From contig CAUZDW010000007.1 in NCBI GenBank assembly GCA_963578825.1, positions 28,449-92,448 on the forward strand: a DNA stretch of 64,000 bases, given 5' to 3'. The position numbers were made by a program, and so were the translations under genes. The notes under the pieces were generated by a model. That model did not search any database and had not been told where the DNA came from. It worked only from the letters and a program-made list of their open reading frames with translations. This document shows positions 1 to 64,000 of this stretch, piece after piece. Position 1 is the first letter of the stretch. Each line of letters begins with the position of its first letter. The stretch comes from Vicinamibacteria bacterium (lineage in GTDB: Bacteria > Acidobacteriota > Vicinamibacteria > Fen-336).

Positions 1-1
1 C

Positions 2-685
2 CGGTACCTCGAGGCGGACATCCCCTTCATCGCCGTCGATATCCCCCACCCGGGCGCGACCTACTACGGAGCGAACAACTACCAGGCGGGTCTCCTGGCC
101 GGACGTCATCTCGGGCAATGGGCCCGAAGACGCTGGCACGGTCAGGTCGACGAGGTGCTGCTGCTCGAGCTCGCCAGGGCCGGATCGCTCGTGCATGCCC
201 GGATGAGCGGCGCGCTCACCGGGCTCAAGGAGACCCTGCGCGAGGCGATCGACTCCTGCCAGGTCGTCTCGCTGGACGCCGACGGTCAGTTCAAGACCGC
301 TCTCGAGAAGGTGCGCCGGCACCTCCGCGAGTCCAGGGCCGAGCACGTTCTGGTCAGCGCCGCGAACGATTCGAGCGCCCTCGGCGCGGCCCGGGCCTTC
401 CAGGAGGCCGGCAGGGCGGGGACGTGCGCGATCGTCGGCCTCAACGCCGAGCCCGACGCGCGGGCAGAGCTCCGAGAGCCCCGGACACCCCTCATCGCAT
501 CGGTGACCTTCTTCCCGGAGCGATACGGCGACGGCCTGATCCAGCTGGCGTCCGACATCCTCGGGCACCGTCAGACCGCGCCCGCCCTCTTTGTCCGTCA
601 CCAGGTGATCACGTCCGAGAACGTGGACCACTACTACCCGAACGACATCCTGCTCGGGCAATTGTCGGCGGCCGACACCGCCTGA
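2..685 (+). CDS. Periplasmic-binding-protein-like sugar-binding domain protein (LacI/RbsB fold; possibly the C-terminus of a regulator), 5'-partial
   Basis: Frame is open from the window edge: RYLEADIPFIAVDIPHPGATYYGANNYQAGLLAGRHLG...VSAANDSSALGAARA...FFPERYG, typical of the sugar-binding fold. Confidence 0.75.
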   Translation, partial: RYLEADIPFIAVDIPHPGATYYGANNYQAGLLAGRHLGQWARRRWHGQVDEVLLLELARAGSLVHARMSGALTGLKETLREAIDSCQVVSLDADGQFKTALEKVRRHLRESRAEHVLVSAANDSSALGAARAFQEAGRAGTCAIVGLNAEPDARAELREPRTPLIASVTFFPERYGDGLIQLASDILGHRQTAPALFVRHQVITSENVDHYYPNDILLGQLSAADTA

Positions 686-1258
686 CCGCTGCCCGGGACC
701 GGTTCGTCGCCGCTCTCCGAGGTCGGTGCGAGGGGCCGCCGGCCTGCGCGACCAGACTCCGAAGTTGTCCCGAGCCGCCGTCGGGCGTTGCGCAGAGCAG
801 AACGCCACGGCGCCGCTCAGAAGAAGGCGCCGCTCCTCCAGGGGCGGAAAGGGCCTCCTAAGCTTCACACCCCATAGGGCTACGCGAGGCTGCCGCCGTC
901 CCGATGTCGTTTCGTCACAGAGAACTTCGAGCAGAGAGCGGAAGGCACTTGACCCTCGCCCGAAGCTGATCAAGAGTGCCCGGCAAACGCCCGGCGAGGG
1001 AGGTCACTGAGGTTCTCCACACCGGGAATTTGGATGACAATCCAGAAGAATGGTGTGAGGGGATGGCTTGAAGCGTCCGATAAGGATCAGGACGCTGAGT
1101 TCATCCCAAAAGGCATTGCATTCATACGGCCCGGTGAGAGACGGTAACCAAGAGCAAGCGCTGGCTTTACCCGGTCATGCTGTCATGCGCCTGCACGCCG
1201 TGCCATCCACAGGGGTGAAGATTGGTTGAACGGCCCCTATGGCACGATTTATGCATAA

Positions 1259-2617
1259 TTTTGTCAACGCTATAAGCAAAACGAAGACGCGGAAGGCTCG
1301 ACCTCGAGCGCACCGCTCGCCGCCTCTCTCTTCTCCCTTCTCGATCACCCGGACCGCTTCGTCCGCTACGCCGCCCGCCTGGCGTTGGTGAGGATGGAGC
1401 CCACGACGTGGGTCGGAAGCGTGTCGGACGACGATGTCCGGGCGCATCCGCGTCGAGCATTGGCGGGTCTGCTGGCCCTGATCCACTCCCAGAGCACACC
1501 CGAGGAGACCGAGATCGTCTTCGAGAAGCTCGACGAATACAGCCAGGCGGCCATGGACGACGAGACATTGCTCGGCTACCTCCGGGTCCTCCAGCTGGCC
1601 CTGATTCGCGATCCCGCGCCGGACGCGCGCCAGGCCTTCGTCGCCCGGGTCGGCCCGCGTCTTTTTTCGAAGTTCCCGGTCGCGGACAAGCGGATCAACC
1701 GCGAGCTTCAAGTCGTGCTGGCCCACGCCCAGACTCCTGGCGTCATCGATGCCCTCCTCGACTACCTGGATCCCGAGGGGTCGCAGGAGGAGCAGATCCA
1801 CACCGTGTACGCCCTGCGAGCTGTCAGCGAGGGATGGACGGCGGATCAGCGCCGTCGGGCGATGGTGTGGTTCGAGCACGCCTGGTCGCTCCGGGGCGCT
1901 GCCAGCATGGAGGGGTACGTCACGTTCCTGTGGGAGTCGATGCTGGAACGGCTCACGGACGAGGAGCGTCGCAGCGCCCGGGCACGGCGGGGAAAGGCAC
2001 TCTTCGAGGCGGCCGAGCGTGCCATGGCGCTGGCCGCTCCGGTCGCGGGCGACGGCGAGGATGAGGGAGAGGATGAGGGCCGCCGCGACAGCCTCGCCCA
2101 GATGAGCTTCGACGAGTTGAGCGAGTACCTCGAGTACGATCCCATGGCCTATTCGAGAGGCGACGCCGCGAACGGACGAAGAGTCTTCCATCGCGCGCGG
2201 TGCGTCGCGTGCCACGTCTTTGGCACCGAAGGGCGTGGGGGAGGCCCCGACCTCTCCACGGTCGTGACCCGGTTCCGCCGGCGCGAGATCCTCGAATCCG
2301 TCATGTATCCCTCGAAGGTGATCTCGGACCAGTACTCGGCCGTGTGGGTCGACGTCCGCGACGAGGATGTCGTCATCGGGATGCTCGCCGACGAGACCGA
2401 CTCGATGCTCACGCTCATCGACGCCACCGGCCAGCGCATCGACATACCGAAGCGGGACATCGTCGAGCGACGTCCGTCGAGTGTCTCGATCATGCCGGAA
2501 GGCCTGCTGGACGTGATGTCACTCTCGGATCTCGTCGATCTCATCACCTTCCTGGAGCGGGGCGCGGACGGAATCTCGGAAGACGCCGTCGCTGGTGCGG
2601 AAGCCGGCGGTCGATGA
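1259..2617 (+). CDS. HEAT-repeat + c-type heme (CxxCH) protein, PVC-type heme-binding family; appears 5'-truncated
   Basis: RARCVACHVF heme motif followed by GPDLSTV...ILESVMYPSKVI and IMPEGL. The frame is open back to the stop at 1256-1258 with LDHPDRFVRYAARLAL upstream of the called start. Family members usually carry an N-terminal dehydrogenase domain that is absent here. Confidence 0.7.
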   Translation, partial: FCQRYKQNEDAEGSTSSAPLAASLFSLLDHPDRFVRYAARLALVRMEPTTWVGSVSDDDVRAHPRRALAGLLALIHSQSTPEETEIVFEKLDEYSQAAMDDETLLGYLRVLQLALIRDPAPDARQAFVARVGPRLFSKFPVADKRINRELQVVLAHAQTPGVIDALLDYLDPEGSQEEQIHTVYALRAVSEGWTADQRRRAMVWFEHAWSLRGAASMEGYVTFLWESMLERLTDEERRSARARRGKALFEAAERAMALAAPVAGDGEDEGEDEGRRDSLAQMSFDELSEYLEYDPMAYSRGDAANGRRVFHRARCVACHVFGTEGRGGGPDLSTVVTRFRRREILESVMYPSKVISDQYSAVWVDVRDEDVVIGMLADETDSMLTLIDATGQRIDIPKRDIVERRPSSVSIMPEGLLDVMSLSDLVDLITFLERGADGISEDAVAGAEAGGR

Positions 2618-2648
2618 CGCATTTCGAAGTGCAAGCGAGGACAGTGCG

Positions 2649-3703
2649 ATGAGCGAAGCCAAATCCCATGAGTTTCCGAAGCTCCACAATGCCATTTGGT
2701 CCGGCGTGGTCGGGAAGGGGCCCGACTCCGAACCTCCCATAGAGCTCGACAAGATGCTCGATCTGACTGCGGCCGCCGAGGTGGACGGGGTCCACTTCGA
2801 CGGCGTGGACCTGATGCAGGTCGCACCCCACGTCGACATCGACGCCTCCGACGACGATCTGAAGCGTGTGGTCGAGAAGGTCCAGTCCCGAAACCTGGTC
2901 ATCGGCACGCTGGCAGCGCCGGTGTGGCCGCCCGCTGGAGGCGGGTCGGCGATGGGAAGCGCGGACGACCGCAAGCGCTTCCTGGAGCAGGTGCGAAAAG
3001 GCTGCCAGATGGCCAAGCGGTTCACCGAGCTCGGCGTGCGGCCCGACGGCGTTGTGCGGATCGACTCAGCGGTCGATCCGGACACCTGGTCGCAGGACCC
3101 TGGGGGAAACACGAAGAAGATCGCCGCCACGTTCCGGGAAGCCTGCACGATCGCGGCGGATCACGGCGAGCGGCTGGCCGCCGAGGGTGAGATCTGCTGG
3201 GGCGGCATGCACGGCTGGAAGAAGATGGTCGAGCTGCTGGAGCAGGTGGATCGAAAGGACGTCCTCGGCTTCCACGCCGACATGGCTCACACGCTTCTCT
3301 ACACCCTGGGTTACAACGCGCCGGAGGACCGCATCCTCCCGGAGGACTGGAGCTGGGACGATCCCGAAGAGCTCGATCGGGCCCTGGCGACGCTGACGAA
3401 GTCCCTGCGTCCGTGGACCAACGCTCTCGATGTGGCTCAGAACGACGCCACGGTCAAGGGCTCCGGCTCACACGACAAGACCGGTCGCCACTGTCAGCCC
3501 AACGATCCCAACGGCAAGCTCGACATCCCGAAACACTCCGGCCACTGGCTGCGCAACGAGGACGGGGAGCTGACCAAGGCGTTTCGCCACATCCGCTGGG
3601 ACGGCTGCATGTTCTCGAACGACGTGTTGACGAACGGCGAGACCTGGAACGAGATCCTGGCGGCCATGATCTCCGTGCGCGACTTCCACGGATGGAGCGA
3701 CGC

Positions 3704-3707
<4 letters not shown>
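2649..3707 (+). CDS. Sugar phosphate isomerase/epimerase (xylose-isomerase-like TIM barrel)
   Basis: [27 protein letters not shown] and WDGCMF motifs; ATGA overlap with the next gene. Confidence 0.8.
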
Positions 3708-4849
<1,142 letters not shown>

Positions 4850-4957
4850 CGCTCACCAGACGCTGACGTCGGGCGCCTGGGGGCCGCCAGAATCGGGGCT
4901 CGTCAGTATATGGTAGCGTCTGCGCCACCGGCGTCATCCCCAGAGTGAGGAGTTGTC

Positions 4958-6181
4958 ATGAGCGAGACGAGTCTCATCCACCGTGCCCTCGAGCAGGGGA
5001 AAGGCATCCTGCGCCTCGCCCCGAACTGGGTTCCGCGGTCTTTCTGCATTCCCGGACGGCGAATCAAGCTCCACCCGGACGACTACTACGCCCTGGGCGG
5101 AGAGCGGGGTGGCATCGACGAGCGCTGGTTCTCATCGACCACCCCGGCGGACAACGGGCCGCTCACCGGTGAGATCGAGGGGCTGAGCGAGGTCGTTTTC
5201 CAGGACAACGGTCAGCCCCAGCGTTTCCTCCTCCGAGATGCGGTGTCCGAGCTCAAGGGGGAGCTCCTCGGGGATCGAATCTGGGACGCCCACGAGAGCT
5301 GGCCGATGTACTCGAAGTTCTTCGACAACCTTGGGGCCCTGCCTTACCACATCCACCACCGCGACGGGCACGCGGCCCTCACCGGGCAGAAGGGCAAACC
5401 CGAGGCCTACTACTTCCCACCCCAGGTCAACAACCACGGTGGAGACTACCCGTACACCTTCTTTGGTCTCACGCCCGGCACCGCCCAGGACGAGGTGCAC
5501 GCCAGCCTCGAGAACTTCACGAAGGGCGACAACAAGATCACCAACCTCTCCCAGGCCCACCGCCTCGAGCCGGGCACCGGGTGGGACGTGCCTCCCGGGG
5601 TGCTCCACGCTCCGGGGAGCCTCTGCACCTACGAACCGCAGAAGGCCTCGGATGTCTTTGCCATGTTCCAGTCCCTGGTGGGCAACCAGGTCGTGCCGGA
5701 GGAGCTGCTCTGGAAGAACTGCCCCGAGGACCGCAAGGGTCACATCGACTGGCTGATGGAGCTCATCGACTGGGACAAGAACGTCGATCCCGACTTCAGC
5801 GTGAAGTCGTTCATGCGCCCGCAGCCGGTGCGCCCGCTTGCCGAGATGGAGGCCGAGGGCTACGTCGAGAAGTGGATCTGCTACCGCTCGGAGGCCTTCA
5901 GCGCCAAGGAGCTCACGGTCCAGCCGGGGCGCGAGGTGACCGTGAAGGACGCTGGCGCCTACGGCATGATCATGATGCAGGGCCACGGCACGATGGGAGC
6001 CTGGGACATCGAGACCCCCTCACTCATCCGCTTCGGCCAGCTCACCCACGACGAGTACTTCGTCAGCGAGGCCGCGGCCCAGGAGGGAGTCAAGATCACC
6101 AACCCGTCGGAGACCGACCCGATCGTGATGCTCAAGCACTTCGGTCCCGAGAACCCCGATCTGGCCCTCGGCACCCTTTGA
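4958..6181 (+). CDS. Cupin-fold protein, mannose-6-phosphate isomerase class I-like
   Basis: YHIHH...KPEAYYF and GVLHAPG...YEPQ metal-binding cupin motifs; SD-like GAGGAG upstream. Confidence 0.65.
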   Translation: MSETSLIHRALEQGKGILRLAPNWVPRSFCIPGRRIKLHPDDYYALGGERGGIDERWFSSTTPADNGPLTGEIEGLSEVVFQDNGQPQRFLLRDAVSELKGELLGDRIWDAHESWPMYSKFFDNLGALPYHIHHRDGHAALTGQKGKPEAYYFPPQVNNHGGDYPYTFFGLTPGTAQDEVHASLENFTKGDNKITNLSQAHRLEPGTGWDVPPGVLHAPGSLCTYEPQKASDVFAMFQSLVGNQVVPEELLWKNCPEDRKGHIDWLMELIDWDKNVDPDFSVKSFMRPQPVRPLAEMEAEGYVEKWICYRSEAFSAKELTVQPGREVTVKDAGAYGMIMMQGHGTMGAWDIETPSLIRFGQLTHDEYFVSEAAAQEGVKITNPSETDPIVMLKHFGPENPDLALGTL

Positions 6182-6195
6182 GGGATGGGGTCGGC

Positions 6196-8145
6196 TCATT
6201 CTGGCGATTCGGCGGCTTCGACTTGTCGGCTGAGCCTCCGGAATCTCCAGCTGAGCTCCTGCTCGTCGGCCAGCGCTGAGGCGTCCGGCAGGACCTTCTT
6301 GACCGCCGCGTGCTCTCCGGCCCTGACCAGGGGCGAACCCATGGACAGGAGGGCGTAGCGGGCCTCGGTCTCCACCTCCGCGTCCTTCAAGTAGGGCTCG
6401 AGCAGGTGAAGGCTGCCGAGGGTGTGAACTCGCGCGAGGCCGGAGATGAGCTGGCGTTTCTCCTGGACCGTGTCGACCGCGGCGTTTGCGCCTCCGAACC
6501 ACGCCACCAGGACGTCGTCCGGACGCTGCTTGTGATCGGCGGCGGTCGTCGTCAGCTGGATCACCGCCGACACCGCGCGGTGCTGGACCTGTGAGCCCGC
6601 GCCGCTTTCGACGATGGGGAGGAGTGCTTCGATGGGTGCGGGATCCGGCCATCGGCTCAGATGCGTGATGGTGGCGGCCACCACCTCCTGGTCCTCGGCC
6701 TCGAGGCCCTCGAGGATGACGGGGAGGGCCTTGGGGTAGCCGGTGGCGGTGAGTACGCGGGTCCAGGTGTCCTTCTCGGAGGCGTCGGAAGCCTGTTTCA
6801 GCTCGGCCAGGACCAGCGCCCCCGATGGGGCATCCTCACCGCAGGCACTGACCAGCGCATTGACGACGGCCATCTTCTCCGAACCGTCCTGCTTCGTCCT
6901 GGCCAGGGCGATGAGCGGTGCCACTTCTTCCGGACCGACCAGGCGCCTCATGGAGCGCAGGGCCGCAACCCGGACCCTGGGGTCTTCGTCCCGGGCCTGC
7001 TCGAGCAGATCAGCGGTGGCACTCGGGGCCCGTCGGTTCCCCAAGACACGGATCACGTCGATTCGCCCTTCCGCCGTCTCCGTGGTCCGAAGGCGTTCCA
7101 GAACCACGCGGTCCACGTCCTGCCCGCCTTCCATTCGCGTGAGCAGCTCCATGGCCGTTCTCTTCTCTTCAGGCGACCGGCTCTCCTGCACCACGTCGAG
7201 CACCGTCGCGGCCAGCTCGGAGCCACTGCCCACCGTGCTCACCACATCCAGGGCCGCCATGCGGATTGCCTGGGTGTCGCCGGCGAGCTGCGAACGGACG
7301 ACCCCGAACGAGTCGTCGTTGTGGCAATCACCGAGCGCGGTGATCAGCTGAACCCGGAGGTCCGGCCCCGCCGACGCCAGTTGGCGGTGCAGGGCATCGG
7401 CCAGCTCGGCGGAAGGCATCGCGCGAATGGTCGTCAGCGCCACGGCACGAATGGCGGCGTCGTCCGAACCAAGCTGCTCCATGAGAAACGACGCCGAGTT
7501 GCGCGTGACGATGGCGCCATGCGTCGCTCCCAGGCGAGCGGCCCGGGGAACGTCTGCGGCCCTCACCGCGTCGTAGAGAGCGATGGCAACGTCCGTGTGG
7601 CCTCGGGCTCGTTGTCGCTCGGCCGCGAGCAGGCAGGCCGAGGCCGCATCCTCGCCTCCTGAAGCCAGCGACGCCTTCACGACCCTGACGGCCTCCGCGT
7701 TCGCCACACGGCCCAACGCCCGCAGAGCGGCTCCGCTCACGGTGGCGTCGTCATGCCGGGCGAGCTTCTCCAGCGCCCCGACCGCCTCTTCGTCGCGAAG
7801 CGCGCCCAGCGAGTTGATCACACCGACCAGGGGCTCTCCATCGGTCGTCTCGAGAGCCGATCGCAGGGCGGCGGAGGCGCTCGGATCCGTGATGCGCTCG
7901 AGCCCCGCTCGAGCGTAGGCGCTGAGAACCTCGTGCTCGAGCAGGCTCGCCAAGGCGGGCACCGCTTCACTTGTGCCGAACTCGCCCAGCTTTCGACAAG
8001 CGATCGCTTTCTCCTCCACGGAGGCATCGGAGTCGAGAACTCGGACGAGCTCCTGAGTGGTTTCCCGGGCCCCGAACGTCGCCGCCGGGAGGATCAGCCC
8101 AAGGCCGACGCTCAGGCTCAGGGTCAGGAGGATTTCTTTCTTCAT
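6196..8145 (-). CDS. Secreted HEAT-repeat domain protein
   Basis: MKKEILL signal peptide from ATG 8145; repeated helical units such as AVPALASLL, EAVGALEKL, ALPVILEGL. Confidence 0.75.
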   Translation of the reverse strand: MKKEILLTLSLSVGLGLILPAATFGARETTQELVRVLDSDASVEEKAIACRKLGEFGTSEAVPALASLLEHEVLSAYARAGLERITDPSASAALRSALETTDGEPLVGVINSLGALRDEEAVGALEKLARHDDATVSGAALRALGRVANAEAVRVVKASLASGGEDAASACLLAAERQRARGHTDVAIALYDAVRAADVPRAARLGATHGAIVTRNSASFLMEQLGSDDAAIRAVALTTIRAMPSAELADALHRQLASAGPDLRVQLITALGDCHNDDSFGVVRSQLAGDTQAIRMAALDVVSTVGSGSELAATVLDVVQESRSPEEKRTAMELLTRMEGGQDVDRVVLERLRTTETAEGRIDVIRVLGNRRAPSATADLLEQARDEDPRVRVAALRSMRRLVGPEEVAPLIALARTKQDGSEKMAVVNALVSACGEDAPSGALVLAELKQASDASEKDTWTRVLTATGYPKALPVILEGLEAEDQEVVAATITHLSRWPDPAPIEALLPIVESGAGSQVQHRAVSAVIQLTTTAADHKQRPDDVLVAWFGGANAAVDTVQEKRQLISGLARVHTLGSLHLLEPYLKDAEVETEARYALLSMGSPLVRAGEHAAVKKVLPDASALADEQELSWRFRRLSRQVEAAESPE

Positions 8146-8197
8146 GGCGATTGCTCGGGAAGAGCTCCTTGGGTCTGTGGGTTTCGGGTTCAGGTCG

Positions 8198-9553
8198 CTA
8201 GACATCGAAGGACCAGGGTGGACGCGTGGCACGGCGGATGCGGCGATTGGCGTCCTTGTCATTGACGAACGTCTCGCTGACCGGGTCGAAGGTCACCTTC
8301 CGCTCCAGCTCCCAGGCGAGTTCGGCCGCGAAACAGGAGATGTGGGACCGGCGCATGACATCCTCGTTGCAGGCCGTTCGGGCCCGGGACTTGACGCAAT
8401 CGAAGAAGTTCCGCCCGTGTCCCTTGGCGCTGGTGCCGGGCTTGACGAACTGTCTTCCCAGTGACTTGACCAGGTTTGGTGAGAGGAGGACCTCGCCGCT
8501 GTCACCTGTTTCGACCCAACCTTCGTCGCCTTCGTAGCGAACGGGGCAGGTTCCGGTGGACGTTGTGTAGTGCGGAGAGCGATCGCCGAACGGCGTGGGG
8601 AGGAAGTCGCAGATCACCTTGACGCCGTTGGCGTAGAGTCCCGTGATCGCCTTCTCGTCGGCGACCCACTCGATGGGCGTGGTGTCGTCCGACTGGTTGG
8701 CCCACTGACAGAGATCCACGGTGTGCGCGCCCCAATCCGTGAAGTTGGCAGCGGCCTCGAAGTCGTAGTGGCCGCGCCAGCCCGTGACGTACTCGTGGTT
8801 GTAGGGGCGCCGGGGGCACGGTCCCAGCCAGCGGTCCCAGTCGAGCTCCTCGATCGGAGGCTCCGGCTCCGCCGGGAGCCACTTATAGCTCCGACTCGGT
8901 GTGTAGACCGCGGCGTGGAGGGCGTGGAGGTTGCCGAGCTTCCCGCTGTGGGCCAGGTATGCGGCGTATTGGAAGTTGGCCAGGCTGCGCCGCTGGGTCC
9001 CGACCTGGAACACCCGCCCGTAGCGATGAGCGGCGTCGGCCAGGGCCTGGGCCTCGGCGATCGTCATCGCGCAGGGTTTCTCGCTATAGACGTCCTTGCC
9101 CGCCTTCATCGACAGGATCGAGGCCAGGGCGTGCCAGCGATCTCCGGTCGCGATCAGAACGGCGTCGATGTCCGGGCGATCGAGCATCTCGAAGAAGTCC
9201 CGATACATGACGCAGTCGTCGTTCCCGTAGTGCTCGTCGGCCATCTTCTTGATGGCCTCCCGCTGGGTGCGCCGCACATCGCAGATGGCGACGAACTGCA
9301 CGTCCTTCTCCGGGAGCATCACGGTGAGGTCGTAGGTACCTCGCGAGCCGAGACCGATGGCGCCCAGGACGATTCGTTCACTGGGTGCGACCGCACCGTC
9401 GCGGCCCAGGGCCGAGGCGGGGATGATCTGCGGGAAGACCAGGCCGCCGGCGGCGACGAGGGACTGGCCCAGGAAGGCCCGCCGGGTCGGCCGGGAGCTC
9501 GAATCCGAATGGGGGTTGAGGGGGCCGTCGGTCACCTTGGATTTCGTTGACAT
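8198..9553 (-). CDS. Tat-exported Gfo/Idh/MocA oxidoreductase
   Basis: TRRAFL twin-arginine motif, LGAIGLGSRG, YSEKP, QVGTQRRS, DWDRWLGP, DWGAHTVD. Confidence 0.9.
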   Translation of the reverse strand: MSTKSKVTDGPLNPHSDSSSRPTRRAFLGQSLVAAGGLVFPQIIPASALGRDGAVAPSERIVLGAIGLGSRGTYDLTVMLPEKDVQFVAICDVRRTQREAIKKMADEHYGNDDCVMYRDFFEMLDRPDIDAVLIATGDRWHALASILSMKAGKDVYSEKPCAMTIAEAQALADAAHRYGRVFQVGTQRRSLANFQYAAYLAHSGKLGNLHALHAAVYTPSRSYKWLPAEPEPPIEELDWDRWLGPCPRRPYNHEYVTGWRGHYDFEAAANFTDWGAHTVDLCQWANQSDDTTPIEWVADEKAITGLYANGVKVICDFLPTPFGDRSPHYTTSTGTCPVRYEGDEGWVETGDSGEVLLSPNLVKSLGRQFVKPGTSAKGHGRNFFDCVKSRARTACNEDVMRRSHISCFAAELAWELERKVTFDPVSETFVNDKDANRRIRRATRPPWSFDV

Positions 9554-9756
9554 CTTCGCTTTATCTCCCTGATTGACCGATCTCGGTGGGGCGCGTCACG
9601 GGTCGACGCTCCTCAACTCTCGCCGCGTTCGGCCGCCGGGCTCGCTCCCAGGCGAACAGCGGCACATTACGCCCTCCGTGAGGGATACGTCAATGGTTCT
9701 CTCAGCGGCTGCGGCGCGCATGGCTCCTCGGCCACCAGGCCCTCGAGCCTCGCCCC

Positions 9757-10572
9757 TCAGTTCCCTCCGCCCACGAGCCGAGACCGCCGGAGCTTCTCGT
9801 CGGGGCGGTCCACCAGCGAACGGACCTCTTCGGGGCTCAGCGTCTCGATCCCGCCGGCGCCGAGGGCTACGAGGCGCACGCCCGCGGCCTTGACGGCCAT
9901 GGTCGTGACCGCCAGCACCTCGGCCGACGTCGACCCCAGGGCGATCAGGCCGTGGTTCTCCAGAAGGACCGTTCGAGGGGTCTCCCCGTGGCGCTCCACG
10001 TGCTCGGCCAGGACGTCGTCCACAGCGCGGGCGAGAGGCAGCCCCGGCGAGGCATAGGGGACGTACGCAAAGACGGGCCCGCAGACCACCGCCTCGTCGG
10101 GGAAGAGCGGCCTCTCGAAGAGCCGCGCCGCCCCCGGCGTGCAGAGGAGCCCGAGGAGCGAGATCGGGTGCGTGTGCCCGATGAAGGTGACCCCGGTGCG
10201 GTCCAGGACCACGGCGTGCATGAGGGTCTCGATGGAGGGGCGCGCGGGGCCGGGTCGTTTGCAAGCGCGGACGAGGAGCTCGCGCACCTCCCTCATGCCC
10301 GCGTCGCGGGGGGCCGAGCGCACGAAATCGAGAAGCGGGGGGATGGCCGCCTCGACGATCTCGCGGTCCTCCGTCGTGGGAAGCGCCGAGCCGCTGGCGG
10401 TGACGAGCAGGGTCTCGTCCCCGTGGCGGACCGCCGCGTTGCCCTCGGACAGCACCACGAGTTCGCGGGCCGGGTCGCCCAGCGCGCGGGCGAGCGCGAC
10501 CAGGTCAGCCCGGCTGGCCGTCCTCGTGCTCGCCCTCGAGCCGTCTACGGCATTCGGTCCTAAATCGCTCAT
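9757..10572 (-). CDS. Class II aldolase/adducin family protein
   Basis: SEGN, PSIETLMH, FIGHTHP, LLENHG zinc-binding motifs. Confidence 0.85.
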   Translation of the reverse strand: MSDLGPNAVDGSRASTRTASRADLVALARALGDPARELVVLSEGNAAVRHGDETLLVTASGSALPTTEDREIVEAAIPPLLDFVRSAPRDAGMREVRELLVRACKRPGPARPSIETLMHAVVLDRTGVTFIGHTHPISLLGLLCTPGAARLFERPLFPDEAVVCGPVFAYVPYASPGLPLARAVDDVLAEHVERHGETPRTVLLENHGLIALGSTSAEVLAVTTMAVKAAGVRLVALGAGGIETLSPEEVRSLVDRPDEKLRRSRLVGGGN

Positions 10573-11896
10573 AGGCGTCGCTCCATTCTGTGCGGTGCTC
10601 GCTCCGCGGGTCGGCCCCGGTCCCCCACTTCACCATGGCGTCGGCCGCTTCCAGGATACTGGCATGGCGGTTCGCTCCCGCGGCGATGGCCGCTCCGAAG
10701 GCCGAGCCGGGCTCGGCGGGCACGGCGAGCGGGACCTGCATGACGTCGGCGCGCAGCTGCAGCCAGGCGCGGCTGCGCACGGCGCCCCCGGTCGTCGCCA
10801 CCGAGGCGGGGCGGCGGCAGCCGAGACCGCGGAACACGTCGTAGCCCCAGCGCTCGACGAAGGCGACACCGGCCAGGCAGCCGGCGTAGCGCTCGTCCTC
10901 GCTCAGCCCCTCCGGGGTCGCGAAGGGGACGAACGTGGTGCTGCGGAAGGGGAAGCGCTCCCCGACGATCAGGCTCGGGTACACCACCGCCCTCGGGGGC
11001 CGGTCCGGGAGCCGGGCGTCGAGCGCGGGAAGTCGGGCTTCGTCGAACCACTCCGATACGATCCGGCCGCCGGCATTCGACGCCGCCCCGGGGAACCAGA
11101 CCCCACCGGGCCCGCGATGGCTGTAGACGCCCGCGGCCGCGTCGTCGACGGGCTGTGCGGCCGCACCCTTCCACACGAGGGTCGAGCCGACGACCGTCAC
11201 CCAGCGCTCGGAGCCGGTGTTGCAGGCGCCGCAGGCGAGCTGGGCGGCGACGCCGTCGGTGAGGCCGGCGAAGACCGAGACGCTCTGGCCCAGGCCTAGC
11301 TCGCGGGCGACCTCCGGGCGGACCGGGCCCAGTCGGGACCCCGGAGCGACCACGGGAGGCAGCCGGTCAGGCTCCACGGCGAGGTCGGAGGGCCAGGCGT
11401 CGCGCTTCAGGTCGTAGCCGAACTTCAAGGCCTGGGAGTAGTCGATCGCCGCGAGCTCGCCGGTGAGGCGGCTGGCGAGATAGCCGCCCGGGCTCGTGAA
11501 CAGAGCGGCGGTCCGAGCGACGTCGGGGTGCTCGGCGTTGAGCCAGTCGAGCTTCGCCGCCGCCCAGCTCGCGTCGAAACGTGAGCATCCCGCCGCACGG
11601 GTGTCGGAGTAGAGCCAGGCGTCCGTGACGGGCTGGAAGCGCTCGTCGAGGGCGCAGAGGGTCCCCGAGGTGCACGCCACCGCCAGCCCGGCGACGTTCG
11701 CCCGGCTGTCGGCGAGCTGGCGGATGCAGCTCGCCACCGCCTCCCACCAGTCGCGGGGATCCTGCTCCTGGGCGGGGCCGGGCGCCGGGGCGACGAGGGG
11801 CGCCGCGGTTCGCGCCACCACGTCTCCGGCGGGCGTGGTGCAGACGGCGCGGGCCCCCTGGGTGCCGACGTCGATCCCCAGCAGGAGCTCAGCCAC
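10505..11896 (-). CDS. FGGY-family carbohydrate kinase
   Basis: LLGIDVGTQG, WLYSDTRA, GLTDG, TTGGAVRS..WLQLRADV. Confidence 0.85.
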   Translation of the reverse strand: MAELLLGIDVGTQGARAVCTTPAGDVVARTAAPLVAPAPGPAQEQDPRDWWEAVASCIRQLADSRANVAGLAVACTSGTLCALDERFQPVTDAWLYSDTRAAGCSRFDASWAAAKLDWLNAEHPDVARTAALFTSPGGYLASRLTGELAAIDYSQALKFGYDLKRDAWPSDLAVEPDRLPPVVAPGSRLGPVRPEVARELGLGQSVSVFAGLTDGVAAQLACGACNTGSERWVTVVGSTLVWKGAAAQPVDDAAAGVYSHRGPGGVWFPGAASNAGGRIVSEWFDEARLPALDARLPDRPPRAVVYPSLIVGERFPFRSTTFVPFATPEGLSEDERYAGCLAGVAFVERWGYDVFRGLGCRRPASVATTGGAVRSRAWLQLRADVMQVPLAVPAEPGSAFGAAIAAGANRHASILEAADAMVKWGTGADPRSEHRTEWSDAYERFRTECRRRLEGEHEDGQPG

Positions 11897-12515
11897 GGAC
11901 GACCTCGGCGTTGTAGGCGACCAGCCGCCAGCCCGCCGGCGTCTCCTCGAGCTCGGTCCACGAACAGGGCGCGGGGCGGGCCAGGGCCTGTCGGTAGACG
12001 GCCAGTTCGAGACCCAGGAGCGCCGCCACCGTGACCCGCACCACCGTCGCGTGCGACACGAAGAGCACTCGCCCGGCGTCGCGACCGGTCACGGTCGGGA
12101 CCATCCGCCCGGCCACGTCCTGCACCGACTCTCCCCCCGGGAAGCCGTCGATCCGTCCCGACTCGAAGGCGGCGAAGCGAGCGGAATCCCTCTCTCTCGC
12201 CTCTTCGAAGGTGAGCCCCTCCCAGGCCCCGAAGTCCACCTCACGCAAGCGCGCGTCCACCTCGACGCCGCCGGCAGGCCTGGACGTGGCGGCGCCGAGC
12301 TCCGCCGTCTGATGGGCTCGGCGGAGGGGGCTCGCGACAACCACCTCGGGGGCGAAGCGCACGACCTCCGCCGCAAGGTCTCGCGCCTGGCGCTCGCCCC
12401 GGGCGTTCAGCGGCGGATCCGATCGGCCCACGAAGCGGCCGGCGGCGTTCAGGTCGCTCTCGCCGTGGCGAACCAGGACGATGGACCGGCGGCGAGGCGT
12501 CCCCGGCGGGCTCAT
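11889..12515 (-). CDS. Histidine phosphatase (phosphoglycerate mutase family)
   Basis: LVRHGES, SPLRRA.QTA, LREVDFGAWEG, FVSHA; start uncertain (12515 or 12584). Confidence 0.9.
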   Translation of the reverse strand: MSPPGTPRRRSIVLVRHGESDLNAAGRFVGRSDPPLNARGERQARDLAAEVVRFAPEVVVASPLRRAHQTAELGAATSRPAGGVEVDARLREVDFGAWEGLTFEEARERDSARFAAFESGRIDGFPGGESVQDVAGRMVPTVTGRDAGRVLFVSHATVVRVTVAALLGLELAVYRQALARPAPCSWTELEETPAGWRLVAYNAEVVRG

Positions 12516-12620
12516 GCGCCGCCCCTCGGGACGGCTCTCCTCCGCCTCATGCATCCGGAGAGGATACTGGAGATCGACGCTCACAAGAGGGTGCGGGCCC
12601 GCATTGCTATACTGCCGCGC

Positions 12621-14249
12621 GTGGAGACGATCCGGTCACGCTGGAGAGCGGTCTTCATCCTCGCGATCCTTCTGGCCGCGGTCCTGCGTCTTCCCGGTCT
12701 CGCCTCACGCCCGATGCACGCCGACGAGGCCGTTCACGCGGACAAGTTCGGGGCCCTCTTGGACGGCGGGCGCTACGCCTACGATCCCTCCGAGTACCAC
12801 GGGCCCACCCTCTACTACCTGACCCTGCTTTCAGCCTGGCTCCAGGGCGCTCGGCGGTACGTCGAGATCGACGAGGTCACCCTCCGCTCCGTCCCGGCAG
12901 TGCTCGGGTTGGCTCTCGTCGCCGCTCACCTCGGAGCGAGGGCCTTTCTGGGGACACCGGCCGCCGCGGTCGGCGCGCTGCTGGCCGCGATCTCCCCGGC
13001 CATGGTTTTCTACAGCCGCTACTACATCCACGAAGTCCCGCTCGTCCTCTTCACCTTTGGCGCGCTGCTCGGGGGGTTCCGGTACCTGCGGAAGCCGGGC
13101 GCCTTCCCGGCGCTGGTGACGGGCACATGCGTGGGCCTGATGCACGCCACGAAGGAGACTGCCCCTCTCGCGCTGGGGTCGATGCTCCTGGCGGTTGCGC
13201 TGACCCTGCTCGTCGAACGCCGGCGCAGGCAGGCTCGCGCGCCGATCAGGAGCGTCGTCCGCGGCCGGGACGTGCTGCTGGCGCTCCTCGCGGCAGTCGT
13301 GGTGTCGGGCGTGCTCTATTCCTCGCTCCTGGACAACCCCGGGGGCATCGTGGACTCGGCGCGGGCCTACGGGATCTACGTGGATCGAGCCGGTGCCGCC
13401 TCCAGGCATTTCCACCCCTGGGACTACTACCTGAGCCTGCTGATCCACTTTCCCTCGCGCGGCACCCCGGCGTGGACCGAGGGTCTCATCCTCGTGCTGG
13501 CGGCCGCCGGGTGCGCGGCCGGGTGGAGCGCGAAGGGCGTCCCGGGCGCGGACTCGAGGATCCTCCGCTTCCTGGCTCTCTACACCCTCGCGATGGTCGT
13601 CCTCTACGCGGTGATACCGTACAAGACTCCCTGGTGCCTCCTGGGGTTCCTCCACGGGATGATCCTCCTGGCCGGCGCCGGCGCCGTCTGGCTGGTGCGG
13701 GCCGTCCGGGGCACCCCGCTCAGGGCCGTGCTCTGCGCAGTGCTGATCGCGGCCGCGGCGCACCTCGCGTGGCAGGCTTTCTCCGGGAGCTTCCGCTTCC
13801 CCGCCGATCCCCGCAACCCGTACGTCTATGCCCACACCGGAACCGGCGTGTTCCGGATCGTCGGGCGCTTGAAGGACCTGGCCCGGGCCCACCCGGACGG
13901 CCTGTCCATGCCGCTGCAGATCATCAGCCGGGAGAACCTCTGGCCCTTGCCCTGGTATCTGCGCGAGCTCTCCCGAGTCGGCTGGTGGAACGGGGTCTCG
14001 GACGAGGCAGAGAACGCCCCGGTCATCGTCGTGACTCCGGAGATGGAGGCGGACTTGGTGAGGAAGCTCTACGACCTGCCGCCCCCCGGGGAGCGGGAGC
14101 TCTACATGAGCATCTTCGAGGCGCCCGCCGAGCTGCGTCCGCAGGTCGAGCTGCGCGGCTACGCGGCGAAGATCCTGTGGGACGATTTCCGTCGGCTCGA
14201 AGTCGATCCGCCTCCACCTCCACCTCCTGACTCCGGCCTCCGGCCATGA
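12621..14249 (+). CDS. TIGR03663-like / GT-C fold membrane glycosyltransferase (Agl23-like)
   Basis: MHADEAVHA, YDPSEYHGPTLYY, FYSRYYIHE, YKTPWC and multiple TM helices. The probable start is GTG 12621; the 11625 start is shadow extension over opposite-strand genes. Confidence 0.7.
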   Translation: METIRSRWRAVFILAILLAAVLRLPGLASRPMHADEAVHADKFGALLDGGRYAYDPSEYHGPTLYYLTLLSAWLQGARRYVEIDEVTLRSVPAVLGLALVAAHLGARAFLGTPAAAVGALLAAISPAMVFYSRYYIHEVPLVLFTFGALLGGFRYLRKPGAFPALVTGTCVGLMHATKETAPLALGSMLLAVALTLLVERRRRQARAPIRSVVRGRDVLLALLAAVVVSGVLYSSLLDNPGGIVDSARAYGIYVDRAGAASRHFHPWDYYLSLLIHFPSRGTPAWTEGLILVLAAAGCAAGWSAKGVPGADSRILRFLALYTLAMVVLYAVIPYKTPWCLLGFLHGMILLAGAGAVWLVRAVRGTPLRAVLCAVLIAAAAHLAWQAFSGSFRFPADPRNPYVYAHTGTGVFRIVGRLKDLARAHPDGLSMPLQIISRENLWPLPWYLRELSRVGWWNGVSDEAENAPVIVVTPEMEADLVRKLYDLPPPGERELYMSIFEAPAELRPQVELRGYAAKILWDDFRRLEVDPPPPPPPDSGLRP

Positions 14250-15176
14250 AGCCGGAGGAACCCACCCGAGCCGGACTCGCCCTTGGCGATGCCACGGCCG
14301 GGCTCGATGCGCATCGGTTCGCTCACGAGGCGATGGCCGCGGTGTTCGAGGTCATCTGTGCCCACGACGACTCGGGCTACGCTCGTCAGGCGGCACAGGC
14401 CGCCTTCGACCGGGTCGACCGGCTGGAGCTCGAGCAGAGCCGGTTCATCGCCAACAGCGACGTCTCGCGCATCAACAACCTGGCCCGAGGCGAAGGCACT
14501 CGAGTGAGCCCGTCGACGATGGAGTGCCTGGAGATCGCCCGGCGCATGCACACCCTGACCGGCCGAGCCTTCGACATCTCGATTGGCTCGGGTCTGCAGA
14601 GTCTCGACCTCGTCCCGGACGAGCTCGTCGTTCGGGCTCAGGCCGATGGGATCCGGCTGGACCTGGGCGGCATCGGCAAGGGCTACGAGGTCGACCGCAT
14701 GGCGGACCTGCTCGACGAGTGGGACGTCCCGAGGGCCCTCATACACGGCGGGTTCAGCTCGGTTCTCGCCCGGGACGCTCCCCCGGTTCGCGAGGGGTGG
14801 CCTCTCACCCTGACCGCGCCCGGCCCCGGGGACGACGGGGCCCGGATCCGGATCTTCGGCGCGGCAAGAGGCCTTCAGCGCGTCGGGCACGCGGAAGGAG
14901 GACCACATCCGGGATCCGCTGGCAAGCCGACCGGTCCACGAGCGAGCCGCCTGGGCGGCCCTGTCCTGCCGCGCCGGGACGGAAGCGGACGCGAGCGGAG
15001 AATGGCTCGACGCCGTGCGGTCGCCGGCGGCCGTTGCGGAGGCCCTCTCGACCGCGTTCCTGATCCTGCCCGCAGAGGAGATCGCGGAGCTGTGTCGAAG
15101 AGGCCCGCGACTCGAGGCCTGGATCATCCGGGAGACGCCGGCAGGCGGAAGGGCGGGGCTGGCCCCGTCCATCTGA
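14246..15176 (+). CDS. apbE: FAD:protein FMN transferase (ApbE family), frameshifted near 14860
   Basis: HEAMAAVFE, SDVSRIN, GRAFDI, LDLGGIGKGY; the C-terminus (AFSASGTRKEDHIRDP...AEALSTAF) continues in another frame. Confidence 0.8.
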
Positions 15177-15271
15177 CTGGGTCACCGGCCCGGTGCGGGC
15201 GTCACGAAAAAGGGCTCTTCTAGATCAGATGACTCTCGTCGCAGGGACTCAAAGAAAGACAAAGAAAGATA

Positions 15272-15997
15272 ATGGTGCCCATGACAGGACACACCGGACC
15301 CACTCGGATCGCCGTCTGGCCTTCCCCCCGCCGCGTCGCGGGCATCGGGATCACGGCGCTGTGCTCCCTTTGCGTCCTCCCCGGCACGCTCGGGGCTCAG
15401 ACACTGGCACCGATCCCCATCGAGCTGCCGAAGCCGATGTTCGAGGGCACGCCGCAGAATCTCTCGGTCTCCAACCTGCAGAAGCCCCTCGGCCGGCCGC
15501 GCGACCCGTTCCTCGCCCCCGCCGGCGTCACGAACGTCGCCCGGGACAAGCCGGTCATGAGCAGCGACATGGAGCCGATCATCGGCGAGATCGAGCAGAC
15601 CACCGATGGCGACAAGATGGGGGTCGAGGGCAGCTTTGTCGAGCTGGGCCCCGAGGTGCAGCACGTCACGATCGACCTGGGCGCACCGCACGAGGTCTTC
15701 GCCATCCTCTTCTGGCACTATCACAAGACGGCCCGCGCCTACCTCGACGTCGTCGTCCAGATGGCCGACGACGCCGATTTCACGACCAACGTCCGCACCC
15801 TCTTCAACAACGACCACGACAACACGTCGGGGCTGGGCGCGGGCAAGGACATGAACTACGTCGAGACGTCCGAGGGCAAGCTCGTGGACGCCCGGGGTTC
15901 CCGGGCGCGCTACGTCCGGTTGTACAGCAACGGCAGCAACGCCAATGAGCTCAACCACTACGTCGAGGTCGAGGTCTTCGGCCGCCCGGCGAAGTAG
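15272..15997 (+). CDS. Secreted galactose-binding/discoidin-like domain protein
   Basis: Signal-like N-terminus; VTIDLG and ARYVRLYSNG...NHYVEVEVFG are typical of the F5/8 type C-like jelly roll. Confidence 0.6.
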   Translation: MVPMTGHTGPTRIAVWPSPRRVAGIGITALCSLCVLPGTLGAQTLAPIPIELPKPMFEGTPQNLSVSNLQKPLGRPRDPFLAPAGVTNVARDKPVMSSDMEPIIGEIEQTTDGDKMGVEGSFVELGPEVQHVTIDLGAPHEVFAILFWHYHKTARAYLDVVVQMADDADFTTNVRTLFNNDHDNTSGLGAGKDMNYVETSEGKLVDARGSRARYVRLYSNGSNANELNHYVEVEVFGRPAK

Positions 15998-16006
15998 GAG
16001 AAAGCC

Positions 16007-17443
16007 ATGGCCAAAGACGACGAGAAGGACCAGGACGGCGGTCCCGGCAAGGGTCTCGGGAAGAAGCTCGATCGCCGCGACGTGCTCCTGGGCCTGTCCA
16101 CGGTCCCGGCGCTGGGCCTCTTCGGCCAGGCCTGGCGCAAGCAACGCCAGTACGAGCAGGTCCAGAAGGAGGCCGCCAGCGTCGACGAGGCTGCCGCGCC
16201 CACCGACGTCTCCGAGATCAACGTGGCCATTCTCGGCTCGGGAGCCCAGGGGCAGGTCCTCCTCGACTCCATGCTGAAGATCCCCGGGCTCCGATTCCGT
16301 GCGGTGTGCGACATCTGGAAGGAGTACAACCAGAAGAGGGCGGTCAGGATCCTCAAGAAGTACAAGTTCGACGTCAACGGGTACGAAGACTACCGGGAGA
16401 TGCTCGACAAGGAGAAGGATCTCGACGCGGTCATCATTGCCACTCCCGACTTCTGGCACGCCCCGCACACCGTGGACTGTCTCGAGGCGGGCCTGCACGT
16501 GTACTGCGAGAAGGAGATGTCGAACACCCTGGAGGGCGCCCGGAGCATGGTGCTCGCCGCCCGGAAGAGCGGGAAGCTGCTCCAGATCGGGCACCAGCGG
16601 CGCAGCCACCCGCGCTACCTGCACGCCCACGACAAGCTGCTCCAGGAAGCCCAGATTCTCGGGCGGATCGTGACCGTCAACGGCCAATGGAATCGCTCCG
16701 TGTCGCCGGACCTGGGCTGGCCGGCGCGCTACGCCATCCCGGACGCCCGCTTGCGGCAGTACGGGTTCAAGTCCATGGCCCAGTACCGCAACTGGCGCTG
16801 GTACAAGGGGCTCGGGGGAGGGCCGATCGTCGATCTGGGCTCGCACCAGATCGACATCTTCAACTGGTTCCTCGGCGCCAACCCGTCCCACGTGATGGCG
16901 AGCGGCGGCCTGGACTATCACGACCCCGCAACCCACGAGTGGTACGACACCGTGATGACCGTCTACGAGTTCGAGACCGCCAGGGGGAAGGCCCGGGCCT
17001 ACTACCAGACCCAGACCACCAACGGCAGCCTGGGCTACTTCGAGAACTTCATGGGCGACCAAGGCACCCTGGTCATCTCCGAGTCGGAGGCGGCCAACTC
17101 CGGATACGTGTATCGCGATCCCAACGCCCCCGCCTGGGACGAGTGGGTCCAGCGGGGCTACATCACGGCACCGGAGCTCCAGGAGACGGTACGAACGGAC
17201 GAGGATGCGGTGCTGGACGTCCGCGAGTCGGTGTCGCCGGACCAGCACACCATCCCGGTGGTGCTTCGGGATCCCTACCACCAGCCGCACCTGCAGAACT
17301 TCTTCGACGCCATCCGCGGCACGGCGACGCTGAACTGTCCCGCCGAGATCGGCTACGAAACGGCGGTCACCGTTCTCAAGGTGAACGAGGCGATCGAGGC
17401 GAACGAGCGGCTGTCGTTCCGGCCGGAGGAATTCGAGGTCTGA
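16007..17443 (+). CDS. Gfo/Idh/MocA oxidoreductase (Tat-like DRRDVL)
   Basis: VAILGSGAQG, ATPDFWH, YCEKEM, QIGHQRRS, DLGSHQID. Confidence 0.88.
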   Translation: MAKDDEKDQDGGPGKGLGKKLDRRDVLLGLSTVPALGLFGQAWRKQRQYEQVQKEAASVDEAAAPTDVSEINVAILGSGAQGQVLLDSMLKIPGLRFRAVCDIWKEYNQKRAVRILKKYKFDVNGYEDYREMLDKEKDLDAVIIATPDFWHAPHTVDCLEAGLHVYCEKEMSNTLEGARSMVLAARKSGKLLQIGHQRRSHPRYLHAHDKLLQEAQILGRIVTVNGQWNRSVSPDLGWPARYAIPDARLRQYGFKSMAQYRNWRWYKGLGGGPIVDLGSHQIDIFNWFLGANPSHVMASGGLDYHDPATHEWYDTVMTVYEFETARGKARAYYQTQTTNGSLGYFENFMGDQGTLVISESEAANSGYVYRDPNAPAWDEWVQRGYITAPELQETVRTDEDAVLDVRESVSPDQHTIPVVLRDPYHQPHLQNFFDAIRGTATLNCPAEIGYETAVTVLKVNEAIEANERLSFRPEEFEV

Positions 17444-17468
17444 AGCGGCCCGCGCCGCAGAGGTGGAC

Positions 17469-17993
17469 ATGAAGCAAGGGACGCTCTCCAGTGTGCAGAT
17501 GGCCACCGTGGTCGCCCTGCGGGTCCTGATTGGGTGGCATTTCCTCTACGAGGGCCTGTCCAAGCTGACGGCGCCGAGCTGGTCGGCGAAGGGCTTTCTC
17601 CTGCAGTCGCGTGGCCCCCTCGCGGAGGTCTTCCGGTGGATGGCCGCCGACCCGGAGGTGCTGGAGATCGTGAACCAGCTCAACATGTGGGGGATCACCC
17701 TCATCGGGCTCGGGCTGATTCTCGGCTGCTTCACCCGCCTCGCCAGCGCTGCCGGCATCCTCGTCATACTGCTGTTCTACCTGTGCAATCCCCCCTTCGT
17801 CGGCTACTTCTACTCGATCCCCACGGAGGGGAGCTACCTGATCGTGAACAAGAACCTCGTGGAGCTAGCGGCGCTCGCCGTCATCCTCGTGACCGGCAGC
17901 GGCCGCGCCGCGGGCCTGGATCGGATCGTCCACCGCCTCCTCGGCAAGCGCGATCGGCCATCGAGGGGCGCCACCTCCTCCGGCCGAGCCTGA
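17469..17993 (+). CDS. DoxX / DoxD-like membrane protein
   Basis: LRVLIGWHFLYEGLSK, LGLILGCFTR, NKNLVE. Confidence 0.85.
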   Translation: MKQGTLSSVQMATVVALRVLIGWHFLYEGLSKLTAPSWSAKGFLLQSRGPLAEVFRWMAADPEVLEIVNQLNMWGITLIGLGLILGCFTRLASAAGILVILLFYLCNPPFVGYFYSIPTEGSYLIVNKNLVELAALAVILVTGSGRAAGLDRIVHRLLGKRDRPSRGATSSGRA

Positions 17994-18015
17994 GCTGAGG
18001 TTCCCCAAGGCCATC

Positions 18016-18711
18016 GTGGACCTGTCCCCGACCATCGGAGAGGACATGCCCACCAGGTCTCTCGGCGTCGCGGCTCTCGAAGCCTTCGGTATCCCCCCGA
18101 CGACGACCTTCGAGCCCAAGGTCACCGAGGAGCCTTTCTATGCCGCGGATGCCCCCATCACCCTGTTCAATCATGCCGGGCCCCATCACGATCCCCCCAA
18201 TCACCTCATAAAAGGGGGCAAGTCCTCCGATCAGATCCCCCTCGATCGCTTCTATGGTCGTGCCAGGTTCTTCGATTTCCGCTCCACGCCGAACGACGAG
18301 CCCCTCCTGCCCTCCGATTTCGAGAAGCGCGGTATCGAACCCGAAGACATCGTGATCGTCTTCGTCGATTACGAGGCGCCGACCGTCCCCGGGGAGCTTC
18401 CCTCCTATGCCTACCTGTCAGGAGAGGCGGCCGAGTACCTTGCCGCTCTCCCCATCAAGGCCTTCGCCTCGAACATGCCGAGCCTGGGAAACGTGAAGCG
18501 TTACTTCAAGCTGATCGAGGAGGAACACACCGGCTCGGAGGACCTGTTCCCGGAGCACCATGCTTTCTTGTCTCGAGACATCCCCAACATCGAAGGCCTG
18601 GCCAATCTGGAAGACCTGGTGGGCGCCGAAGACATCGTCTTCGTCGGCTTCCCCCTGAAGATCAAAGACGGGAACGGCGCGCCCCTGCGACCGGCAGCAC
18701 TCGTGTATTGA
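18016..18711 (+). CDS. Cyclase family (kynurenine formamidase-like) protein
   Basis: DLSPTI, NHAGPHHDPPNH, IEGLANL, FPLKI..GNGAPLR. Confidence 0.75.
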   Translation: MDLSPTIGEDMPTRSLGVAALEAFGIPPTTTFEPKVTEEPFYAADAPITLFNHAGPHHDPPNHLIKGGKSSDQIPLDRFYGRARFFDFRSTPNDEPLLPSDFEKRGIEPEDIVIVFVDYEAPTVPGELPSYAYLSGEAAEYLAALPIKAFASNMPSLGNVKRYFKLIEEEHTGSEDLFPEHHAFLSRDIPNIEGLANLEDLVGAEDIVFVGFPLKIKDGNGAPLRPAALVY

Positions 18712-18776
18712 CGTCTGCTACTTCGCGTTCTCCGTCAAAGCGGAGATAGATGGCCGGAGCTGAGGCGCTACTTCAA

Positions 18777-18800
18777 GCAACTCGGGGCGCCCCGAGTTGC
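18777..18800. terminator. Perfect 24-bp palindrome/hairpin downstream of the cyclase gene
   Basis: GCAACTCGGGGC|GCCCCGAGTTGC; no clear U-tract. Confidence 0.4.
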
Positions 18801-18889
18801 GTCTCTGTCACTCAACCCAGACCAGCGCAATGAGCAGAAGCGGATGGTCGTAGAAGACTCCAGGGAAGTCGGCAGGGGGGCTCGCATGT

Positions 18890-18934
18890 TGGTGGCCAGG
18901 GACGGAATTGAACCGCCGACACGCGGATGTTCAG
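18890..18934 (-). repeat. att duplicate: 3' half of tRNA-Phe (45 bp, 1 mismatch)
   Basis: TGGTGGCCAGGGACGGAATTGAACCGCCGACACGCGGATGTTCAG matches 21895-21939. Confidence 0.95.
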
Positions 18935-19190
18935 AGCGACGAGAACCCACTGACCAACGACAACCAACGAGAGCCAACGTCGTCTAATCAGCAGCTTCCC
19001 GGCCATCCCCGACACGCCCAAGCCCCCTTGGGTGGCCTTGGCTCGCGTTGGTTAGGGGCAAGTGGAGTTTGCCGTGCAGGCACCGCGCAGTCGAAAGCCG
19101 GCTCCAACTTCGCAATCCGTGCACGGCCGCCCCCTGGGCGTCAGGACGCCAGCCAGTGGCCCCACCGGCTGGCGTCCTGCGACCAAACGA

Positions 19191-20066
19191 TCAGACGTTG
19201 GCCGTCTCTTCCTGGTGAACGTCCTCACCCGGATGGGTGGGGTCGCCGGGCCGACGGTCGTTGTAGACAAGCGCATGCAGCATTTCGTAGAGGTCCTTCT
19301 GTCCGGCGAAGCCAGCCTGGCTACGCATCCAGGCGTTGTTGTCACGCTTCTCCCAGTCGACTTCGACGAGCTTGGCAGCCAGCTCCTCCAGCTTGCCCGG
19401 CTCCTTCAACTCCAGGCCCGAGGTGACGATGTCGTTTCCGAGATTCGCCAACGAGGCTACACCGACCAGGTCCTTGATTCGGTACTGAATCTTGATCGTG
19501 CGTCGTTCACCCGTCACCGGGTCCGTCTCGTCTCGCGTGGCGGGGGTGCGTTCCATGGCTCCAGACATGCTTCCTTCACAGCCTTCCAGTACCGCTTCGC
19601 GTACTTGAGCGGCAGCCCTTCATCGATGTTGTTCAGGCGGGAATGGCGAGTCACCGGGAACATGTTGCCGGTCGAACTCCTGAGGCCTTCGTAGGTGACC
19701 AGCCGGTTGCGGATCGCGAACGCCCGTCATGTTGATCTGCTCCTCATCATCCACCGGACCCCACACCGAGTCAGCTTCACGGCAGAGGGAGAAAGCGATG
19801 CGCCTGATCTGCTGCGCGTACGCCTCGGAGTCCGCCTCGGTGATGTCACCACGCGTCGTTTCGATCAGGGCCTTCGGGAGCTTCCTTTGCGTCACGTTGA
19901 TGGTGTTGAACAACTCCGCCTCTTCGATGAAGGTCAGCCCGAAGTAGAACATCACCGGGATTTCCGGCAGGAAATCCGGTTCGCGCTCCCACTCGGCGAT
20001 GCACCCGCCCATTCGATGTTGCCCGTCGACGATGGACGCTACCTTGGCGCCAAACCGTCCTTTGAT
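19191..20066 (-). pseudogene. DGQHR-domain protein remnant (DndB/DpdB-like family), 5'-truncated and frameshifted
   Basis: SIVDGQHRMGG...AELFNTINVTQRKLPK; continues across ORFs 19620-20216 and 19191-19568 through frame changes. Confidence 0.8.
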
Positions 20067-20300
20067 CGCGCCGACGCTTACGCCTGGCTGCCGCTGCTGA
20101 TGGACGAAAAGCAGCGCCAGATCGCCGCCTACGAGTCCGCCCTGCCCCACGCCTCCACCGCCAACGCCGGCGTGCGCGACGAACTGCAAACCCTCCTGGC
20201 CGAGAACCGCCAACACCTCCAGCAGCTGCAGGCCATATAGCCCCGGGCATGCCCGGGGCCAATCCGGGGGCCCTAGCCGCGACGAATGGGTCGGGGCGCT

Positions 20301-21107
20301 CTAACGCAGGAACCGGCCGCCGTTGATGTCCAGCAGTGCGCCGTTCACGAAGCGGGCGGCGTCACTGACCAGAAACAGCACCGCGGCCGCGACTTCTTCC
20401 GCTGTGCCGTTGCGGCCGAGCGGGGTTTCCTTGCGGTACTCTTCCATGCGCTGCGGGCTGGTGTAGATTTCGTGGTGCCGTGTCTCGATCACGCCGGGCA
20501 TGATTGCGTTGGTGCGGATTTCGGGCGCCAGCTCCCGCGCTAACGTGCGCGTCATCACCTGCAGCCCGCCTTTGGCGATCGCGTACGGGCCGGCGCCGTT
20601 GGCGCCGCCGGTCTGAATCGAAAGGGTCAGGTTGTTGACGATGGCCCCGTTGCCCGAGCGACGCAAATGGGCAATGGCGTGCTGCGTGAGGACAAATGTG
20701 CCCGTCAGGTTCGTGTCGATGACGGTCTGCCACAAATCCAGCGAACAATCTTCTATGCGAGCACGCTCGACGGGTGATCCGGCATTGTTCACCAGGATGT
20801 CCAGCCGTCCGGCCCGTTCGACAAACTCGGTGATGATGCCGGGGGCCCGTTCAAAATCGGTCAGGTCGCCTTGAACCAGGACAGCTTGCCCGCCCTGTTC
20901 CGCAACGCCCTTCTGCACCGCTTCAGCGTCTTGCCGACTGCGGTTGTAATGAATGCCGACGAACGCCCCGGCCTCCGCCAGCCGCTGGGCCACCGCGCGA
21001 CCGATGCCCACCGCTCCGCCGGTGACCAGCGCGGCCCGGCCGGTCAGGTTGGTGGTTGCTTGGGTCATTTGGCTTGGACCGAATTCCGATGACGTAGGAA
21101 TCACCAT
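20301..21107 (-). CDS. SDR family oxidoreductase
   Basis: ALVTGGAVGIG, LVNNAG, YAIAK catalytic YxxxK, DINGG. Confidence 0.92.
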   Translation of the reverse strand: MVIPTSSEFGPSQMTQATTNLTGRAALVTGGAVGIGRAVAQRLAEAGAFVGIHYNRSRQDAEAVQKGVAEQGGQAVLVQGDLTDFERAPGIITEFVERAGRLDILVNNAGSPVERARIEDCSLDLWQTVIDTNLTGTFVLTQHAIAHLRRSGNGAIVNNLTLSIQTGGANGAGPYAIAKGGLQVMTRTLARELAPEIRTNAIMPGVIETRHHEIYTSPQRMEEYRKETPLGRNGTAEEVAAAVLFLVSDAARFVNGALLDINGGRFLR

Positions 21108-21439
21108 AATAGTCTTAAGCTGCCCACATCAACCGAATCCGTACGGAGCCGCCGGTGCCGCTCGGACCGTCAGGACCGATCGGGACGGACCCGCTGCCGC
21201 TCCCACCGTCGTCGAGCGACACCTACGTCTACCTGTCTGGTCCGGAGAACACGCTCGGTCGGGGGCAGATCCGGCCCAATGGACGGTAGATAGCCAGCCC
21301 ACCGCGCCCCTCTAACGGGCTGAGCTGACAAGGCTTCTAGGGGCTGGTCCGTGTCTGGTCCGCCTTCGTTACAGGGCTCTGCTGCGGTCCTGGGACGCCA
21401 CACCCCCGTGAGACGAATTGTGCCGGCGGCTAGGGTCAT

Positions 21440-21814
21440 TCCCGAACACCGGTATCCGCGCCGGCTGCCGCCTTCCTCGTCGCGGGCGCTCGTGCGGAGG
21501 GCGCATGCACATTCGTACCTTCCGTCGCGCCTGGGCTGCCGCGTGTGTGAACGCCGGCCTCGGGCACGAGGTCCGGGAGCCCGATGTCATCGAGCCGGAC
21601 GGCATCGTCCACAAGGGTCGGCTCGTCCGGCGTGTCACTCCGACCCCGCACGACTTCCGCCGCACAGCAGCTATGCGGCTGGAAGACGCGCTCGGTGTTC
21701 GACCGCTACCGCATCGTGCCCGAGCAGGACCTCGCAGACGGGCTTGCCAAGCTCGCTGGCCACACGGAGACGGCTAAGGCGCGCAAGATCGTCTCGCTGC
21801 GGGGTCGCCGATGA
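21440..21814 (+). pseudogene. Tyrosine recombinase/integrase C-terminal remnant
   Basis: FRRAWAAACVNAGL...PHDFRRTAA, then in another frame GWKTRSVFDRYRIVPEQDL (catalytic Tyr region). The N-terminus and the segment between the motifs are missing. Confidence 0.85.
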
Positions 21815-21894
21815 AGGATGGGCACAGAACGGGCACAATCGGGCGAGATCAGCGCCTCAAGGCCCCGGGCGGTCCGCGTAAGTTGCTGAGTGGT

Positions 21895-21970
<76 letters not shown>

Positions 21971-22039
21971 AAGTAGGCGAACGATCATTCAAGCACAGTC
22001 ATTCTGGGAGGTCAAAGCTGGGCCGCACCCCCGACCGAT

Positions 22040-22830
22040 CTACGCCAGTAGGCCGTTCGCGACGTGGGCGGGCTTCTCGACGCCGACGAGCTTCTGGTCG
22101 AGGCCCTGGTGTCGGAACGTGAAGGCGTTGTGGTCCAGGCCGAAGAGGTTCAGGATCGTCGCGTGGAGGTCTCGCTGGTGCACCGGGTCCTTCGTGATGT
22201 TGTAGCTGAAGTCGTCGGTCTCGCCGTAGACCGTGCCTGCCCTGACGCCCGCGCCGGCGAGCCAGATCGAGTAGCAGCGCGGATGGTGGTCCCGCCCGTA
22301 GGTGTCCTCCTCGAGCTTGCCCTGGGAGTAGACGGTGCGGCCGAACTCCCCGCCCCAGATGACGAGCGTGTCCTCGAGGAGGCCGCGTTGCATCAGGTCC
22401 GTGATCAGGCCGTAGCATCCCTGATCCGTGTCTTCGGCTTGCATGCGATGTTGGCGCGGGAGGTCGCTGTGTGAGTCCCAGCGTCGATGGTAGATCTGCA
22501 CGAAGCGGACGCCGCGCTCGATCATGCGGCGCGCCAGCAGGCAGTTTGCAGCGAACGTTCCGGGCTTGCGCGCATCGTCGCCGTAGAGCTTCAGGACGGA
22601 TTCCGGCTCCTGGGAGACGTCGGTCAGCTCCGGGACCGAGGCCTGCATCCGGAACGCCATCTCGTATTGCGCGATGCGTGTCTCTGTTTCCGGGTCGCGG
22701 AGTGCCCGGGCCTGCTGCTCGTTGAGGGCCTGGACCCCGTCGAGCATGCGCCTTCGGGGTCGCTCAAGTAGAGGACCGGATCGCCCGCGCCGCGCACGGA
22801 GATGCCAGCGAGCCACCGGAAGGTGCAGCA
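22040..22830 (-). pseudogene. DUF1501 family protein, C-terminal fragment
   Basis: [53 protein letters not shown]; GDPVLYL lies in a shifted frame and the N-terminal half is absent. Confidence 0.8.
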
Positions 22831-23042
22831 GGGTCGGATGGAACCGCCCCAGGAAGAGGAAGAACTCAGGCAGGGTGGTGCCGTCCTCGACCTGCAGGAA
22901 GGGGAGGAGTGTCAGGATCAGGATGACGGGGCGCCCACCGCAAGTGCCGGAGCGGGGGAGTGGTGCTCCCGTGAAGGCGGTTCGGAGGGCTGCACGTCAG
23001 GCGTTCTATCACTAAACGCGGGGAGGGGGGCGACCCGGAGAC

Positions 23043-23073
23043 ACGAAAGGCGGCCACTCTGGCCGCCTTTCGT
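23043..23073 (-). terminator. Intrinsic terminator-like hairpin after recA
   Basis: 14-bp perfect stem ACGAAAGGCGGCCA-CTC-TGGCCGCCTTTCGT, 12 nt downstream of the recA stop. Confidence 0.75.
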
Positions 23074-23085
23074 CTCCAGCGAAGA

Positions 23086-24162
23086 TCAGGCCTTTTTCTT
23101 CTCCGGCATCTGGACCACCGTGCCCTTCTCCTGCCTCCCGGCTGCTTCGGGGAGGGCGTCGAGAGCGGGAAGGCCGAGGCCCTGGCGGAGCCGGGTCTCG
23201 ATCTCCTGGCGGATGTCCTCGTGTTCCTTCAGGAACACGCGGACGTTTTCGCGGCCCTGTCCCATCCGCTCGCCGTCGAAGGAGTACCAGGCGCCCGATT
23301 TCTCGACGATCCGTTGGGCGACGCCCAGGTCGAGGAGGTCGCTCTCCTTGCTGATGCCGATGCCGTAGAGGATGTCGAACTCCGCCTCTCGGAAGGGCGA
23401 CGCGACCTTGTTCTTGACCACCTTCACCCGGGTCCGGTTGCCCACGACTGCGTCGGAGTCCTTGATCGCGGCGATGCGGCGGATGTCGAGGCGCATCGAG
23501 GCGTAGAACTTGAGGGCCCGGCCGCCCGTCGTGGTCTCGGGGTTTCCGAACATGACGCCGATCTTCTCGCGTAGCTGGTTGATGAAGACCAGGCAGGTCT
23601 TGCTCTTCGACACGACCGAGGTGAGCTTGCGCAGCGCCTGACTCATGAGGCGGGCCTGGAGGCCCATCTGGGCGTCGCCCATCTCGCCCTCGAGCTCGGC
23701 ACGGGGGACGAGCGCCGCCACCGAGTCGATGACGAGGACGTCCACGGCGCCGGAGCGGATGAGGACCTCCGTGATCTCCAGGGCCTGCTCGCCGCTGTCG
23801 GGCTGGGACACCAGGAGGTTGTCGATGTCCACGCCGAGCTTCTTGGAGTACCCTGCATCCAGCGCGTGCTCGGCGTCCACGAACGCAGCCATGCCGCCGC
23901 GCTTCTGGGCCTCGGCGATCACGTGGAGCGCCAGGGTCGTCTTGCCCGAGGACTCCGGGCCGAAGATCTCGACCACGCGTCCGCGGGGGAACCCACCCAC
24001 ACCCAGCGCGGCGTCGAGGGAGAGCGAGCCGGTGGGAATCGCGGGGATGTCCAGCTTGTCCTGGCTCCCCAGCCGCATGACCGAGCCCCTGCCGAATTGC
24101 TTGTCGATCTGCGCGAGGGCGGCCTCGATCGCCTTGCCCCGCTCGTTCTTCTCATCTGCCAT
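23086..24162 (-). CDS. recA: Recombinase RecA
   Basis: GPESSGKTT Walker [33 protein letters not shown]. Confidence 0.99.
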
Positions 24163-24552
24163 CGGTCGTCTCCTCTTCAGTGTCTTCAGTTGCGGAGAGG
24201 CACACCCTCGACGTTAGGCGGCGATCGTAGTCCGAGTGACGGTCAACCCGGGTCCAAAAAGGGAGGCAATTTTCGATCGCATCGAGGCCTCAAGTAGGGT
24301 CCGCTGCCTGGGAAGGGGCTGAGGGCCCCCACTACAGGATGTGGGGTCGACCGCAACGCGCTCTCGCAGAGCTTTGCCCTGGCGAAAGACCTGCGCTTGC
24401 GGTCCAGGCTTGCGGCCCTGGTTAAGGCTGTGTGTTGGATCCATTTAGGCCGACTCGAAGGCGTAATCCAGAAATATGGATCGGTTTCGAAAAAAAGTTG
24501 GATCCCCGTAACCCCCTCTGCTAGAATCTCTTGTTAGAGAAGCGGATCCGGG

Positions 24553-25374
24553 ATGCTTCTGAGCGTCCTGCTCGAGGTCCGGGGCCACAATCCAAACAAG
24601 GGGAAGCAGTTGAAGGCTGCCGGTTCACGCAAGAAGACAAAGGGTTCAGTCCGTTCCACATCTCGGAAAGCCGCTGGGAAGCCGAAGCGGAGCAGCGCGT
24701 CCAAGAGGACGGCGAACAGCAAGAAGCGCACTGCCGCGAGCAAGAAGCGGCACTCGACGGGCAAGAAGCGCACCGCAAGCACCAAGCGGCCTGCGGCCAG
24801 GAAGAAGACGGCTCCTTCCACGGCCAGGACCAAGCGGACCCGCACGCCCGTACGCCGGGCGAGGACGTCGACCCCGGCCCGCGCTGCGCATCCCAAGGCC
24901 GCGCCCAAGAAGCGCCAGCGCATCCCCTCTCCGCTGCCCACGAAGCACGTGGCGCCCCCTCGGGGCACGGTGGCGCTGCGCGCCCGATCCATGCCTCCGC
25001 GGGCAGGGCAGCGTCGTCCCTTCGGCGCACCGGGGCTGCGGCCCTCGGTCGCCCTCCCGGAGTTCTCGGAGGCGGGCGTCCTTCTGGTCATCACCTACTC
25101 CATTCGCTACGGGCGCCGGGGCGAGTTTTTCGATCTCATACGGGAGCTGAAGCCGCTCCTGACCTCGATCGGCGGCACGGACGTCGCCGTGTACGAGGAC
25201 CGCAGCCGCCCGAACTACCTGATGGAGGTCTTCCGCTTCAAGGACGAGGCGGAGTTCACGGCCTTCGACGACAAGTTTCACAAGGACCGGAAGATCGCGG
25301 CCATCTACACCCTCCTCGACGACATCGTCGAGGCGGAAAAGAGCGACTTCAAGATCTTCGAGCGGCGCCTGTAG
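24553..25374 (+). CDS. Hypothetical protein: Lys/Arg/Ala-rich low-complexity N-terminus + small alpha/beta C-terminal domain
   Basis: KKRTAASKKRHSTGKKRTASTKRPAARKK tract followed by a globular LVITYSIRYG...YLMEVFRF domain; start uncertain (possibly TTG ~24610). Confidence 0.7.
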   Translation: MLLSVLLEVRGHNPNKGKQLKAAGSRKKTKGSVRSTSRKAAGKPKRSSASKRTANSKKRTAASKKRHSTGKKRTASTKRPAARKKTAPSTARTKRTRTPVRRARTSTPARAAHPKAAPKKRQRIPSPLPTKHVAPPRGTVALRARSMPPRAGQRRPFGAPGLRPSVALPEFSEAGVLLVITYSIRYGRRGEFFDLIRELKPLLTSIGGTDVAVYEDRSRPNYLMEVFRFKDEAEFTAFDDKFHKDRKIAAIYTLLDDIVEAEKSDFKIFERRL

Positions 25375-25410
25375 CCCGCCGCTCGGTCCCCGGCCCCGTG
25401 CGAGCGTAAG

Positions 25411-25974
25411 ATGCCGTCGCCCATCGCCCACGGTCTCGTCGGCCTCACGGTCCACGTCCTCGCCTCGAAAGACCGCGAGGAGCTTCGCGACCCCTGGCGC
25501 ATCGGCGTCACCGTTGGTGCGGCGCTGGTGCCGGACGTCGATCTGCTCTTCAAGTTCGTCGACGGAGCCAACCACCACAACAACGAGTCCCACTCCCTCG
25601 GGTTCGCGTTGCTGGCGGCTGTGGCCGTGGCCCTGGCCTTTCGCCTGTCGGGCTGGCGCCGGCCCCTGATCCTGGCGCTGGCCGTGGGCCTGGCCTGGTC
25701 CAGCCACGTGCTGCTCGACGTTCTCAACCTGGACACCCACCCGCCGATCGGCGTGCTGGCCCTGTGGCCCTTCTCCGACGCCTATTACAAGTCGCCTTTT
25801 CTCCTATTCCTCGACATCGGGCGTACACTGGACTGGACTGCGGTCAAGCACAACACGGTTTCGGCGGCCTGGGAGTGCGTCGTTCTGGTCCCTGCTCTGC
25901 TGGCCGCCTGGCGCTACCGCACGCGACACTTGGAGAAGCCCCCATGGCGCGAGGGTACGAAAGTAAATCCGTAG
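25411..25974 (+). CDS. Metal-dependent hydrolase (YdjM-like membrane protein)
   Basis: MPSPIAH, LVPDVD, SHSL, SHVLLD, LWPFS. Confidence 0.85.
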   Translation: MPSPIAHGLVGLTVHVLASKDREELRDPWRIGVTVGAALVPDVDLLFKFVDGANHHNNESHSLGFALLAAVAVALAFRLSGWRRPLILALAVGLAWSSHVLLDVLNLDTHPPIGVLALWPFSDAYYKSPFLLFLDIGRTLDWTAVKHNTVSAAWECVVLVPALLAAWRYRTRHLEKPPWREGTKVNP

Positions 25975-26180
25975 CCGCCCAGCAGGAGCTGGCGGACGAA
26001 CCTCGGGCGCGGACTCCCGAGGATGAGGAGGAGCCGGGCGTTCGCGCCCGGCGCCGGCGCCTGGAGCTCTCCCGGGCGGACATCCAGCAGCGTCTGGAGT
26101 CGGCACAGGCCAAGCCTCATCGGGAGATGCTGAGCCGGGCCCTCGCCGCCCTCGACAAGGAGATCTCCTCGATTCGTTGA
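25944..26180 (+). CDS. Small conserved hypothetical protein
   Basis: MARGYESKSVAAQQ...ALAALDKEI; fits between neighbours on the same strand. Confidence 0.65.
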   Translation: MARGYESKSVAAQQELADEPRARTPEDEEEPGVRARRRRLELSRADIQQRLESAQAKPHREMLSRALAALDKEISSIR

Positions 26181-26192
26181 CGCTCGCCCACT

Positions 26193-28274
26193 GTGATCAC
26201 CCGGAACTACCCCCTCCCGCCTGTCCTTGCCGTCGTCGCACTGGCCTTCGCGGGTGGGACCGCCGCCGCCGCCGATTCCCTTCCTCGCAACGCCGAAGCG
26301 GTGGCGAGCTACGACATCCGGGTCAGGCTCGACCACGAGCACAAGAGGCTCATTGGCGAGGAGCGCCTCGTCTGGCGCAATCCCTCCTCCGACACGGTCG
26401 ACGAGCTGTGGTTTCACCTCTATCTCAACGCCTTCCGAAACTCAGAGAGCACGTTCTACCGCGAGTCGGGGGGACGGCCGAGTCGGGGCCGGATCGGGGA
26501 CGACGCCTGGGGGGGCATCGACATCACCTCGATCCGGCTGGCCGATGGAACAGACCTGGCCGGGGCGATGTCGTTCGAGCATCCCGACGACGACAATGCC
26601 GACGACCGGACCGTCCTCCGGGTCCGCCTGCCCCAGCCCGTGGCGCCCGGGATGAGCGTCACCCTCGACGTGGATTTCGAGGCGCGGATACCGGGGGCGC
26701 TGGTCCGCACCGGGTACGTCCGGGACTACTTCCTCGTGGGTCAGTGGTTTCCCAAGCTGGGCGTGTACGAGCCGGCGGGGAGGCGCGGGCGGGTGGAGGG
26801 GGGATGAAACTGCCACCAGTTTCACCCGCACTCCGAGTTCTACGCGGACTTCGGCGACTACCGGGTCGCGATCACCCTTCCGGAGCACTTCGTGGTCGGG
26901 GCGACCGGCCGGCGCGTCGAGCGCCGCGACAACGGCGACGGAACGCTCAAGCACGTGTTCGAGCAGGCCGAGGTCCACGACTTCGCGTGGACCGCCTCTC
27001 CCAAGTTCCTCCAGGTCCGGCGCACCTTCGTGGCCGACGAGGAGGTGACGCCGGAGGAGTACGCGGAGGCCGGTCGCCTTCTCGGACGGCCACCCGAGGA
27101 GATCCGCCTTCGTGACGTCGAGATCCTCCTGCTCCTCCAGCCGGCGCATCTCCCGCAGCAGGAGCGTCACATCAAGGCGGCGAAGACGGCTCTCAAGTGG
27201 TACGGCCTCTGGTACGGACGCTATCCCTACGACACCCTGACGATCGTCGATCCCGCTCCCGGCGGCGGCGGGTCCCTGGGCATGGAGTATCCGACCTTCT
27301 TCACGTCCGGAACGGTGTTCCTCTTCAACCACTGGCCCCTCGACCGGATCCTGGTGCCCGAAGACGTGATCGTCCACGAGCTCGGGCACCAGTACTGGCA
27401 GGGGATGGTGGCCACCAACGAGGCCGAGGAGGCCTGGCTGGACGAGGGCTTCACGACGTACTCGAGCGCAAAGGTGATGGTGAAGACATACGGGTCCGCC
27501 AGGATCCGGGTGCTGGGCCTCGAGCTCGGGCTGTTCGAGGGCCTGCGGGTCGTGAACCGGGCCGACCGGGTGTTCGCCCCCATCCGCGTGCCGGCCTGGG
27601 ACGTCTCCAGGGACTATCGCTTCGACATCTACACGAGGGCGACGCTCACCCTCCAGACCCTGGAGCGTCTCCTCGGCGAAGAGACGATGGCCCGGGTCAT
27701 GCGCACCTACCACGAGCGCTGGCGCTTCGCTCACCCCACGAGCGAGGACTTCTACGCGGTGGCCTCGGAGGTGTCCGGCCAGGATCTCTCCGGGTTCTTC
27801 CAGCGGACGATCGAGCAGCCAGGGTATTTGGACTATGCCGTTGCGTCGGTGACGACCACCCGGGACCTCGGGCCTCGGGGGATCCTGGAAGACGGGGCGG
27901 AAGCGACGCGGTCGTTCGTGGCGAGCCAGGACCCGGAGGACGAGGCGGACGAAGACGCCGAGGGCCCGTGGCGATCGATCGTGCGCGTCCGCCGCCTCGG
28001 CGAGGTGGTGCTGCCGGTGGAGGTGGAGCTGCAGTTCGAAGGCGGTCCCCCGGAGCACCGCGACTGGGATGGCCGCGACCGCTGGGTGAGCTACGAGGTC
28101 ACCCGACCCTATCGGCTCGTGGCCGCAGTGGTCGATCCCGAGGATCGCCTCGTCCTCGACGTGAACCGGCTCAACAACGCCCGTCGTGTCCGCCCCGACG
28201 GGCAGGCGGCCGCGTACTGGGGCGCCCGCGTGACGTTCTGGCTTAAGAGCGTGCTCGCCCTGGTGGGGCTGTGA
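26193..28274 (+). pseudogene. M1 family zinc aminopeptidase interrupted by an in-frame TGA (26805-26807)
   Basis: ORFs 26193-26807 and 26892-28274 are in the same frame; readthrough gives GG*NCHQFH.HSEFYADFG. GMEYP and HELGH...WLDEG motifs are intact. Confidence 0.8.
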
Positions 28275-29164
28275 TGCGGGTGGTCCTGGCACTCACGCGG
28301 CTGGGGCTGGGCCGACCCTGGTCGGCCCGCACGCTCGTCGCGGGAGTGTGGTTCATCCCTCTCGCCCTGGCAGCGGCCGCCGCGTTCCCCCTCTGGCGGG
28401 CGCTGGACTCGGTGCTCGGGCCGCTCCCGGAGGCGGACGTTCTGGGCACCGGCCTTCGCCTCGGAGCCCTGGCCGACCTCGCCGAGCTGCGGCCGGGGCT
28501 GGTGAGCGGCGTGGGCCTCACGATCGTGGCGATCGCCGCCCTGGGGCTGCTCGTGGGGGCCGCGGTCTCCGGAGGAGTGCTCGAGGTCCTGCGGAGCACC
28601 GACGACCGATCCCTCGGGCACCGCTTCGGTCGGGGAGCCGGACGCTTCTTCGGCCGGTTCGTGGGCGTGAGCCTCCTCGTGGGGCTCCTGGGCGGAGTGG
28701 TGGGGGCGGCCGCGGTGTATCCCTTCGTGACCCTCACCGGGAGCTACTTCCGTGCGGGCTGGGGGCCGGGGCGCTTTGCTCCCTACGGCGCCGCCCTCGT
28801 GGCCAGCCTCACCGTCCTGGCGGTCCTTCTCGTGCTCGACGCTGCCCGCATTCACATCGTGCGATCGGACGGGAGTGCGTGGGCCGGGCTCCGCGCGGGG
28901 CTCGGCCTGGTGTTTCGCCATCCTCTGGTTTTTATCGGCATGTGGTTCGCGAACGGCGTCCTCGTGACGGCGAGCGTCGGGCTGTTCTTGCTGTTCCGGG
29001 AGGTCGTGCCGTCCGGGAGCGGGCCGCTCATCCTCCCGATGGTGCTCGCTCAGCAGGCGTTCGCACTGGCCCGTACGGGCCTCCGAGTGGCGCTGCTCGC
29101 CAGCGAGTCCGCTCTGGTGGATGACCTGCTGCTGGCTCAGGCGGACTCTTCGTCCTTGGCCTGA
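28274..29164 (+). CDS. Hypothetical multi-pass membrane protein
   Basis: Several hydrophobic helices; TGATG coupling to the aminopeptidase. Confidence 0.7.
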   Translation: MRVVLALTRLGLGRPWSARTLVAGVWFIPLALAAAAAFPLWRALDSVLGPLPEADVLGTGLRLGALADLAELRPGLVSGVGLTIVAIAALGLLVGAAVSGGVLEVLRSTDDRSLGHRFGRGAGRFFGRFVGVSLLVGLLGGVVGAAAVYPFVTLTGSYFRAGWGPGRFAPYGAALVASLTVLAVLLVLDAARIHIVRSDGSAWAGLRAGLGLVFRHPLVFIGMWFANGVLVTASVGLFLLFREVVPSGSGPLILPMVLAQQAFALARTGLRVALLASESALVDDLLLAQADSSSLA

Positions 29165-29616
29165 GCCGGCCGCTGGGCAAAGCGGCCGAAGTACCGGCCG
29201 ACCACCACGCGGAACTGCGCGCGCATCTCCCCGTCCTCGATCTGCTCCGCCGCTTCGGCCACGACGGGTGGAAGCGGAGCCACGACACTCGGCGGAGACG
29301 GCGGCGTCTCCGGCTGCAGGGGCGCGGTGACCTGCCCTTCCGAGAACCCGAGGGATCGCGGGGCCGCCGACCCCACGATCCTTCTCAGGCGCGCCAGCAG
29401 GTCGGACCGCATCCTCCAGAGGCTCCGGCGCCAGGTCGCATCCGGAACACGGATGCGGAGCAGGTCCCCGTCCATGGCCACGACCTCCGAGCGTCGCGCC
29501 AGATCGGCGCCCACCGCCGCCGGCCACGCCGCCTTCAGCAAGGTGAGGCGGTGGGCCGGGGAGGCGCCGAAGAGATGGGCGGCCCGGTCAGAAGGGGTCG
29601 TGCGCTTCATCTTCAT
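29137..29616 (-). CDS. DUF721 / DciA-like protein
   Basis: AWPAAVGADLARRS...LRIRV.DATW...LLARL. Confidence 0.7.
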   Translation of the reverse strand: MKMKRTTPSDRAAHLFGASPAHRLTLLKAAWPAAVGADLARRSEVVAMDGDLLRIRVPDATWRRSLWRMRSDLLARLRRIVGSAAPRSLGFSEGQVTAPLQPETPPSPPSVVAPLPPVVAEAAEQIEDGEMRAQFRVVVGRYFGRFAQRPAQAKDEESA

Positions 29617-29661
29617 GGGTCTTCTCAGGCTCTACGTTATACTCGCCGTCGTTCGAACGCC

Positions 29662-30493
29662 ATGAAATGCCCCAAGTGCAAGACGTCGATCACCCAGTCC
29701 TTCGACCCTGACAGCATCGTCACGTGTCCCGGCTGCGGGTCGCGCCTCATGACTCGTGCGACGGCGCTGCGCTCGCAGGGAGGCCGGTCCCGGCGTTCCG
29801 CCCCGGCTCCGGTCCCCGATTCGGAGGGCACCGTGCCGACCATCCGCCCGGCGAAGGCGGGCGAGCAGGACGAGAAGGCGGACGCACCCGAGTCGGACGC
29901 GGCGGCCGCCCCGGCGCCCGGGCCCTCCCCCGACGCGCCGGCGGAAGGCGAGTCCATCGGGACGGCGGCCACGCTGGACGAGGTGCTGCGCGAGCTCCAG
30001 ATGCTCCGTGCCACCCAGCTTCAGATCCTGGACCTCGTGGGCCGCGGCAAGTCGATTCCGCCGTCGTCGGCGGCCACCCCGGACGACACCCAGATCCTGA
30101 GTCCGATCCGCGCACGACGGCAGAAGACCGTGCTCCTCGTGGACGACGACCCCAAGACCCGCGAAGCCGCCGAGAAAGAGCTGAAGCAGGCCGACGTCCC
30201 CGTTCGAAGCGTGGACGAGGGCAAGGCCGCCCTGGCGGCCATCGCCGCGGAGAAGCCGGACGTGATCATCCTCGAGCTGGGCCTCGGCGGTGAGATGGGG
30301 GGCAAGGACCTGATCAAGCATGATCAAGGCGACCATGGAGTGGGTTGACGTCCCGATCATCCTCTGGACGCGCGAGGCGGTGTCCACCCAGAAGGAGGCG
30401 CGCCAGGAGCACGGCGCGGACGAGCTCGTCACCAAGGTGAGCGGGGCGGGAGCGCTCGTGACCCGCGTCATCACCGTCTTCCGTGATGGCTGA
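29662..30493 (+). CDS. Zn-ribbon + response-regulator receiver protein, frameshifted near 30317
   Basis: MKCPKC...CPGCG; VLLVDDD...PDVIILE; continues in another frame as MIKATMEWVDVPIILWT...DELVTK to TGA 30491-30493. Confidence 0.75.
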
Positions 30494-31085
30494 GCCCGCT
30501 CCGGGGACGCCGCTCCTCGTTCTGGCCTCGGCCTCGCCCCGCCGCGCCCGCATCCTTCAGGAGTTGGGCGTCCCGTTCACCATGAGGGCGGCGAACATCG
30601 ACGAGTCGCTGCTGCCCGGAGAGGACGGCTCGACCGCAGCCGGGCGGCTCGCTCGCGCCAAGGCGCTTGCTGTCTCCGCGGATGAGGGCCTGCCCGTCCT
30701 GGCCGCCGACACGATCGTGCTCTGTGACGACGACGTCCTGGGCAAGCCGGTCGACGAGGAGGAGGCCCGTGCCATGCTGCGGCGGCTGAGCGGTCGCACG
30801 CACGAGGTGGTGACCGGAGTCTGTCTCGTGAGCCGGGACCAGACGCGTTCGGGTGTCGAGCGAACCCTTGTGACCCTTGCGCCGCTCACCGACCACGAGG
30901 TGGCCTGGTACGTCGCCACCGGCGAGCCCCTCGACAAGGCTGGTGCCTATCACATTGGAGGGAAAGGGGCGCTCTTCATCGAAGTGATCCAGGGCTCGCC
31001 CTCGAATGTCGCAGGCCTTCCGGTGCGCCTGCTTCTCCAGCTCGTCCGAGCCTCCGGCCTGGACCTGACCTGGCCGCAGTCGTAG
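30486..31085 (+). CDS. maf: Maf-family nucleoside triphosphate pyrophosphatase
   Basis: LVLASASPRR, LAADTIV, LGKP, LSGRTHEV, EPLDKAGAY, NVAGLP. Confidence 0.95.
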   Translation: MAEPAPGTPLLVLASASPRRARILQELGVPFTMRAANIDESLLPGEDGSTAAGRLARAKALAVSADEGLPVLAADTIVLCDDDVLGKPVDEEEARAMLRRLSGRTHEVVTGVCLVSRDQTRSGVERTLVTLAPLTDHEVAWYVATGEPLDKAGAYHIGGKGALFIEVIQGSPSNVAGLPVRLLLQLVRASGLDLTWPQS

Positions 31086-31090
31086 ATCCG

Positions 31091-31831
31091 CTAGCGGCCG
31101 AGGGCGAGTCGATCGGCGAGGGGGCCCGGCAGCCCGGCGTCGAGGATCTTCTTCTGGGTCTTCTCCACCCGGTACGGGACCCGATAGATCGTCACCGTCT
31201 TCGCATCGGAGTCGTACATGGCGAAGGAGGCGAGGGGGTTCCCGTCGCGAGGCTGGCCGATCGAACCGGGGTTCACCAGGTACCGCATGCCCGGCTCCAG
31301 GCGGATCCGAAACGTCGGCGATGTGGTGAGCATCGTGTGGATCGCGTCGGGCGAGAGGCCGAACACAACCGGGAAGTGGGAGTGGCCGAAGAAGCACAGC
31401 GGGAACGAGGTCTGGCGGAAGACGTTGAGGGCCTCGATCTCGCCGAAGATGTAGGCGTCCTCGTCGATCGGCGTGCCGTGTGCGATCGCGAAGGCCCCGT
31501 CGACCACGGCCGGGCCCTCGGGCAGCGAGTAGAGCCACTTGATGTTGGAGCTCGTCAGGCGGAGCCGGGTCCACTGGGCGGCCAGCAGCGCCACCCGGTT
31601 GAACATCTCGCCGTCCTCGACGCCCGAGCAGACCTTGTCATGGTTGCCGCGGATGGCCTGAAGGGGCTTGAGAGCCCGGACCATGTCCACCGTCTGGTTG
31701 GGGTTGGCGCCGTAGCCCACGAGGTCGCCGAGGAAGACGACCTTGTCCCACCGCTTCCGGCGCACCCTGGCCAGCACCGCGGACAACGCCTCGCGGTTGG
31801 CGTGGATATCCGAGAGGACCAGGTACCTCAT
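31091..31831 (-). CDS. Metallophosphoesterase
   Basis: LSDIHAN, LGDLVGY, GNHD, GHSH, NPGSIGQPRDG. Confidence 0.92.
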   Translation of the reverse strand: MRYLVLSDIHANREALSAVLARVRRKRWDKVVFLGDLVGYGANPNQTVDMVRALKPLQAIRGNHDKVCSGVEDGEMFNRVALLAAQWTRLRLTSSNIKWLYSLPEGPAVVDGAFAIAHGTPIDEDAYIFGEIEALNVFRQTSFPLCFFGHSHFPVVFGLSPDAIHTMLTTSPTFRIRLEPGMRYLVNPGSIGQPRDGNPLASFAMYDSDAKTVTIYRVPYRVEKTQKKILDAGLPGPLADRLALGR

Positions 31832-32367
31832 GGCTTCGCGGCGTTCTCCCGGGCGGCGCGCTTCTCGATCAAGTCCACAATGCGCTCAGCAACCCCAGCC
31901 GGGGTCGTCCCCCGGCCGGGGTCCACGACCAGATCAGCCAGGCAGTAGGAGGGCTCGCGCTCGGCCAGCAAGGCCCGCATTATCGCACGGCTCCCGGCCA
32001 GGGGGCGGGTCCCATCGGGGCGGATCCGCTCGACCAGCGTGTCGAGGTCGATGCGGATCCAGACCGTGACCGCCCCCTCCTGGAGCCGGGCTCGGGTCCC
32101 GGGTCGGGCGAACGCGCCCCCTCCCGTGGCGATCACGCGGCGGTCGAGCTGGGCCAGGGAAGCCGCCTCGCGCTCCTCCTCCTCGCGGAAGGCCTCTTCG
32201 CCTCGCTCCTCGAACAGCGCCGGGATCGAGCGACGGGTCCGCTTCTCGATGCGCCGGTCCATGTCCTCGAACTGGTAGCCGAGCCGCTGGGCCAGCCGGG
32301 CGCCGACGACACTCTTGCCTGCTCCCATGAACCCCACCAGGACGATCCGGGCGGGAAGCTCACCCAC
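31828..32367 (-). CDS. aroK: Shikimate kinase
   Basis: LVGFMGAGKS, GEEAFR, ATGGG, TRPL. Confidence 0.95.
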   Translation of the reverse strand: MGELPARIVLVGFMGAGKSVVGARLAQRLGYQFEDMDRRIEKRTRRSIPALFEERGEEAFREEEEREAASLAQLDRRVIATGGGAFARPGTRARLQEGAVTVWIRIDLDTLVERIRPDGTRPLAGSRAIMRALLAEREPSYCLADLVVDPGRGTTPAGVAERIVDLIEKRAARENAAKP

Positions 32368-33634
32368 GCCCGGTCCCCTGCTCGAGCAGGCCGAAGAACT
32401 CGGGGAAGGAGACGTCGACGCACTCGGCGCCCTCGATCTCCGAGGCCCCCTCGGCGGCGAGAGCGGCGACAGCCAGGGCCATGGCGATCCGATGATCCCC
32501 GTGGGAGGCCACGGTGGCTCCTCGCAGCGGGGTGCCGCCCTCGATGATCAGACCGTCCGGCCGCTCCTGGATCCGTGCGCCAAGGCGGCCGAGGCCTTCG
32601 GCGATGGTCGCGATGCGGTCGCTCTCCTTCACACGCAGCTCGGCCGCGTCGGTGAGGGTGAACCGCCCCTGGGCGTGACACGCGGCCACGGCCAGGGCGG
32701 GCACCTCGTCGATGAGCGAGGCGACGACCGCCGGATCCACCGTCGTCCCGTGCAGCGTCGAAGACGATGCCACGATGGACCCCACCGGCTCGGGGTCGGT
32801 GGTCTCGAGACGGGCCTCCACCTGCCCTCCCATGGACCGCAGCACGTCCACGAAGCCGGTCCGGGTGGGGGAGAGAAGGACGTTGTCCAGCCTCACCTCC
32901 GAATCAGGAAGAACGAGGGCTGCCACCACGAGAAAGGCCGCGCTGGAGGCGTCGCCGGGAACGGCGATCTCGGTGCCTCGGAGCCGCGCTCCGCCCTGCA
33001 CCGTGGCCGAAAGCCCCGACCGCTCGACTGCCACTCCGAAGAGCGGCAGCATCCGCTCCGTGTGGTCGCGGCTGGGCGCCGGCTCGCGCACGGTCGTCGT
33101 CCCCTCCGCCTGCAGACCGGCCAGAAGGACGGCAGTCTTGACCTGCGCGCTGGCGACCGGTGGCTCCCAGGTGATTCCCCGGAGGCCCCCGCCCTCGATG
33201 ACGAGGGGTGGGCGCCCGTCCCGGGTGACCACTTTTGCGCCCATGGCCCTGAGCGGCAGGGCCACCCGCTCGGCCGGCCGGCGTCGCAGCGACTCGTCGC
33301 CGGTCAGGACGCTCCGAAAGGGCCGGCCGGCGAGCGGCCCCGTGAGCAGCCGGAGCGTGGTCCCCGAGTTGCCGGCGTCGAGATCCCCGTCCGGGGCCGT
33401 CCAGGCCTCGGGCCCCCGGCCATGAACGGTGACCGAGGCGCCGTCGCGCTCGACGCTCACCCCGAGTGCCCTCAAGCACTGCAGGGTGGACTCGCAGTCG
33501 ACGGCGGAAGAGTAGTTGGAGACGCGGGTCATCCCCTCGGCGAGGGCACCGAAGAGCGCGGCACGGTGCGAGATCGACTTGTCGCCGGGCAGGCGGAAGT
33601 GTCCGCCGATGCTTCGGGAGGGCTCAATTCTCAA
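32360..33634 (-). CDS. aroA: 3-phosphoshikimate 1-carboxyvinyltransferase
   Basis: PGDKSISHR, GNSGTTLRL, ASAQVK, SRDHTE, IDE.P, KESDR, DHRIAM; probable TTG start at 33634. Confidence 0.96.
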   Translation of the reverse strand: MRIEPSRSIGGHFRLPGDKSISHRAALFGALAEGMTRVSNYSSAVDCESTLQCLRALGVSVERDGASVTVHGRGPEAWTAPDGDLDAGNSGTTLRLLTGPLAGRPFRSVLTGDESLRRRPAERVALPLRAMGAKVVTRDGRPPLVIEGGGLRGITWEPPVASAQVKTAVLLAGLQAEGTTTVREPAPSRDHTERMLPLFGVAVERSGLSATVQGGARLRGTEIAVPGDASSAAFLVVAALVLPDSEVRLDNVLLSPTRTGFVDVLRSMGGQVEARLETTDPEPVGSIVASSSTLHGTTVDPAVVASLIDEVPALAVAACHAQGRFTLTDAAELRVKESDRIATIAEGLGRLGARIQERPDGLIIEGGTPLRGATVASHGDHRIAMALAVAALAAEGASEIEGAECVDVSFPEFFGLLEQGTGRG

Positions 33635-33745
33635 GGTGGCGACGGGATGGTAGCACGCCGCCCCTGCCTTGACGCCCCCGTTCACCTCATGCTAGTTTCC
33701 GGCCCATCCACATACCGTTCAATGAATTGAGAGCCCTTCCCCGCG

Positions 33746-34177
33746 ATGACCCAGGCCTCAGACAGCCGAACGGTCAAGCTCGACATCGCCTCCCGGTTCG
33801 AGATGTTGGACATGGCGCAGAGCGTCCTGGCCCAGCTGTGCAAGATCGTCGGCTTCGAAGACGAGACCACGCACTACCTGGCGGTGGCGCTTCGTGAATC
33901 GGTCGCCAACGCCATCAAGCACGGCAACGGCCAGGACGAATCGAAGCGCGTGGAGCTCGTGTTCACCCTGACCGACCGCTCGATCGAGGTCCAGGTCAAG
34001 GATCAGGGAACGGGCTTCAAACCGAACGAGATTCCGGATCCGCTGGCCCCCGAGAATCTCTTGAAGGCCTACGGACGCGGGATCTTCTTTATGCGGCAGT
34101 TCATGGACGAGGTGAGCTACTCGTTCCCGTCCAGGGGCGGAACCGTCGTCCGCATGCTCAAGAACCTCCCGTCCTGA
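33746..34177 (+). CDS. RsbW-like anti-sigma factor / HATPase protein
   Basis: ESVANAIKHGN, VKDQGTGF, GRGIFFMRQFMD. Confidence 0.88.
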   Translation: MTQASDSRTVKLDIASRFEMLDMAQSVLAQLCKIVGFEDETTHYLAVALRESVANAIKHGNGQDESKRVELVFTLTDRSIEVQVKDQGTGFKPNEIPDPLAPENLLKAYGRGIFFMRQFMDEVSYSFPSRGGTVVRMLKNLPS

Positions 34178-34198
34178 GCGGTCGCGTCCCGTCCCGGC

Positions 34199-35809
34199 TC
34201 AAGACCCCGACCCCCGCCGCTTGAGGCGCAGCAGGACGTTCTCCCGTGGCCCGTAGGCCAGGACCTCGGTCTCGATCGAGCCCATGGCCTCGAGCCGGCG
34301 CCTCTCCGCGGGTCCGACCACCACGAGCGCCGGTTCATGGTAGCCCGCCGCCAGCACCTCGCCGGCCCCCTGGACCTCGCGGACCTTGCCGTCGTTGTAG
34401 AAGTAGCCCGCCATCCACGCCGTGCGTCGCGCACCCCAGGCCAGCACCTCAGCTCCGTTCGTCCTCGAGAGGCCCGTCTCCTGGTCGATGAAGAGGTTGC
34501 GACCGGACTCGCGCCGCTCCAGGATCGGTGGCGCCGAAAGGGCGACGAGCACGAGCAGGCCTGCCGCACCCACACGAAGGAGCTTGAACGCGCCCGCTGG
34601 ATCGGCCCCGATCCGCCGGGAGAACATGAATGTCACCACCAGCGCCCAGAGACCCGCCGGGAGAGCGGAACGCCAGAACGGCTCCTGGAGACGGAAGAGA
34701 AACGCCGGGGTCGTGGCGATCACCGCCCCGAGGATCAGGCCCACCAGCGCGGTCACCCGACCCCATATGTAGCGCTCGGGCGGCTCTGAGGAAATGAGCC
34801 TGTCGGCAGCCCGCCCCATGAGGATGGCGAGGGGCGGTACGCAGGGCAAGATGTACCCCGGCAGTTTCGAGCCGGCGATCGAGAAGAAAAGGAGTGGCAG
34901 CCCAAGCCACAGAGCCAGGAAGAGGTCGGTGCGCGAGCCCCGAGGCCGTATCCCGGCAACGCCCGGCACCGCCAGCCCGGACCAGGGAAACAGGCCCACC
35001 AGGGGGATGGGGAGGTAGTACCAGAAGGGGCCGGGGTGGTGGTGGATCGTCGACGAGAAGCGCTGGAGGTTGTGGTCGAGAATGAAGACGTCGATGAAGT
35101 GCCGACCCTGGTCGACCAGGATCGCGATGTACCAGGGCGCCGCCACCACGACGAACGCCCCCAGCGCCAGCGGTGACACCAACTCCCGGGCCAGGTGCCA
35201 CTCTCGCGTCGCCAGCACGTAGCCGCCCAGGACCAGGAGCGGCAGCAGGAGGCCGAGGGGCCCCTTGGCCAGCGTCGCGAGCCCGGCGCAGGCCGCAGCC
35301 GCAGGGATCGCGTAGCGCCCGGCCATCCCCAGAAACCGCAGCCCGGCCAGGCCGATGGCCGCCGTCACCGTGGCCGCGAGCAGCATGTCCATGGACGCCG
35401 CCCTGCCGTACGCGAACATGAGGACCGACGTCCCTGCGACGAAGCCCGCATGCAGGCCTGCCGTCGTGCCACACAGGCGCCCCCCGACCAGCGCCGTGAG
35501 TCCCACCAGCGCCACGAGCGCTAGGACCGAAGGCATGCGGGCGGCGGCCTCCGTCTCCCCGAGCACCAAGAACGCCGCCCCGGCGAGCCAGTAGAAGAGA
35601 GGCGTCTTCTCGAGCCAGGGCTCTCCCTGGAGGGTCGGTGTCACCCACTCTCCGGCCCGGTGCATCTCGACCGCGACCCGGGTGTAGCGTGGCTCGTCGG
35701 GTCCCAGCAGAGGCACCGCTCCCAGGCGGAACACGGCGAGCGCCAGGACGAGTCCGAGCAGCATCGCGGCGCTGCGGGGTGGGAGAGCTTGGGTCATTGG
35801 AGGCGCCAT
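34199..35809 (-). CDS. ArnT-like GT39 glycosyltransferase
   Basis: GPDEPRY...EM, WLEKTPLFYW, LAKGP, KLPGYILP; many TM helices. Confidence 0.85.
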   Translation of the reverse strand: MAPPMTQALPPRSAAMLLGLVLALAVFRLGAVPLLGPDEPRYTRVAVEMHRAGEWVTPTLQGEPWLEKTPLFYWLAGAAFLVLGETEAAARMPSVLALVALVGLTALVGGRLCGTTAGLHAGFVAGTSVLMFAYGRAASMDMLLAATVTAAIGLAGLRFLGMAGRYAIPAAAACAGLATLAKGPLGLLLPLLVLGGYVLATREWHLARELVSPLALGAFVVVAAPWYIAILVDQGRHFIDVFILDHNLQRFSSTIHHHPGPFWYYLPIPLVGLFPWSGLAVPGVAGIRPRGSRTDLFLALWLGLPLLFFSIAGSKLPGYILPCVPPLAILMGRAADRLISSEPPERYIWGRVTALVGLILGAVIATTPAFLFRLQEPFWRSALPAGLWALVVTFMFSRRIGADPAGAFKLLRVGAAGLLVLVALSAPPILERRESGRNLFIDQETGLSRTNGAEVLAWGARRTAWMAGYFYNDGKVREVQGAGEVLAAGYHEPALVVVGPAERRRLEAMGSIETEVLAYGPRENVLLRLKRRGSGS

Positions 35810-35840
35810 CCTACAATCACCACCGCGGAGGGCAAAGCTC

Positions 35841-36641
35841 TTGAGCTGGCAGTACGTGGCGGTGGCGGCAGAGGCGGCGGTCCGGGCCGGAGCGATCCAG
35901 AAGGAGCGCTACGGCCAGGGCGTGAAGGTCGACTACAAGGGCGACATCGATCTCGTGACCGAGGTCGACCACGCGTGCGAGGCGGCGATCCTCGAAGTGA
36001 TCCGCTCCCGGTGCCCGGACCACGACATCATTACTGAAGAGACCGACCTCGCCCTCACGGGCTCGCCCTTCGTCTGGATCGTCGACCCCCTCGACGGGAC
36101 CACGAACTTCGCCCATTCGTATCCGATGTTCTGCGCCTCCGTGGCCCTGGCCCGGGATGGGGAAGTGGTGGCCGGCGCGGTGTTCGACGCACTTCGGGAC
36201 GAGCTGTTCACCGCCGAGCGTGGCGCCGGAGCTCACCTGAACGGCCGCCCCCTGGCCGTCACCACCGCCGACGCCCTCATCCAGAGCCTGGTCATCACCG
36301 GCTTCCCCTACGACGTCCACGAGAAGCTGGCCGAGCGGCTCCGCCCCTTCATCCGGCTCCTTGGAAAGGCCCGGGGCGTGAGGCGCGGCGGATCCGCCGC
36401 CCTCGACCTTTCCTACATCGCCGCGGGCCGTGCCGACGGCTTCTGGGAGGGTCTCCTGCAGGCCTGGGACATGGGCGCCGGCCGCCTCTTGATCGAAGAA
36501 GCCGGAGGCCGAGTGACACGTCTCGACGGCACACCCCTGGGACTCGGCCCGGACGAGGTCCTGGCGACGAACGGTCTCATCCACGAGGAACTCATGGCCG
36601 TGTTGGCCGAGACCTCGAAAGCCGAAACGGCGCTGGTGTAG
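35841..36641 (+). CDS. suhB: Inositol monophosphatase
   Basis: DLVTEVD, ITEE, DPLDGTTNF, GSAALD, AWDMGAG. Confidence 0.92.
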   Translation: MSWQYVAVAAEAAVRAGAIQKERYGQGVKVDYKGDIDLVTEVDHACEAAILEVIRSRCPDHDIITEETDLALTGSPFVWIVDPLDGTTNFAHSYPMFCASVALARDGEVVAGAVFDALRDELFTAERGAGAHLNGRPLAVTTADALIQSLVITGFPYDVHEKLAERLRPFIRLLGKARGVRRGGSAALDLSYIAAGRADGFWEGLLQAWDMGAGRLLIEEAGGRVTRLDGTPLGLGPDEVLATNGLIHEELMAVLAETSKAETALV

Positions 36642-36658
36642 CCCAACTGGCAGCCGAC
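36632..36658 (+). repeat. Decayed 5' half of tRNA-Leu(TAA) overlapping the suhB stop codon
   Basis: GCTGGTGTAGCCCAACTGGCAG (22 nt) is identical to 37099-37120, followed by CCGAC as if AGGCAG had been deleted. Confidence 0.85.
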
Positions 36659-36709
36659 AAAACGAGTCATTGGACCTGATCTGACCTGGTGATAGGCTAA
36701 CGTTCTCCC

Positions 36710-36982
36710 ATGGATCGCGAGACCGTCGAAGAGATCAAGCGCCACTTCGGAGTCGTAGCCGACGACCTTCGGGGCGACATCCGCGCCTTGGCTGAAGGTC
36801 AGTCGGAGATCCGCCGCGAGATGGATGTTTTCAGGGCAGAGGTGTCGCGGGAGTTCGAGGAGGCCCGCTCCCTTATCCGCCTCTCCTACGGCGGGTTGGA
36901 TCGCCGTGTCACGGGCCTCGAAACGGAAGTCACGCACCCGCGAACACGCCTCGAGCGGGTCGAGGAGCAGTTAGCCAGCTAG
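36710..36982 (+). CDS. Small coiled-coil hypothetical protein
   Basis: MDRETVEEIKRHFGVVADDLRGDIRALAEG...RLERVEEQLAS; heptad-like pattern. Confidence 0.7.
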   Translation: MDRETVEEIKRHFGVVADDLRGDIRALAEGQSEIRREMDVFRAEVSREFEEARSLIRLSYGGLDRRVTGLETEVTHPRTRLERVEEQLAS

Positions 36983-37098
36983 GGAGGCTGTGCTGCACTC
37001 ACCGAGCCCCGGGGCATGCGTCGTCTACGGATGCCGCAATGCAGATAGGCTTCGAAGTCGTGTGCGGCTGCGGCCGAGACCTCGGACGCCGAGGCGAC

Positions 37099-37175
37099 GC
37101 TGGTGTAGCCCAACTGGCAGAGGCAGCCGACTTAAAATCGGTCAAGTGTGGGTTCGAGTCCCACCACCAGCACCA
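37099..37175 (+). tRNA. tRNA-Leu(TAA), short variable loop
   Basis: Acceptor GCTGGTG/CACCAGC+ACCA; anticodon arm GCCGA-CTTAAAA-TCGGT; T-arm GTGGG-TTCGAGT-CCCAC. Confidence 0.93.
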
Positions 37176-37369
37176 ACTTACGAGAAATGCTCCGGGTCAC
37201 GCACCGCGGCATGAACGGTGTGACCCTTCCCCAGGAGCTTCTCGACGAGCCGGCCGGCCACGTAGCCCGTCGCTCCGGTGAGCATCACCGGCGCCTGGGG
37301 ATCAATGGTCGTCATCTTTCTCCTCCTCTTCGATCGGGCACGAATGGATCGCTATCATTCGACCGACGA

Positions 37370-37660
37370 TCACGTCCAGAGTCGCGCGCCATCGATTCGG
37401 AGCACGGCGCCAGTCACGTAAGAAGCGTCGTCGCTGAGGAGGTAGTGGACGGCGCTGGCGACCTCATCGGGTGCGCCAATCCGGCCGAGCGGGACCAGTT
37501 TCTCCAGGGCTTGGCGAGCGTTTTGTGTCGGGACAGCTTCATTGATAAACTCGGTGTCGATGGGGCCCGGCGCGACCACGTTGACGCGGATTCCCATCGG
37601 CGCCCATTCCAAGGCCACGCATTGGGCGTAGGTATGCACCGCCGACGGGCTCGGGGACCG
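37370..37660 (-). pseudogene. SDR oxidoreductase C-terminal fragment (cassette 1)
   Basis: ALEWAPMGIRVNVVAPGPIDT...PLGRIG.PDEVA...SYVTG..L.IDG; the Rossmann half is absent. Confidence 0.8.
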
Positions 37661-37730
37661 GTTGACGGGCTTGAGGTTTTGGGGACCCTTCATCCCCCTG
37701 AGCCGTGGGACGGGGGCCTGGGAAGAGGCT

Positions 37731-37910
37731 CACCTTGAACGCCACCTTGAATATCATCCCTGTTCAGGGGTGTTCGCGGCGGCTTCTCGCCGGCTCCTCC
37801 CGAGCTGTCGGCTGTGTTCATCAGTGTTTGTAGGAATTCGCGTGTAACAGCCCTAAAATCAAGAACTTAAAATCGGCACAGTCCGGGTTCGAGTCCCGGC
37901 ACCAGCACCA
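37731..37910 (+). repeat. att unit 1: 134-bp arm + tRNA-Leu 3' half (37865-37910)
   Basis: CACCTTGAACGCCACCTTGAATATCATCCCTGTTCAGGG...ACTTAAAATCGGCACAGTCCGGGTTCGAGTCCCGGCACCAGCACCA. Confidence 0.95.
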
Positions 37911-38011
37911 ATTCACAGCGACACCTTCGATACGAGCCTGAACAAGGCTCGGCCTCGTGCAGTGTGAGATAGTCTCCGCGAGCGGGGAAACGCCGGACTC
38001 CGGGAGGGCGT

Positions 38012-39808
38012 ATGTCGCGTGTGGTCGCCGTCGCACTGACGCTTTTCTCGCTGGCGCCTGGCGCACCAGCCGCCGAGCCCGAGTCCACCGACGTGATCGT
38101 GGTGGGCTCGGGGATCTCCGGTCTCTCGGCCGCCCTCGAGGCGGCCCGGGGTGGAGCCAGCGTCCGGGTGGTGGAGATGTGGTCGGTCTTCGGCGGCCAC
38201 GCGGTGATGGCCCACGGCGGGCTGTGCCTGGTCGACACGCCGATCCAGCACCGCCAGGGGGTGCTTGACTCGCCTGCGCTCGCCGAGCGGGACTTCCTCG
38301 AGTGGGGCGAGGATGCGGATCCGGCGCAGGTCTCCCGCTACGTGCACCGCTCGCGAGAGCTGGTCTACGACTGGCTGCTCGAGCTCGGCGTGCGCTTCTC
38401 GGATCGGCTGATCCAGATCCCCGGCAACAGTGTGCCGCGCTTTCACAGCCCGCTCGGGCGGGGGCTCGGCCTCGTGACGCCCATCTTGCGCGCGTGCCTT
38501 CGGCACCCGGGTGTGCGCTTCGAGTGGAACACGCGAGCCCTGGAGCTCGTCTCCGCGGACGGCCGCGTCACCGGCGTGCGTGCCGTTTCCACCCGCAGCG
38601 CCGAGAAGCAGGTCTTCGAGGCCGAACAGGTGATTCTCGCGACAGGGGGATTCCAGTCCAACCTGGAGATGGTGCAGGAGTTCTGGCCCGAGCGCCATCC
38701 GTTCCCAGAGCGGCTCCTGGTGGGCTCCGGCGTGAACTCGGTGGGCTCTGGGCACCGCATTGCCGAGGCTGCGGGCGCAACCCTCGTCGACATGGGGCGG
38801 CAGTGGAACTACGCGACGGGTCTGCCCGACCCCCGCCGTCCCGGGACGGACCGCGGGGTCAACGCCAGCAACGGCGCCTCGATCTGGGTCAACCTCGAAG
38901 GGCGGCGCTTCGTGAACGAGACCGCCAGCACGAAGGAGCGGCTTGCCGCAACGCTGCGCCAGCCCCGGGCGCGCTACTGGGCCGTCTTCGACGCTCCCGG
39001 TCGGCGCCGGCTCTTCGTCAGCGGCTCCGACTGGGCCGACCGCGACACAGTCGAGCGGCTCGTCCTCGAGAACCCGGCCCTCGCCAAGAAGGCCCAGGAC
39101 CTCGCGAGGCTTGGCGAGGCGATGGAGCTGCCGAAGGGCGTGCTCGAGGAGACGGTGGCCCGCTACAACGCGGCCCTCGAAGAAGGCGTCGACGAAAACT
39201 TCCAGCGCTTCGGCCACGGCGGCGTGCCCTACGACCTGGCTCCGGGATCGGGACAGGGCGCGGTACCGATCGTGACGCCCCCCTTCTACGCCCTGCCTTT
39301 CTTCCCCCTCGCGCGGAAGAGCATGGGAGGGGTCGCGGTCGACCTCGAGGGGCGCGTGCTCGACACCGCAGGGCACCCGATCCCGGGGCTGCGGGCCGTG
39401 GGGGAGCTGACCGGTTTCGGGGGAGTCAACGGGTGGGCCGGCCTCGAGGGCACCTTCCTGGGTCCCTCGGTGGTCACCGGGCGCACCGCGGCAACGTCAC
39501 TCCTCGCCGAGCTGAGCGGCCCGCCGCGACGCGCCACCCCCGAGGATCCCCCACGCCGGGACGAGGAGATTGGGCCAGCACCCGCAGACGCCGACTGCAT
39601 GATGTGCCACGACCTGCCGAGCCTCGTCGAGCGAGCGCGGCCCGGCTACGCCCATTTCGAGGCGGTGCACCGGGTGGTGTCGCAGACAGCACGCCCCTGC
39701 CTCGAGTGTCACGCGTCGCTCTGGCCCTTCGACCCCGACGCCCACGTTGTCGACCGGCTGGCGCAGGCCGAGACCTGCGGGTCGTGCCACCTCGCCCGGG
39801 AGCACTGA
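38012..39808 (+). CDS. Secreted FAD-dependent oxidoreductase (fumarate reductase flavoprotein-like) with a C-terminal triheme c domain (cassette 2)
   Basis: Signal peptide; DVIVVGSGISG, ILATGGF, SMGGV, GELTG; CMMCH, CLECH, CGSCH. Confidence 0.85.
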   Translation: MSRVVAVALTLFSLAPGAPAAEPESTDVIVVGSGISGLSAALEAARGGASVRVVEMWSVFGGHAVMAHGGLCLVDTPIQHRQGVLDSPALAERDFLEWGEDADPAQVSRYVHRSRELVYDWLLELGVRFSDRLIQIPGNSVPRFHSPLGRGLGLVTPILRACLRHPGVRFEWNTRALELVSADGRVTGVRAVSTRSAEKQVFEAEQVILATGGFQSNLEMVQEFWPERHPFPERLLVGSGVNSVGSGHRIAEAAGATLVDMGRQWNYATGLPDPRRPGTDRGVNASNGASIWVNLEGRRFVNETASTKERLAATLRQPRARYWAVFDAPGRRRLFVSGSDWADRDTVERLVLENPALAKKAQDLARLGEAMELPKGVLEETVARYNAALEEGVDENFQRFGHGGVPYDLAPGSGQGAVPIVTPPFYALPFFPLARKSMGGVAVDLEGRVLDTAGHPIPGLRAVGELTGFGGVNGWAGLEGTFLGPSVVTGRTAATSLLAELSGPPRRATPEDPPRRDEEIGPAPADADCMMCHDLPSLVERARPGYAHFEAVHRVVSQTARPCLECHASLWPFDPDAHVVDRLAQAETCGSCHLAREH

Positions 39809-40037
39809 GAACCTCCGCGAACAGACCTGGCAGCTGCTACCTACACGCGAAGGGCAAGAGGTACTGCACGATCTGCCGCGGCAGATCCGAGCCGAAGCAG
39901 GACGTAAGGCTGAGGGGACAGCTGGTCGATGGCTTGCTGCCAAGTCGGTTCGACCCTGTAGGTGAAAATGGAGCCACCAACAAGACGCCCCTGACCTCAG
40001 TCCAATAGCGAGGTGCGAATCGGCTGGGGTGGACGGA

Positions 40038-40217
40038 CTCTTGTGAATGATCCTGTGAATATCCGCTGCGTTCGGCACCGTTCCTGACGGTTCTTGTAGC
40101 CCTGCGACTCAGTGACCGTCTCCGTTTTGGGGCGTTCGTGGTGGTTCCTCGTAGGTCGATGTCAGAGAAGGACTTAAAATCGGCACAGTCCGGGGTCGAG
40201 TCCCGGCACCAGCACCA
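40038..40217 (+). repeat. att unit 2: divergent arm + tRNA-Leu 3' half (40172-40217)
   Basis: TGTGAATGATCCTGTGAATAT (12-bp period) about 127 bp before ACTTAAAATCGGCACAGTCCGGGGTCGAGTCCCGGCACCAGCACCA. Confidence 0.9.
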
Positions 40218-40460
40218 CTTAGACGAGTCACCTTGAACAAACTATGAATATCGCGCTATCCTGAACCGGACCGGCTGCGGCAGAACCGGCTGGTACAAGG
40301 GGAGCGGCCATGACGTGCCCCCCGAACGGCCGACCGGAGATCCGGGCCCTTTCCCCCTTTGTCGTGGGCGGCCGTCTGGCCGATCATGTCGCCTCAGACA
40401 CCGCCGGTATCTTCGGCGACGCTCCGGGCGACGCGCGGTTCGACGCCTACGCCGCCTGCG

Positions 40461-41846
40461 TCAGGCGATGATGCCCAGTGGCTTCGTCGTCTTCCAGTTG
40501 CCCCGCGTGAAGTCCGGGAAATCCTGCGGCGCGCCGCCTTCGCTCACGGACTTCTCGCTCAGCGGGCCAACCGACGACCAGAGGCAACCCTCATAGACGT
40601 TCTGATCGAGAGGCAGCCCGTTCTGCAGGCACTCCACCATCCGGTAGAGTTCGATGAAGTCCATGCCGCCGTGGCCGCCCATCTTCTTGGCGAGCTCACC
40701 CACGCGCTTGATCAGCGGGTGCTCGTACTGCGCGACGAACTCCTCCCACGCCTCCCCTTCGGTCCACTCGTGGAAGTTGTTCACGCCCTCGATGGCGAAG
40801 CGGTTCGGAAACCCGGCGAGCGTGCCCTTGGTGCCCTGGATCAGGTTGTGGCGCGAGTAGGGACGCGGAGACTGAACGTCCCACTGGACCATGATTGTCC
40901 GGCCGAGGGCGGTCTTGATGATGCTCGTGCTGATGTCGCCGGCCTTGAACTCCTTCGTGTTCCACTCGTGGTCGGCCGGGAAATTGGCCTTCGCGTAGAG
41001 GGCCCTGGCCCTGGACGGTGACGAAAACGACACGACCCGGCCGAAGGTGTCCTCGGTGCGCCCGAGGCTCATGTACTGCGCCACCGGACCGAGGCCATGG
41101 CACGGGTAGAGGTTGCCGTTGCGGTTGATGTAGTGGTGAGTGCGCCACGAGCCCGTGCCGCGCTCCTCCTGCTTCATCTGGCGGCGCAGGTCGTGAATGT
41201 AGGCCGCCTCGCCGTGCAGCACCTCACCGATGACGCCTTGACGGACCATGTTGAGGTAGAGCAGTTCCTCCCGTCCGTAGCACACGTTCTCCATGTGCAT
41301 GCAGTGACGGCCGGTCTCCTCGGACGTGTCCACGAGCTGCCACATCTCGTCGAGGGTCACGGTGATCGGCGTCTCGATGAACACGTGGGCGCCAGCCCGC
41401 ATGGCGGCCACGCCCATGGGCGCGTGGTCCTCCCAGGGGGTGGCGACGACGACCATGTCGGGCTTCACCTCTGTAAGCATCGTCCGGTAGAGGTTCGGGT
41501 CGCCGAAGTAGAGCTCCGGCTTGTGTCCCTTGTCCACGACCCGCTGCTCGGACCGCTTGGCGAGGTCCTCGTAGAGGTCGCTGATCGCAACGATCTCGGT
41601 GCCCTCGATCGACGCGAGCCGCGACGTGTGGCCGCGGCCGCGGCCGCCCACGCCGATGATGGCGATGCGGACCTTCGCGATCTTCGGCGCGGCGAAGTCG
41701 CCCATGTACTTCGCGCCGGCCTTGCGGGGCGGCGCTGCAGCCTGGCCGCGTGCGAGAGCAGGCAGCGCGGCCATGGCGGCGGTGACGCCGCCGAGAGACT
41801 TGATGAACCCTCTGCGTTCGGTTTGGCTCGGCTTCTTCGTTTTCAT
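40461..41846 (-). CDS. Tat-exported GH109-like / Gfo/Idh/MocA NAD-dependent glycoside hydrolase
   Basis: ERRGFI Tat motif, KVRIAIIGVGGRG, MENVCY, YPCHGLGP, GGHGGMDF. Confidence 0.85.
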   Translation of the reverse strand: MKTKKPSQTERRGFIKSLGGVTAAMAALPALARGQAAAPPRKAGAKYMGDFAAPKIAKVRIAIIGVGGRGRGHTSRLASIEGTEIVAISDLYEDLAKRSEQRVVDKGHKPELYFGDPNLYRTMLTEVKPDMVVVATPWEDHAPMGVAAMRAGAHVFIETPITVTLDEMWQLVDTSEETGRHCMHMENVCYGREELLYLNMVRQGVIGEVLHGEAAYIHDLRRQMKQEERGTGSWRTHHYINRNGNLYPCHGLGPVAQYMSLGRTEDTFGRVVSFSSPSRARALYAKANFPADHEWNTKEFKAGDISTSIIKTALGRTIMVQWDVQSPRPYSRHNLIQGTKGTLAGFPNRFAIEGVNNFHEWTEGEAWEEFVAQYEHPLIKRVGELAKKMGGHGGMDFIELYRMVECLQNGLPLDQNVYEGCLWSSVGPLSEKSVSEGGAPQDFPDFTRGNWKTTKPLGIIA

Positions 41847-41990
41847 GGTCAGTTCACCGTTAAGACAGTTCCCTCATCTACCGCAACGTCCGTGCAAAAC
41901 TTGGGTCCAGTGTAGAACCAATCATCGTACATTGTGAGGAACGATCCCAGCATAGCGCGACAGGGGAACCGGGTCGGGTCGCCCCAACGG

Positions 41991-42066
41991 CCAACCTTGG
42001 GATTCCTGGCACTGCCCGGCCATGACGTACCGCAGTTACGCGTCAATGGTGAGTTCCCGGCCGAGG
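41991..42066 (+). repeat. 76-bp cassette-leader repeat, copy A (copy B at 46082-46157)
   Basis: CCAACCTTGGGATTCC...GTCAATGGTGAGTTCCCGG.CGAGG; 5 mismatches between the copies. Confidence 0.9.
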
Positions 42067-42235
42067 AAGCCCATAGGAACTTCAATTCTCGGGCCGCGCC
42101 TCCGCGCGCCCCTACGGAGGCTCTGGTCTTTGGACCGCGCGGGGGGGGGCTGGGACCGGCGCGTCCCTGTTCGCGGCTGTGCCTGGGCAGGAGTTGTCCA
42201 CCGTTTGCCTGCAGATCACATCAGACAAGCCTGGT

Positions 42236-43309
42236 TCATAGGAACTGCTCGATTCCCAGATCCCGGGCAATCGTACCCAACTGCTCGATTACGACCGGGC
42301 TGATCGGGATGCCGTGAAGCTGGCGGTCGGCCTGGTGCGCCTTTTCCGGATCACCGGGAACCAGGACCGCTACGTCCGGGTCCTGCCGCGGTTGGTGGCG
42401 GATGCGATCGGCCAATTCCTGCATCCTTGTTTTGAAGCGACCGGGTTCTTCGAAAACGTCGATGCGTAACGCACCGTAGAACTGACCAAGCTGACGCTTC
42501 TTGGACATGGGGTCCCTGAACATATCGGAAACATCGTCACCCGTCGGCATGCCGGTCAGCAGGCCGCTCAGAATGTCGACCATCATGGCAATCCCGAAGC
42601 CTTTGTAATCGCCAATCGGGAGCAGCCGGGCGACTTGATCGGGGTCCCTTGTCTCGATGCCTTGCTCGTCCGCGCCGCAGCCCGGTGGCAGCTCGAGGCC
42701 CTGTTCGCCATAGACGCGGATCTTGTTCGCACTCATGAATGTGGTCGCGCCGTCGTAACAGAAAGGGCCCTCGTCAGCCATCGGTGCAGCCATGCAGACG
42801 GGATTTGTGCCAAAGAAGGTCCTGGTGGCATTGGCAGAACGCATCGTCGGCGTGGCATGAGTGTAAGCCGTGCCGATCATGTCGTCCGTGCACGCTTCGA
42901 GCGCGAAGTAGGCCATGGATCCGCAATGACTGGAATTGCGCACGGCAACGTGACCCGATCCGGCCTCCCGGGCCAGTGCCATGGCGTGCTGCATGGCGCT
43001 GATGCCCGCCGCGTGGCCGAATCCGTGATCGGCGTCAAGGCGTCCGGTCGATGCGCTGGTCTGCTCGAAGCGAAACTCCGCCTTCGGATTGATGCGCCCG
43101 CCTCTGACTGCCTCTAGATAATGCGGCAGGAGGCGAAGCCCATGGGAGTCCACGCCCCGCAATGATGCAAGCCAGAGGCCCTTTGCGGTTGCCTTCGCCG
43201 CGCTTTCTTCCACCCCGGATCTAAGGAGGGCTTGCTCGACAAAAGCATGGACGCGATCGGCTTGATAGCGTCGCTGGCCATCATCCGGGTTCCGGCTCTT
43301 CCCATTCAT
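42236..43309 (-). CDS. Ldh_2 family oxidoreductase (malate/lactate/ureidoglycolate dehydrogenase-like)
   Basis: LRGVDSHG, LDADHGFG, RNSSHCG, FGTNP, YKGFG, VPGD.E. Confidence 0.9.
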   Translation of the reverse strand: MNGKSRNPDDGQRRYQADRVHAFVEQALLRSGVEESAAKATAKGLWLASLRGVDSHGLRLLPHYLEAVRGGRINPKAEFRFEQTSASTGRLDADHGFGHAAGISAMQHAMALAREAGSGHVAVRNSSHCGSMAYFALEACTDDMIGTAYTHATPTMRSANATRTFFGTNPVCMAAPMADEGPFCYDGATTFMSANKIRVYGEQGLELPPGCGADEQGIETRDPDQVARLLPIGDYKGFGIAMMVDILSGLLTGMPTGDDVSDMFRDPMSKKRQLGQFYGALRIDVFEEPGRFKTRMQELADRIRHQPRQDPDVAVLVPGDPEKAHQADRQLHGIPISPVVIEQLGTIARDLGIEQFL

Positions 43310-43317
43310 GCGTGATG

Positions 43318-44673
43318 TCACGCGCGAGTCACATCGAGGTACGTGATCCATGCGACTCGAGCAGCCATAAAGCCTATTGTGAGCACGCTGATCCAGAGAA
43401 GAAGGTCAAATCCTTTTGTGGGCGTCAGCGCCGGGTCAGTGCTTCGATATCTGAAGACCAGCGCTTGGTAGGCGACCACCAGCAGGAAGACGGCGTTGGT
43501 CACGCCGAGGACAACCACCAGTGCGATTGGCTTCCGCACCGCGATGTACGAAAGACACCAGACCAGCGGCATCACCCAGGCCAGAATGGCCAGTAGCCGC
43601 TTCCGGGTCGCGGTGTTCGACGAATCGCAGAGGCCGGAGATCCCGAAGAAATCGACCCACAACCTGGAATGGCCGGCGAGATTTGAGAAGGCGGTCGAGA
43701 ACAAGACCAGGAAGGCGCCCGCCATGAACAGAGTGAGCGTTTGCCTGCCGATCACATCGGTGAAGATCTGCGACAACTGCCGTATCACGTTGCTCCCGTC
43801 AACCACATCACCCTGGGGTTGCAACACGGCTGCGCCGAGAAGATAGAAGGCAATTGTGGCCAGAGTGTAAACGGCCAACGAGACGAGAGCATCGTACTTC
43901 ATGACACGCATCCAGCCACGAGCCCTTGCGGCCCACTCGGCAGATCCGTCTCGCGGTCCTGTCCAGGCGGCATAGCCCTTCTCAATGCACCAGGAGGGAT
44001 AGACGAAGATCTCGCCCGCCGACAGTCCCGTGATGCCAAATGCCGTCAGCGCAAGAGTCAGAGACTCTGGCGGCATCTCCAGCGAAAGACCGTCCGCGAT
44101 GCTTTTCCATCCAAACGCGAATTCGGTGCGCTGCACAGCGAAGATGCAATAGAGCACTAGCGACGTGAAGAGCACGTTGAACACGGTCGCGAGACGTTCG
44201 ATGTGTCGGTAGGTCCCTCGAAAGACCAACAGCGCCAGCACGACGGCAATAGCCGCAGCGACAACGTCCGTGGGAGCGTTGGGAACCGCGTACTGAGCCG
44301 CCTGGGCCGCCCCGCCCAGCACACCGCCCTGGCCAACCAGCATGCCGAACAAAAACAGGACTCCGAAATAGACGGACCAATGGAGGCCGAAAATCCTGGC
44401 TCCCCGTCCCGCATTCCAGGCTTTGAAGGACGCCTGCCCACTCGCGATCGCCTGGCGGCCGTACTGCAGTTGCACTGCGACCTTGAGAAAACAGCCGAGG
44501 AGGATCACCCAGAGCACGGCAAAGCCCGCCTTCGCCCCGAGGGTGGTCGTGGCGATGAGTTCGCCGGAGCCTACGATAGCCGCTGAGAGGATCAACCCGG
44601 GGCCGAGGTATCTGAGCGACGCGAAGAATCCGCGGGGAGGATCGAGGAAAGGCGGGGTACGGTCGATATGCAT
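43318..44673 (-). CDS. Nramp-like/YcsG-like membrane transporter
   Basis: LGPGLILSAAIVGSGELIATT, GITG, YPSWCIEKGY; about 11 TM helices. Confidence 0.8.
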   Translation of the reverse strand: MHIDRTPPFLDPPRGFFASLRYLGPGLILSAAIVGSGELIATTTLGAKAGFAVLWVILLGCFLKVAVQLQYGRQAIASGQASFKAWNAGRGARIFGLHWSVYFGVLFLFGMLVGQGGVLGGAAQAAQYAVPNAPTDVVAAAIAVVLALLVFRGTYRHIERLATVFNVLFTSLVLYCIFAVQRTEFAFGWKSIADGLSLEMPPESLTLALTAFGITGLSAGEIFVYPSWCIEKGYAAWTGPRDGSAEWAARARGWMRVMKYDALVSLAVYTLATIAFYLLGAAVLQPQGDVVDGSNVIRQLSQIFTDVIGRQTLTLFMAGAFLVLFSTAFSNLAGHSRLWVDFFGISGLCDSSNTATRKRLLAILAWVMPLVWCLSYIAVRKPIALVVVLGVTNAVFLLVVAYQALVFRYRSTDPALTPTKGFDLLLWISVLTIGFMAARVAWITYLDVTRA

Positions 44674-44889
44674 GGACGGTCCTTGCTGGTAACAGAAGGC
44701 GTCAGCCTGCGACTGCCACGCCGTCCTTCAATACGGCTTTCCTAACACGGTCTGTCCGGCGCTGGCCTTGTCGAACCTTCACGACCCGTGCCCTCCGCCG
44801 CGGACATTCTGGTGTCCCGGCCGCGATCATTGAGGTAGAATGCCCCGACGGTGTCCCCGTCTCTCCGGGACCAGCGGGAACACCCCGAA

Positions 44890-45756
44890 ATGAAAACACT
44901 GCCGCCACTCATCTTCGTCTTCGTGATCGCGCTATCGTCCGTCGAGGCTCAGACGATACGCCGCGACATCCCGTACGTCGAGTCAGGACACCCGCGCCAG
45001 GTGCTCGACCTCTATGCGCCGGCCGGTGCGAAGGGCCTGCCCGTGGTCTTCTGGATTCACGGCGGAGGATGGCAGGCGGGGGACAAGTCGAGCGTCGCAC
45101 GGAAGCCGCAGGCGTTCATGGACAAGGGATTCGTCTTTGTCTCCACGAACTATCGACTCCTGCCGGGCGTCGATATGGGGACCATCGTGCGCGACATCGC
45201 CAGGTCGATCCGTTGGGTGAACCGCAACATCGCAGAGTACGGGGGCGATCCGGAGCGTCTCCTGATCATGGGTCATTCCGCCGGGGCGCAGCTCGCGGCG
45301 CTCATCTGTACGGATCACCGGTACCTGGAGGCCGAAGGGCTCTCGCCGTCGATTCTCAGGGGCTGTGTGCCGGTCGATGGAGACACCTACGACCTTCCAG
45401 CGATCATCATCACCGAAGAAATACGTCGCCACGCCCACGGTCTGCTCCCGGCGAGATTCGGTCACCGCGAGAAGTTCGGCAACGATCCCGAGAAACATCG
45501 TGAGTTCTCGGCGGTGACTCATGTCGCGAAGAGCAAGGGCATCCCGCCGTTTCTGCTCGTCTATGCCGAAGGGCATCTCTATACGGGCGCTCAGGCGCAG
45601 CGGCTCGGCTCCGCGCTGGGTGAAGCTGGCATTCCGGTGAAGCTCGTCGGCGCCAGGGACACGAATCACAACAAGCTCAACGACGACCTCGGCCGGCCGG
45701 ACGATCCCACCACGACGGTGCTGTTCGAGTTTGTCGCGGAGGCGCTGAACGAGTGA
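44890..45756 (+). CDS. Secreted alpha/beta hydrolase (esterase)
   Basis: LDLY.P, IHGGGW, GHSAG nucleophile elbow. Confidence 0.9.
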
Positions 45757-45904
45757 TCTCCTCCTGGCGTTCGGATCACTCCAGAAGATGTCCGATTCAT
45801 AGGAATTTCAATTTTTGAGCCCTGTCCTGGCGGGCCCTGACGGAGTCGCGAGAGGCTCCACGGGTGGTCTTGCTGTGAGTCGGGCAACCCCGAGGGCAGA
45901 GGGT

Positions 45905-46084
45905 CACCTTGAATGCCACTTTGAATGTCATCCCTGTTCAGGGCTGTCCGCGACGCCTTCTCGCGGCCTCCTCCTGATGTGTCGCCTGTGTTCATCAGTG
46001 CTTGTGACTGTACGGGCGTAACGCACGCAAAATCAACAACTTAAAAATCGGCCAGTCCGGGTTCGAGTCCCGGCACCAGCACCA
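45905..46084 (+). repeat. att unit 3: 134-bp arm + tRNA-Leu 3' half (46039-46084)
   Basis: CACCTTGAATGCCACTTTGAATGTCATCCCTGTTCAGGG...ACTTAAAAATCGGCCAGTCCGGGTTCGAGTCCCGGCACCAGCACCA. Confidence 0.95.
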
Positions 46085-46157
46085 ACCTTGGGATTCCCGG
46101 CACTGCCCGGCCATGACGTACAGTAGTTATGCGTCAATGGTGAGTTCCCGGTCGAGG
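46082..46157 (+). repeat. 76-bp cassette-leader repeat, copy B
   Basis: Begins at the CCA of att unit 3; matches 41991-42066. Confidence 0.9.
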
Positions 46158-46330
46158 GCGACGCCACGACGAACCTGGAGGCTGTAGTCGCCATCGACTG
46201 GGCGAAGTTCTCATATGACTTTCCGAAGACCGACATCGAGATCACGTGGTTGCTCTTCCTGGGCTTGACCGACTTGGGGCGGTACCGAGTGGATTTGGAT
46301 GCACGGTTCGACCGCGAGCTCTGCAACGCA

Positions 46331-47989
46331 TCATTGCGCGCACGGTCTCCTCGTCGTTCTGACCCCAGATTCCCGCGATGCCGCACACCGGTCATACTCC
46401 CCCTCCTCCAACAACCCCCGGCCTTCTAGGAACTCTCGGGCGACCTCAGAGGGGCGGCGCTTCTTCCCGTCCACGTCGAAGTTGAGTCGCTGCATGGTCG
46501 CATCGTCGAGGAGACCAGCCACGAGCTCGAGTACGGAGCGCAACTCCGGATGGGCCTGGAGGACCTCGGTCCGGATCACCGGCGCGGCCTGGTAGGGGGG
46601 GAAGAACCCACGGTCGTCTCGCAGCGGCTGAAGGTCGAAAGCCACGATGCGCCCATCGGTGGTGAAGGCGCAGATGACGTCGACCTCCCGGTTCGCGATC
46701 GCCTGATACATGAGCGCTGGATCGAGGTCCCGCACGTCCCGGAACCGAATCCCGTAGGCCCGGCGCAGTCCGGGGTAGCCATCCGGCCGCGCGGAGAACT
46801 CGGCCGTGAACCCGGCTCGAAGCGTTCCGGAGAAGGGGACCAGGTCGGAGATCGTCCTGAGATTGTGTGAAGTGGCGTCCGATTTTCGCACCGTGACCGC
46901 GTAGGTGTTGTCGAAGCCAAACGGGCGGAGCCACTCGGCCGAAAAGCGCTGCCGGTACTCGCGGGCGACCATGGCGTGCGCCCGATCCGGGTCCGCGATC
47001 ACCGGCCGCTCGAGAATGGCGGTCAAGGCGGTGCCGGTGTACTCGGCGTAGAGATCGATGCCCCCGCTGGCAAGGGCCCCGTGGCAGATCATCGTCCCAC
47101 CGAGGTTGAAGCGCCGCTCCACATCGAGATCGGTGCGCGCCTCGATGAGCTGTGCCATCAGCTCCCCGAGGACCAGCTGCTCGGTGAAGTTCTTCGTGCC
47201 GACCCTGACCGTTCGCCCCTCTGCGGCAGAAGGCCCCCAGGGCTCGTTCGAGGAGGAGGTGCTCGCCGAGAAGTACGCGAAGACGCCCCCGACGATCAGG
47301 GCCACGGGCATCCCGAGCGCCACCGGGCGCAGGGCGCGGTCGAGCGCCGCCTTCAGCCGGGAACCCCGCGACCGCCTCCGGCGGAGGCCCCACTGAAAGG
47401 CTGCTATGGAGCCATCGACGAGGAGCGCGAGCACCGCGGCGGGAATGGCCCCGAGCAGGATCAGGTGAGTGTTGGACAAGGCCAGACCACGGTTGATGAA
47501 CTGGCCGAGGCCCCCGGCGCCGATGAAGGCCGACAGGGTCGCGATCCCGACGCCCACCACCGCGGCTGTGCGGATACCGGCCACGATTACCGGCGTCGCG
47601 AGCGGGACCTCGACGAGCCACAGCCGCTGGTGGGGGGTCATCCCGATCCCATGGGCCGCCTCCACCACCGCGGGGGACACCCCTTCCAGGCCCGTCAGCG
47701 TGTTGCGGACGATCGGAAGCAGGGCATAGAGCGTGAGGGCGATGATGGCGGGGATCGCGCCGATCTTCTGCAGCAACGTGAGGAGAATGGCCAGGATCGC
47801 CAGGCTGGGGATCGTTTGCAAGATGCCGACACCGCCGGTCAGCGGGCCGCGCAGCCAACCGATCCGGGCCGCGCCGATGCCCAGAGGGATCCCGACGAGG
47901 ATTGCCAGCCCCGTGGAGACGCCGGTCCGCAGCCAGAGCTCCGGCAATCGCTCCGAGACGAAGCCGAGCCAGGAGACCCCGGCCGTCAC
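46331..47989 (-). CDS. Glycine betaine/osmoprotectant ABC transporter, fused permease + substrate-binding protein (OpuBC/OsmF-like)
   Basis: LQTIPSLA, LLPIVRNT, GAGGLG, GTKNFTEQ, YAEYTGT, FGFDNTY, FFPPY. Confidence 0.92.
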   Translation of the reverse strand: MTAGVSWLGFVSERLPELWLRTGVSTGLAILVGIPLGIGAARIGWLRGPLTGGVGILQTIPSLAILAILLTLLQKIGAIPAIIALTLYALLPIVRNTLTGLEGVSPAVVEAAHGIGMTPHQRLWLVEVPLATPVIVAGIRTAAVVGVGIATLSAFIGAGGLGQFINRGLALSNTHLILLGAIPAAVLALLVDGSIAAFQWGLRRRRSRGSRLKAALDRALRPVALGMPVALIVGGVFAYFSASTSSSNEPWGPSAAEGRTVRVGTKNFTEQLVLGELMAQLIEARTDLDVERRFNLGGTMICHGALASGGIDLYAEYTGTALTAILERPVIADPDRAHAMVAREYRQRFSAEWLRPFGFDNTYAVTVRKSDATSHNLRTISDLVPFSGTLRAGFTAEFSARPDGYPGLRRAYGIRFRDVRDLDPALMYQAIANREVDVICAFTTDGRIVAFDLQPLRDDRGFFPPYQAAPVIRTEVLQAHPELRSVLELVAGLLDDATMQRLNFDVDGKKRRPSEVAREFLEGRGLLEEGEYDRCAASRESGVRTTRRPCAQ

Positions 47990-48748
47990 AGCATCCCACC
48001 GTAGGCGGTGAGCTGCCGGGCCGGCCGAGCGAAGAGCTCGCGGACGAAGCTCGTGGCGGGCTTCTGTAGGATCTCCTCCTTCGTTCCGACCTGCTCGAGG
48101 CGGCCGGCGTGGAGGATGGCGATCCGGTCGCCCAGGGCGAGGGCCTCGAAGATGTCGTGGGTTACGAAAAGACGATCGTCTTCTTCAGCCTCTCCTTGAG
48201 GGCGAGCAGCTCCTGCTGGAGCGTGTCACGGGTCAGTGCATCCAGCGCGCCGAACGGCTCGTCCATTAACAGGTACGCCGGATCCGCGGCCAGGGCACGG
48301 CCCCCCCCCACGCGTTGCTGCTCCCCCCCCCCGAGAGCTCCTCCGGGAATCGAGAGGCAAAGGTCTTCGGGTCGAGACCGAGGATCCGGAGGAGCTCGTG
48401 GGCTCGCTCCCGTCGCTTCGGACGCGGCCAGCCGAGGAGGCGCGGCACCATGGCCACGTTCTCCTCGACCGTCAGGTGGGGAAACAGCCCGATTCCCTGG
48501 AAGACGTAGCCGATCCTTCGGCGGAGGGAGGCCGGGTCCTGCCCTGCGATGGGCTCGCCATCCACCTCGACCGTGCCGGACGTGGGTTCGAGGAGGCGGT
48601 TTGTCAGCCTGAGAAGGGTGGTCTTCCCGCTGCCGGAGGAACCGAGGAGAACGAGGGTTTCGCCCTCGCGGATCTCGAGCGAGACGTCTTCCACCGCGAA
48701 GCCCCGGCCGCCATCGAAGGACCTGGAGACGCGCTCGAGAGAGATCAC
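47986..48748 (-). CDS. Osmoprotectant ABC transporter ATPase, with homopolymer frameshifts
   Basis: [24 protein letters not shown]. Frame breaks at the C9 runs (~48301-48331) and the A4 run (~48167); the VTHD switch motif is recovered after the shift. Confidence 0.88.
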
Positions 48749-48844
48749 GGTTCATCGAGCGGGCGAGACGGAACCCGCTTCACGACCAGAGGGCTGGGGG
48801 AAGACGCCGTCCTCGGTCCCCCGGCGCGCAACTCTTTCATCGGT

Positions 48845-49765
48845 TCAGCGGCGGATGTAGGCCGCGACCTCGGAATCGTCCTCGCGCTCCGACCGCGTCC
48901 TACTCATGTGCTCGAGCACGAGGGGGAACTGCCGTTCGGGAGCGGCGATGAACAGATCGGCATACTGCTTGCCCCGATCCTCCCACTCCCGCGTATCGAT
49001 GCCCTTGTCGTGGAGGATGGAGAGCACCTTGCGACACTCCTCGAGGTCGGCGAACCGCCTCTGGGGGAGCCGCACGCCCGGAACCGGCCCGAAGGTCAGG
49101 CCGTGCGCCTCGAAGACGTCCTTGATCGGCGACAGGTCGAACATGCGCAGGATCGTGACCACCGCAATGGGACCGAAGTCGGCAGGATGGTCCTGGCCTA
49201 GATGCGGCAGGATGGCCTCGAAGGTCCGCTTCGTGACGTACCCGATCGCCCCCGTGCTGATCAGGAGGTTGCAGCTCCGAAACCACGCGCACTCCTCGTC
49301 GTTCGGAATGGCGTCCGGCTGCTCGAAGTCCCGCGCGAGGCCACCGTCGAGGAGCCCAGAATCCACCGCGAAGCGGATTGCCGGCTTGGAGCTGTCGAGT
49401 CCCACCGCGCGCACGTCGCACGCCGGCGGCGTGACGTTGAGCCACATCCGCATCGCCTCGCACGCCGCCTGGCGCTCTTTCGGAGCGCGGGCCGAGAAGA
49501 AGGCCACCATCTCGTCAAAAGAGCATCCGAACCGGACGAAAGCGGCTCCCATCCCGTACGAGCACCCCACGTCGAGCATCTGAACGGGCCAGGCATCTTT
49601 GATGTGCTGTCGGAGCAACTCCGCGGCCGCCGTGCAGTAGGGGCGGGCCTGCTCGCCGATCTCGTAGCCGTTTCCCGCCATCGAGGCGATGTAGGCGTGT
49701 GGCGTGGGTTGGGTGTAGACGTCGTCGAAGCGGGCCTTGGCCTGATTCTCGGTGTCGTACCCCAT
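48845..49765 (-). CDS. Class I SAM-dependent methyltransferase-like protein
   Basis: FDDVY..P.P..Y, MLDVGCSYG motif I, GLDSSKPAI, STGAIGYV. Confidence 0.7.
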   Translation of the reverse strand: MGYDTENQAKARFDDVYTQPTPHAYIASMAGNGYEIGEQARPYCTAAAELLRQHIKDAWPVQMLDVGCSYGMGAAFVRFGCSFDEMVAFFSARAPKERQAACEAMRMWLNVTPPACDVRAVGLDSSKPAIRFAVDSGLLDGGLARDFEQPDAIPNDEECAWFRSCNLLISTGAIGYVTKRTFEAILPHLGQDHPADFGPIAVVTILRMFDLSPIKDVFEAHGLTFGPVPGVRLPQRRFADLEECRKVLSILHDKGIDTREWEDRGKQYADLFIAAPERQFPLVLEHMSRTRSEREDDSEVAAYIRR

Positions 49766-50403
49766 AGCATCACCTCAAAGAAGCCTCCGAGGACCGAAAT
49801 GACAGGTTATGGCGCGCCCGTGACCTAGCGGTCCGGCTCCCCTCCACCCGGCGGCCCTCGGACCTTCGGTCGTGGCGTCGATCGATCCCGTCTCCAAGAC
49901 CGGCTCAGCGTACGACCCTGCCAAACATCAGCGATGTGCGGGGGAGAAACTCTAAAAGACAGCCAAGCGTATCACAGAGGAGGACCTCTTTCAGGAGTGT
50001 GATCAGGGGTTCAGTGAGCGCGAAAATCTCCTTGGTTGCCAGTGACGACCGTTCCACAGATGGGGCCGCCGACCCATCGCACGCTGATACGCCGCCGGCG
50101 GGCGATGCTCGCCAGAACGAGCGTGAAGAGAGAACAAAAGGGCTCAGACAAAGTCCAGCACGAGGAGCCACAGCCCGCTGCCCATTAGCGCGGCCAGGGT
50201 CCAGAGCCGCTCCGTGCGGGCCTGCACGGCGAGGGTCACCAGGGCAAAGCGAGAGCAGGGTGCCGACCACCGCCAACGCGAGGAGCGTTCTGACCACCTC
50301 GCTTCCCCCGTCCCACGCTTGGGGGCGGAGGTCAGCGCTGGGGGGCAGGCGTCCGGCCGACGGCTCCTGCCGACAACTCCCCCTGTCTCCCGAGGAAGAA
50401 CGT

Positions 50404-50583
50404 CATTTTGAATGCCACCTTGAATGTCATCCCTGTTCAGGGGTGTCCAGGGTGCCTTCTCGGCGGCTGGTTTCGACCCGTCGGCTGTGTTCATCGGTGT
50501 TTGCAGGCGTCCATCTGTAACGTACGTAGAACCAACAACTTAAAATCGGCACAGTCCGGGTTCGAGTCCCGGCACCAGCACCA
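50404..50583 (+). repeat. att unit 4: 134-bp arm + tRNA-Leu 3' half (50538-50583)
   Basis: CATTTTGAATGCCACCTTGAATGTCATCCCTGTTCAGGG...ACTTAAAATCGGCACAGTCCGGGTTCGAGTCCCGGCACCAGCACCA. Confidence 0.95.
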
Positions 50584-51023
50584 CCCTACACGGCGAACCT
50601 TTCCGTCTCCCACCGGTCCTGAGCTGTCCCGGAACAGCGTGAATTCGCGAGCTCGCCACCAAGTTCGTCGCATTGACCCGCCTTGAGGAGCGTGTGGCGG
50701 CGCTCGAACGACGTACGCCTGAGCAAGGCGCGCCGCCCACTCTCCAACGGCGTACCTCCGGGCCCGTGCCATTCCCCAGGAGTGGGGAATCCCGGCAGAC
50801 GAGCTGCTTCGCTTGTGGAGAACCTGTGGAAACTCGGTCCGACCGAGTTTCCACAGCCCGGTCTGGCCCCGACAGGCTGCGCTGCGGCGTGGTCGGAGTA
50901 AGGTGCGCGTCTCGCCGGTCTCGGCGACGACCGAGGTGATAGAGTCCGCCGTGAACGCCGCACGTTCTCGCAGCGGAGCCGAGGATGTCGTCCAATAACT
51001 TGGACAATCAGGGGGGAAGACGT

Positions 51024-51899
51024 ATGAGCAACAGGCACGCCCGATCGTTCCTGCCAGCGCTCGTCGTCGGTTTGGGGCTGGCTCTTTCCGCGACCGCTCA
51101 ACAGCAGGAGCCCACGCGCTCCATCACCAAGATCACCGGAGATCTGTACAGGGCTACCCAGAACGCTCACCACACCGTGTTCCTCGTGACCTCCGAGGGA
51201 ATCATCCTGGCGGATCCCATCGGCGTGGACTTTGCGAGCTGGTTGAAGGCCGAATTGGCCGAACGTTTCGACACGCCGGTCCGATACGTGCTCTACAGCC
51301 ATTACCACGCCGATCACGCTTCTGGTGGAGCTGTCTTCCAGGACACAGCGGAGCTCATCGGTCACGAGAACATGGTTCGGAATCTGGACGCGGAAAAGGG
51401 GAGCGACACCTTCGCGAACGTGCGCGCACCGGATCGCACGTACTCGGACACCCTGACCGTCGAGCTGGGCGGCAAGACCGTGCGAATGATTCACGCGTTG
51501 CCGAGCCACAGTGATGACTCCTCAATCATCTCCTTTCCGGAGGAGCGGGCCGTGTTCGCCGTCGACTTCGTGAACGTTCGCCGTTTGCCGTACCGGAACA
51601 TGGGCGGCGGCCCCATCCAACCGTGGATCGAGGCCAACAAGGACCTGCAGAAACGCGTGGACTACGACATCATGGCGCCGGGCCACGGACCCGCCGGAAA
51701 GAAGTCCGACATCGACGCCTCCACGCGCTACCTGGAGGAGCTACTGGCAGCGGTCTCCAAGGGCATGGCCGAAGGGCAGAGCCTGGAGCGGCTCAAGGAA
51801 TCAGTCTTGATGAAGGGCTACTCGGATTGGGGCCAGTACGACGCCTGGCGCGCCGAGAACGTCGAGGCCGCGTACCAGAGCTTGGCGGGGGACCGGTGA
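51024..51899 (+). CDS. Secreted MBL-fold metallo-hydrolase
   Basis: Signal peptide; YSHYHADHASG, SHSDD, APGHG. Confidence 0.88.
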   Translation: MSNRHARSFLPALVVGLGLALSATAQQQEPTRSITKITGDLYRATQNAHHTVFLVTSEGIILADPIGVDFASWLKAELAERFDTPVRYVLYSHYHADHASGGAVFQDTAELIGHENMVRNLDAEKGSDTFANVRAPDRTYSDTLTVELGGKTVRMIHALPSHSDDSSIISFPEERAVFAVDFVNVRRLPYRNMGGGPIQPWIEANKDLQKRVDYDIMAPGHGPAGKKSDIDASTRYLEELLAAVSKGMAEGQSLERLKESVLMKGYSDWGQYDAWRAENVEAAYQSLAGDR

Positions 51900-51932
51900 T
51901 GCTCGGAAAGTGATCAGAGAGCGAGGAACTTG

Positions 51933-52712
51933 ATGGAAAGAAGAGATTTTGTGGGATCGACGGCGCTGGCGGCGGCGGGTGCCCTGGCGGGTGCGGCGTC
52001 TGCCCGGGGGCAGAGCGGGAAGGGTGCCCGGCAGTTTCTGGAGATGCGAGAGTACTCCACCATCTCCCGGGGTGCCGCCGGAGCGTTGAGGGGGCAGCTC
52101 GAGCAGGCGCTGCTCCCGGCCCTGAACCGCCTGGGACTCGAGCCCATCGGCGCCTTCAGTCCGATGTACGGGTCCGACAGCGCGACTGTCCACCTTCTCA
52201 TCCCACACAATTCCATCGATTCGGTGCTGACTCTGTCCGCGAGACTTCTGGATGACGAAAGATTCACCCAGGCAGCCGGCCCTCTCCTCCAGCCTTCGGC
52301 CGAGCAGGCGGTGTACGTCCGCGTGAAGAGCTCCCTCATGCAGGCGTTCGAAGGCATCCCCCGGATCGAGGTGCCGCCCAGGGAGCCCCGCATCTTCGAG
52401 CTGCGCCGCTACGAGAGCCACAACTTGAAGGCGGGGAAGCTGAAGGTGGAGATGTTCAACGAAGGAGAGATCGACATCTTCCGAAAGACAGGGATGACAC
52501 CGGTCTTCTTCGGCGAGACGCTGATCGGGGATCACATGCCCAACCTGCTCTACATGCTGACCTTCAAGGACATGGCGGAGCGGGACGCCGCGTGGGACAG
52601 GTTCCGAGTGCACCCGGACTGGAAGAAGATGTCGGCGATGGAGAGGTACAGGGGCACGGTGTCGAACATCAGCGACACCATCCTCCGACCGGAGAGCTTC
52701 TCACAGGTCTGA
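51933..52712 (+). CDS. Tat-exported NIPSNAP family protein
   Basis: ERRDFV Tat motif; IFELRRYESHN, EMFN.GEI.IF, PNLLYML. Confidence 0.85.
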   Translation: MERRDFVGSTALAAAGALAGAASARGQSGKGARQFLEMREYSTISRGAAGALRGQLEQALLPALNRLGLEPIGAFSPMYGSDSATVHLLIPHNSIDSVLTLSARLLDDERFTQAAGPLLQPSAEQAVYVRVKSSLMQAFEGIPRIEVPPREPRIFELRRYESHNLKAGKLKVEMFNEGEIDIFRKTGMTPVFFGETLIGDHMPNLLYMLTFKDMAERDAAWDRFRVHPDWKKMSAMERYRGTVSNISDTILRPESFSQV

Positions 52713-52818
52713 ACCGCCGGGCGGGCCTCGAGCTGGCTCAAAACAAGATTGCCACCCCGGTGGCGCGCGCACGCACCGTTTGCGCGCGCGTCGCGTTGTC
52801 GTATAGCCGCGGTCCCCT

Positions 52819-54024
52819 ATGCGCCGACTCGTCGTTCTCGTCACACTCATCCCACTCCTTCTTTTTCCAGACGCTCCTGCGCTCGCCGCAAGCGATCTGC
52901 CGCTGGCGACACCCGAGTCGGTCGGGATGTCGTCGGAGCGCCTGGAAAACGTCTGGAAATGGCTGGACCGCGTCATCGAGCGTGGGGAGGCTGCGGGTTT
53001 CGTGACGCTGGTAGCGCGACGCGGCAAGGTGGTCCATTTCGTGGCACACGGCAACATAGGCATGAAGGTCAAGAAGCCGATGCCGAAGGACGCGCTCTTC
53101 GACCTGGCATCGATGACCAAGCCGGTGACCGTGGTCGCAGCGTTGATGCTGCTGGAAGAGGGACGGTTCCTGCTGACCGACCCGATCTCGAAATACCTGC
53201 CGGAGTTCGAGGACCAGGTCGTTCGCCTCAGCGAGAGGCAGCTGGTTCCGCCGGACAGCGAGGTCACGGTGCACAACCTGTTCACTCACACGTCGGGCAT
53301 CGGTGCGAACTGGTCGCGGGCGGAGGTCTATGAGTTCTCGACTCTCGAGGAGTACATCGAGGCGTTGGCCGAGATCCCTCTGAGCCACCAGCCCGGTTCG
53401 ACCTGGTTCTACGGATACTCGCACGATGTCCTGGGCTATCTGGTCCAGACCGTGACCGGGCAGCCGCTGGCCGAGTTCATCCAGCAGCGCATCCTCGACC
53501 CCCTGGGGATGGAGGACACGCACTACTGGCCGCCGTCTTCGAAGGACGATCGGCGGGCGGTGCTGGTCGTGGAAGGCAGGGACGACCTGGACTCCACGTC
53601 GCGACGTCCGCTGAAGGCCGCGGAAGAGGCGACACTCACGAGAGGAGCGAGCGGGCTCTACTCGACGGCTGCGGACTACTGGCGTTTCTGCCAGATGCTG
53701 CTGAACGGCGGAGAGCTCGACGGCGAGCGGTTGCTGGGCCCGCGCACCGTCGCGCGGATCAGTCAGGAGCACATTCCTGCAGAGCTCTTCGACCGCCCCG
53801 GAACAACGTTCGGGCTCGGCCATGCTGTGACCGTCGACCCCGCGGAGCAGGGCTTCTACTGGTCCGAGGGCAGCTACTACTGGGGCGGATCGCAGGGGAC
53901 CGTGTTCTGGGTGGATCCGAAGGAGCAACTGACCGGCGTTCTGATGGTCCAACGCAGCCGCATGGATCGCATCAACCAGCGCCAGGTGTTCGCAGAGATC
54001 GTCTACGCGGCGATCGTGGACTAG
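52819..54024 (+). CDS. Serine hydrolase (beta-lactamase/class C family)
   Basis: LASMTK SxxK motif, LFTHTSG, WFYG.S.D, WGGSQGT.FWVDP. Confidence 0.92.
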   Translation: MRRLVVLVTLIPLLLFPDAPALAASDLPLATPESVGMSSERLENVWKWLDRVIERGEAAGFVTLVARRGKVVHFVAHGNIGMKVKKPMPKDALFDLASMTKPVTVVAALMLLEEGRFLLTDPISKYLPEFEDQVVRLSERQLVPPDSEVTVHNLFTHTSGIGANWSRAEVYEFSTLEEYIEALAEIPLSHQPGSTWFYGYSHDVLGYLVQTVTGQPLAEFIQQRILDPLGMEDTHYWPPSSKDDRRAVLVVEGRDDLDSTSRRPLKAAEEATLTRGASGLYSTAADYWRFCQMLLNGGELDGERLLGPRTVARISQEHIPAELFDRPGTTFGLGHAVTVDPAEQGFYWSEGSYYWGGSQGTVFWVDPKEQLTGVLMVQRSRMDRINQRQVFAEIVYAAIVD

Positions 54025-54085
54025 GGTAAGCGCGGTGTTGTCCATTTGATCGTGTAGCATGGGGAGGGGTCAGGAGGAGGAGCCA

Positions 54086-54619
54086 GTGAGAGCCACCAGG
54101 ATGTGCTCGCTACTTGCCGTGGTCGCCATGGCGACCACGGCCTGCGCCGGCCCGCCGGAAGAGTCGGCGAATGACGCCGGCCCCGCCAACGCCCCGAGCC
54201 AGGCAGGTGCCACCGCGGAGGCCGCCGAGCCCGGGCAACGCGCCCAACCCGCTCAGCCCAAGCAGGCCGCACAGCCCGAGCGCCGCCCGGAGCCGAAAGC
54301 GCCCCGCGCCGAGGGCGACGAGCTGGCCGAGCTGCTCGCCAGCGAAGACTACCTCCTCCTGGACGTCCGCCGTCCCGAGGAGCTCGAGGAGAGAGGAACC
54401 GTCGAGGGTTACCTCAACATCCCGATCGAGGAGCTGGCCGATCGGCTGGATGAGGTGCCGCGAGACCGTCCCGTACTCACGGCTTGAAACGGCGGTGGCC
54501 GAGCCGCGCGTGCCGCGGCTTTACTCGAAGAGAACGGTTTCGAAGTGGTGGCCTTTTGCGGCTTGCGAGCCTACGAGGGCGACAAGATCCACCCGAAAGC
54601 GGACGGCGGAAAGCCGTAG
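54086..54619 (+). CDS. Rhodanese-domain lipoprotein with probable selenocysteine (UGA at 54485-54487)
   Basis: GTG start after AGGAGG; lipobox-like ATTAC; LLDVRRPEE...NIP..EL...L.EVPRDRPVLTA-U-NGGGRAARAAALLEENGF, reading through in frame to TAG 54617-54619. Confidence 0.85.
54502..54520 (+). promoter_or_regulatory. Putative bacterial SECIS element
   Basis: Perfect 7-bp stem AGCCGCG/CGCGGCT with a CGTGC loop; the loop begins 21 nt after the UGA and has G at position 2. Confidence 0.65.
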
Positions 54620-54756
54620 CGTCCGACGAGTCAGCGTCGGCACTCGGTTCCGGCCAGGCGGCCGCCGATCAGGCCGCGAGTTCCTTGTACGCGACCGCGA
54701 GCATGGTGGCGGCGCCAGTCAATCTCCGCCGAGGGCGGACTGTTCGAGGCAATCAA

Positions 54757-54875
54757 TGCGGATGCTCCTTATCGCCCTCTCCGTGATCGTTTCTCATATG
54801 GCCTGGCATTGGATGGGGGACCGTATTGCGGTGCTCAGGGAATACCCGGTTCGATGGACCGAGGCCTCGAAATGA
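54757..54875 (+). pseudogene. Possible HupE/UreJ-family C-terminal remnant
   Basis: LIALSVIVSHMAWHWMGDR resembles the C-terminal helix of these membrane proteins; the rest of the gene is absent. Confidence 0.4.
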
Positions 54876-57016
54876 GTTTCCTGCACACCTGGGTATTGGC
54901 AGCAGCCATCGCAGCGCCGCAACCGACGACCACTCCTGAAGCCCCGGCCCACGCGGTCACGGAAGAGATTCGCCTCGACGGCGTACTGGACGAGGCCGTC
55001 TGGGCCACCGTTCCGACCATCGGGCGTCTCCTCCAGCAGGAGCCCATCCCCGAGTCCGCGCCCACGATGGAGACAGAGGTTCGCGTTGTGTTCGATCGGG
55101 ACCACCTCTATTTCGGCATCCTGTGTCGGGACGACGATCCCTCGTCCATCGTGGCGAATCAGCTCTCCCGGGACTCGCAGCTCAGGACCGACGACAACAT
55201 CGCGATCGTCCTCGACCCGTTCCTCGATCGCCGCAACGGCTTCTTCTTCGAAACGAATGCGGTCGGCTCCCGAACCGACGGTCAGGTGGCGAACAACGCC
55301 GAACGACGAACTCGCGAATGGGACGGCATCTGGAATGCCGCGGCTCGCGTCACCGACGAAGGCTGGGTGGCCGAGATCGAGATTCCGTTCAAGACCCTCC
55401 GGTTCAAGCCTGGTGAGACGACCTGGGGCCTCAACGTGGAGCGCACGGTCGTTCGGTTGAACGAAGTGAATCGGTGGGCCTCGCCACGGCGGGATGTCTG
55501 GCTCACCAACTTCGCAATGGCGGGCCAGCTGACAGATCTCGAGGGCATCCAGCAGGGTCGGGGCCTGGACATTCGCCCCTATGCGTCGACGAGCCGGGCC
55601 GACGGCGACGGCGATTTCGACGTCGGCCTGGACGTCTTCAAGAACATCACCCCCAGCCTGAACGCGTCCGTCACCGTCAACACGGACTTCGCGGAGACGG
55701 AGGTGGACGCCCGCCGGGTGAACCTGACCCGATTCCCCCTCTTCTTTCCGGAGAAGAGGACCTTCTTCCTGGAGGGGGCGGGCATCTTCGAGATCGCCGG
55801 CCTGACCGCGAATCGGCGGGGGGGCACCCTTCTTCCCTTCTTCAGTCGCCGGATCGGTCTCCTGGAAGGACAGGAGGTTCCGATCATTGCCGGTGCCAAG
55901 ATGGTGGGCCGGGAGAAGGGATTCAACATCGGCGTCCTCGACGTGGTCACCAACGACGCGGAGATCCCGAACTTTGGACACGTCGACAAGCAGAACCTGC
56001 TGGTGGCCCGGGTGAGCCGCAACCTGTTCACCCAGTCCTGGATCGGGGGGATCCTGACCCACGGGAACCCGGAGGGGACCGGCCAGAACACGTTGTTCGG
56101 CTTGGACGCGAAGTTCGCCACGTCGAAGTTCCGAGACGACAAGAACCTCAGCCTGTCCCTCTACTACCTTGGAACGAAAGACGAGACCCTCGGCGAAATG
56201 GACACGGCCTACGGGTTCAAGCTCGAGTATCCCAACGACCTGTGGGACGCGAACGTGAGCTTCACCACCATTGGAGAGGACTTCAACGCGGCCCTGGGCT
56301 TCGTACCGCGAAAGGGAATTCGCATCTTCCGACCCTTCGTCTCGTTTCGGCCTCGGGCGCGGCAGATCGGAATCCGCCAATTCAACTTCCAGTTCTTTCC
56401 CACGCTGGTCTACGCCCTCGACGGGCGGTTGCTCGACTACCGCGTCCAGACGGCACCCCTGAACCTGGAGACCGAGTCCCAGGAGCGGATCGAGTTCAAC
56501 GTGATTCCAGAGCAACAGACCCTGGATGAGCCTTTCGAGATTCACGACGGGGCAGTGATACCCGCTGGCCGGTACCAATGGACCCGATATCGTGCCGAGG
56601 TGCAGACGGCGGAGTACCGTCCCTGGGCGGTTGAGCTCTCCTACCGGTGGGGCGGCTTCTTCACCGGGAGCCGGCGGGAGATCCAGCTGGCTGTCATCCT
56701 GAAGCTGAGCCGTCATCTCCACCTGGAGTTCCGCAGCGAACGCAACGACGTGGAGCTGCCCGAGGGGACGTTCGACACACAGGTCTTCGAGCTCGCAGCG
56801 AACACCAGCTTCACACCCAACCTCTCCTGGGCCAACCTGGTGCAGTTCGACAACGACTCCAACATCCTCGGGTTCCAGAGCCGCTTCCGCTGGATCCTGA
56901 GGCCGGGGAACGACTTCTTCGTCGTGGTCAACAGGGGTTGGGAGAGGCTGGGCGATCGGTTCCAGCCCGCGTCCGATAACTTCACCCTGAAGTTTCAGTA
57001 CACGTTCCGTCTCTAA
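54872..57016 (+). CDS. DUF5916 / CBM9-like sugar-binding outer-membrane protein
   Basis: IRLDGVLDE..W, WVAEIEIPFKTLRF, NTDFAETEVD...NLTRFPLFFPEKRTFFLEG, terminal QYTFRL. Confidence 0.85.
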   Translation: MSFLHTWVLAAAIAAPQPTTTPEAPAHAVTEEIRLDGVLDEAVWATVPTIGRLLQQEPIPESAPTMETEVRVVFDRDHLYFGILCRDDDPSSIVANQLSRDSQLRTDDNIAIVLDPFLDRRNGFFFETNAVGSRTDGQVANNAERRTREWDGIWNAAARVTDEGWVAEIEIPFKTLRFKPGETTWGLNVERTVVRLNEVNRWASPRRDVWLTNFAMAGQLTDLEGIQQGRGLDIRPYASTSRADGDGDFDVGLDVFKNITPSLNASVTVNTDFAETEVDARRVNLTRFPLFFPEKRTFFLEGAGIFEIAGLTANRRGGTLLPFFSRRIGLLEGQEVPIIAGAKMVGREKGFNIGVLDVVTNDAEIPNFGHVDKQNLLVARVSRNLFTQSWIGGILTHGNPEGTGQNTLFGLDAKFATSKFRDDKNLSLSLYYLGTKDETLGEMDTAYGFKLEYPNDLWDANVSFTTIGEDFNAALGFVPRKGIRIFRPFVSFRPRARQIGIRQFNFQFFPTLVYALDGRLLDYRVQTAPLNLETESQERIEFNVIPEQQTLDEPFEIHDGAVIPAGRYQWTRYRAEVQTAEYRPWAVELSYRWGGFFTGSRREIQLAVILKLSRHLHLEFRSERNDVELPEGTFDTQVFELAANTSFTPNLSWANLVQFDNDSNILGFQSRFRWILRPGNDFFVVVNRGWERLGDRFQPASDNFTLKFQYTFRL

Positions 57017-57063
57017 AGGCTCGACGAGATCGCCCGGCAACGCGAATGTCATCTTGAATTGAG

Positions 57064-58103
57064 ATGTCCGAGATCCCACCGAAACCGAAGCTCCAGGTCC
57101 TGCCCACGGGGGCGAAGGGGTGGGGTCGGGCCGGTTTGCTCTGGCTCGGCCTTTTCGGTCTACTGGGTGGCGGCACTTGGTGGATGACGGCCATGCCCGG
57201 AGAGACACTCGTCGGTTCACTGCCTCCCCTCGACGAGCGGGAGCGCGATCTCGAGCCGCGCCTCGAGATCCACGTGCGGGCCCTGTCCGATGACATAGGA
57301 GAGAGGAACGTCTTTCGGCCGGACGATCTTGCAGCGGCTGCGTCGTATCTAGAGGCGAACCTCCGCGCCGCCGGACGCCCGGTGGCGTCCCAGACGTTCG
57401 AGGCCGCGGGCGTCACCGTGCGGAACCTCGAGATCGAGCACCGGGGTCAGTCTCGGCCCGACGAGGTCATCGTGGTGGGAGCGCACTACGACTCGGTCGT
57501 CGGATCCCCGGGGGCGAACGACAACGCAACAGGGGTCGCGGCGGTGGTCGAGCTCGCGCGCCTGCTGGCCGACGAGGAGCTGTCCCGGACCGTGCGCTTC
57601 GTGCTCTTCGTCAACGAGGAACCGCCCTTCTACATGACCAGGGACATGGGGAGCGTGCACTACGCACGCCGTGCGCGGCAGCAGGGCGACCGGATCGTCG
57701 CCATGTTCTCCCTGGAGACGATCGGCTACTACTCCGACGACGAGGGGAGCAGCAGTACCCCTTCCCGTTCCGTCTCTTCTACCCCTCCCAGGGAAAATTC
57801 GTCGGCTTCGTGGGGAACCTGGACTCGCGGCGCCTCGTTCGAGGCGCTCTGGCCTCATTCCGTCGTCACGCCTCGCTGCCCTCCGAAGGCCTGGCCGCTC
57901 CGGGATGGATCACCGGGGTGGGCTGGTCGGATCACTGGTCCTTCTGGAAGCAGGGGTATCCCGGTGTCATGGTGACCGACACCGCGCTCTTTCGCTACGA
58001 GCCGTACCACTCCCCGCGGGACACGCCCGACCGCATCCTCTATGGTCACCTCGCCCGCGTGGTCGCCGGGCTGGAGAATGTCATCATCGACCTCGCCGGC
58101 TAG
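57064..58103 (+). CDS. M28 family peptidase, frameshifted near 57757
   Basis: VGAHYDS, GANDNATG, NEEPP, SLETIGY; SDHWSFW...MVTDTA..RY..YH continues in another frame. Confidence 0.85.
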
Positions 58104-58106
58104 CAG

Positions 58107-59023
58107 CTAGAGCTCAGCTCGCCGAGTCCTTCGCTTCAGGGTGTCCGAGGGCCGTTCGCCAAAGCACTCCTTGTAGGCTCGCGAGAAGTCGCCGAAGTGC
58201 CAGAAGCCCCAGTCGAGGGCGACGGCCGAGACACGGGTCGAGGGGGCACGAGCGGTCCGGAGCGCCTGGCGGACCCGATGCAGTCTCAATCCAGTCAGGT
58301 AGGCCATCGGTGAAAGACCGAGGATGTCCTGGAAGGCGTACTGCAGGGTCCTCTGGCTCACGCCGGCCACCTTGTACAAGTCGGTCACGGAGACGGGCTC
58401 CCCCGCGTGCGCCAGCGCCCAGTCCTGGGTGACCCGGGTGATTCGGCTGTATGTCTGCCGCGTACGCTCGCGACGAATCTCCTCGACAGGTCCATCCGAT
58501 TCCAGAGCGGCAAGCAGCGTCTCGAGTAGCGCGGCGCTGGCCGTGCCGCGGCCGCCTCGACCAACCGTCTGCCGAGCTTGAAGAGAGCGCGCGCGGCGCC
58601 GGCAGCGGGCCGGCGCAGCTCGATCCCGCGTGGTCTCTGGAACTCATCCCCCCGTCCTCGGTCGCGAAGGTGCCGTTCCAGATCGGCGGGGCCGATCAAT
58701 ACGGCGATGCTCTCATAGCCGGGCTGCACCACGAGCTCGGCCTCGGTGCCTGGCTCCGCGACGAGCAGCCGGTCGGCCCTCATCTCTCTTCCGTCCACCG
58801 TGCCCCCTGCGGTCGGCCCGATCGCGCTGAAGGCCATGAAGGCGTCGCCGACCCGCGTGCGGGTCCGAACGCGACGATTCGTCGTCTGGTAGACGAGCCA
58901 GGTGCTGTCGAGCCGGGCGATCATGCGCCGCACGCGGAGCGGGTCCTGGTCCAGGTGGACGACGTCCTGGTCGAGGACCTCGATGCCCTCACGGGCAGCC
59001 GTCGGGTCGGTGATTTCGACCAC
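58107..59023 (-). pseudogene. AraC/EutR-like transcriptional regulator, frameshifted near 58530
   Basis: HTH VSQRTLQYAF...RL.RVR..L...VSAVALDWGFWHFGDFSRAY..FGERPS is in a different frame from the N-terminal domain. Confidence 0.8.
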
Positions 59024-59277
59024 CGTGACCGCCGGGGGCTTCGGCCGGGTCAGCTCGTCCGCGGGGAGAGGCCCATTTCTTTGCCGGATTCCGATAGACA
59101 GGAGCCTAGCACAGGCTCATCAGCTGTAGCGGCTGGGGTCCCATCTTCAGGCCAGGCGGGTCCTTTCGCGAAGGTGGGGGGTGAACTTAGTGGTATGTTC
59201 GGCGTCGAGTTTACGGTTGGAGCTGCCGTCTTGCGCAGCGCGGCGCCTGCGCGAGCATTCTCCAGTTAGGAGCAAGT

Positions 59278-60359
59278 ATGGACCAGCACCATGAGGAAGG
59301 CATTGCCCGGAGAGAGCTGATGAAGGTCGGCGCCGCATCGGCGGCCGCCTGTGTTGCTGGCTCGCAGTCGCTCGCTGTTGCAAGTGTGCATGCTGCTGAG
59401 CCGGCTGCTCGCCGCAGGACACGCTTCCTGTTGGATTGCCATGTGCACTTTGGCGGGTTCCCCGCGCTTGCTGCTCTTATTGATCAGGTCCAGACACCGA
59501 AAGACTGGCTTGCGCTACGCGGCAAGCAGCCGGAGGCGTTTGCGAAGGCGGCGTCCCAATCGCAGGTCGACAATTCCGACGACCTGATTGCCGCAATGGA
59601 CAAGAATGGGGCCACCCACGCGCTCTTTCAGGCCACGCCCGGAAAGGATGCCAGCAATCAGCTCGTGGCCGAGGCTGCGAAGCGGCACGAGGGTAGACTC
59701 TTTCCGATGTACCGACCCGAAGAGCTGCTGGGCAATCTCGGTACAGGAACGATGCAAAAACCTGATCAGAAACAATTGCGCCAGAACGCCCGACACACGC
59801 TGAAGTAATCGAAGGCGTGTTCCCTGAGCTGGGTATGGTTGGCATGGGGGAGTTTATCGCCGGCGGATTCGTGACTACGGCGCTCGATCCGATTGAAATC
59901 GCACGCGATATGGGTCCTGTCATGGAAGCATTACGTCCCAAAAAACTACCGATTCAGTTGCCGACAGGCTCGTCGGGCTGGAAGGGTCGCCTGTTCTACG
60001 TTTACGAACCGGTCTGGGTCGATGAACTGGCCGGCAACTTTCCAGATGTACCCATCGTACTGACAAAGATGGGACGGAGCATCCGAACATCCTTTGATGC
60101 CTGCACGGTGGTCGCCAAGCGTAACGCCAACGTCTACTTTGATCTCACTGACTCACGAGCGGAGCATCTTCGCGAGGCTGTAGACGAAATAGGCGCACAT
60201 CGCAGCATGTTTGGTACCGATCTGCACGGCCTTTCGGTGAATTGCGCGTACGATGTCGGCTTCGAAATCGTGGATGGCGCCCATCCCAGCGCTGACGAAA
60301 GGGAATGGATCTCCTGGCGCACTGCGGATACCGTTTATCAGCTGGGACTTGCTGGTTGA
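59278..60359 (+). pseudogene. Tat-exported amidohydrolase family protein, frameshifted near 59795
   Basis: ARRELMK Tat motif, LDCHVH, VYFDLT, MFGTD; two ORFs in different frames joined by AEVIEGVFPE. Confidence 0.75.
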
Positions 60360-60435
60360 CCGATTGAATCCACTTCGTGGAGCGTCGGCACCCGTCCCGG
60401 CAATTGTTCTCCAAGCTCACTCAGGTGGTCGTTCC

Positions 60436-60924
60436 ATGTATGGTCGTTACCAGTCTCGAATCAGCACTCCGCCCCTTCGAGCGTCGGGACGAGCGCGAAC
60501 CCACGATGACCATCCGGTAGAGCCCTTGCCATTGCACGAAGACGGATCGTCGGTTGGCGGGCTGCGGCGTGTCATCTATCTGTTGCTCGCTGTCTTCCTG
60601 GCGGGTTGTGCCGCGGTGCAGTACAACGACCCGGATCCCCTGCTCTGGATCGCCGTCTACGGTGCCGGCGCCGTGCTGCTCGCTCTGGCCGCCGCCGGGT
60701 GGCGTCGCCGCTGGGCGGTGCTCGCCGTGCTTGCGGCGTACGCGGCGGTGGGGGCCACGATACTGCCCGGGTTCCTCGATTGGCTTCTGCACCACCCGGG
60801 GAGCGACCTGATCGCCCCCATGGCCGCCGAGCGTCCCCACATCGAGGAGAGCCGCGAGTTCGTCGGCCTCCTGATCGTGGCCGCCTGCGTGGCGCCTCTT
60901 TGGCCACGACGGCCTCCGTCGTAG
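60436..60924 (+). CDS. Transmembrane 220 family protein (start uncertain)
   Basis: AAVQYNDPDPLLWIAVYG and IEESREF.GL. Confidence 0.75.
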   Translation: MYGRYQSRISTPPLRASGRARTHDDHPVEPLPLHEDGSSVGGLRRVIYLLLAVFLAGCAAVQYNDPDPLLWIAVYGAGAVLLALAAAGWRRRWAVLAVLAAYAAVGATILPGFLDWLLHHPGSDLIAPMAAERPHIEESREFVGLLIVAACVAPLWPRRPPS

Positions 60925-60988
60925 GACCCCCGCCTCGCCGAGCCGTTGGGCCTGTTGGCGAGCGAGGGACTCGAGCCCGGAACCAGAA

Positions 60989-61022
60989 AACCAGAAGCCC
61001 GCCTCGAGGCGGGCTTCTGGTT
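60989..61022. terminator. 34-bp perfect palindrome; intrinsic terminator between convergent genes
   Basis: AACCAGAAGCCCGCCTCGAGGCGGGCTTCTGGTT, with a T-run after the stem on the minus strand. Confidence 0.85.
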
Positions 61023-61054
61023 CAAAGGGAATCAGGCTCGGAGACGTTGGACTC

Positions 61055-61663
61055 CTACGCTCTGCGTCTCTGAAGCGCGAGGCCCAGCAGGCCACCACTC
61101 AAGAACAGCAGAGTGGCTGGCTCCGGGGTCCCAACCACCGGCCCGGTGAGCGTCAGCGTGTTGTTCAAGCTGTCGTTGAAGGGCGTCCAGTCGGCGGCAG
61201 GGAAAGCGATGGGGATGTATGTGAACTGGTAGTCACCCGGGATCAGACCTGCGAAGGTCACACCCTGCCAACCCGTGACGGGGCCGCAGGCGGGGCAGGT
61301 GCTGAGAAAGTTCGCGATGCTTCCGGACAGCGGCTGCCCCGGCTGGCTGAGCGCCCCTGTCACATAGAAGTTTGTGCTCCCATCGACCAGGCCCGCCGGT
61401 TTCCCAGCCGTATTGATGTTCGTATCCATATCGAATGCCATGACCGTCGGCGCGAACAAGGTGCCGAGGATCCCCTCTAGCTGCATGCTCCGTTCCAGCG
61501 GCACGTTGCCCGGTACGTTGGCGTGCGTGTAGTTGCCGATCCAGAAGCTCACGGAGCTAGGCCCCGCGTTCTCGGACCCGATCGAGATCGTGTGCGCCTC
61601 TGCAACGGGGGCCGCAGCGAAGATGGTCAACATCGCGGTTACGGCAAGCAGTCGTTTCATCAC
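61055..61663 (-). CDS. PEP-CTERM sorting domain surface protein
   Basis: N-terminal signal peptide; C-terminal TPEPATLLFLSGGLLGLALQRRRA. Confidence 0.92.
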   Translation of the reverse strand: MMKRLLAVTAMLTIFAAAPVAEAHTISIGSENAGPSSVSFWIGNYTHANVPGNVPLERSMQLEGILGTLFAPTVMAFDMDTNINTAGKPAGLVDGSTNFYVTGALSQPGQPLSGSIANFLSTCPACGPVTGWQGVTFAGLIPGDYQFTYIPIAFPAADWTPFNDSLNNTLTLTGPVVGTPEPATLLFLSGGLLGLALQRRRA

Positions 61664-62000
61664 GTCCTTCTCCTCAGTTTGTTGTCTGGTAGAAGAGATC
61701 TTGGCGACTCAGTCGTGCAACCCTCGCGCCAAGACTTCCAACTGATTGATGCAGAAGACTTTGTCGCATATGGGGCATTGCATTCGGTCGCCAGCTGTAA
61801 CATCACCCGACGGTTGCGGTTGCTCTCGGAAACCTGAGTTTCGTGACAAGGCCAATGGAAACAACGTGTTGGAATCAAATACTGGCTGTCGAAGATCTGA
61901 ACGTCTTGGAGGACTGGACGAGGAAACGCGCATGAGCCGACGCACCAGACACGCTGGCAACCGAGGGAGCGGAGATCCTTCAGCCGCGGCGGCAAAGGGC

Positions 62001-62711
62001 GTGATGCCGCCATACGACATGTTCGCCTATTGGCTGATGCCTCATGGGCTGCTGGGGCTCCTGACGACCGTCTTCCGGCCTCCCGCGACAGGGGCGACTC
62101 GCCCTCGAAGGAGGGGTACGCGCTCCGCCTACCCGGGCCCGCGCCTGCCGTTCCTGGCTCTTGCGCCCGGGAAGATGGGGCGGGCGGTGGGTGAGCACAC
62201 GTTTTGGGGGGGGTCGCTCTGGGGCCGGACAGTCGCCCTGCAGGGCGACAGCAGCTTCACGAAGTTCGATCTCTTCGAGCTCACCGAGCCGCAGCTCCTG
62301 TACTGGGGGACGTTTCGAGGGAACGGTTTCTATGGCAGCGAGGAGAGCCACAGCTTCTCGTCGCCCTACGGCTGGATGGATCGGTGGATGCGCGTGGGCG
62401 ACTTCACTCAGCAGCGGATCACCGACTCCGTGATGGATCCGCGGCTCAGGACGACGGCCAACTCCGGGGACCTGACCCTCAGGGTCGAGGTCGTGGCGCA
62501 CTACGACACCTGGCAGGACCCGGACAGCCGGATCGAGTACGAGGACGTCCTCGAGGTGCACTACTGGGGTCGCTCTCCGGAGGAGACCTCGAAGGAGATC
62601 TATCACCTCGGCAAGTGGCTCGGGACGATCCGGTTCGAGACGCTCAATCTCCAGGAGCCGAGCCGGATCCTCTACCAGTACATCGAGTCATACGGTACTA
62701 GAGCAAGTTAG
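62001..62711 (+). CDS. Hypothetical protein (aromatic-rich, beta-strand-rich); start uncertain
   Basis: Coding-like composition from GTG-ATG MPPYDMFAYW to EVHYWG...EIYHLGKWLGTIRFE; no family recognised. Confidence 0.5.
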   Translation: MMPPYDMFAYWLMPHGLLGLLTTVFRPPATGATRPRRRGTRSAYPGPRLPFLALAPGKMGRAVGEHTFWGGSLWGRTVALQGDSSFTKFDLFELTEPQLLYWGTFRGNGFYGSEESHSFSSPYGWMDRWMRVGDFTQQRITDSVMDPRLRTTANSGDLTLRVEVVAHYDTWQDPDSRIEYEDVLEVHYWGRSPEETSKEIYHLGKWLGTIRFETLNLQEPSRILYQYIESYGTRAS

Positions 62712-63254
62712 GCAATACTGACGGCAACTTAGCTCTCTGACCAGCTGCCATTTTGACCACTGACTGCCCTTCGCTGCCCTGTCTCAGGCGTTACGGCCTC
62801 TGAGGGTGAGCCCTGTTGCCATCCTCGCCTACGGCTCGTCTGGCCGCTGCGCCTGCCTGCGGCAGGCTTGAAGTTTGTTCCCCTTGGGCAGGAGACCTTT
62901 TTGGCTTGGAGGAGAGAAAGATGTCTTCGCGGGGGGCTCACGCCCCAGGGCTTTGCCCTCTTCTGCCTTCGGCAGAATTCACCCAGGGTTTTCTTCCCGG
63001 TCTAGAGCAAGGGCTTTTGGCTGGCGCTTCCTTGGGGTTCTGGAACTCTCCCCAGGGTCAGGTCGCACGACCAGATAGGGCGAGCAAGATCCAGTGGGGG
63101 ATAGACCCACCGGTGTCGAGACCTGAATCCAGCATCTTGGCGGGCGGCAACAAACCGTGAACAGGCGCTCTGAGGCCTGACTCCAGGGCTGCCGATCTGT
63201 CGTTGCGTTTCCGTTCGCAGTGATCCGCAGAACCGTATAGACTCTCGGATCGGC

Positions 63255-64000
63255 ATGACAAGGCGGCGCCAGTTCCTCGAGCAGGGTCTCGCCGCGCTCG
63301 CCTGGTCCGGTGCGTCCGGTGTGGGCCAGGCCGCCGAACCCGTCGACGCCGCCGCCCTTCGAGCCCTGGAGCGTGGGCTCCATGGACCGCTCATACGCCT
63401 CGATCACGATGCGTACGAGGCGGCCTACCGCTTCTTCTACTGGAATCCCACGCTAGATCTGCGTCCGGCGATCATCGCGCGGTGCCAGCATACCGACGAC
63501 GTGGCACGCTGCATCGAGTTCGGTCGTGAGCAGAGCCTGCCTGTAGCGGTGCGCGGCGGCGGCCACAGCTACCTCGGGTGGGGCTCCTGCGACGGTGGGC
63601 TGGTCATCGACCTCTCTCCCATGAGAGATATTGCCGTCGATCCCCTCCTTCGCACGGCCCGAGTAGGCGCCGGAGTCCTCGCCCACGAACTGGTCGACTC
63701 CAGCAGTCCCTACGAGCTGGCCGCGGTGGGCGGCCAGTGCAGGAGCGTCGGCGTCGCCGGTCTCGCGCTGGGAGGGGGTCTGGGATGGCTCTCAGGCCGC
63801 TTCGGTGCCGCATGCGACAACCTGCTCTCGGCGACCGTGACGATGGCCGATGGCCGATCCCTCGAGGCCAGCCCCACTCAGAACACCGAGCTCTTCTGGG
63901 CCATCCGGGGCGGTGGAGGGAACTTCGAGGTGGTGACTTCTCTCGAGTTTCGGCTCCACCCCGTGGGGAACGTCCTGGCGGGAATCCTCGCGTACCCTCT
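63255..64000 (+). CDS. Tat-exported FAD-binding (PCMH/berberine-bridge-like) oxidoreductase, 3'-partial; missing from the ORF track
   Basis: MTRRRQFL Tat motif; PAIIARC...DDV, VRGGGHS (covalent-FAD His motif), GLVIDLS, GVAGLALGGG.GW, DNLLSA, LFWAIRGGGGNF. Confidence 0.9.
   Translation, partial: MTRRRQFLEQGLAALAWSGASGVGQAAEPVDAAALRALERGLHGPLIRLDHDAYEAAYRFFYWNPTLDLRPAIIARCQHTDDVARCIEFGREQSLPVAVRGGGHSYLGWGSCDGGLVIDLSPMRDIAVDPLLRTARVGAGVLAHELVDSSSPYELAAVGGQCRSVGVAGLALGGGLGWLSGRFGAACDNLLSATVTMADGRSLEASPTQNTELFWAIRGGGGNFEVVTSLEFRLHPVGNVLAGILAYP

Follow-up and report, generated by a model that had tools for sequence, protein, structure and literature searches.

Whether an open reading frame that halts at an in-frame TGA encodes a truncated protein, or whether the codon is translated and, if so, into which residue, is the question raised by positions 54086-54619 of the 64-kb window (the whole stretch of 64,000 nucleotides of Vicinamibacteria bacterium DNA that was analysed). 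An earlier note, made from the sequence letters, had taken the locus for a hidden selenoprotein. Our analysis strongly supported this reading through the pairing of the UGA with Cys in homologues, the conservation downstream of it, the constraint on a SECIS hairpin and metagenome contigs. Very probably, to judge from sequence comparison, the gene encodes an exported, probably lipid-anchored sulfur-transfer enzyme with a catalytic selenocysteine (Sec) specified by UGA and an RNA hairpin, and we infer selenium incorporation and sulfurtransferase activity for its product. The features of the locus are as follows:

54072..54082, + strand: Shine-Dalgarno-like purine run AGGAGGAGGAG, 3-8 nt 5′ of the start codon, read from the sequence
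54086..54619, + strand: predicted complete selenoprotein coding sequence, GTG to TAG, 177 codons including UGA (Sec134), by translation
54086..54145, + strand: predicted signal peptide with lipobox, (M)RATRM-CSLLAVVAMA-TTA-C, from a PROSITE-type lipobox pattern and relatives
54146..54304, + strand: low-complexity linker rich in Pro, Ala, Glu and Gln, about 53 residues, a presumed flexible tether
54305..54595, + strand: single rhodanese domain (Pfam, PDB, AlphaFold, Foldseek), split by the UGA in database annotation
54485..54487, + strand: UGA, predicted Sec (U134) of the active-site loop U-N-G-G-G-R, in the catalytic-Cys column; TGA in 14/14
54501..54521, + strand: putative bacterial SECIS hairpin, stem 54501-08 / 54514-21, apical loop CGUGC at 54509-13
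54557..54559, + strand: conserved second Cys, C158 (FCGL motif), 24 residues past the Sec, from alignment
54617..54619, + strand: presumed true stop codon TAG; homologues end within a few codons of it and conservation ceases there

The reading frame across the UGA

Translation from GTG 54086 runs to ...VPRDRPVLTA, meets TGA at 54485-87 and continues with NGGGRAARAAALLEENGFEVVAFCGLRAYEGDKIHPKADGGKP to TAG 54617-19. The observations from which the earlier note had set out, namely an ORF halted at TGA 54485-54487 inside the active-site loop, a continuation of 43 in-frame codons up to TAG and an SD site upstream of GTG 54086, were all reproduced. The same GTG is the start chosen by gene callers for the 133-aa truncated product (P0121, P0122), and homologue N-termini at its position read M-R/K-A-T/I-K; homologues thus support the predicted start, SD site and signal peptide. 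A promoter and terminator scan of 53900-54900 found nothing.

Pfam Rhodanese (PF00581) matched residues 78-155 of the read-through product (E 8.5e-12), a span that includes the TGA at residue 134, and the PDB sequence matches and Foldseek matches were rhodanese domains as well. The AlphaFold model of P0001, a Cys homologue that is 81% identical, gave a pLDDT above 89 for the rhodanese domain. When homologues were aligned, the check that had been proposed for Cys/TGA pairing, the TGA column coincided with a catalytic Cys that is invariant in 25 aligned homologues and with the catalytic Cys of the solved rhodanese domains 6pfz, 3nta and 3icr. In the P0001 model the catalytic Cys closes strand 101-105, and a helix and the last modelled strand come afterwards. 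Because these elements follow the Cys, the model predicts that the 133-residue product, devoid of the catalytic loop, the helix and the last modelled strand, would be unable to fold. Twelve of the 14 Sec forms, and every close Cys form, kept the second Cys, C158, which takes the place of the first Gly in the canonical rhodanese GG motif; in the P0001 model it sits close to where the last modelled strand ends. Judging from the fold and the nearest structures, C158, probably near enough to take part, is a candidate for the resolving or partner thiol.

About 76 of the 120 listed 90%-identity protein clusters end right before the UGA codon, at ...LT[A/L/I/T], and their products go by the database names 'hypothetical protein', 'rhodanese-like domain-containing protein' (73 aa) and 'CoA-disulfide reductase, partial'. 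Homologues genuinely ending here would have spoken against a selenoprotein. The called ORFs do stop, but the DNA of 14 distinct Sec-form loci, all of those with DNA examined, carries TGA at the codon and continues with conserved protein beyond it. Protein identity over these loci falls as low as ∼50%, and among them are two paralogues from a single 5.87-Mb genome as well as tandem pairs from two other genomes. Downstream of the TGA, amino acids were conserved and synonymous sites variable, Leu at +13 being written in 6 codons and Gly at +17 and +25 in 4 codons each, and in the 14 distinct loci the frame showed protein-level conservation both before and after the UGA. Five sampled related loci (L051, L052, L053, L055 and L058) are Cys forms with TGC at the codon, which gives the in-frame UGA/Cys pair sought in a bacterial selenoprotein. 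On this comparative evidence, the UGA at 54485-87 is shown to be translated.

The hairpin downstream of the UGA

The earlier note had pointed to a perfect 7-bp hairpin at 54502-54520 with its loop 21 nt downstream of the UGA and G at loop position 2, and every element of this description was present. AGCCGCG-CGUGC-CGCGGCU forms 7 perfect pairs, to which a G-U pair (54501/54521) adds an eighth; the loop begins 21 nt past the UGA with G at position 2 and G-U at positions 2-3, and the folding energy is -11.5 to -12.8 kcal/mol. The bSECIS model, as excerpted from a review (PMC13188914), calls for a loop of 3-9 nt with G in the first two loop positions, a stem of 4-16 bp, a spacing of 16-37 nt from the UGA and an MFE ≤ -7.5 kcal/mol; with a loop of 5 nt, a stem of 7-8 bp and a spacing of 21 nt, the hairpin falls within every one of these limits. 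A hairpin of such geometry occurs at 18 of the 1420 TGA trinucleotides in the window (1.3%), which sets the chance level, and the fold of the whole region is unremarkable for its GC content (z = -0.14), so that the hairpin alone would be weak evidence and the comparative data carry the case.

RNAalifold, run on the 14 sequences, returned this hairpin as the only consensus structure. Covariation support was minimal, with one compensatory change (A-U to C-G, at the stem base) and shuffle controls not exceeded; since 5 of the 8 pairs never vary and covariation is uninformative, synonymous-site constraint was used. Stem nucleotides were invariant in 14/14 Sec forms, one of them a 48.9% GC locus, and the stem was changed in none of these forms as against 3 of the 5 Cys forms (Fisher p = 0.010). 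Same-codon pair fractions at codons +6 to +10 were 1, 1, 0.86, 1 and 1, compared to a mean of 0.44 for 16 control columns (Mann-Whitney p = 6e-4). The rare Arg codon CGT was fixed in 13/14 Sec forms, and the sole loop variant, CGGGC, still obeys the G[G|U] rule. We counted against the Sec reading that two Cys forms, L052 and L053, keep the hairpin nucleotides exactly; these may be fossil elements. Comparative evidence of this kind shows the putative SECIS element to be under selection as RNA only where the codon is UGA.

We rejected as unsupported a further helix (54478-84 / 54491-97) that would hold the UGA in its loop. Perfect in L001 (CACCGCC-UGAAAC-GGCGGUG), it reaches no more than 78.6% pairing over the 14 sequences, shows no compensatory change and is absent from the RNAalifold consensus.

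The residue inserted at the UGA

Acidobacteria are on record as selenoprotein users (PMC1794560). Searches by tblastn with E. coli SelA, SelB and SelD gave no selA, selB or selD homologues in the 64-kb window or the fetched loci, and no tRNA-Sec (selC) turned up in either; the window's only tRNAs by Rfam and ARAGORN were tRNA-Phe and tRNA-Leu. Of the 46 crude gene calls in the window, 31 end at TGA in the usual way, and as the main stop codon it is unlikely to have been reassigned. TGC or TGT at the codon would have undone the proposal, and the contigs of four seawater metagenome runs have neither at 54485-87, where the codon is TGA; a sequencing error is therefore discounted.

Other ORF pairs bridged by a TGA, sought across the window, were mostly adjacent genes or alternative frames. 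The in-frame TGA of an M1 peptidase (26805-07) was considered as a Sec codon and set aside, as it looks like a Trp-to-stop polymorphism, with TGG in the fourth run (X4). Within the same window, the peptidase TGA varies among runs whereas the rhodanese TGA does not.

Polymorphic nonsense codons, of which this peptidase codon is one, do occur in the organism, and the rhodanese TGA might likewise have arisen from TGC or TGT, either by a nonsense mutation confined to one strain or through a fault in sequencing or assembly. The probability of this is next to negligible, because contigs of four independent runs hold no other base at 54485-87 and every Sec-form relative has TGA, across different samples and studies, which together refute it. 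Termination at the UGA, which would make the locus a pseudogene or the gene of a 133-residue protein and the hairpin a by-product of Ala-Ala-Arg-Ala-Ala in a GC-rich genome, is very improbable and, in practice, refuted by the comparative data. It agrees with the truncated products that databases annotate, with the natural self-complementarity of the Ala codons GCC and GCG, with the identical hairpin nucleotides in two Cys forms and with the whole-region z of -0.14; but it has to be set against the conservation of the TGA and the downstream frame, with synonymous variation, in 14 distinct loci down to ∼50% identity, a hairpin that one locus of 49% GC retains and that decays among the Cys forms, the CGT codon fixed in 13/14 Sec forms and a truncated product that, on the P0001 model, would lose the catalytic loop, the helix and the last modelled strand.

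The UGA could also be translated into a residue other than Sec if a suppressor tRNA inserted Cys or something else, with or without SelB and the hairpin; candidates would be a SelC* tRNA-Cys resembling tRNA-Sec or an allo-tRNA such as has been reported in Acidobacteria. Such tRNAs exist and have been proposed to suppress opal codons in deltaproteobacteria and nonsense codons in Acidobacteria (PMC5389517), and the comparative evidence speaks for translation and hairpin constraint while being silent on the identity of the inserted residue. Yet we consider this explanation distinctly unlikely. The family contains TGC Cys forms with the stem altered in 3 of 5, and Cys insertion would need no recoding; the position is that of the nucleophilic catalytic Cys, a classical Sec/Cys exchange site; TGA is still the main stop codon in the window; and the hairpin matches the SelB-type SECIS model. 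All in all, we are highly confident that Sec insertion at the UGA, a SECIS hairpin and an exported lipid-anchored rhodanese together form the best explanation of the locus, under which 54086-54619 would be a single gene for a 177-residue precursor instead of the 133-residue protein of the annotation. By analogy with the established bacterial pathway, SelB with Sec-tRNA(Sec) would bind the SECIS hairpin on the translating mRNA and deliver Sec to the UGA, giving the active-site loop U-N-G-G-G-R.

Predicted export signal, known relatives and significance

The marks of a lipoprotein are a positive n-region, a hydrophobic h-region and a lipobox whose final Cys falls among the first ∼35 residues. 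The precursor begins with a charged n-region, (M)RATRM, followed by the h-region CSLLAVVAMA and TTA-C, in agreement with the PROSITE-type pattern. The lipobox-like A-T-T-A-C ends in Cys20 (codon 54143-45), with which the mature protein is predicted to begin and which would carry the lipid; this Cys is aligned with clear lipoboxes of relatives (VAVAC, AVGC, GAGC), and the pattern recurs in 73 of 110 family N-termini. Conservation in relatives thus bears out the signal described in the earlier note, as does the sequence the Pro/Ala/Glu-rich linker placed after it (54146..54304). Counted against the lipoprotein reading were the atypical Thr at lipobox position -3 and the Gly that replaces the lipobox Cys in the closest relatives, P0011, P0013 and P0016. 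The linker varies in length and sequence among homologues, and the matching region of P0001 has low pLDDT in the AlphaFold model.

From these features, the signal peptide would direct the unfolded precursor through the Sec translocon and Cys20 would be lipidated, leaving the rhodanese domain to hang outside the cytoplasmic membrane on a disordered Pro/Ala/Glu-rich tether of ∼50 residues. There, as the fold and the nearest structures suggest, the selenolate would carry sulfane sulfur (persulfide, polysulfide or thiosulfate-derived) as an Se-S adduct that is then handed to an acceptor, with Cys158 probably as partner or resolving thiol. Gene neighbourhood was not conserved across relatives, the neighbours being different and unrelated hydrolases, peptidases and transporters, so that no particular substrate is favoured.

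Rhodanese-like domain selenoproteins with a UxxG motif ('rhodanese-related sulfurtransferase', COG0607/PspE type) figure as forms 2 and 4 in the corresponding passages of a 2026 review (PMC13188914) and were first predicted in 2004-2005, with Sargasso Sea data included (PMC1088965); the earlier note was thus right to treat Sec-rhodaneses as a known family. The product shares with them a single PF00581 domain spanning the UGA, Sec in place of the catalytic Cys, the motif U-N-G-G, a SECIS just downstream and occurrence in marine metagenomes. Its likeness to the exemplars MBM9537886.1 and MCY3690685.1 is one of domain and motif, and the accessions of the relatives differ (MCH7824078.1, MDE2660301.1 and others). 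Those passages of PMC13188914 make no mention of a lipoprotein signal, a long tether, a Cys at +24 or an Acidobacteriota/Vicinamibacteria distribution. The product is not of form 3 (CxU; NF041203 rhodanese_LYCAU), scoring 22.8 bits against a cut-off of 115, and T-A precedes the U with no CxU.

Like E. coli fdhF with its SECIS/SelB recoding, and like the bacterial SECIS consensus, the gene has a hairpin within the coding sequence just 3′ of the UGA, with a small apical loop containing G-U and a spacing within 16-37 nt. In contrast to fdhF, the hairpin sequence is unrelated and has no bulged U in the stem, and SelB binding is putative here. The rhodanese SECIS loop lies about one codon farther from the UGA than the fdhF loop.

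An exported single rhodanese domain with a six-residue C-x-x-G-x-R type loop is also found in periplasmic PspE of E. coli and in Sud, the periplasmic polysulfide-sulfur transferase of Wolinella (PDB 1qxn). Both were among the sequence matches, and Sud was among the structure matches too. Scores of 29.9 bits against 102 (NF007627) and 25.4 against 126.3 (TIGR02981) speak for similar architecture and not for PspE orthology, and the product differs from both proteins in having Sec for Cys, a predicted lipid anchor and tether where those two are soluble in the periplasm, and an additional conserved Cys. The best sequence and structure matches were CoADR-RHD 3icr, NADH persulfide reductase 3nta/3ntd and the persulfide dioxygenase-rhodanese 5ve3-5. 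The U is aligned with the persulfide-carrying Cys of the persulfide-handling flavoenzymes, whose rhodanese domains are C-terminal parts of cytoplasmic multidomain enzymes, whereas here the domain stands alone and would be exported.

A precedent, by name, for a protein that is both selenoprotein and lipoprotein is NF041057, 'Rcas_1661 family thioredoxin-like (seleno)lipoprotein'; its match was rejected as homology, covering only the low-complexity N-terminus (E 0.018). In the SAO system, as far as the source excerpts describe it, SaoX is a lipoprotein and the signal peptide of SaoC is in most cases of lipoprotein-type appearance, and the excerpted part of PMC13188914 separately lists SaoC and SaoX as selenoprotein families. 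The folds of NF041057, SaoC and SaoX differ from rhodanese. The earlier note overstated its case in calling the location uncommon, as the lipoprotein form is the norm in the subfamily and exported or lipoprotein selenoproteins have been described. Since UxxG rhodanese selenoproteins and selenoprotein lipoproteins are both already known, the gene is a further example of a described kind, and current understanding is not overturned.

We put forward, tentatively and with rather more doubt than belief, that the relatives make up a distinct rhodanese-selenoprotein subfamily, lipid-anchored and extracytoplasmic, with a U-x24-C pair, to which the cited passages give no description of its own. It would be common in marine and soil Acidobacteriota (Vicinamibacteria), with a tandem signal-less Sec paralogue in some genomes and a UGA-SECIS core of ∼44 nt almost unchanged in many otherwise divergent seawater-metagenome genes. 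If so, current annotation would be wholly overlooking a selenium-dependent activity of the cell envelope, one that handles persulfide or polysulfide (or traffics selenium) and perhaps operates in oxic seawater. Public databases now record the gene, like at least 70 related protein clusters, as a fragment of 70-160 residues; the Sec reading itself restores a complete enzyme and lengthens the list of marine Acidobacteriota selenoproteins by one. A Sec sulfurtransferase tethered outside the cytoplasmic membrane would place selenium-dependent sulfur/persulfide chemistry in the cell envelope. The nucleotide-invariant UGA-SECIS module is a handy probe for further members, and the several Sec-to-Cys switches with decaying hairpins amount to a small natural experiment on SECIS constraint.

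Translation across an in-frame TGA at the rhodanese active site

The GTG at 54086 opens an ORF of 133 codons that ends in ...VPRDRPVLTA and is followed by TGA. Translation past this codon continued in frame for 43 further codons, NGGGRAARAAALLEENGFEVVAFCGLRAYEGDKIHPKADGGKP, up to a TAG, as the earlier note had described. With Cys substituted for the stop, PF00581 (Pfam Rhodanese) matched residues 78-155 (E 8.5e-12) and spanned the TGA at residue 134; the codon falls, as proposed, in the rhodanese active-site loop.

54086-54619 (+), rhodanese gene
54485-54487 (+), in-frame TGA, residue 134
54502-54520 (+), hairpin
54557-54559 (+), Cys codon at Sec+24
54617-54619 (+), TAG stop

Because TGA served as an ordinary stop in 31 of the 46 crude gene calls of the window, the genetic code is not reassigned. 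A protein search retrieved about 10 full-length homologues with Cys at the catalytic position, including P0001 (81% identical, ILTGCNGGNRAARAA) and P0004-P0010 (ILTACNGGGRAARA), and about 76 of the 120 clusters listed stop precisely at ...LT[A/L/I/T], one residue short of that position. The Cys/TGA pairing suggested earlier was borne out, since the TGA column of a 26-sequence alignment was Cys in all 25 other sequences; rhodanese domains of known structure likewise have their catalytic Cys in this column. One metagenomic protein of 134 aa, P0003 (...DRPILVLGASGDARAARAA...), has neither Cys nor stop at this position and one residue extra, and could be non-catalytic or the product of a frameshift.

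DNA was compared for 14 distinct members of the Sec form (the window, L001, L002, L021-L024, L044, L045, L046 and two genes each in L049 and L004), whose protein identity to the window goes down to ∼50%; two dispersed Sec-form copies occur in one 5.87-Mb genome. The catalytic codon was TGA in 14/14. Rather than ending there, as the earlier note had considered, every member continued as xGG(G/P)RAARAAxLLxxxG(F/Y)xVxxF(C/S)GLxxYxGE..., with true stops within a few codons of each other. Past the UGA the amino acids were kept and synonymous sites varied: Leu at +13 (codons after the TGA) used six codons, and Gly at +17 and Gly at +25 four apiece. Such conservation of residues combined with synonymous variation is the signature expected of a translated region.

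Contigs of four seawater metagenome runs (X1-X4) on 54380-54640 showed variants at 54481 and 54484 and none at 54485-54487, so that TGC or TGT was not seen at this codon. A second in-frame TGA of the window, at 26805-26807 (+), seems to split an M1-family metallopeptidase gene (26193-28274; PF01433 on 26892-28274; ...RVEGG*NCHQFHPHSEFYADFG...). This codon was TGA in X1-X3 and TGG (Trp) in X4; it was rejected as a Sec site, and more likely reflects a nonsense polymorphism, pseudogenisation or tolerated read-through. Unlike the peptidase codon, the rhodanese TGA does not behave as a polymorphic nonsense mutation.

With respect to the residue inserted, no tRNA-Sec was found in the 64-kb window, and no selA, selB or selD homologues in the window or in the loci of relatives that were compared. 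The source organism is a marine member of Acidobacteriota and probably belongs to Vicinamibacteria. Acidobacteria are recorded with selenoproteins (PMC1794560). Unusual tRNAs, possible suppressors of stop codons, have been reported from them as well (PMC5389517), and for this reason insertion of a residue other than Sec keeps a small probability. Judging from the sequence comparisons, we consider it very probable that the gene is a translated Sec-rhodanese.

The hairpin downstream of the UGA

The hairpin AGCCGCG-CGUGC-CGCGGCU forms the seven perfect pairs previously noticed and an eighth, G-U pair (54501/54521). Its 5-nt loop starts 21 nt past the UGA with G as the second base, again as described, and the fold has an energy of -11.5 to -12.8 kcal/mol. 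All of its values lie within the bacterial SECIS (selenocysteine insertion sequence) model given in a 2026 selenoprotein review: an apical loop of 3-9 nt, an upper stem of 4-16 bp, a G among the first two loop bases (most often as G[G|U]), a UGA-loop distance of 16-37 nt and MFE <= -7.5 kcal/mol (PMC13188914). Taken alone, the hairpin suggests a SECIS but does not establish one, because 18 of the 1420 TGA trinucleotides (1.3%) in this 66% GC window have a hairpin of the same geometry beside them and the whole-region fold is unexceptional (z = -0.14).

RNAalifold on the 14 Sec forms returned the hairpin as the only consensus structure. Covariation above shuffle controls was not found in this set; it is nearly absent because the hairpin hardly varies (5/8 pairs invariant, basal A-U changed to C-G in one lineage). 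The informative signal lies in the synonymous sites. Same-codon pair fractions at codons +6 to +10 (GCC GCG CGT GCC GCG) were 1, 1, 0.86, 1 and 1, compared to 0.14-0.86 (mean 0.44; Mann-Whitney p = 6e-4) in 16 further columns whose invariant residue has at least fourfold codon degeneracy. The Arg codon CGT, rare in GC-rich genomes, was present in 13/14 Sec forms. L044, although its locus is 48.9% GC, had the hairpin unchanged except for one loop base, giving CGGGC, the sole loop variant in the family, which still satisfies the G[G|U] rule; retention of the hairpin thus seems independent of GC content. Many otherwise dissimilar X1-X4 contigs matched only at ∼54476-54519 (∼44 nt, UGA plus hairpin), with at least 90% identity, and depth there reached ∼200, against 5-14 for flanking sequence in the three runs from 2019. 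The UGA-SECIS core is therefore common to a wider set of divergent seawater rhodanese genes. The flanks of some of these contigs were AT-richer.

The stem was changed in 3/5 sampled Cys forms, which have TGC at the catalytic codon, and in 0/14 Sec forms (Fisher p = 0.010). Together with the geometry and the constrained synonymous sites, these changes support the SECIS-like reading of the earlier note.

Stem changes in Cys forms
L051: GCG to GCC
L055: GCC to GCT, plus flank changes
L058 (P0006): GCG to TTG, amino acid altered too

Since L051 and L055 adjoin Sec-form sisters (P0060; P0087 and P0088), they look like recent Sec-to-Cys conversions. L052 and L053 (TGC forms P0004, P0010) kept the 21-nt hairpin sequence exactly, although their protein identity to the window is only ∼46-55% and the hairpin is broken in their relative L058; these hairpins may be fossil SECIS elements.

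Export signal and active site

Homologue starts (M-R/K-A-T/I-K) aligned with GTG 54086, the start that gene callers gave the 133-aa product (P0121, P0122), and the purine run AGGAGGAGGAG upstream of it agrees with the SD site proposed before. The N-terminus, (M)RATRM-CSLLAVVAMA-TTA-C, fits a PROSITE-type lipobox pattern that was matched by 73/110 family N-termini, and Cys20 aligned with the clear lipoboxes of relatives (VAVAC, AVGC, GAGC). The lipobox-like signal of the earlier note therefore held, as did its Pro/Ala/Glu-rich linker, found here as ∼53 Pro/Ala/Glu/Gln-rich residues after the lipobox Cys that vary in length and sequence. AlphaFold modelled the Cys homologue P0001 with low confidence over residues 1-44 and with pLDDT >89 over residues 45-140. 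We infer that the window protein is probably a lipoprotein. Among the exceptions, the closest relatives (P0011, P0013, P0016) have Gly in place of the lipobox Cys, as would suit cleavage by signal peptidase I, P0005-P0008 share ...AWA-Q, and in each tandem pair the first gene is signal-less; on balance the family appears to be mostly exported. Tandem pairs of Sec-rhodanese genes were present in L049 (3001-3800) and L004 (∼3000-3720, Vicinamibacteria chromosome OZ244068.1). The first gene is without signal peptide, with active loop U-MVGPR and FSGL (Ser for the second Cys), and its partner, a lipoprotein (LGWGC-GGG), has U-QGGGR and FCGL, which suggests a cytoplasmic and exported pair.

The active-site loop U-N-G-G-G-R has the six-residue C-x-x-G-x-R form, a loop length that, among rhodaneses and Cdc25 proteins, typifies rhodaneses of the sulfurtransferase type. 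Rhodanese domains carrying persulfide sulfur gave the best matches in both sequence and structure: CoADR-RHD (3icr), NADH-dependent persulfide reductase (3nta, 3ntd, 6pfz) and persulfide dioxygenase-rhodanese fusions (5ve3-5). PspE and Sud, both exported and of a single domain, matched more distantly, and PspE orthology was rejected (29.9 bits versus a cut-off of 102). A family-specific Cys at Sec+24 (FCGL) stands where canonical rhodaneses have the first Gly of their GG motif; it was kept in 12/14 Sec forms and all close Cys forms, the two Sec forms without it being signal-less paralogues. In the P0001 model, strand 101-105 terminates in the catalytic Cys, and the second Cys (residue 129) sits close to where the last modelled strand (125-130) ends. 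From the rhodanese fold these strand ends would be neighbours, making a Se-S interaction between Sec and the second Cys plausible. The selenolate would take sulfane sulfur outside the cytoplasmic membrane and then hand it on.

Known selenoproteins, annotation and gene neighbourhood

Sec-rhodaneses are, as the earlier note held, a known family: the available portions of the literature place their first predictions in 2004-2005, and those of the 2026 review list five forms, two with a UxxG motif (PMC13188914). The window protein shares PF00581, catalytic-site Sec, UxxG and SECIS with the UxxG forms and on these features is a putative member of them. The proposal of an exported, anchored Sec-sulfurtransferase agrees with the signal and lipobox; its location is less uncommon than proposed, with NF041057 (by name) and, from the accessible descriptions, SaoC and SaoX as precedents for exported or lipoprotein selenoproteins. 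Relatives are deposited at NCBI as truncated proteins under wrong names, ‘CoA-disulfide reductase, partial’ (81 aa) and ‘rhodanese-like domain-containing protein’ (73 aa), annotation artefacts that arise because the Sec codon is unrecognised.

NCBI records of truncated Sec forms
MCH7824078.1
MDE2660301.1
MDE2711772.1
MXX87540.1
MYF76375.1

The gene is thus a mis-annotated representative of an already known kind of selenoprotein. At the subfamily level it has a probable lipid anchor, a tether, a U-x24-C pair and a near-invariant SECIS, and signal-less and exported genes are paired in tandem; no description of these details was found in the accessible parts of published accounts of rhodanese-like selenoproteins.

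No conserved gene neighbourhood, and hence no substrate clue, was found among relatives. A DUF5916/CBM9 protein (54809-57016, +) lies directly downstream of the rhodanese gene, and in L042 (1-1565) a DUF5916 gene lies ∼1.4 kb upstream of a marine (Tara) Sec-rhodanese, which could be weak synteny or coincidence. Elsewhere in the window, a metallo-beta-lactamase-fold gene (50985-51899) is followed in frame, after a TGA and 30 nt, by a NIPSNAP-domain protein (51930-52712, +) whose N-terminus resembles a twin-arginine signal (MMERRDFVGSTALAAAGALAGAASA).
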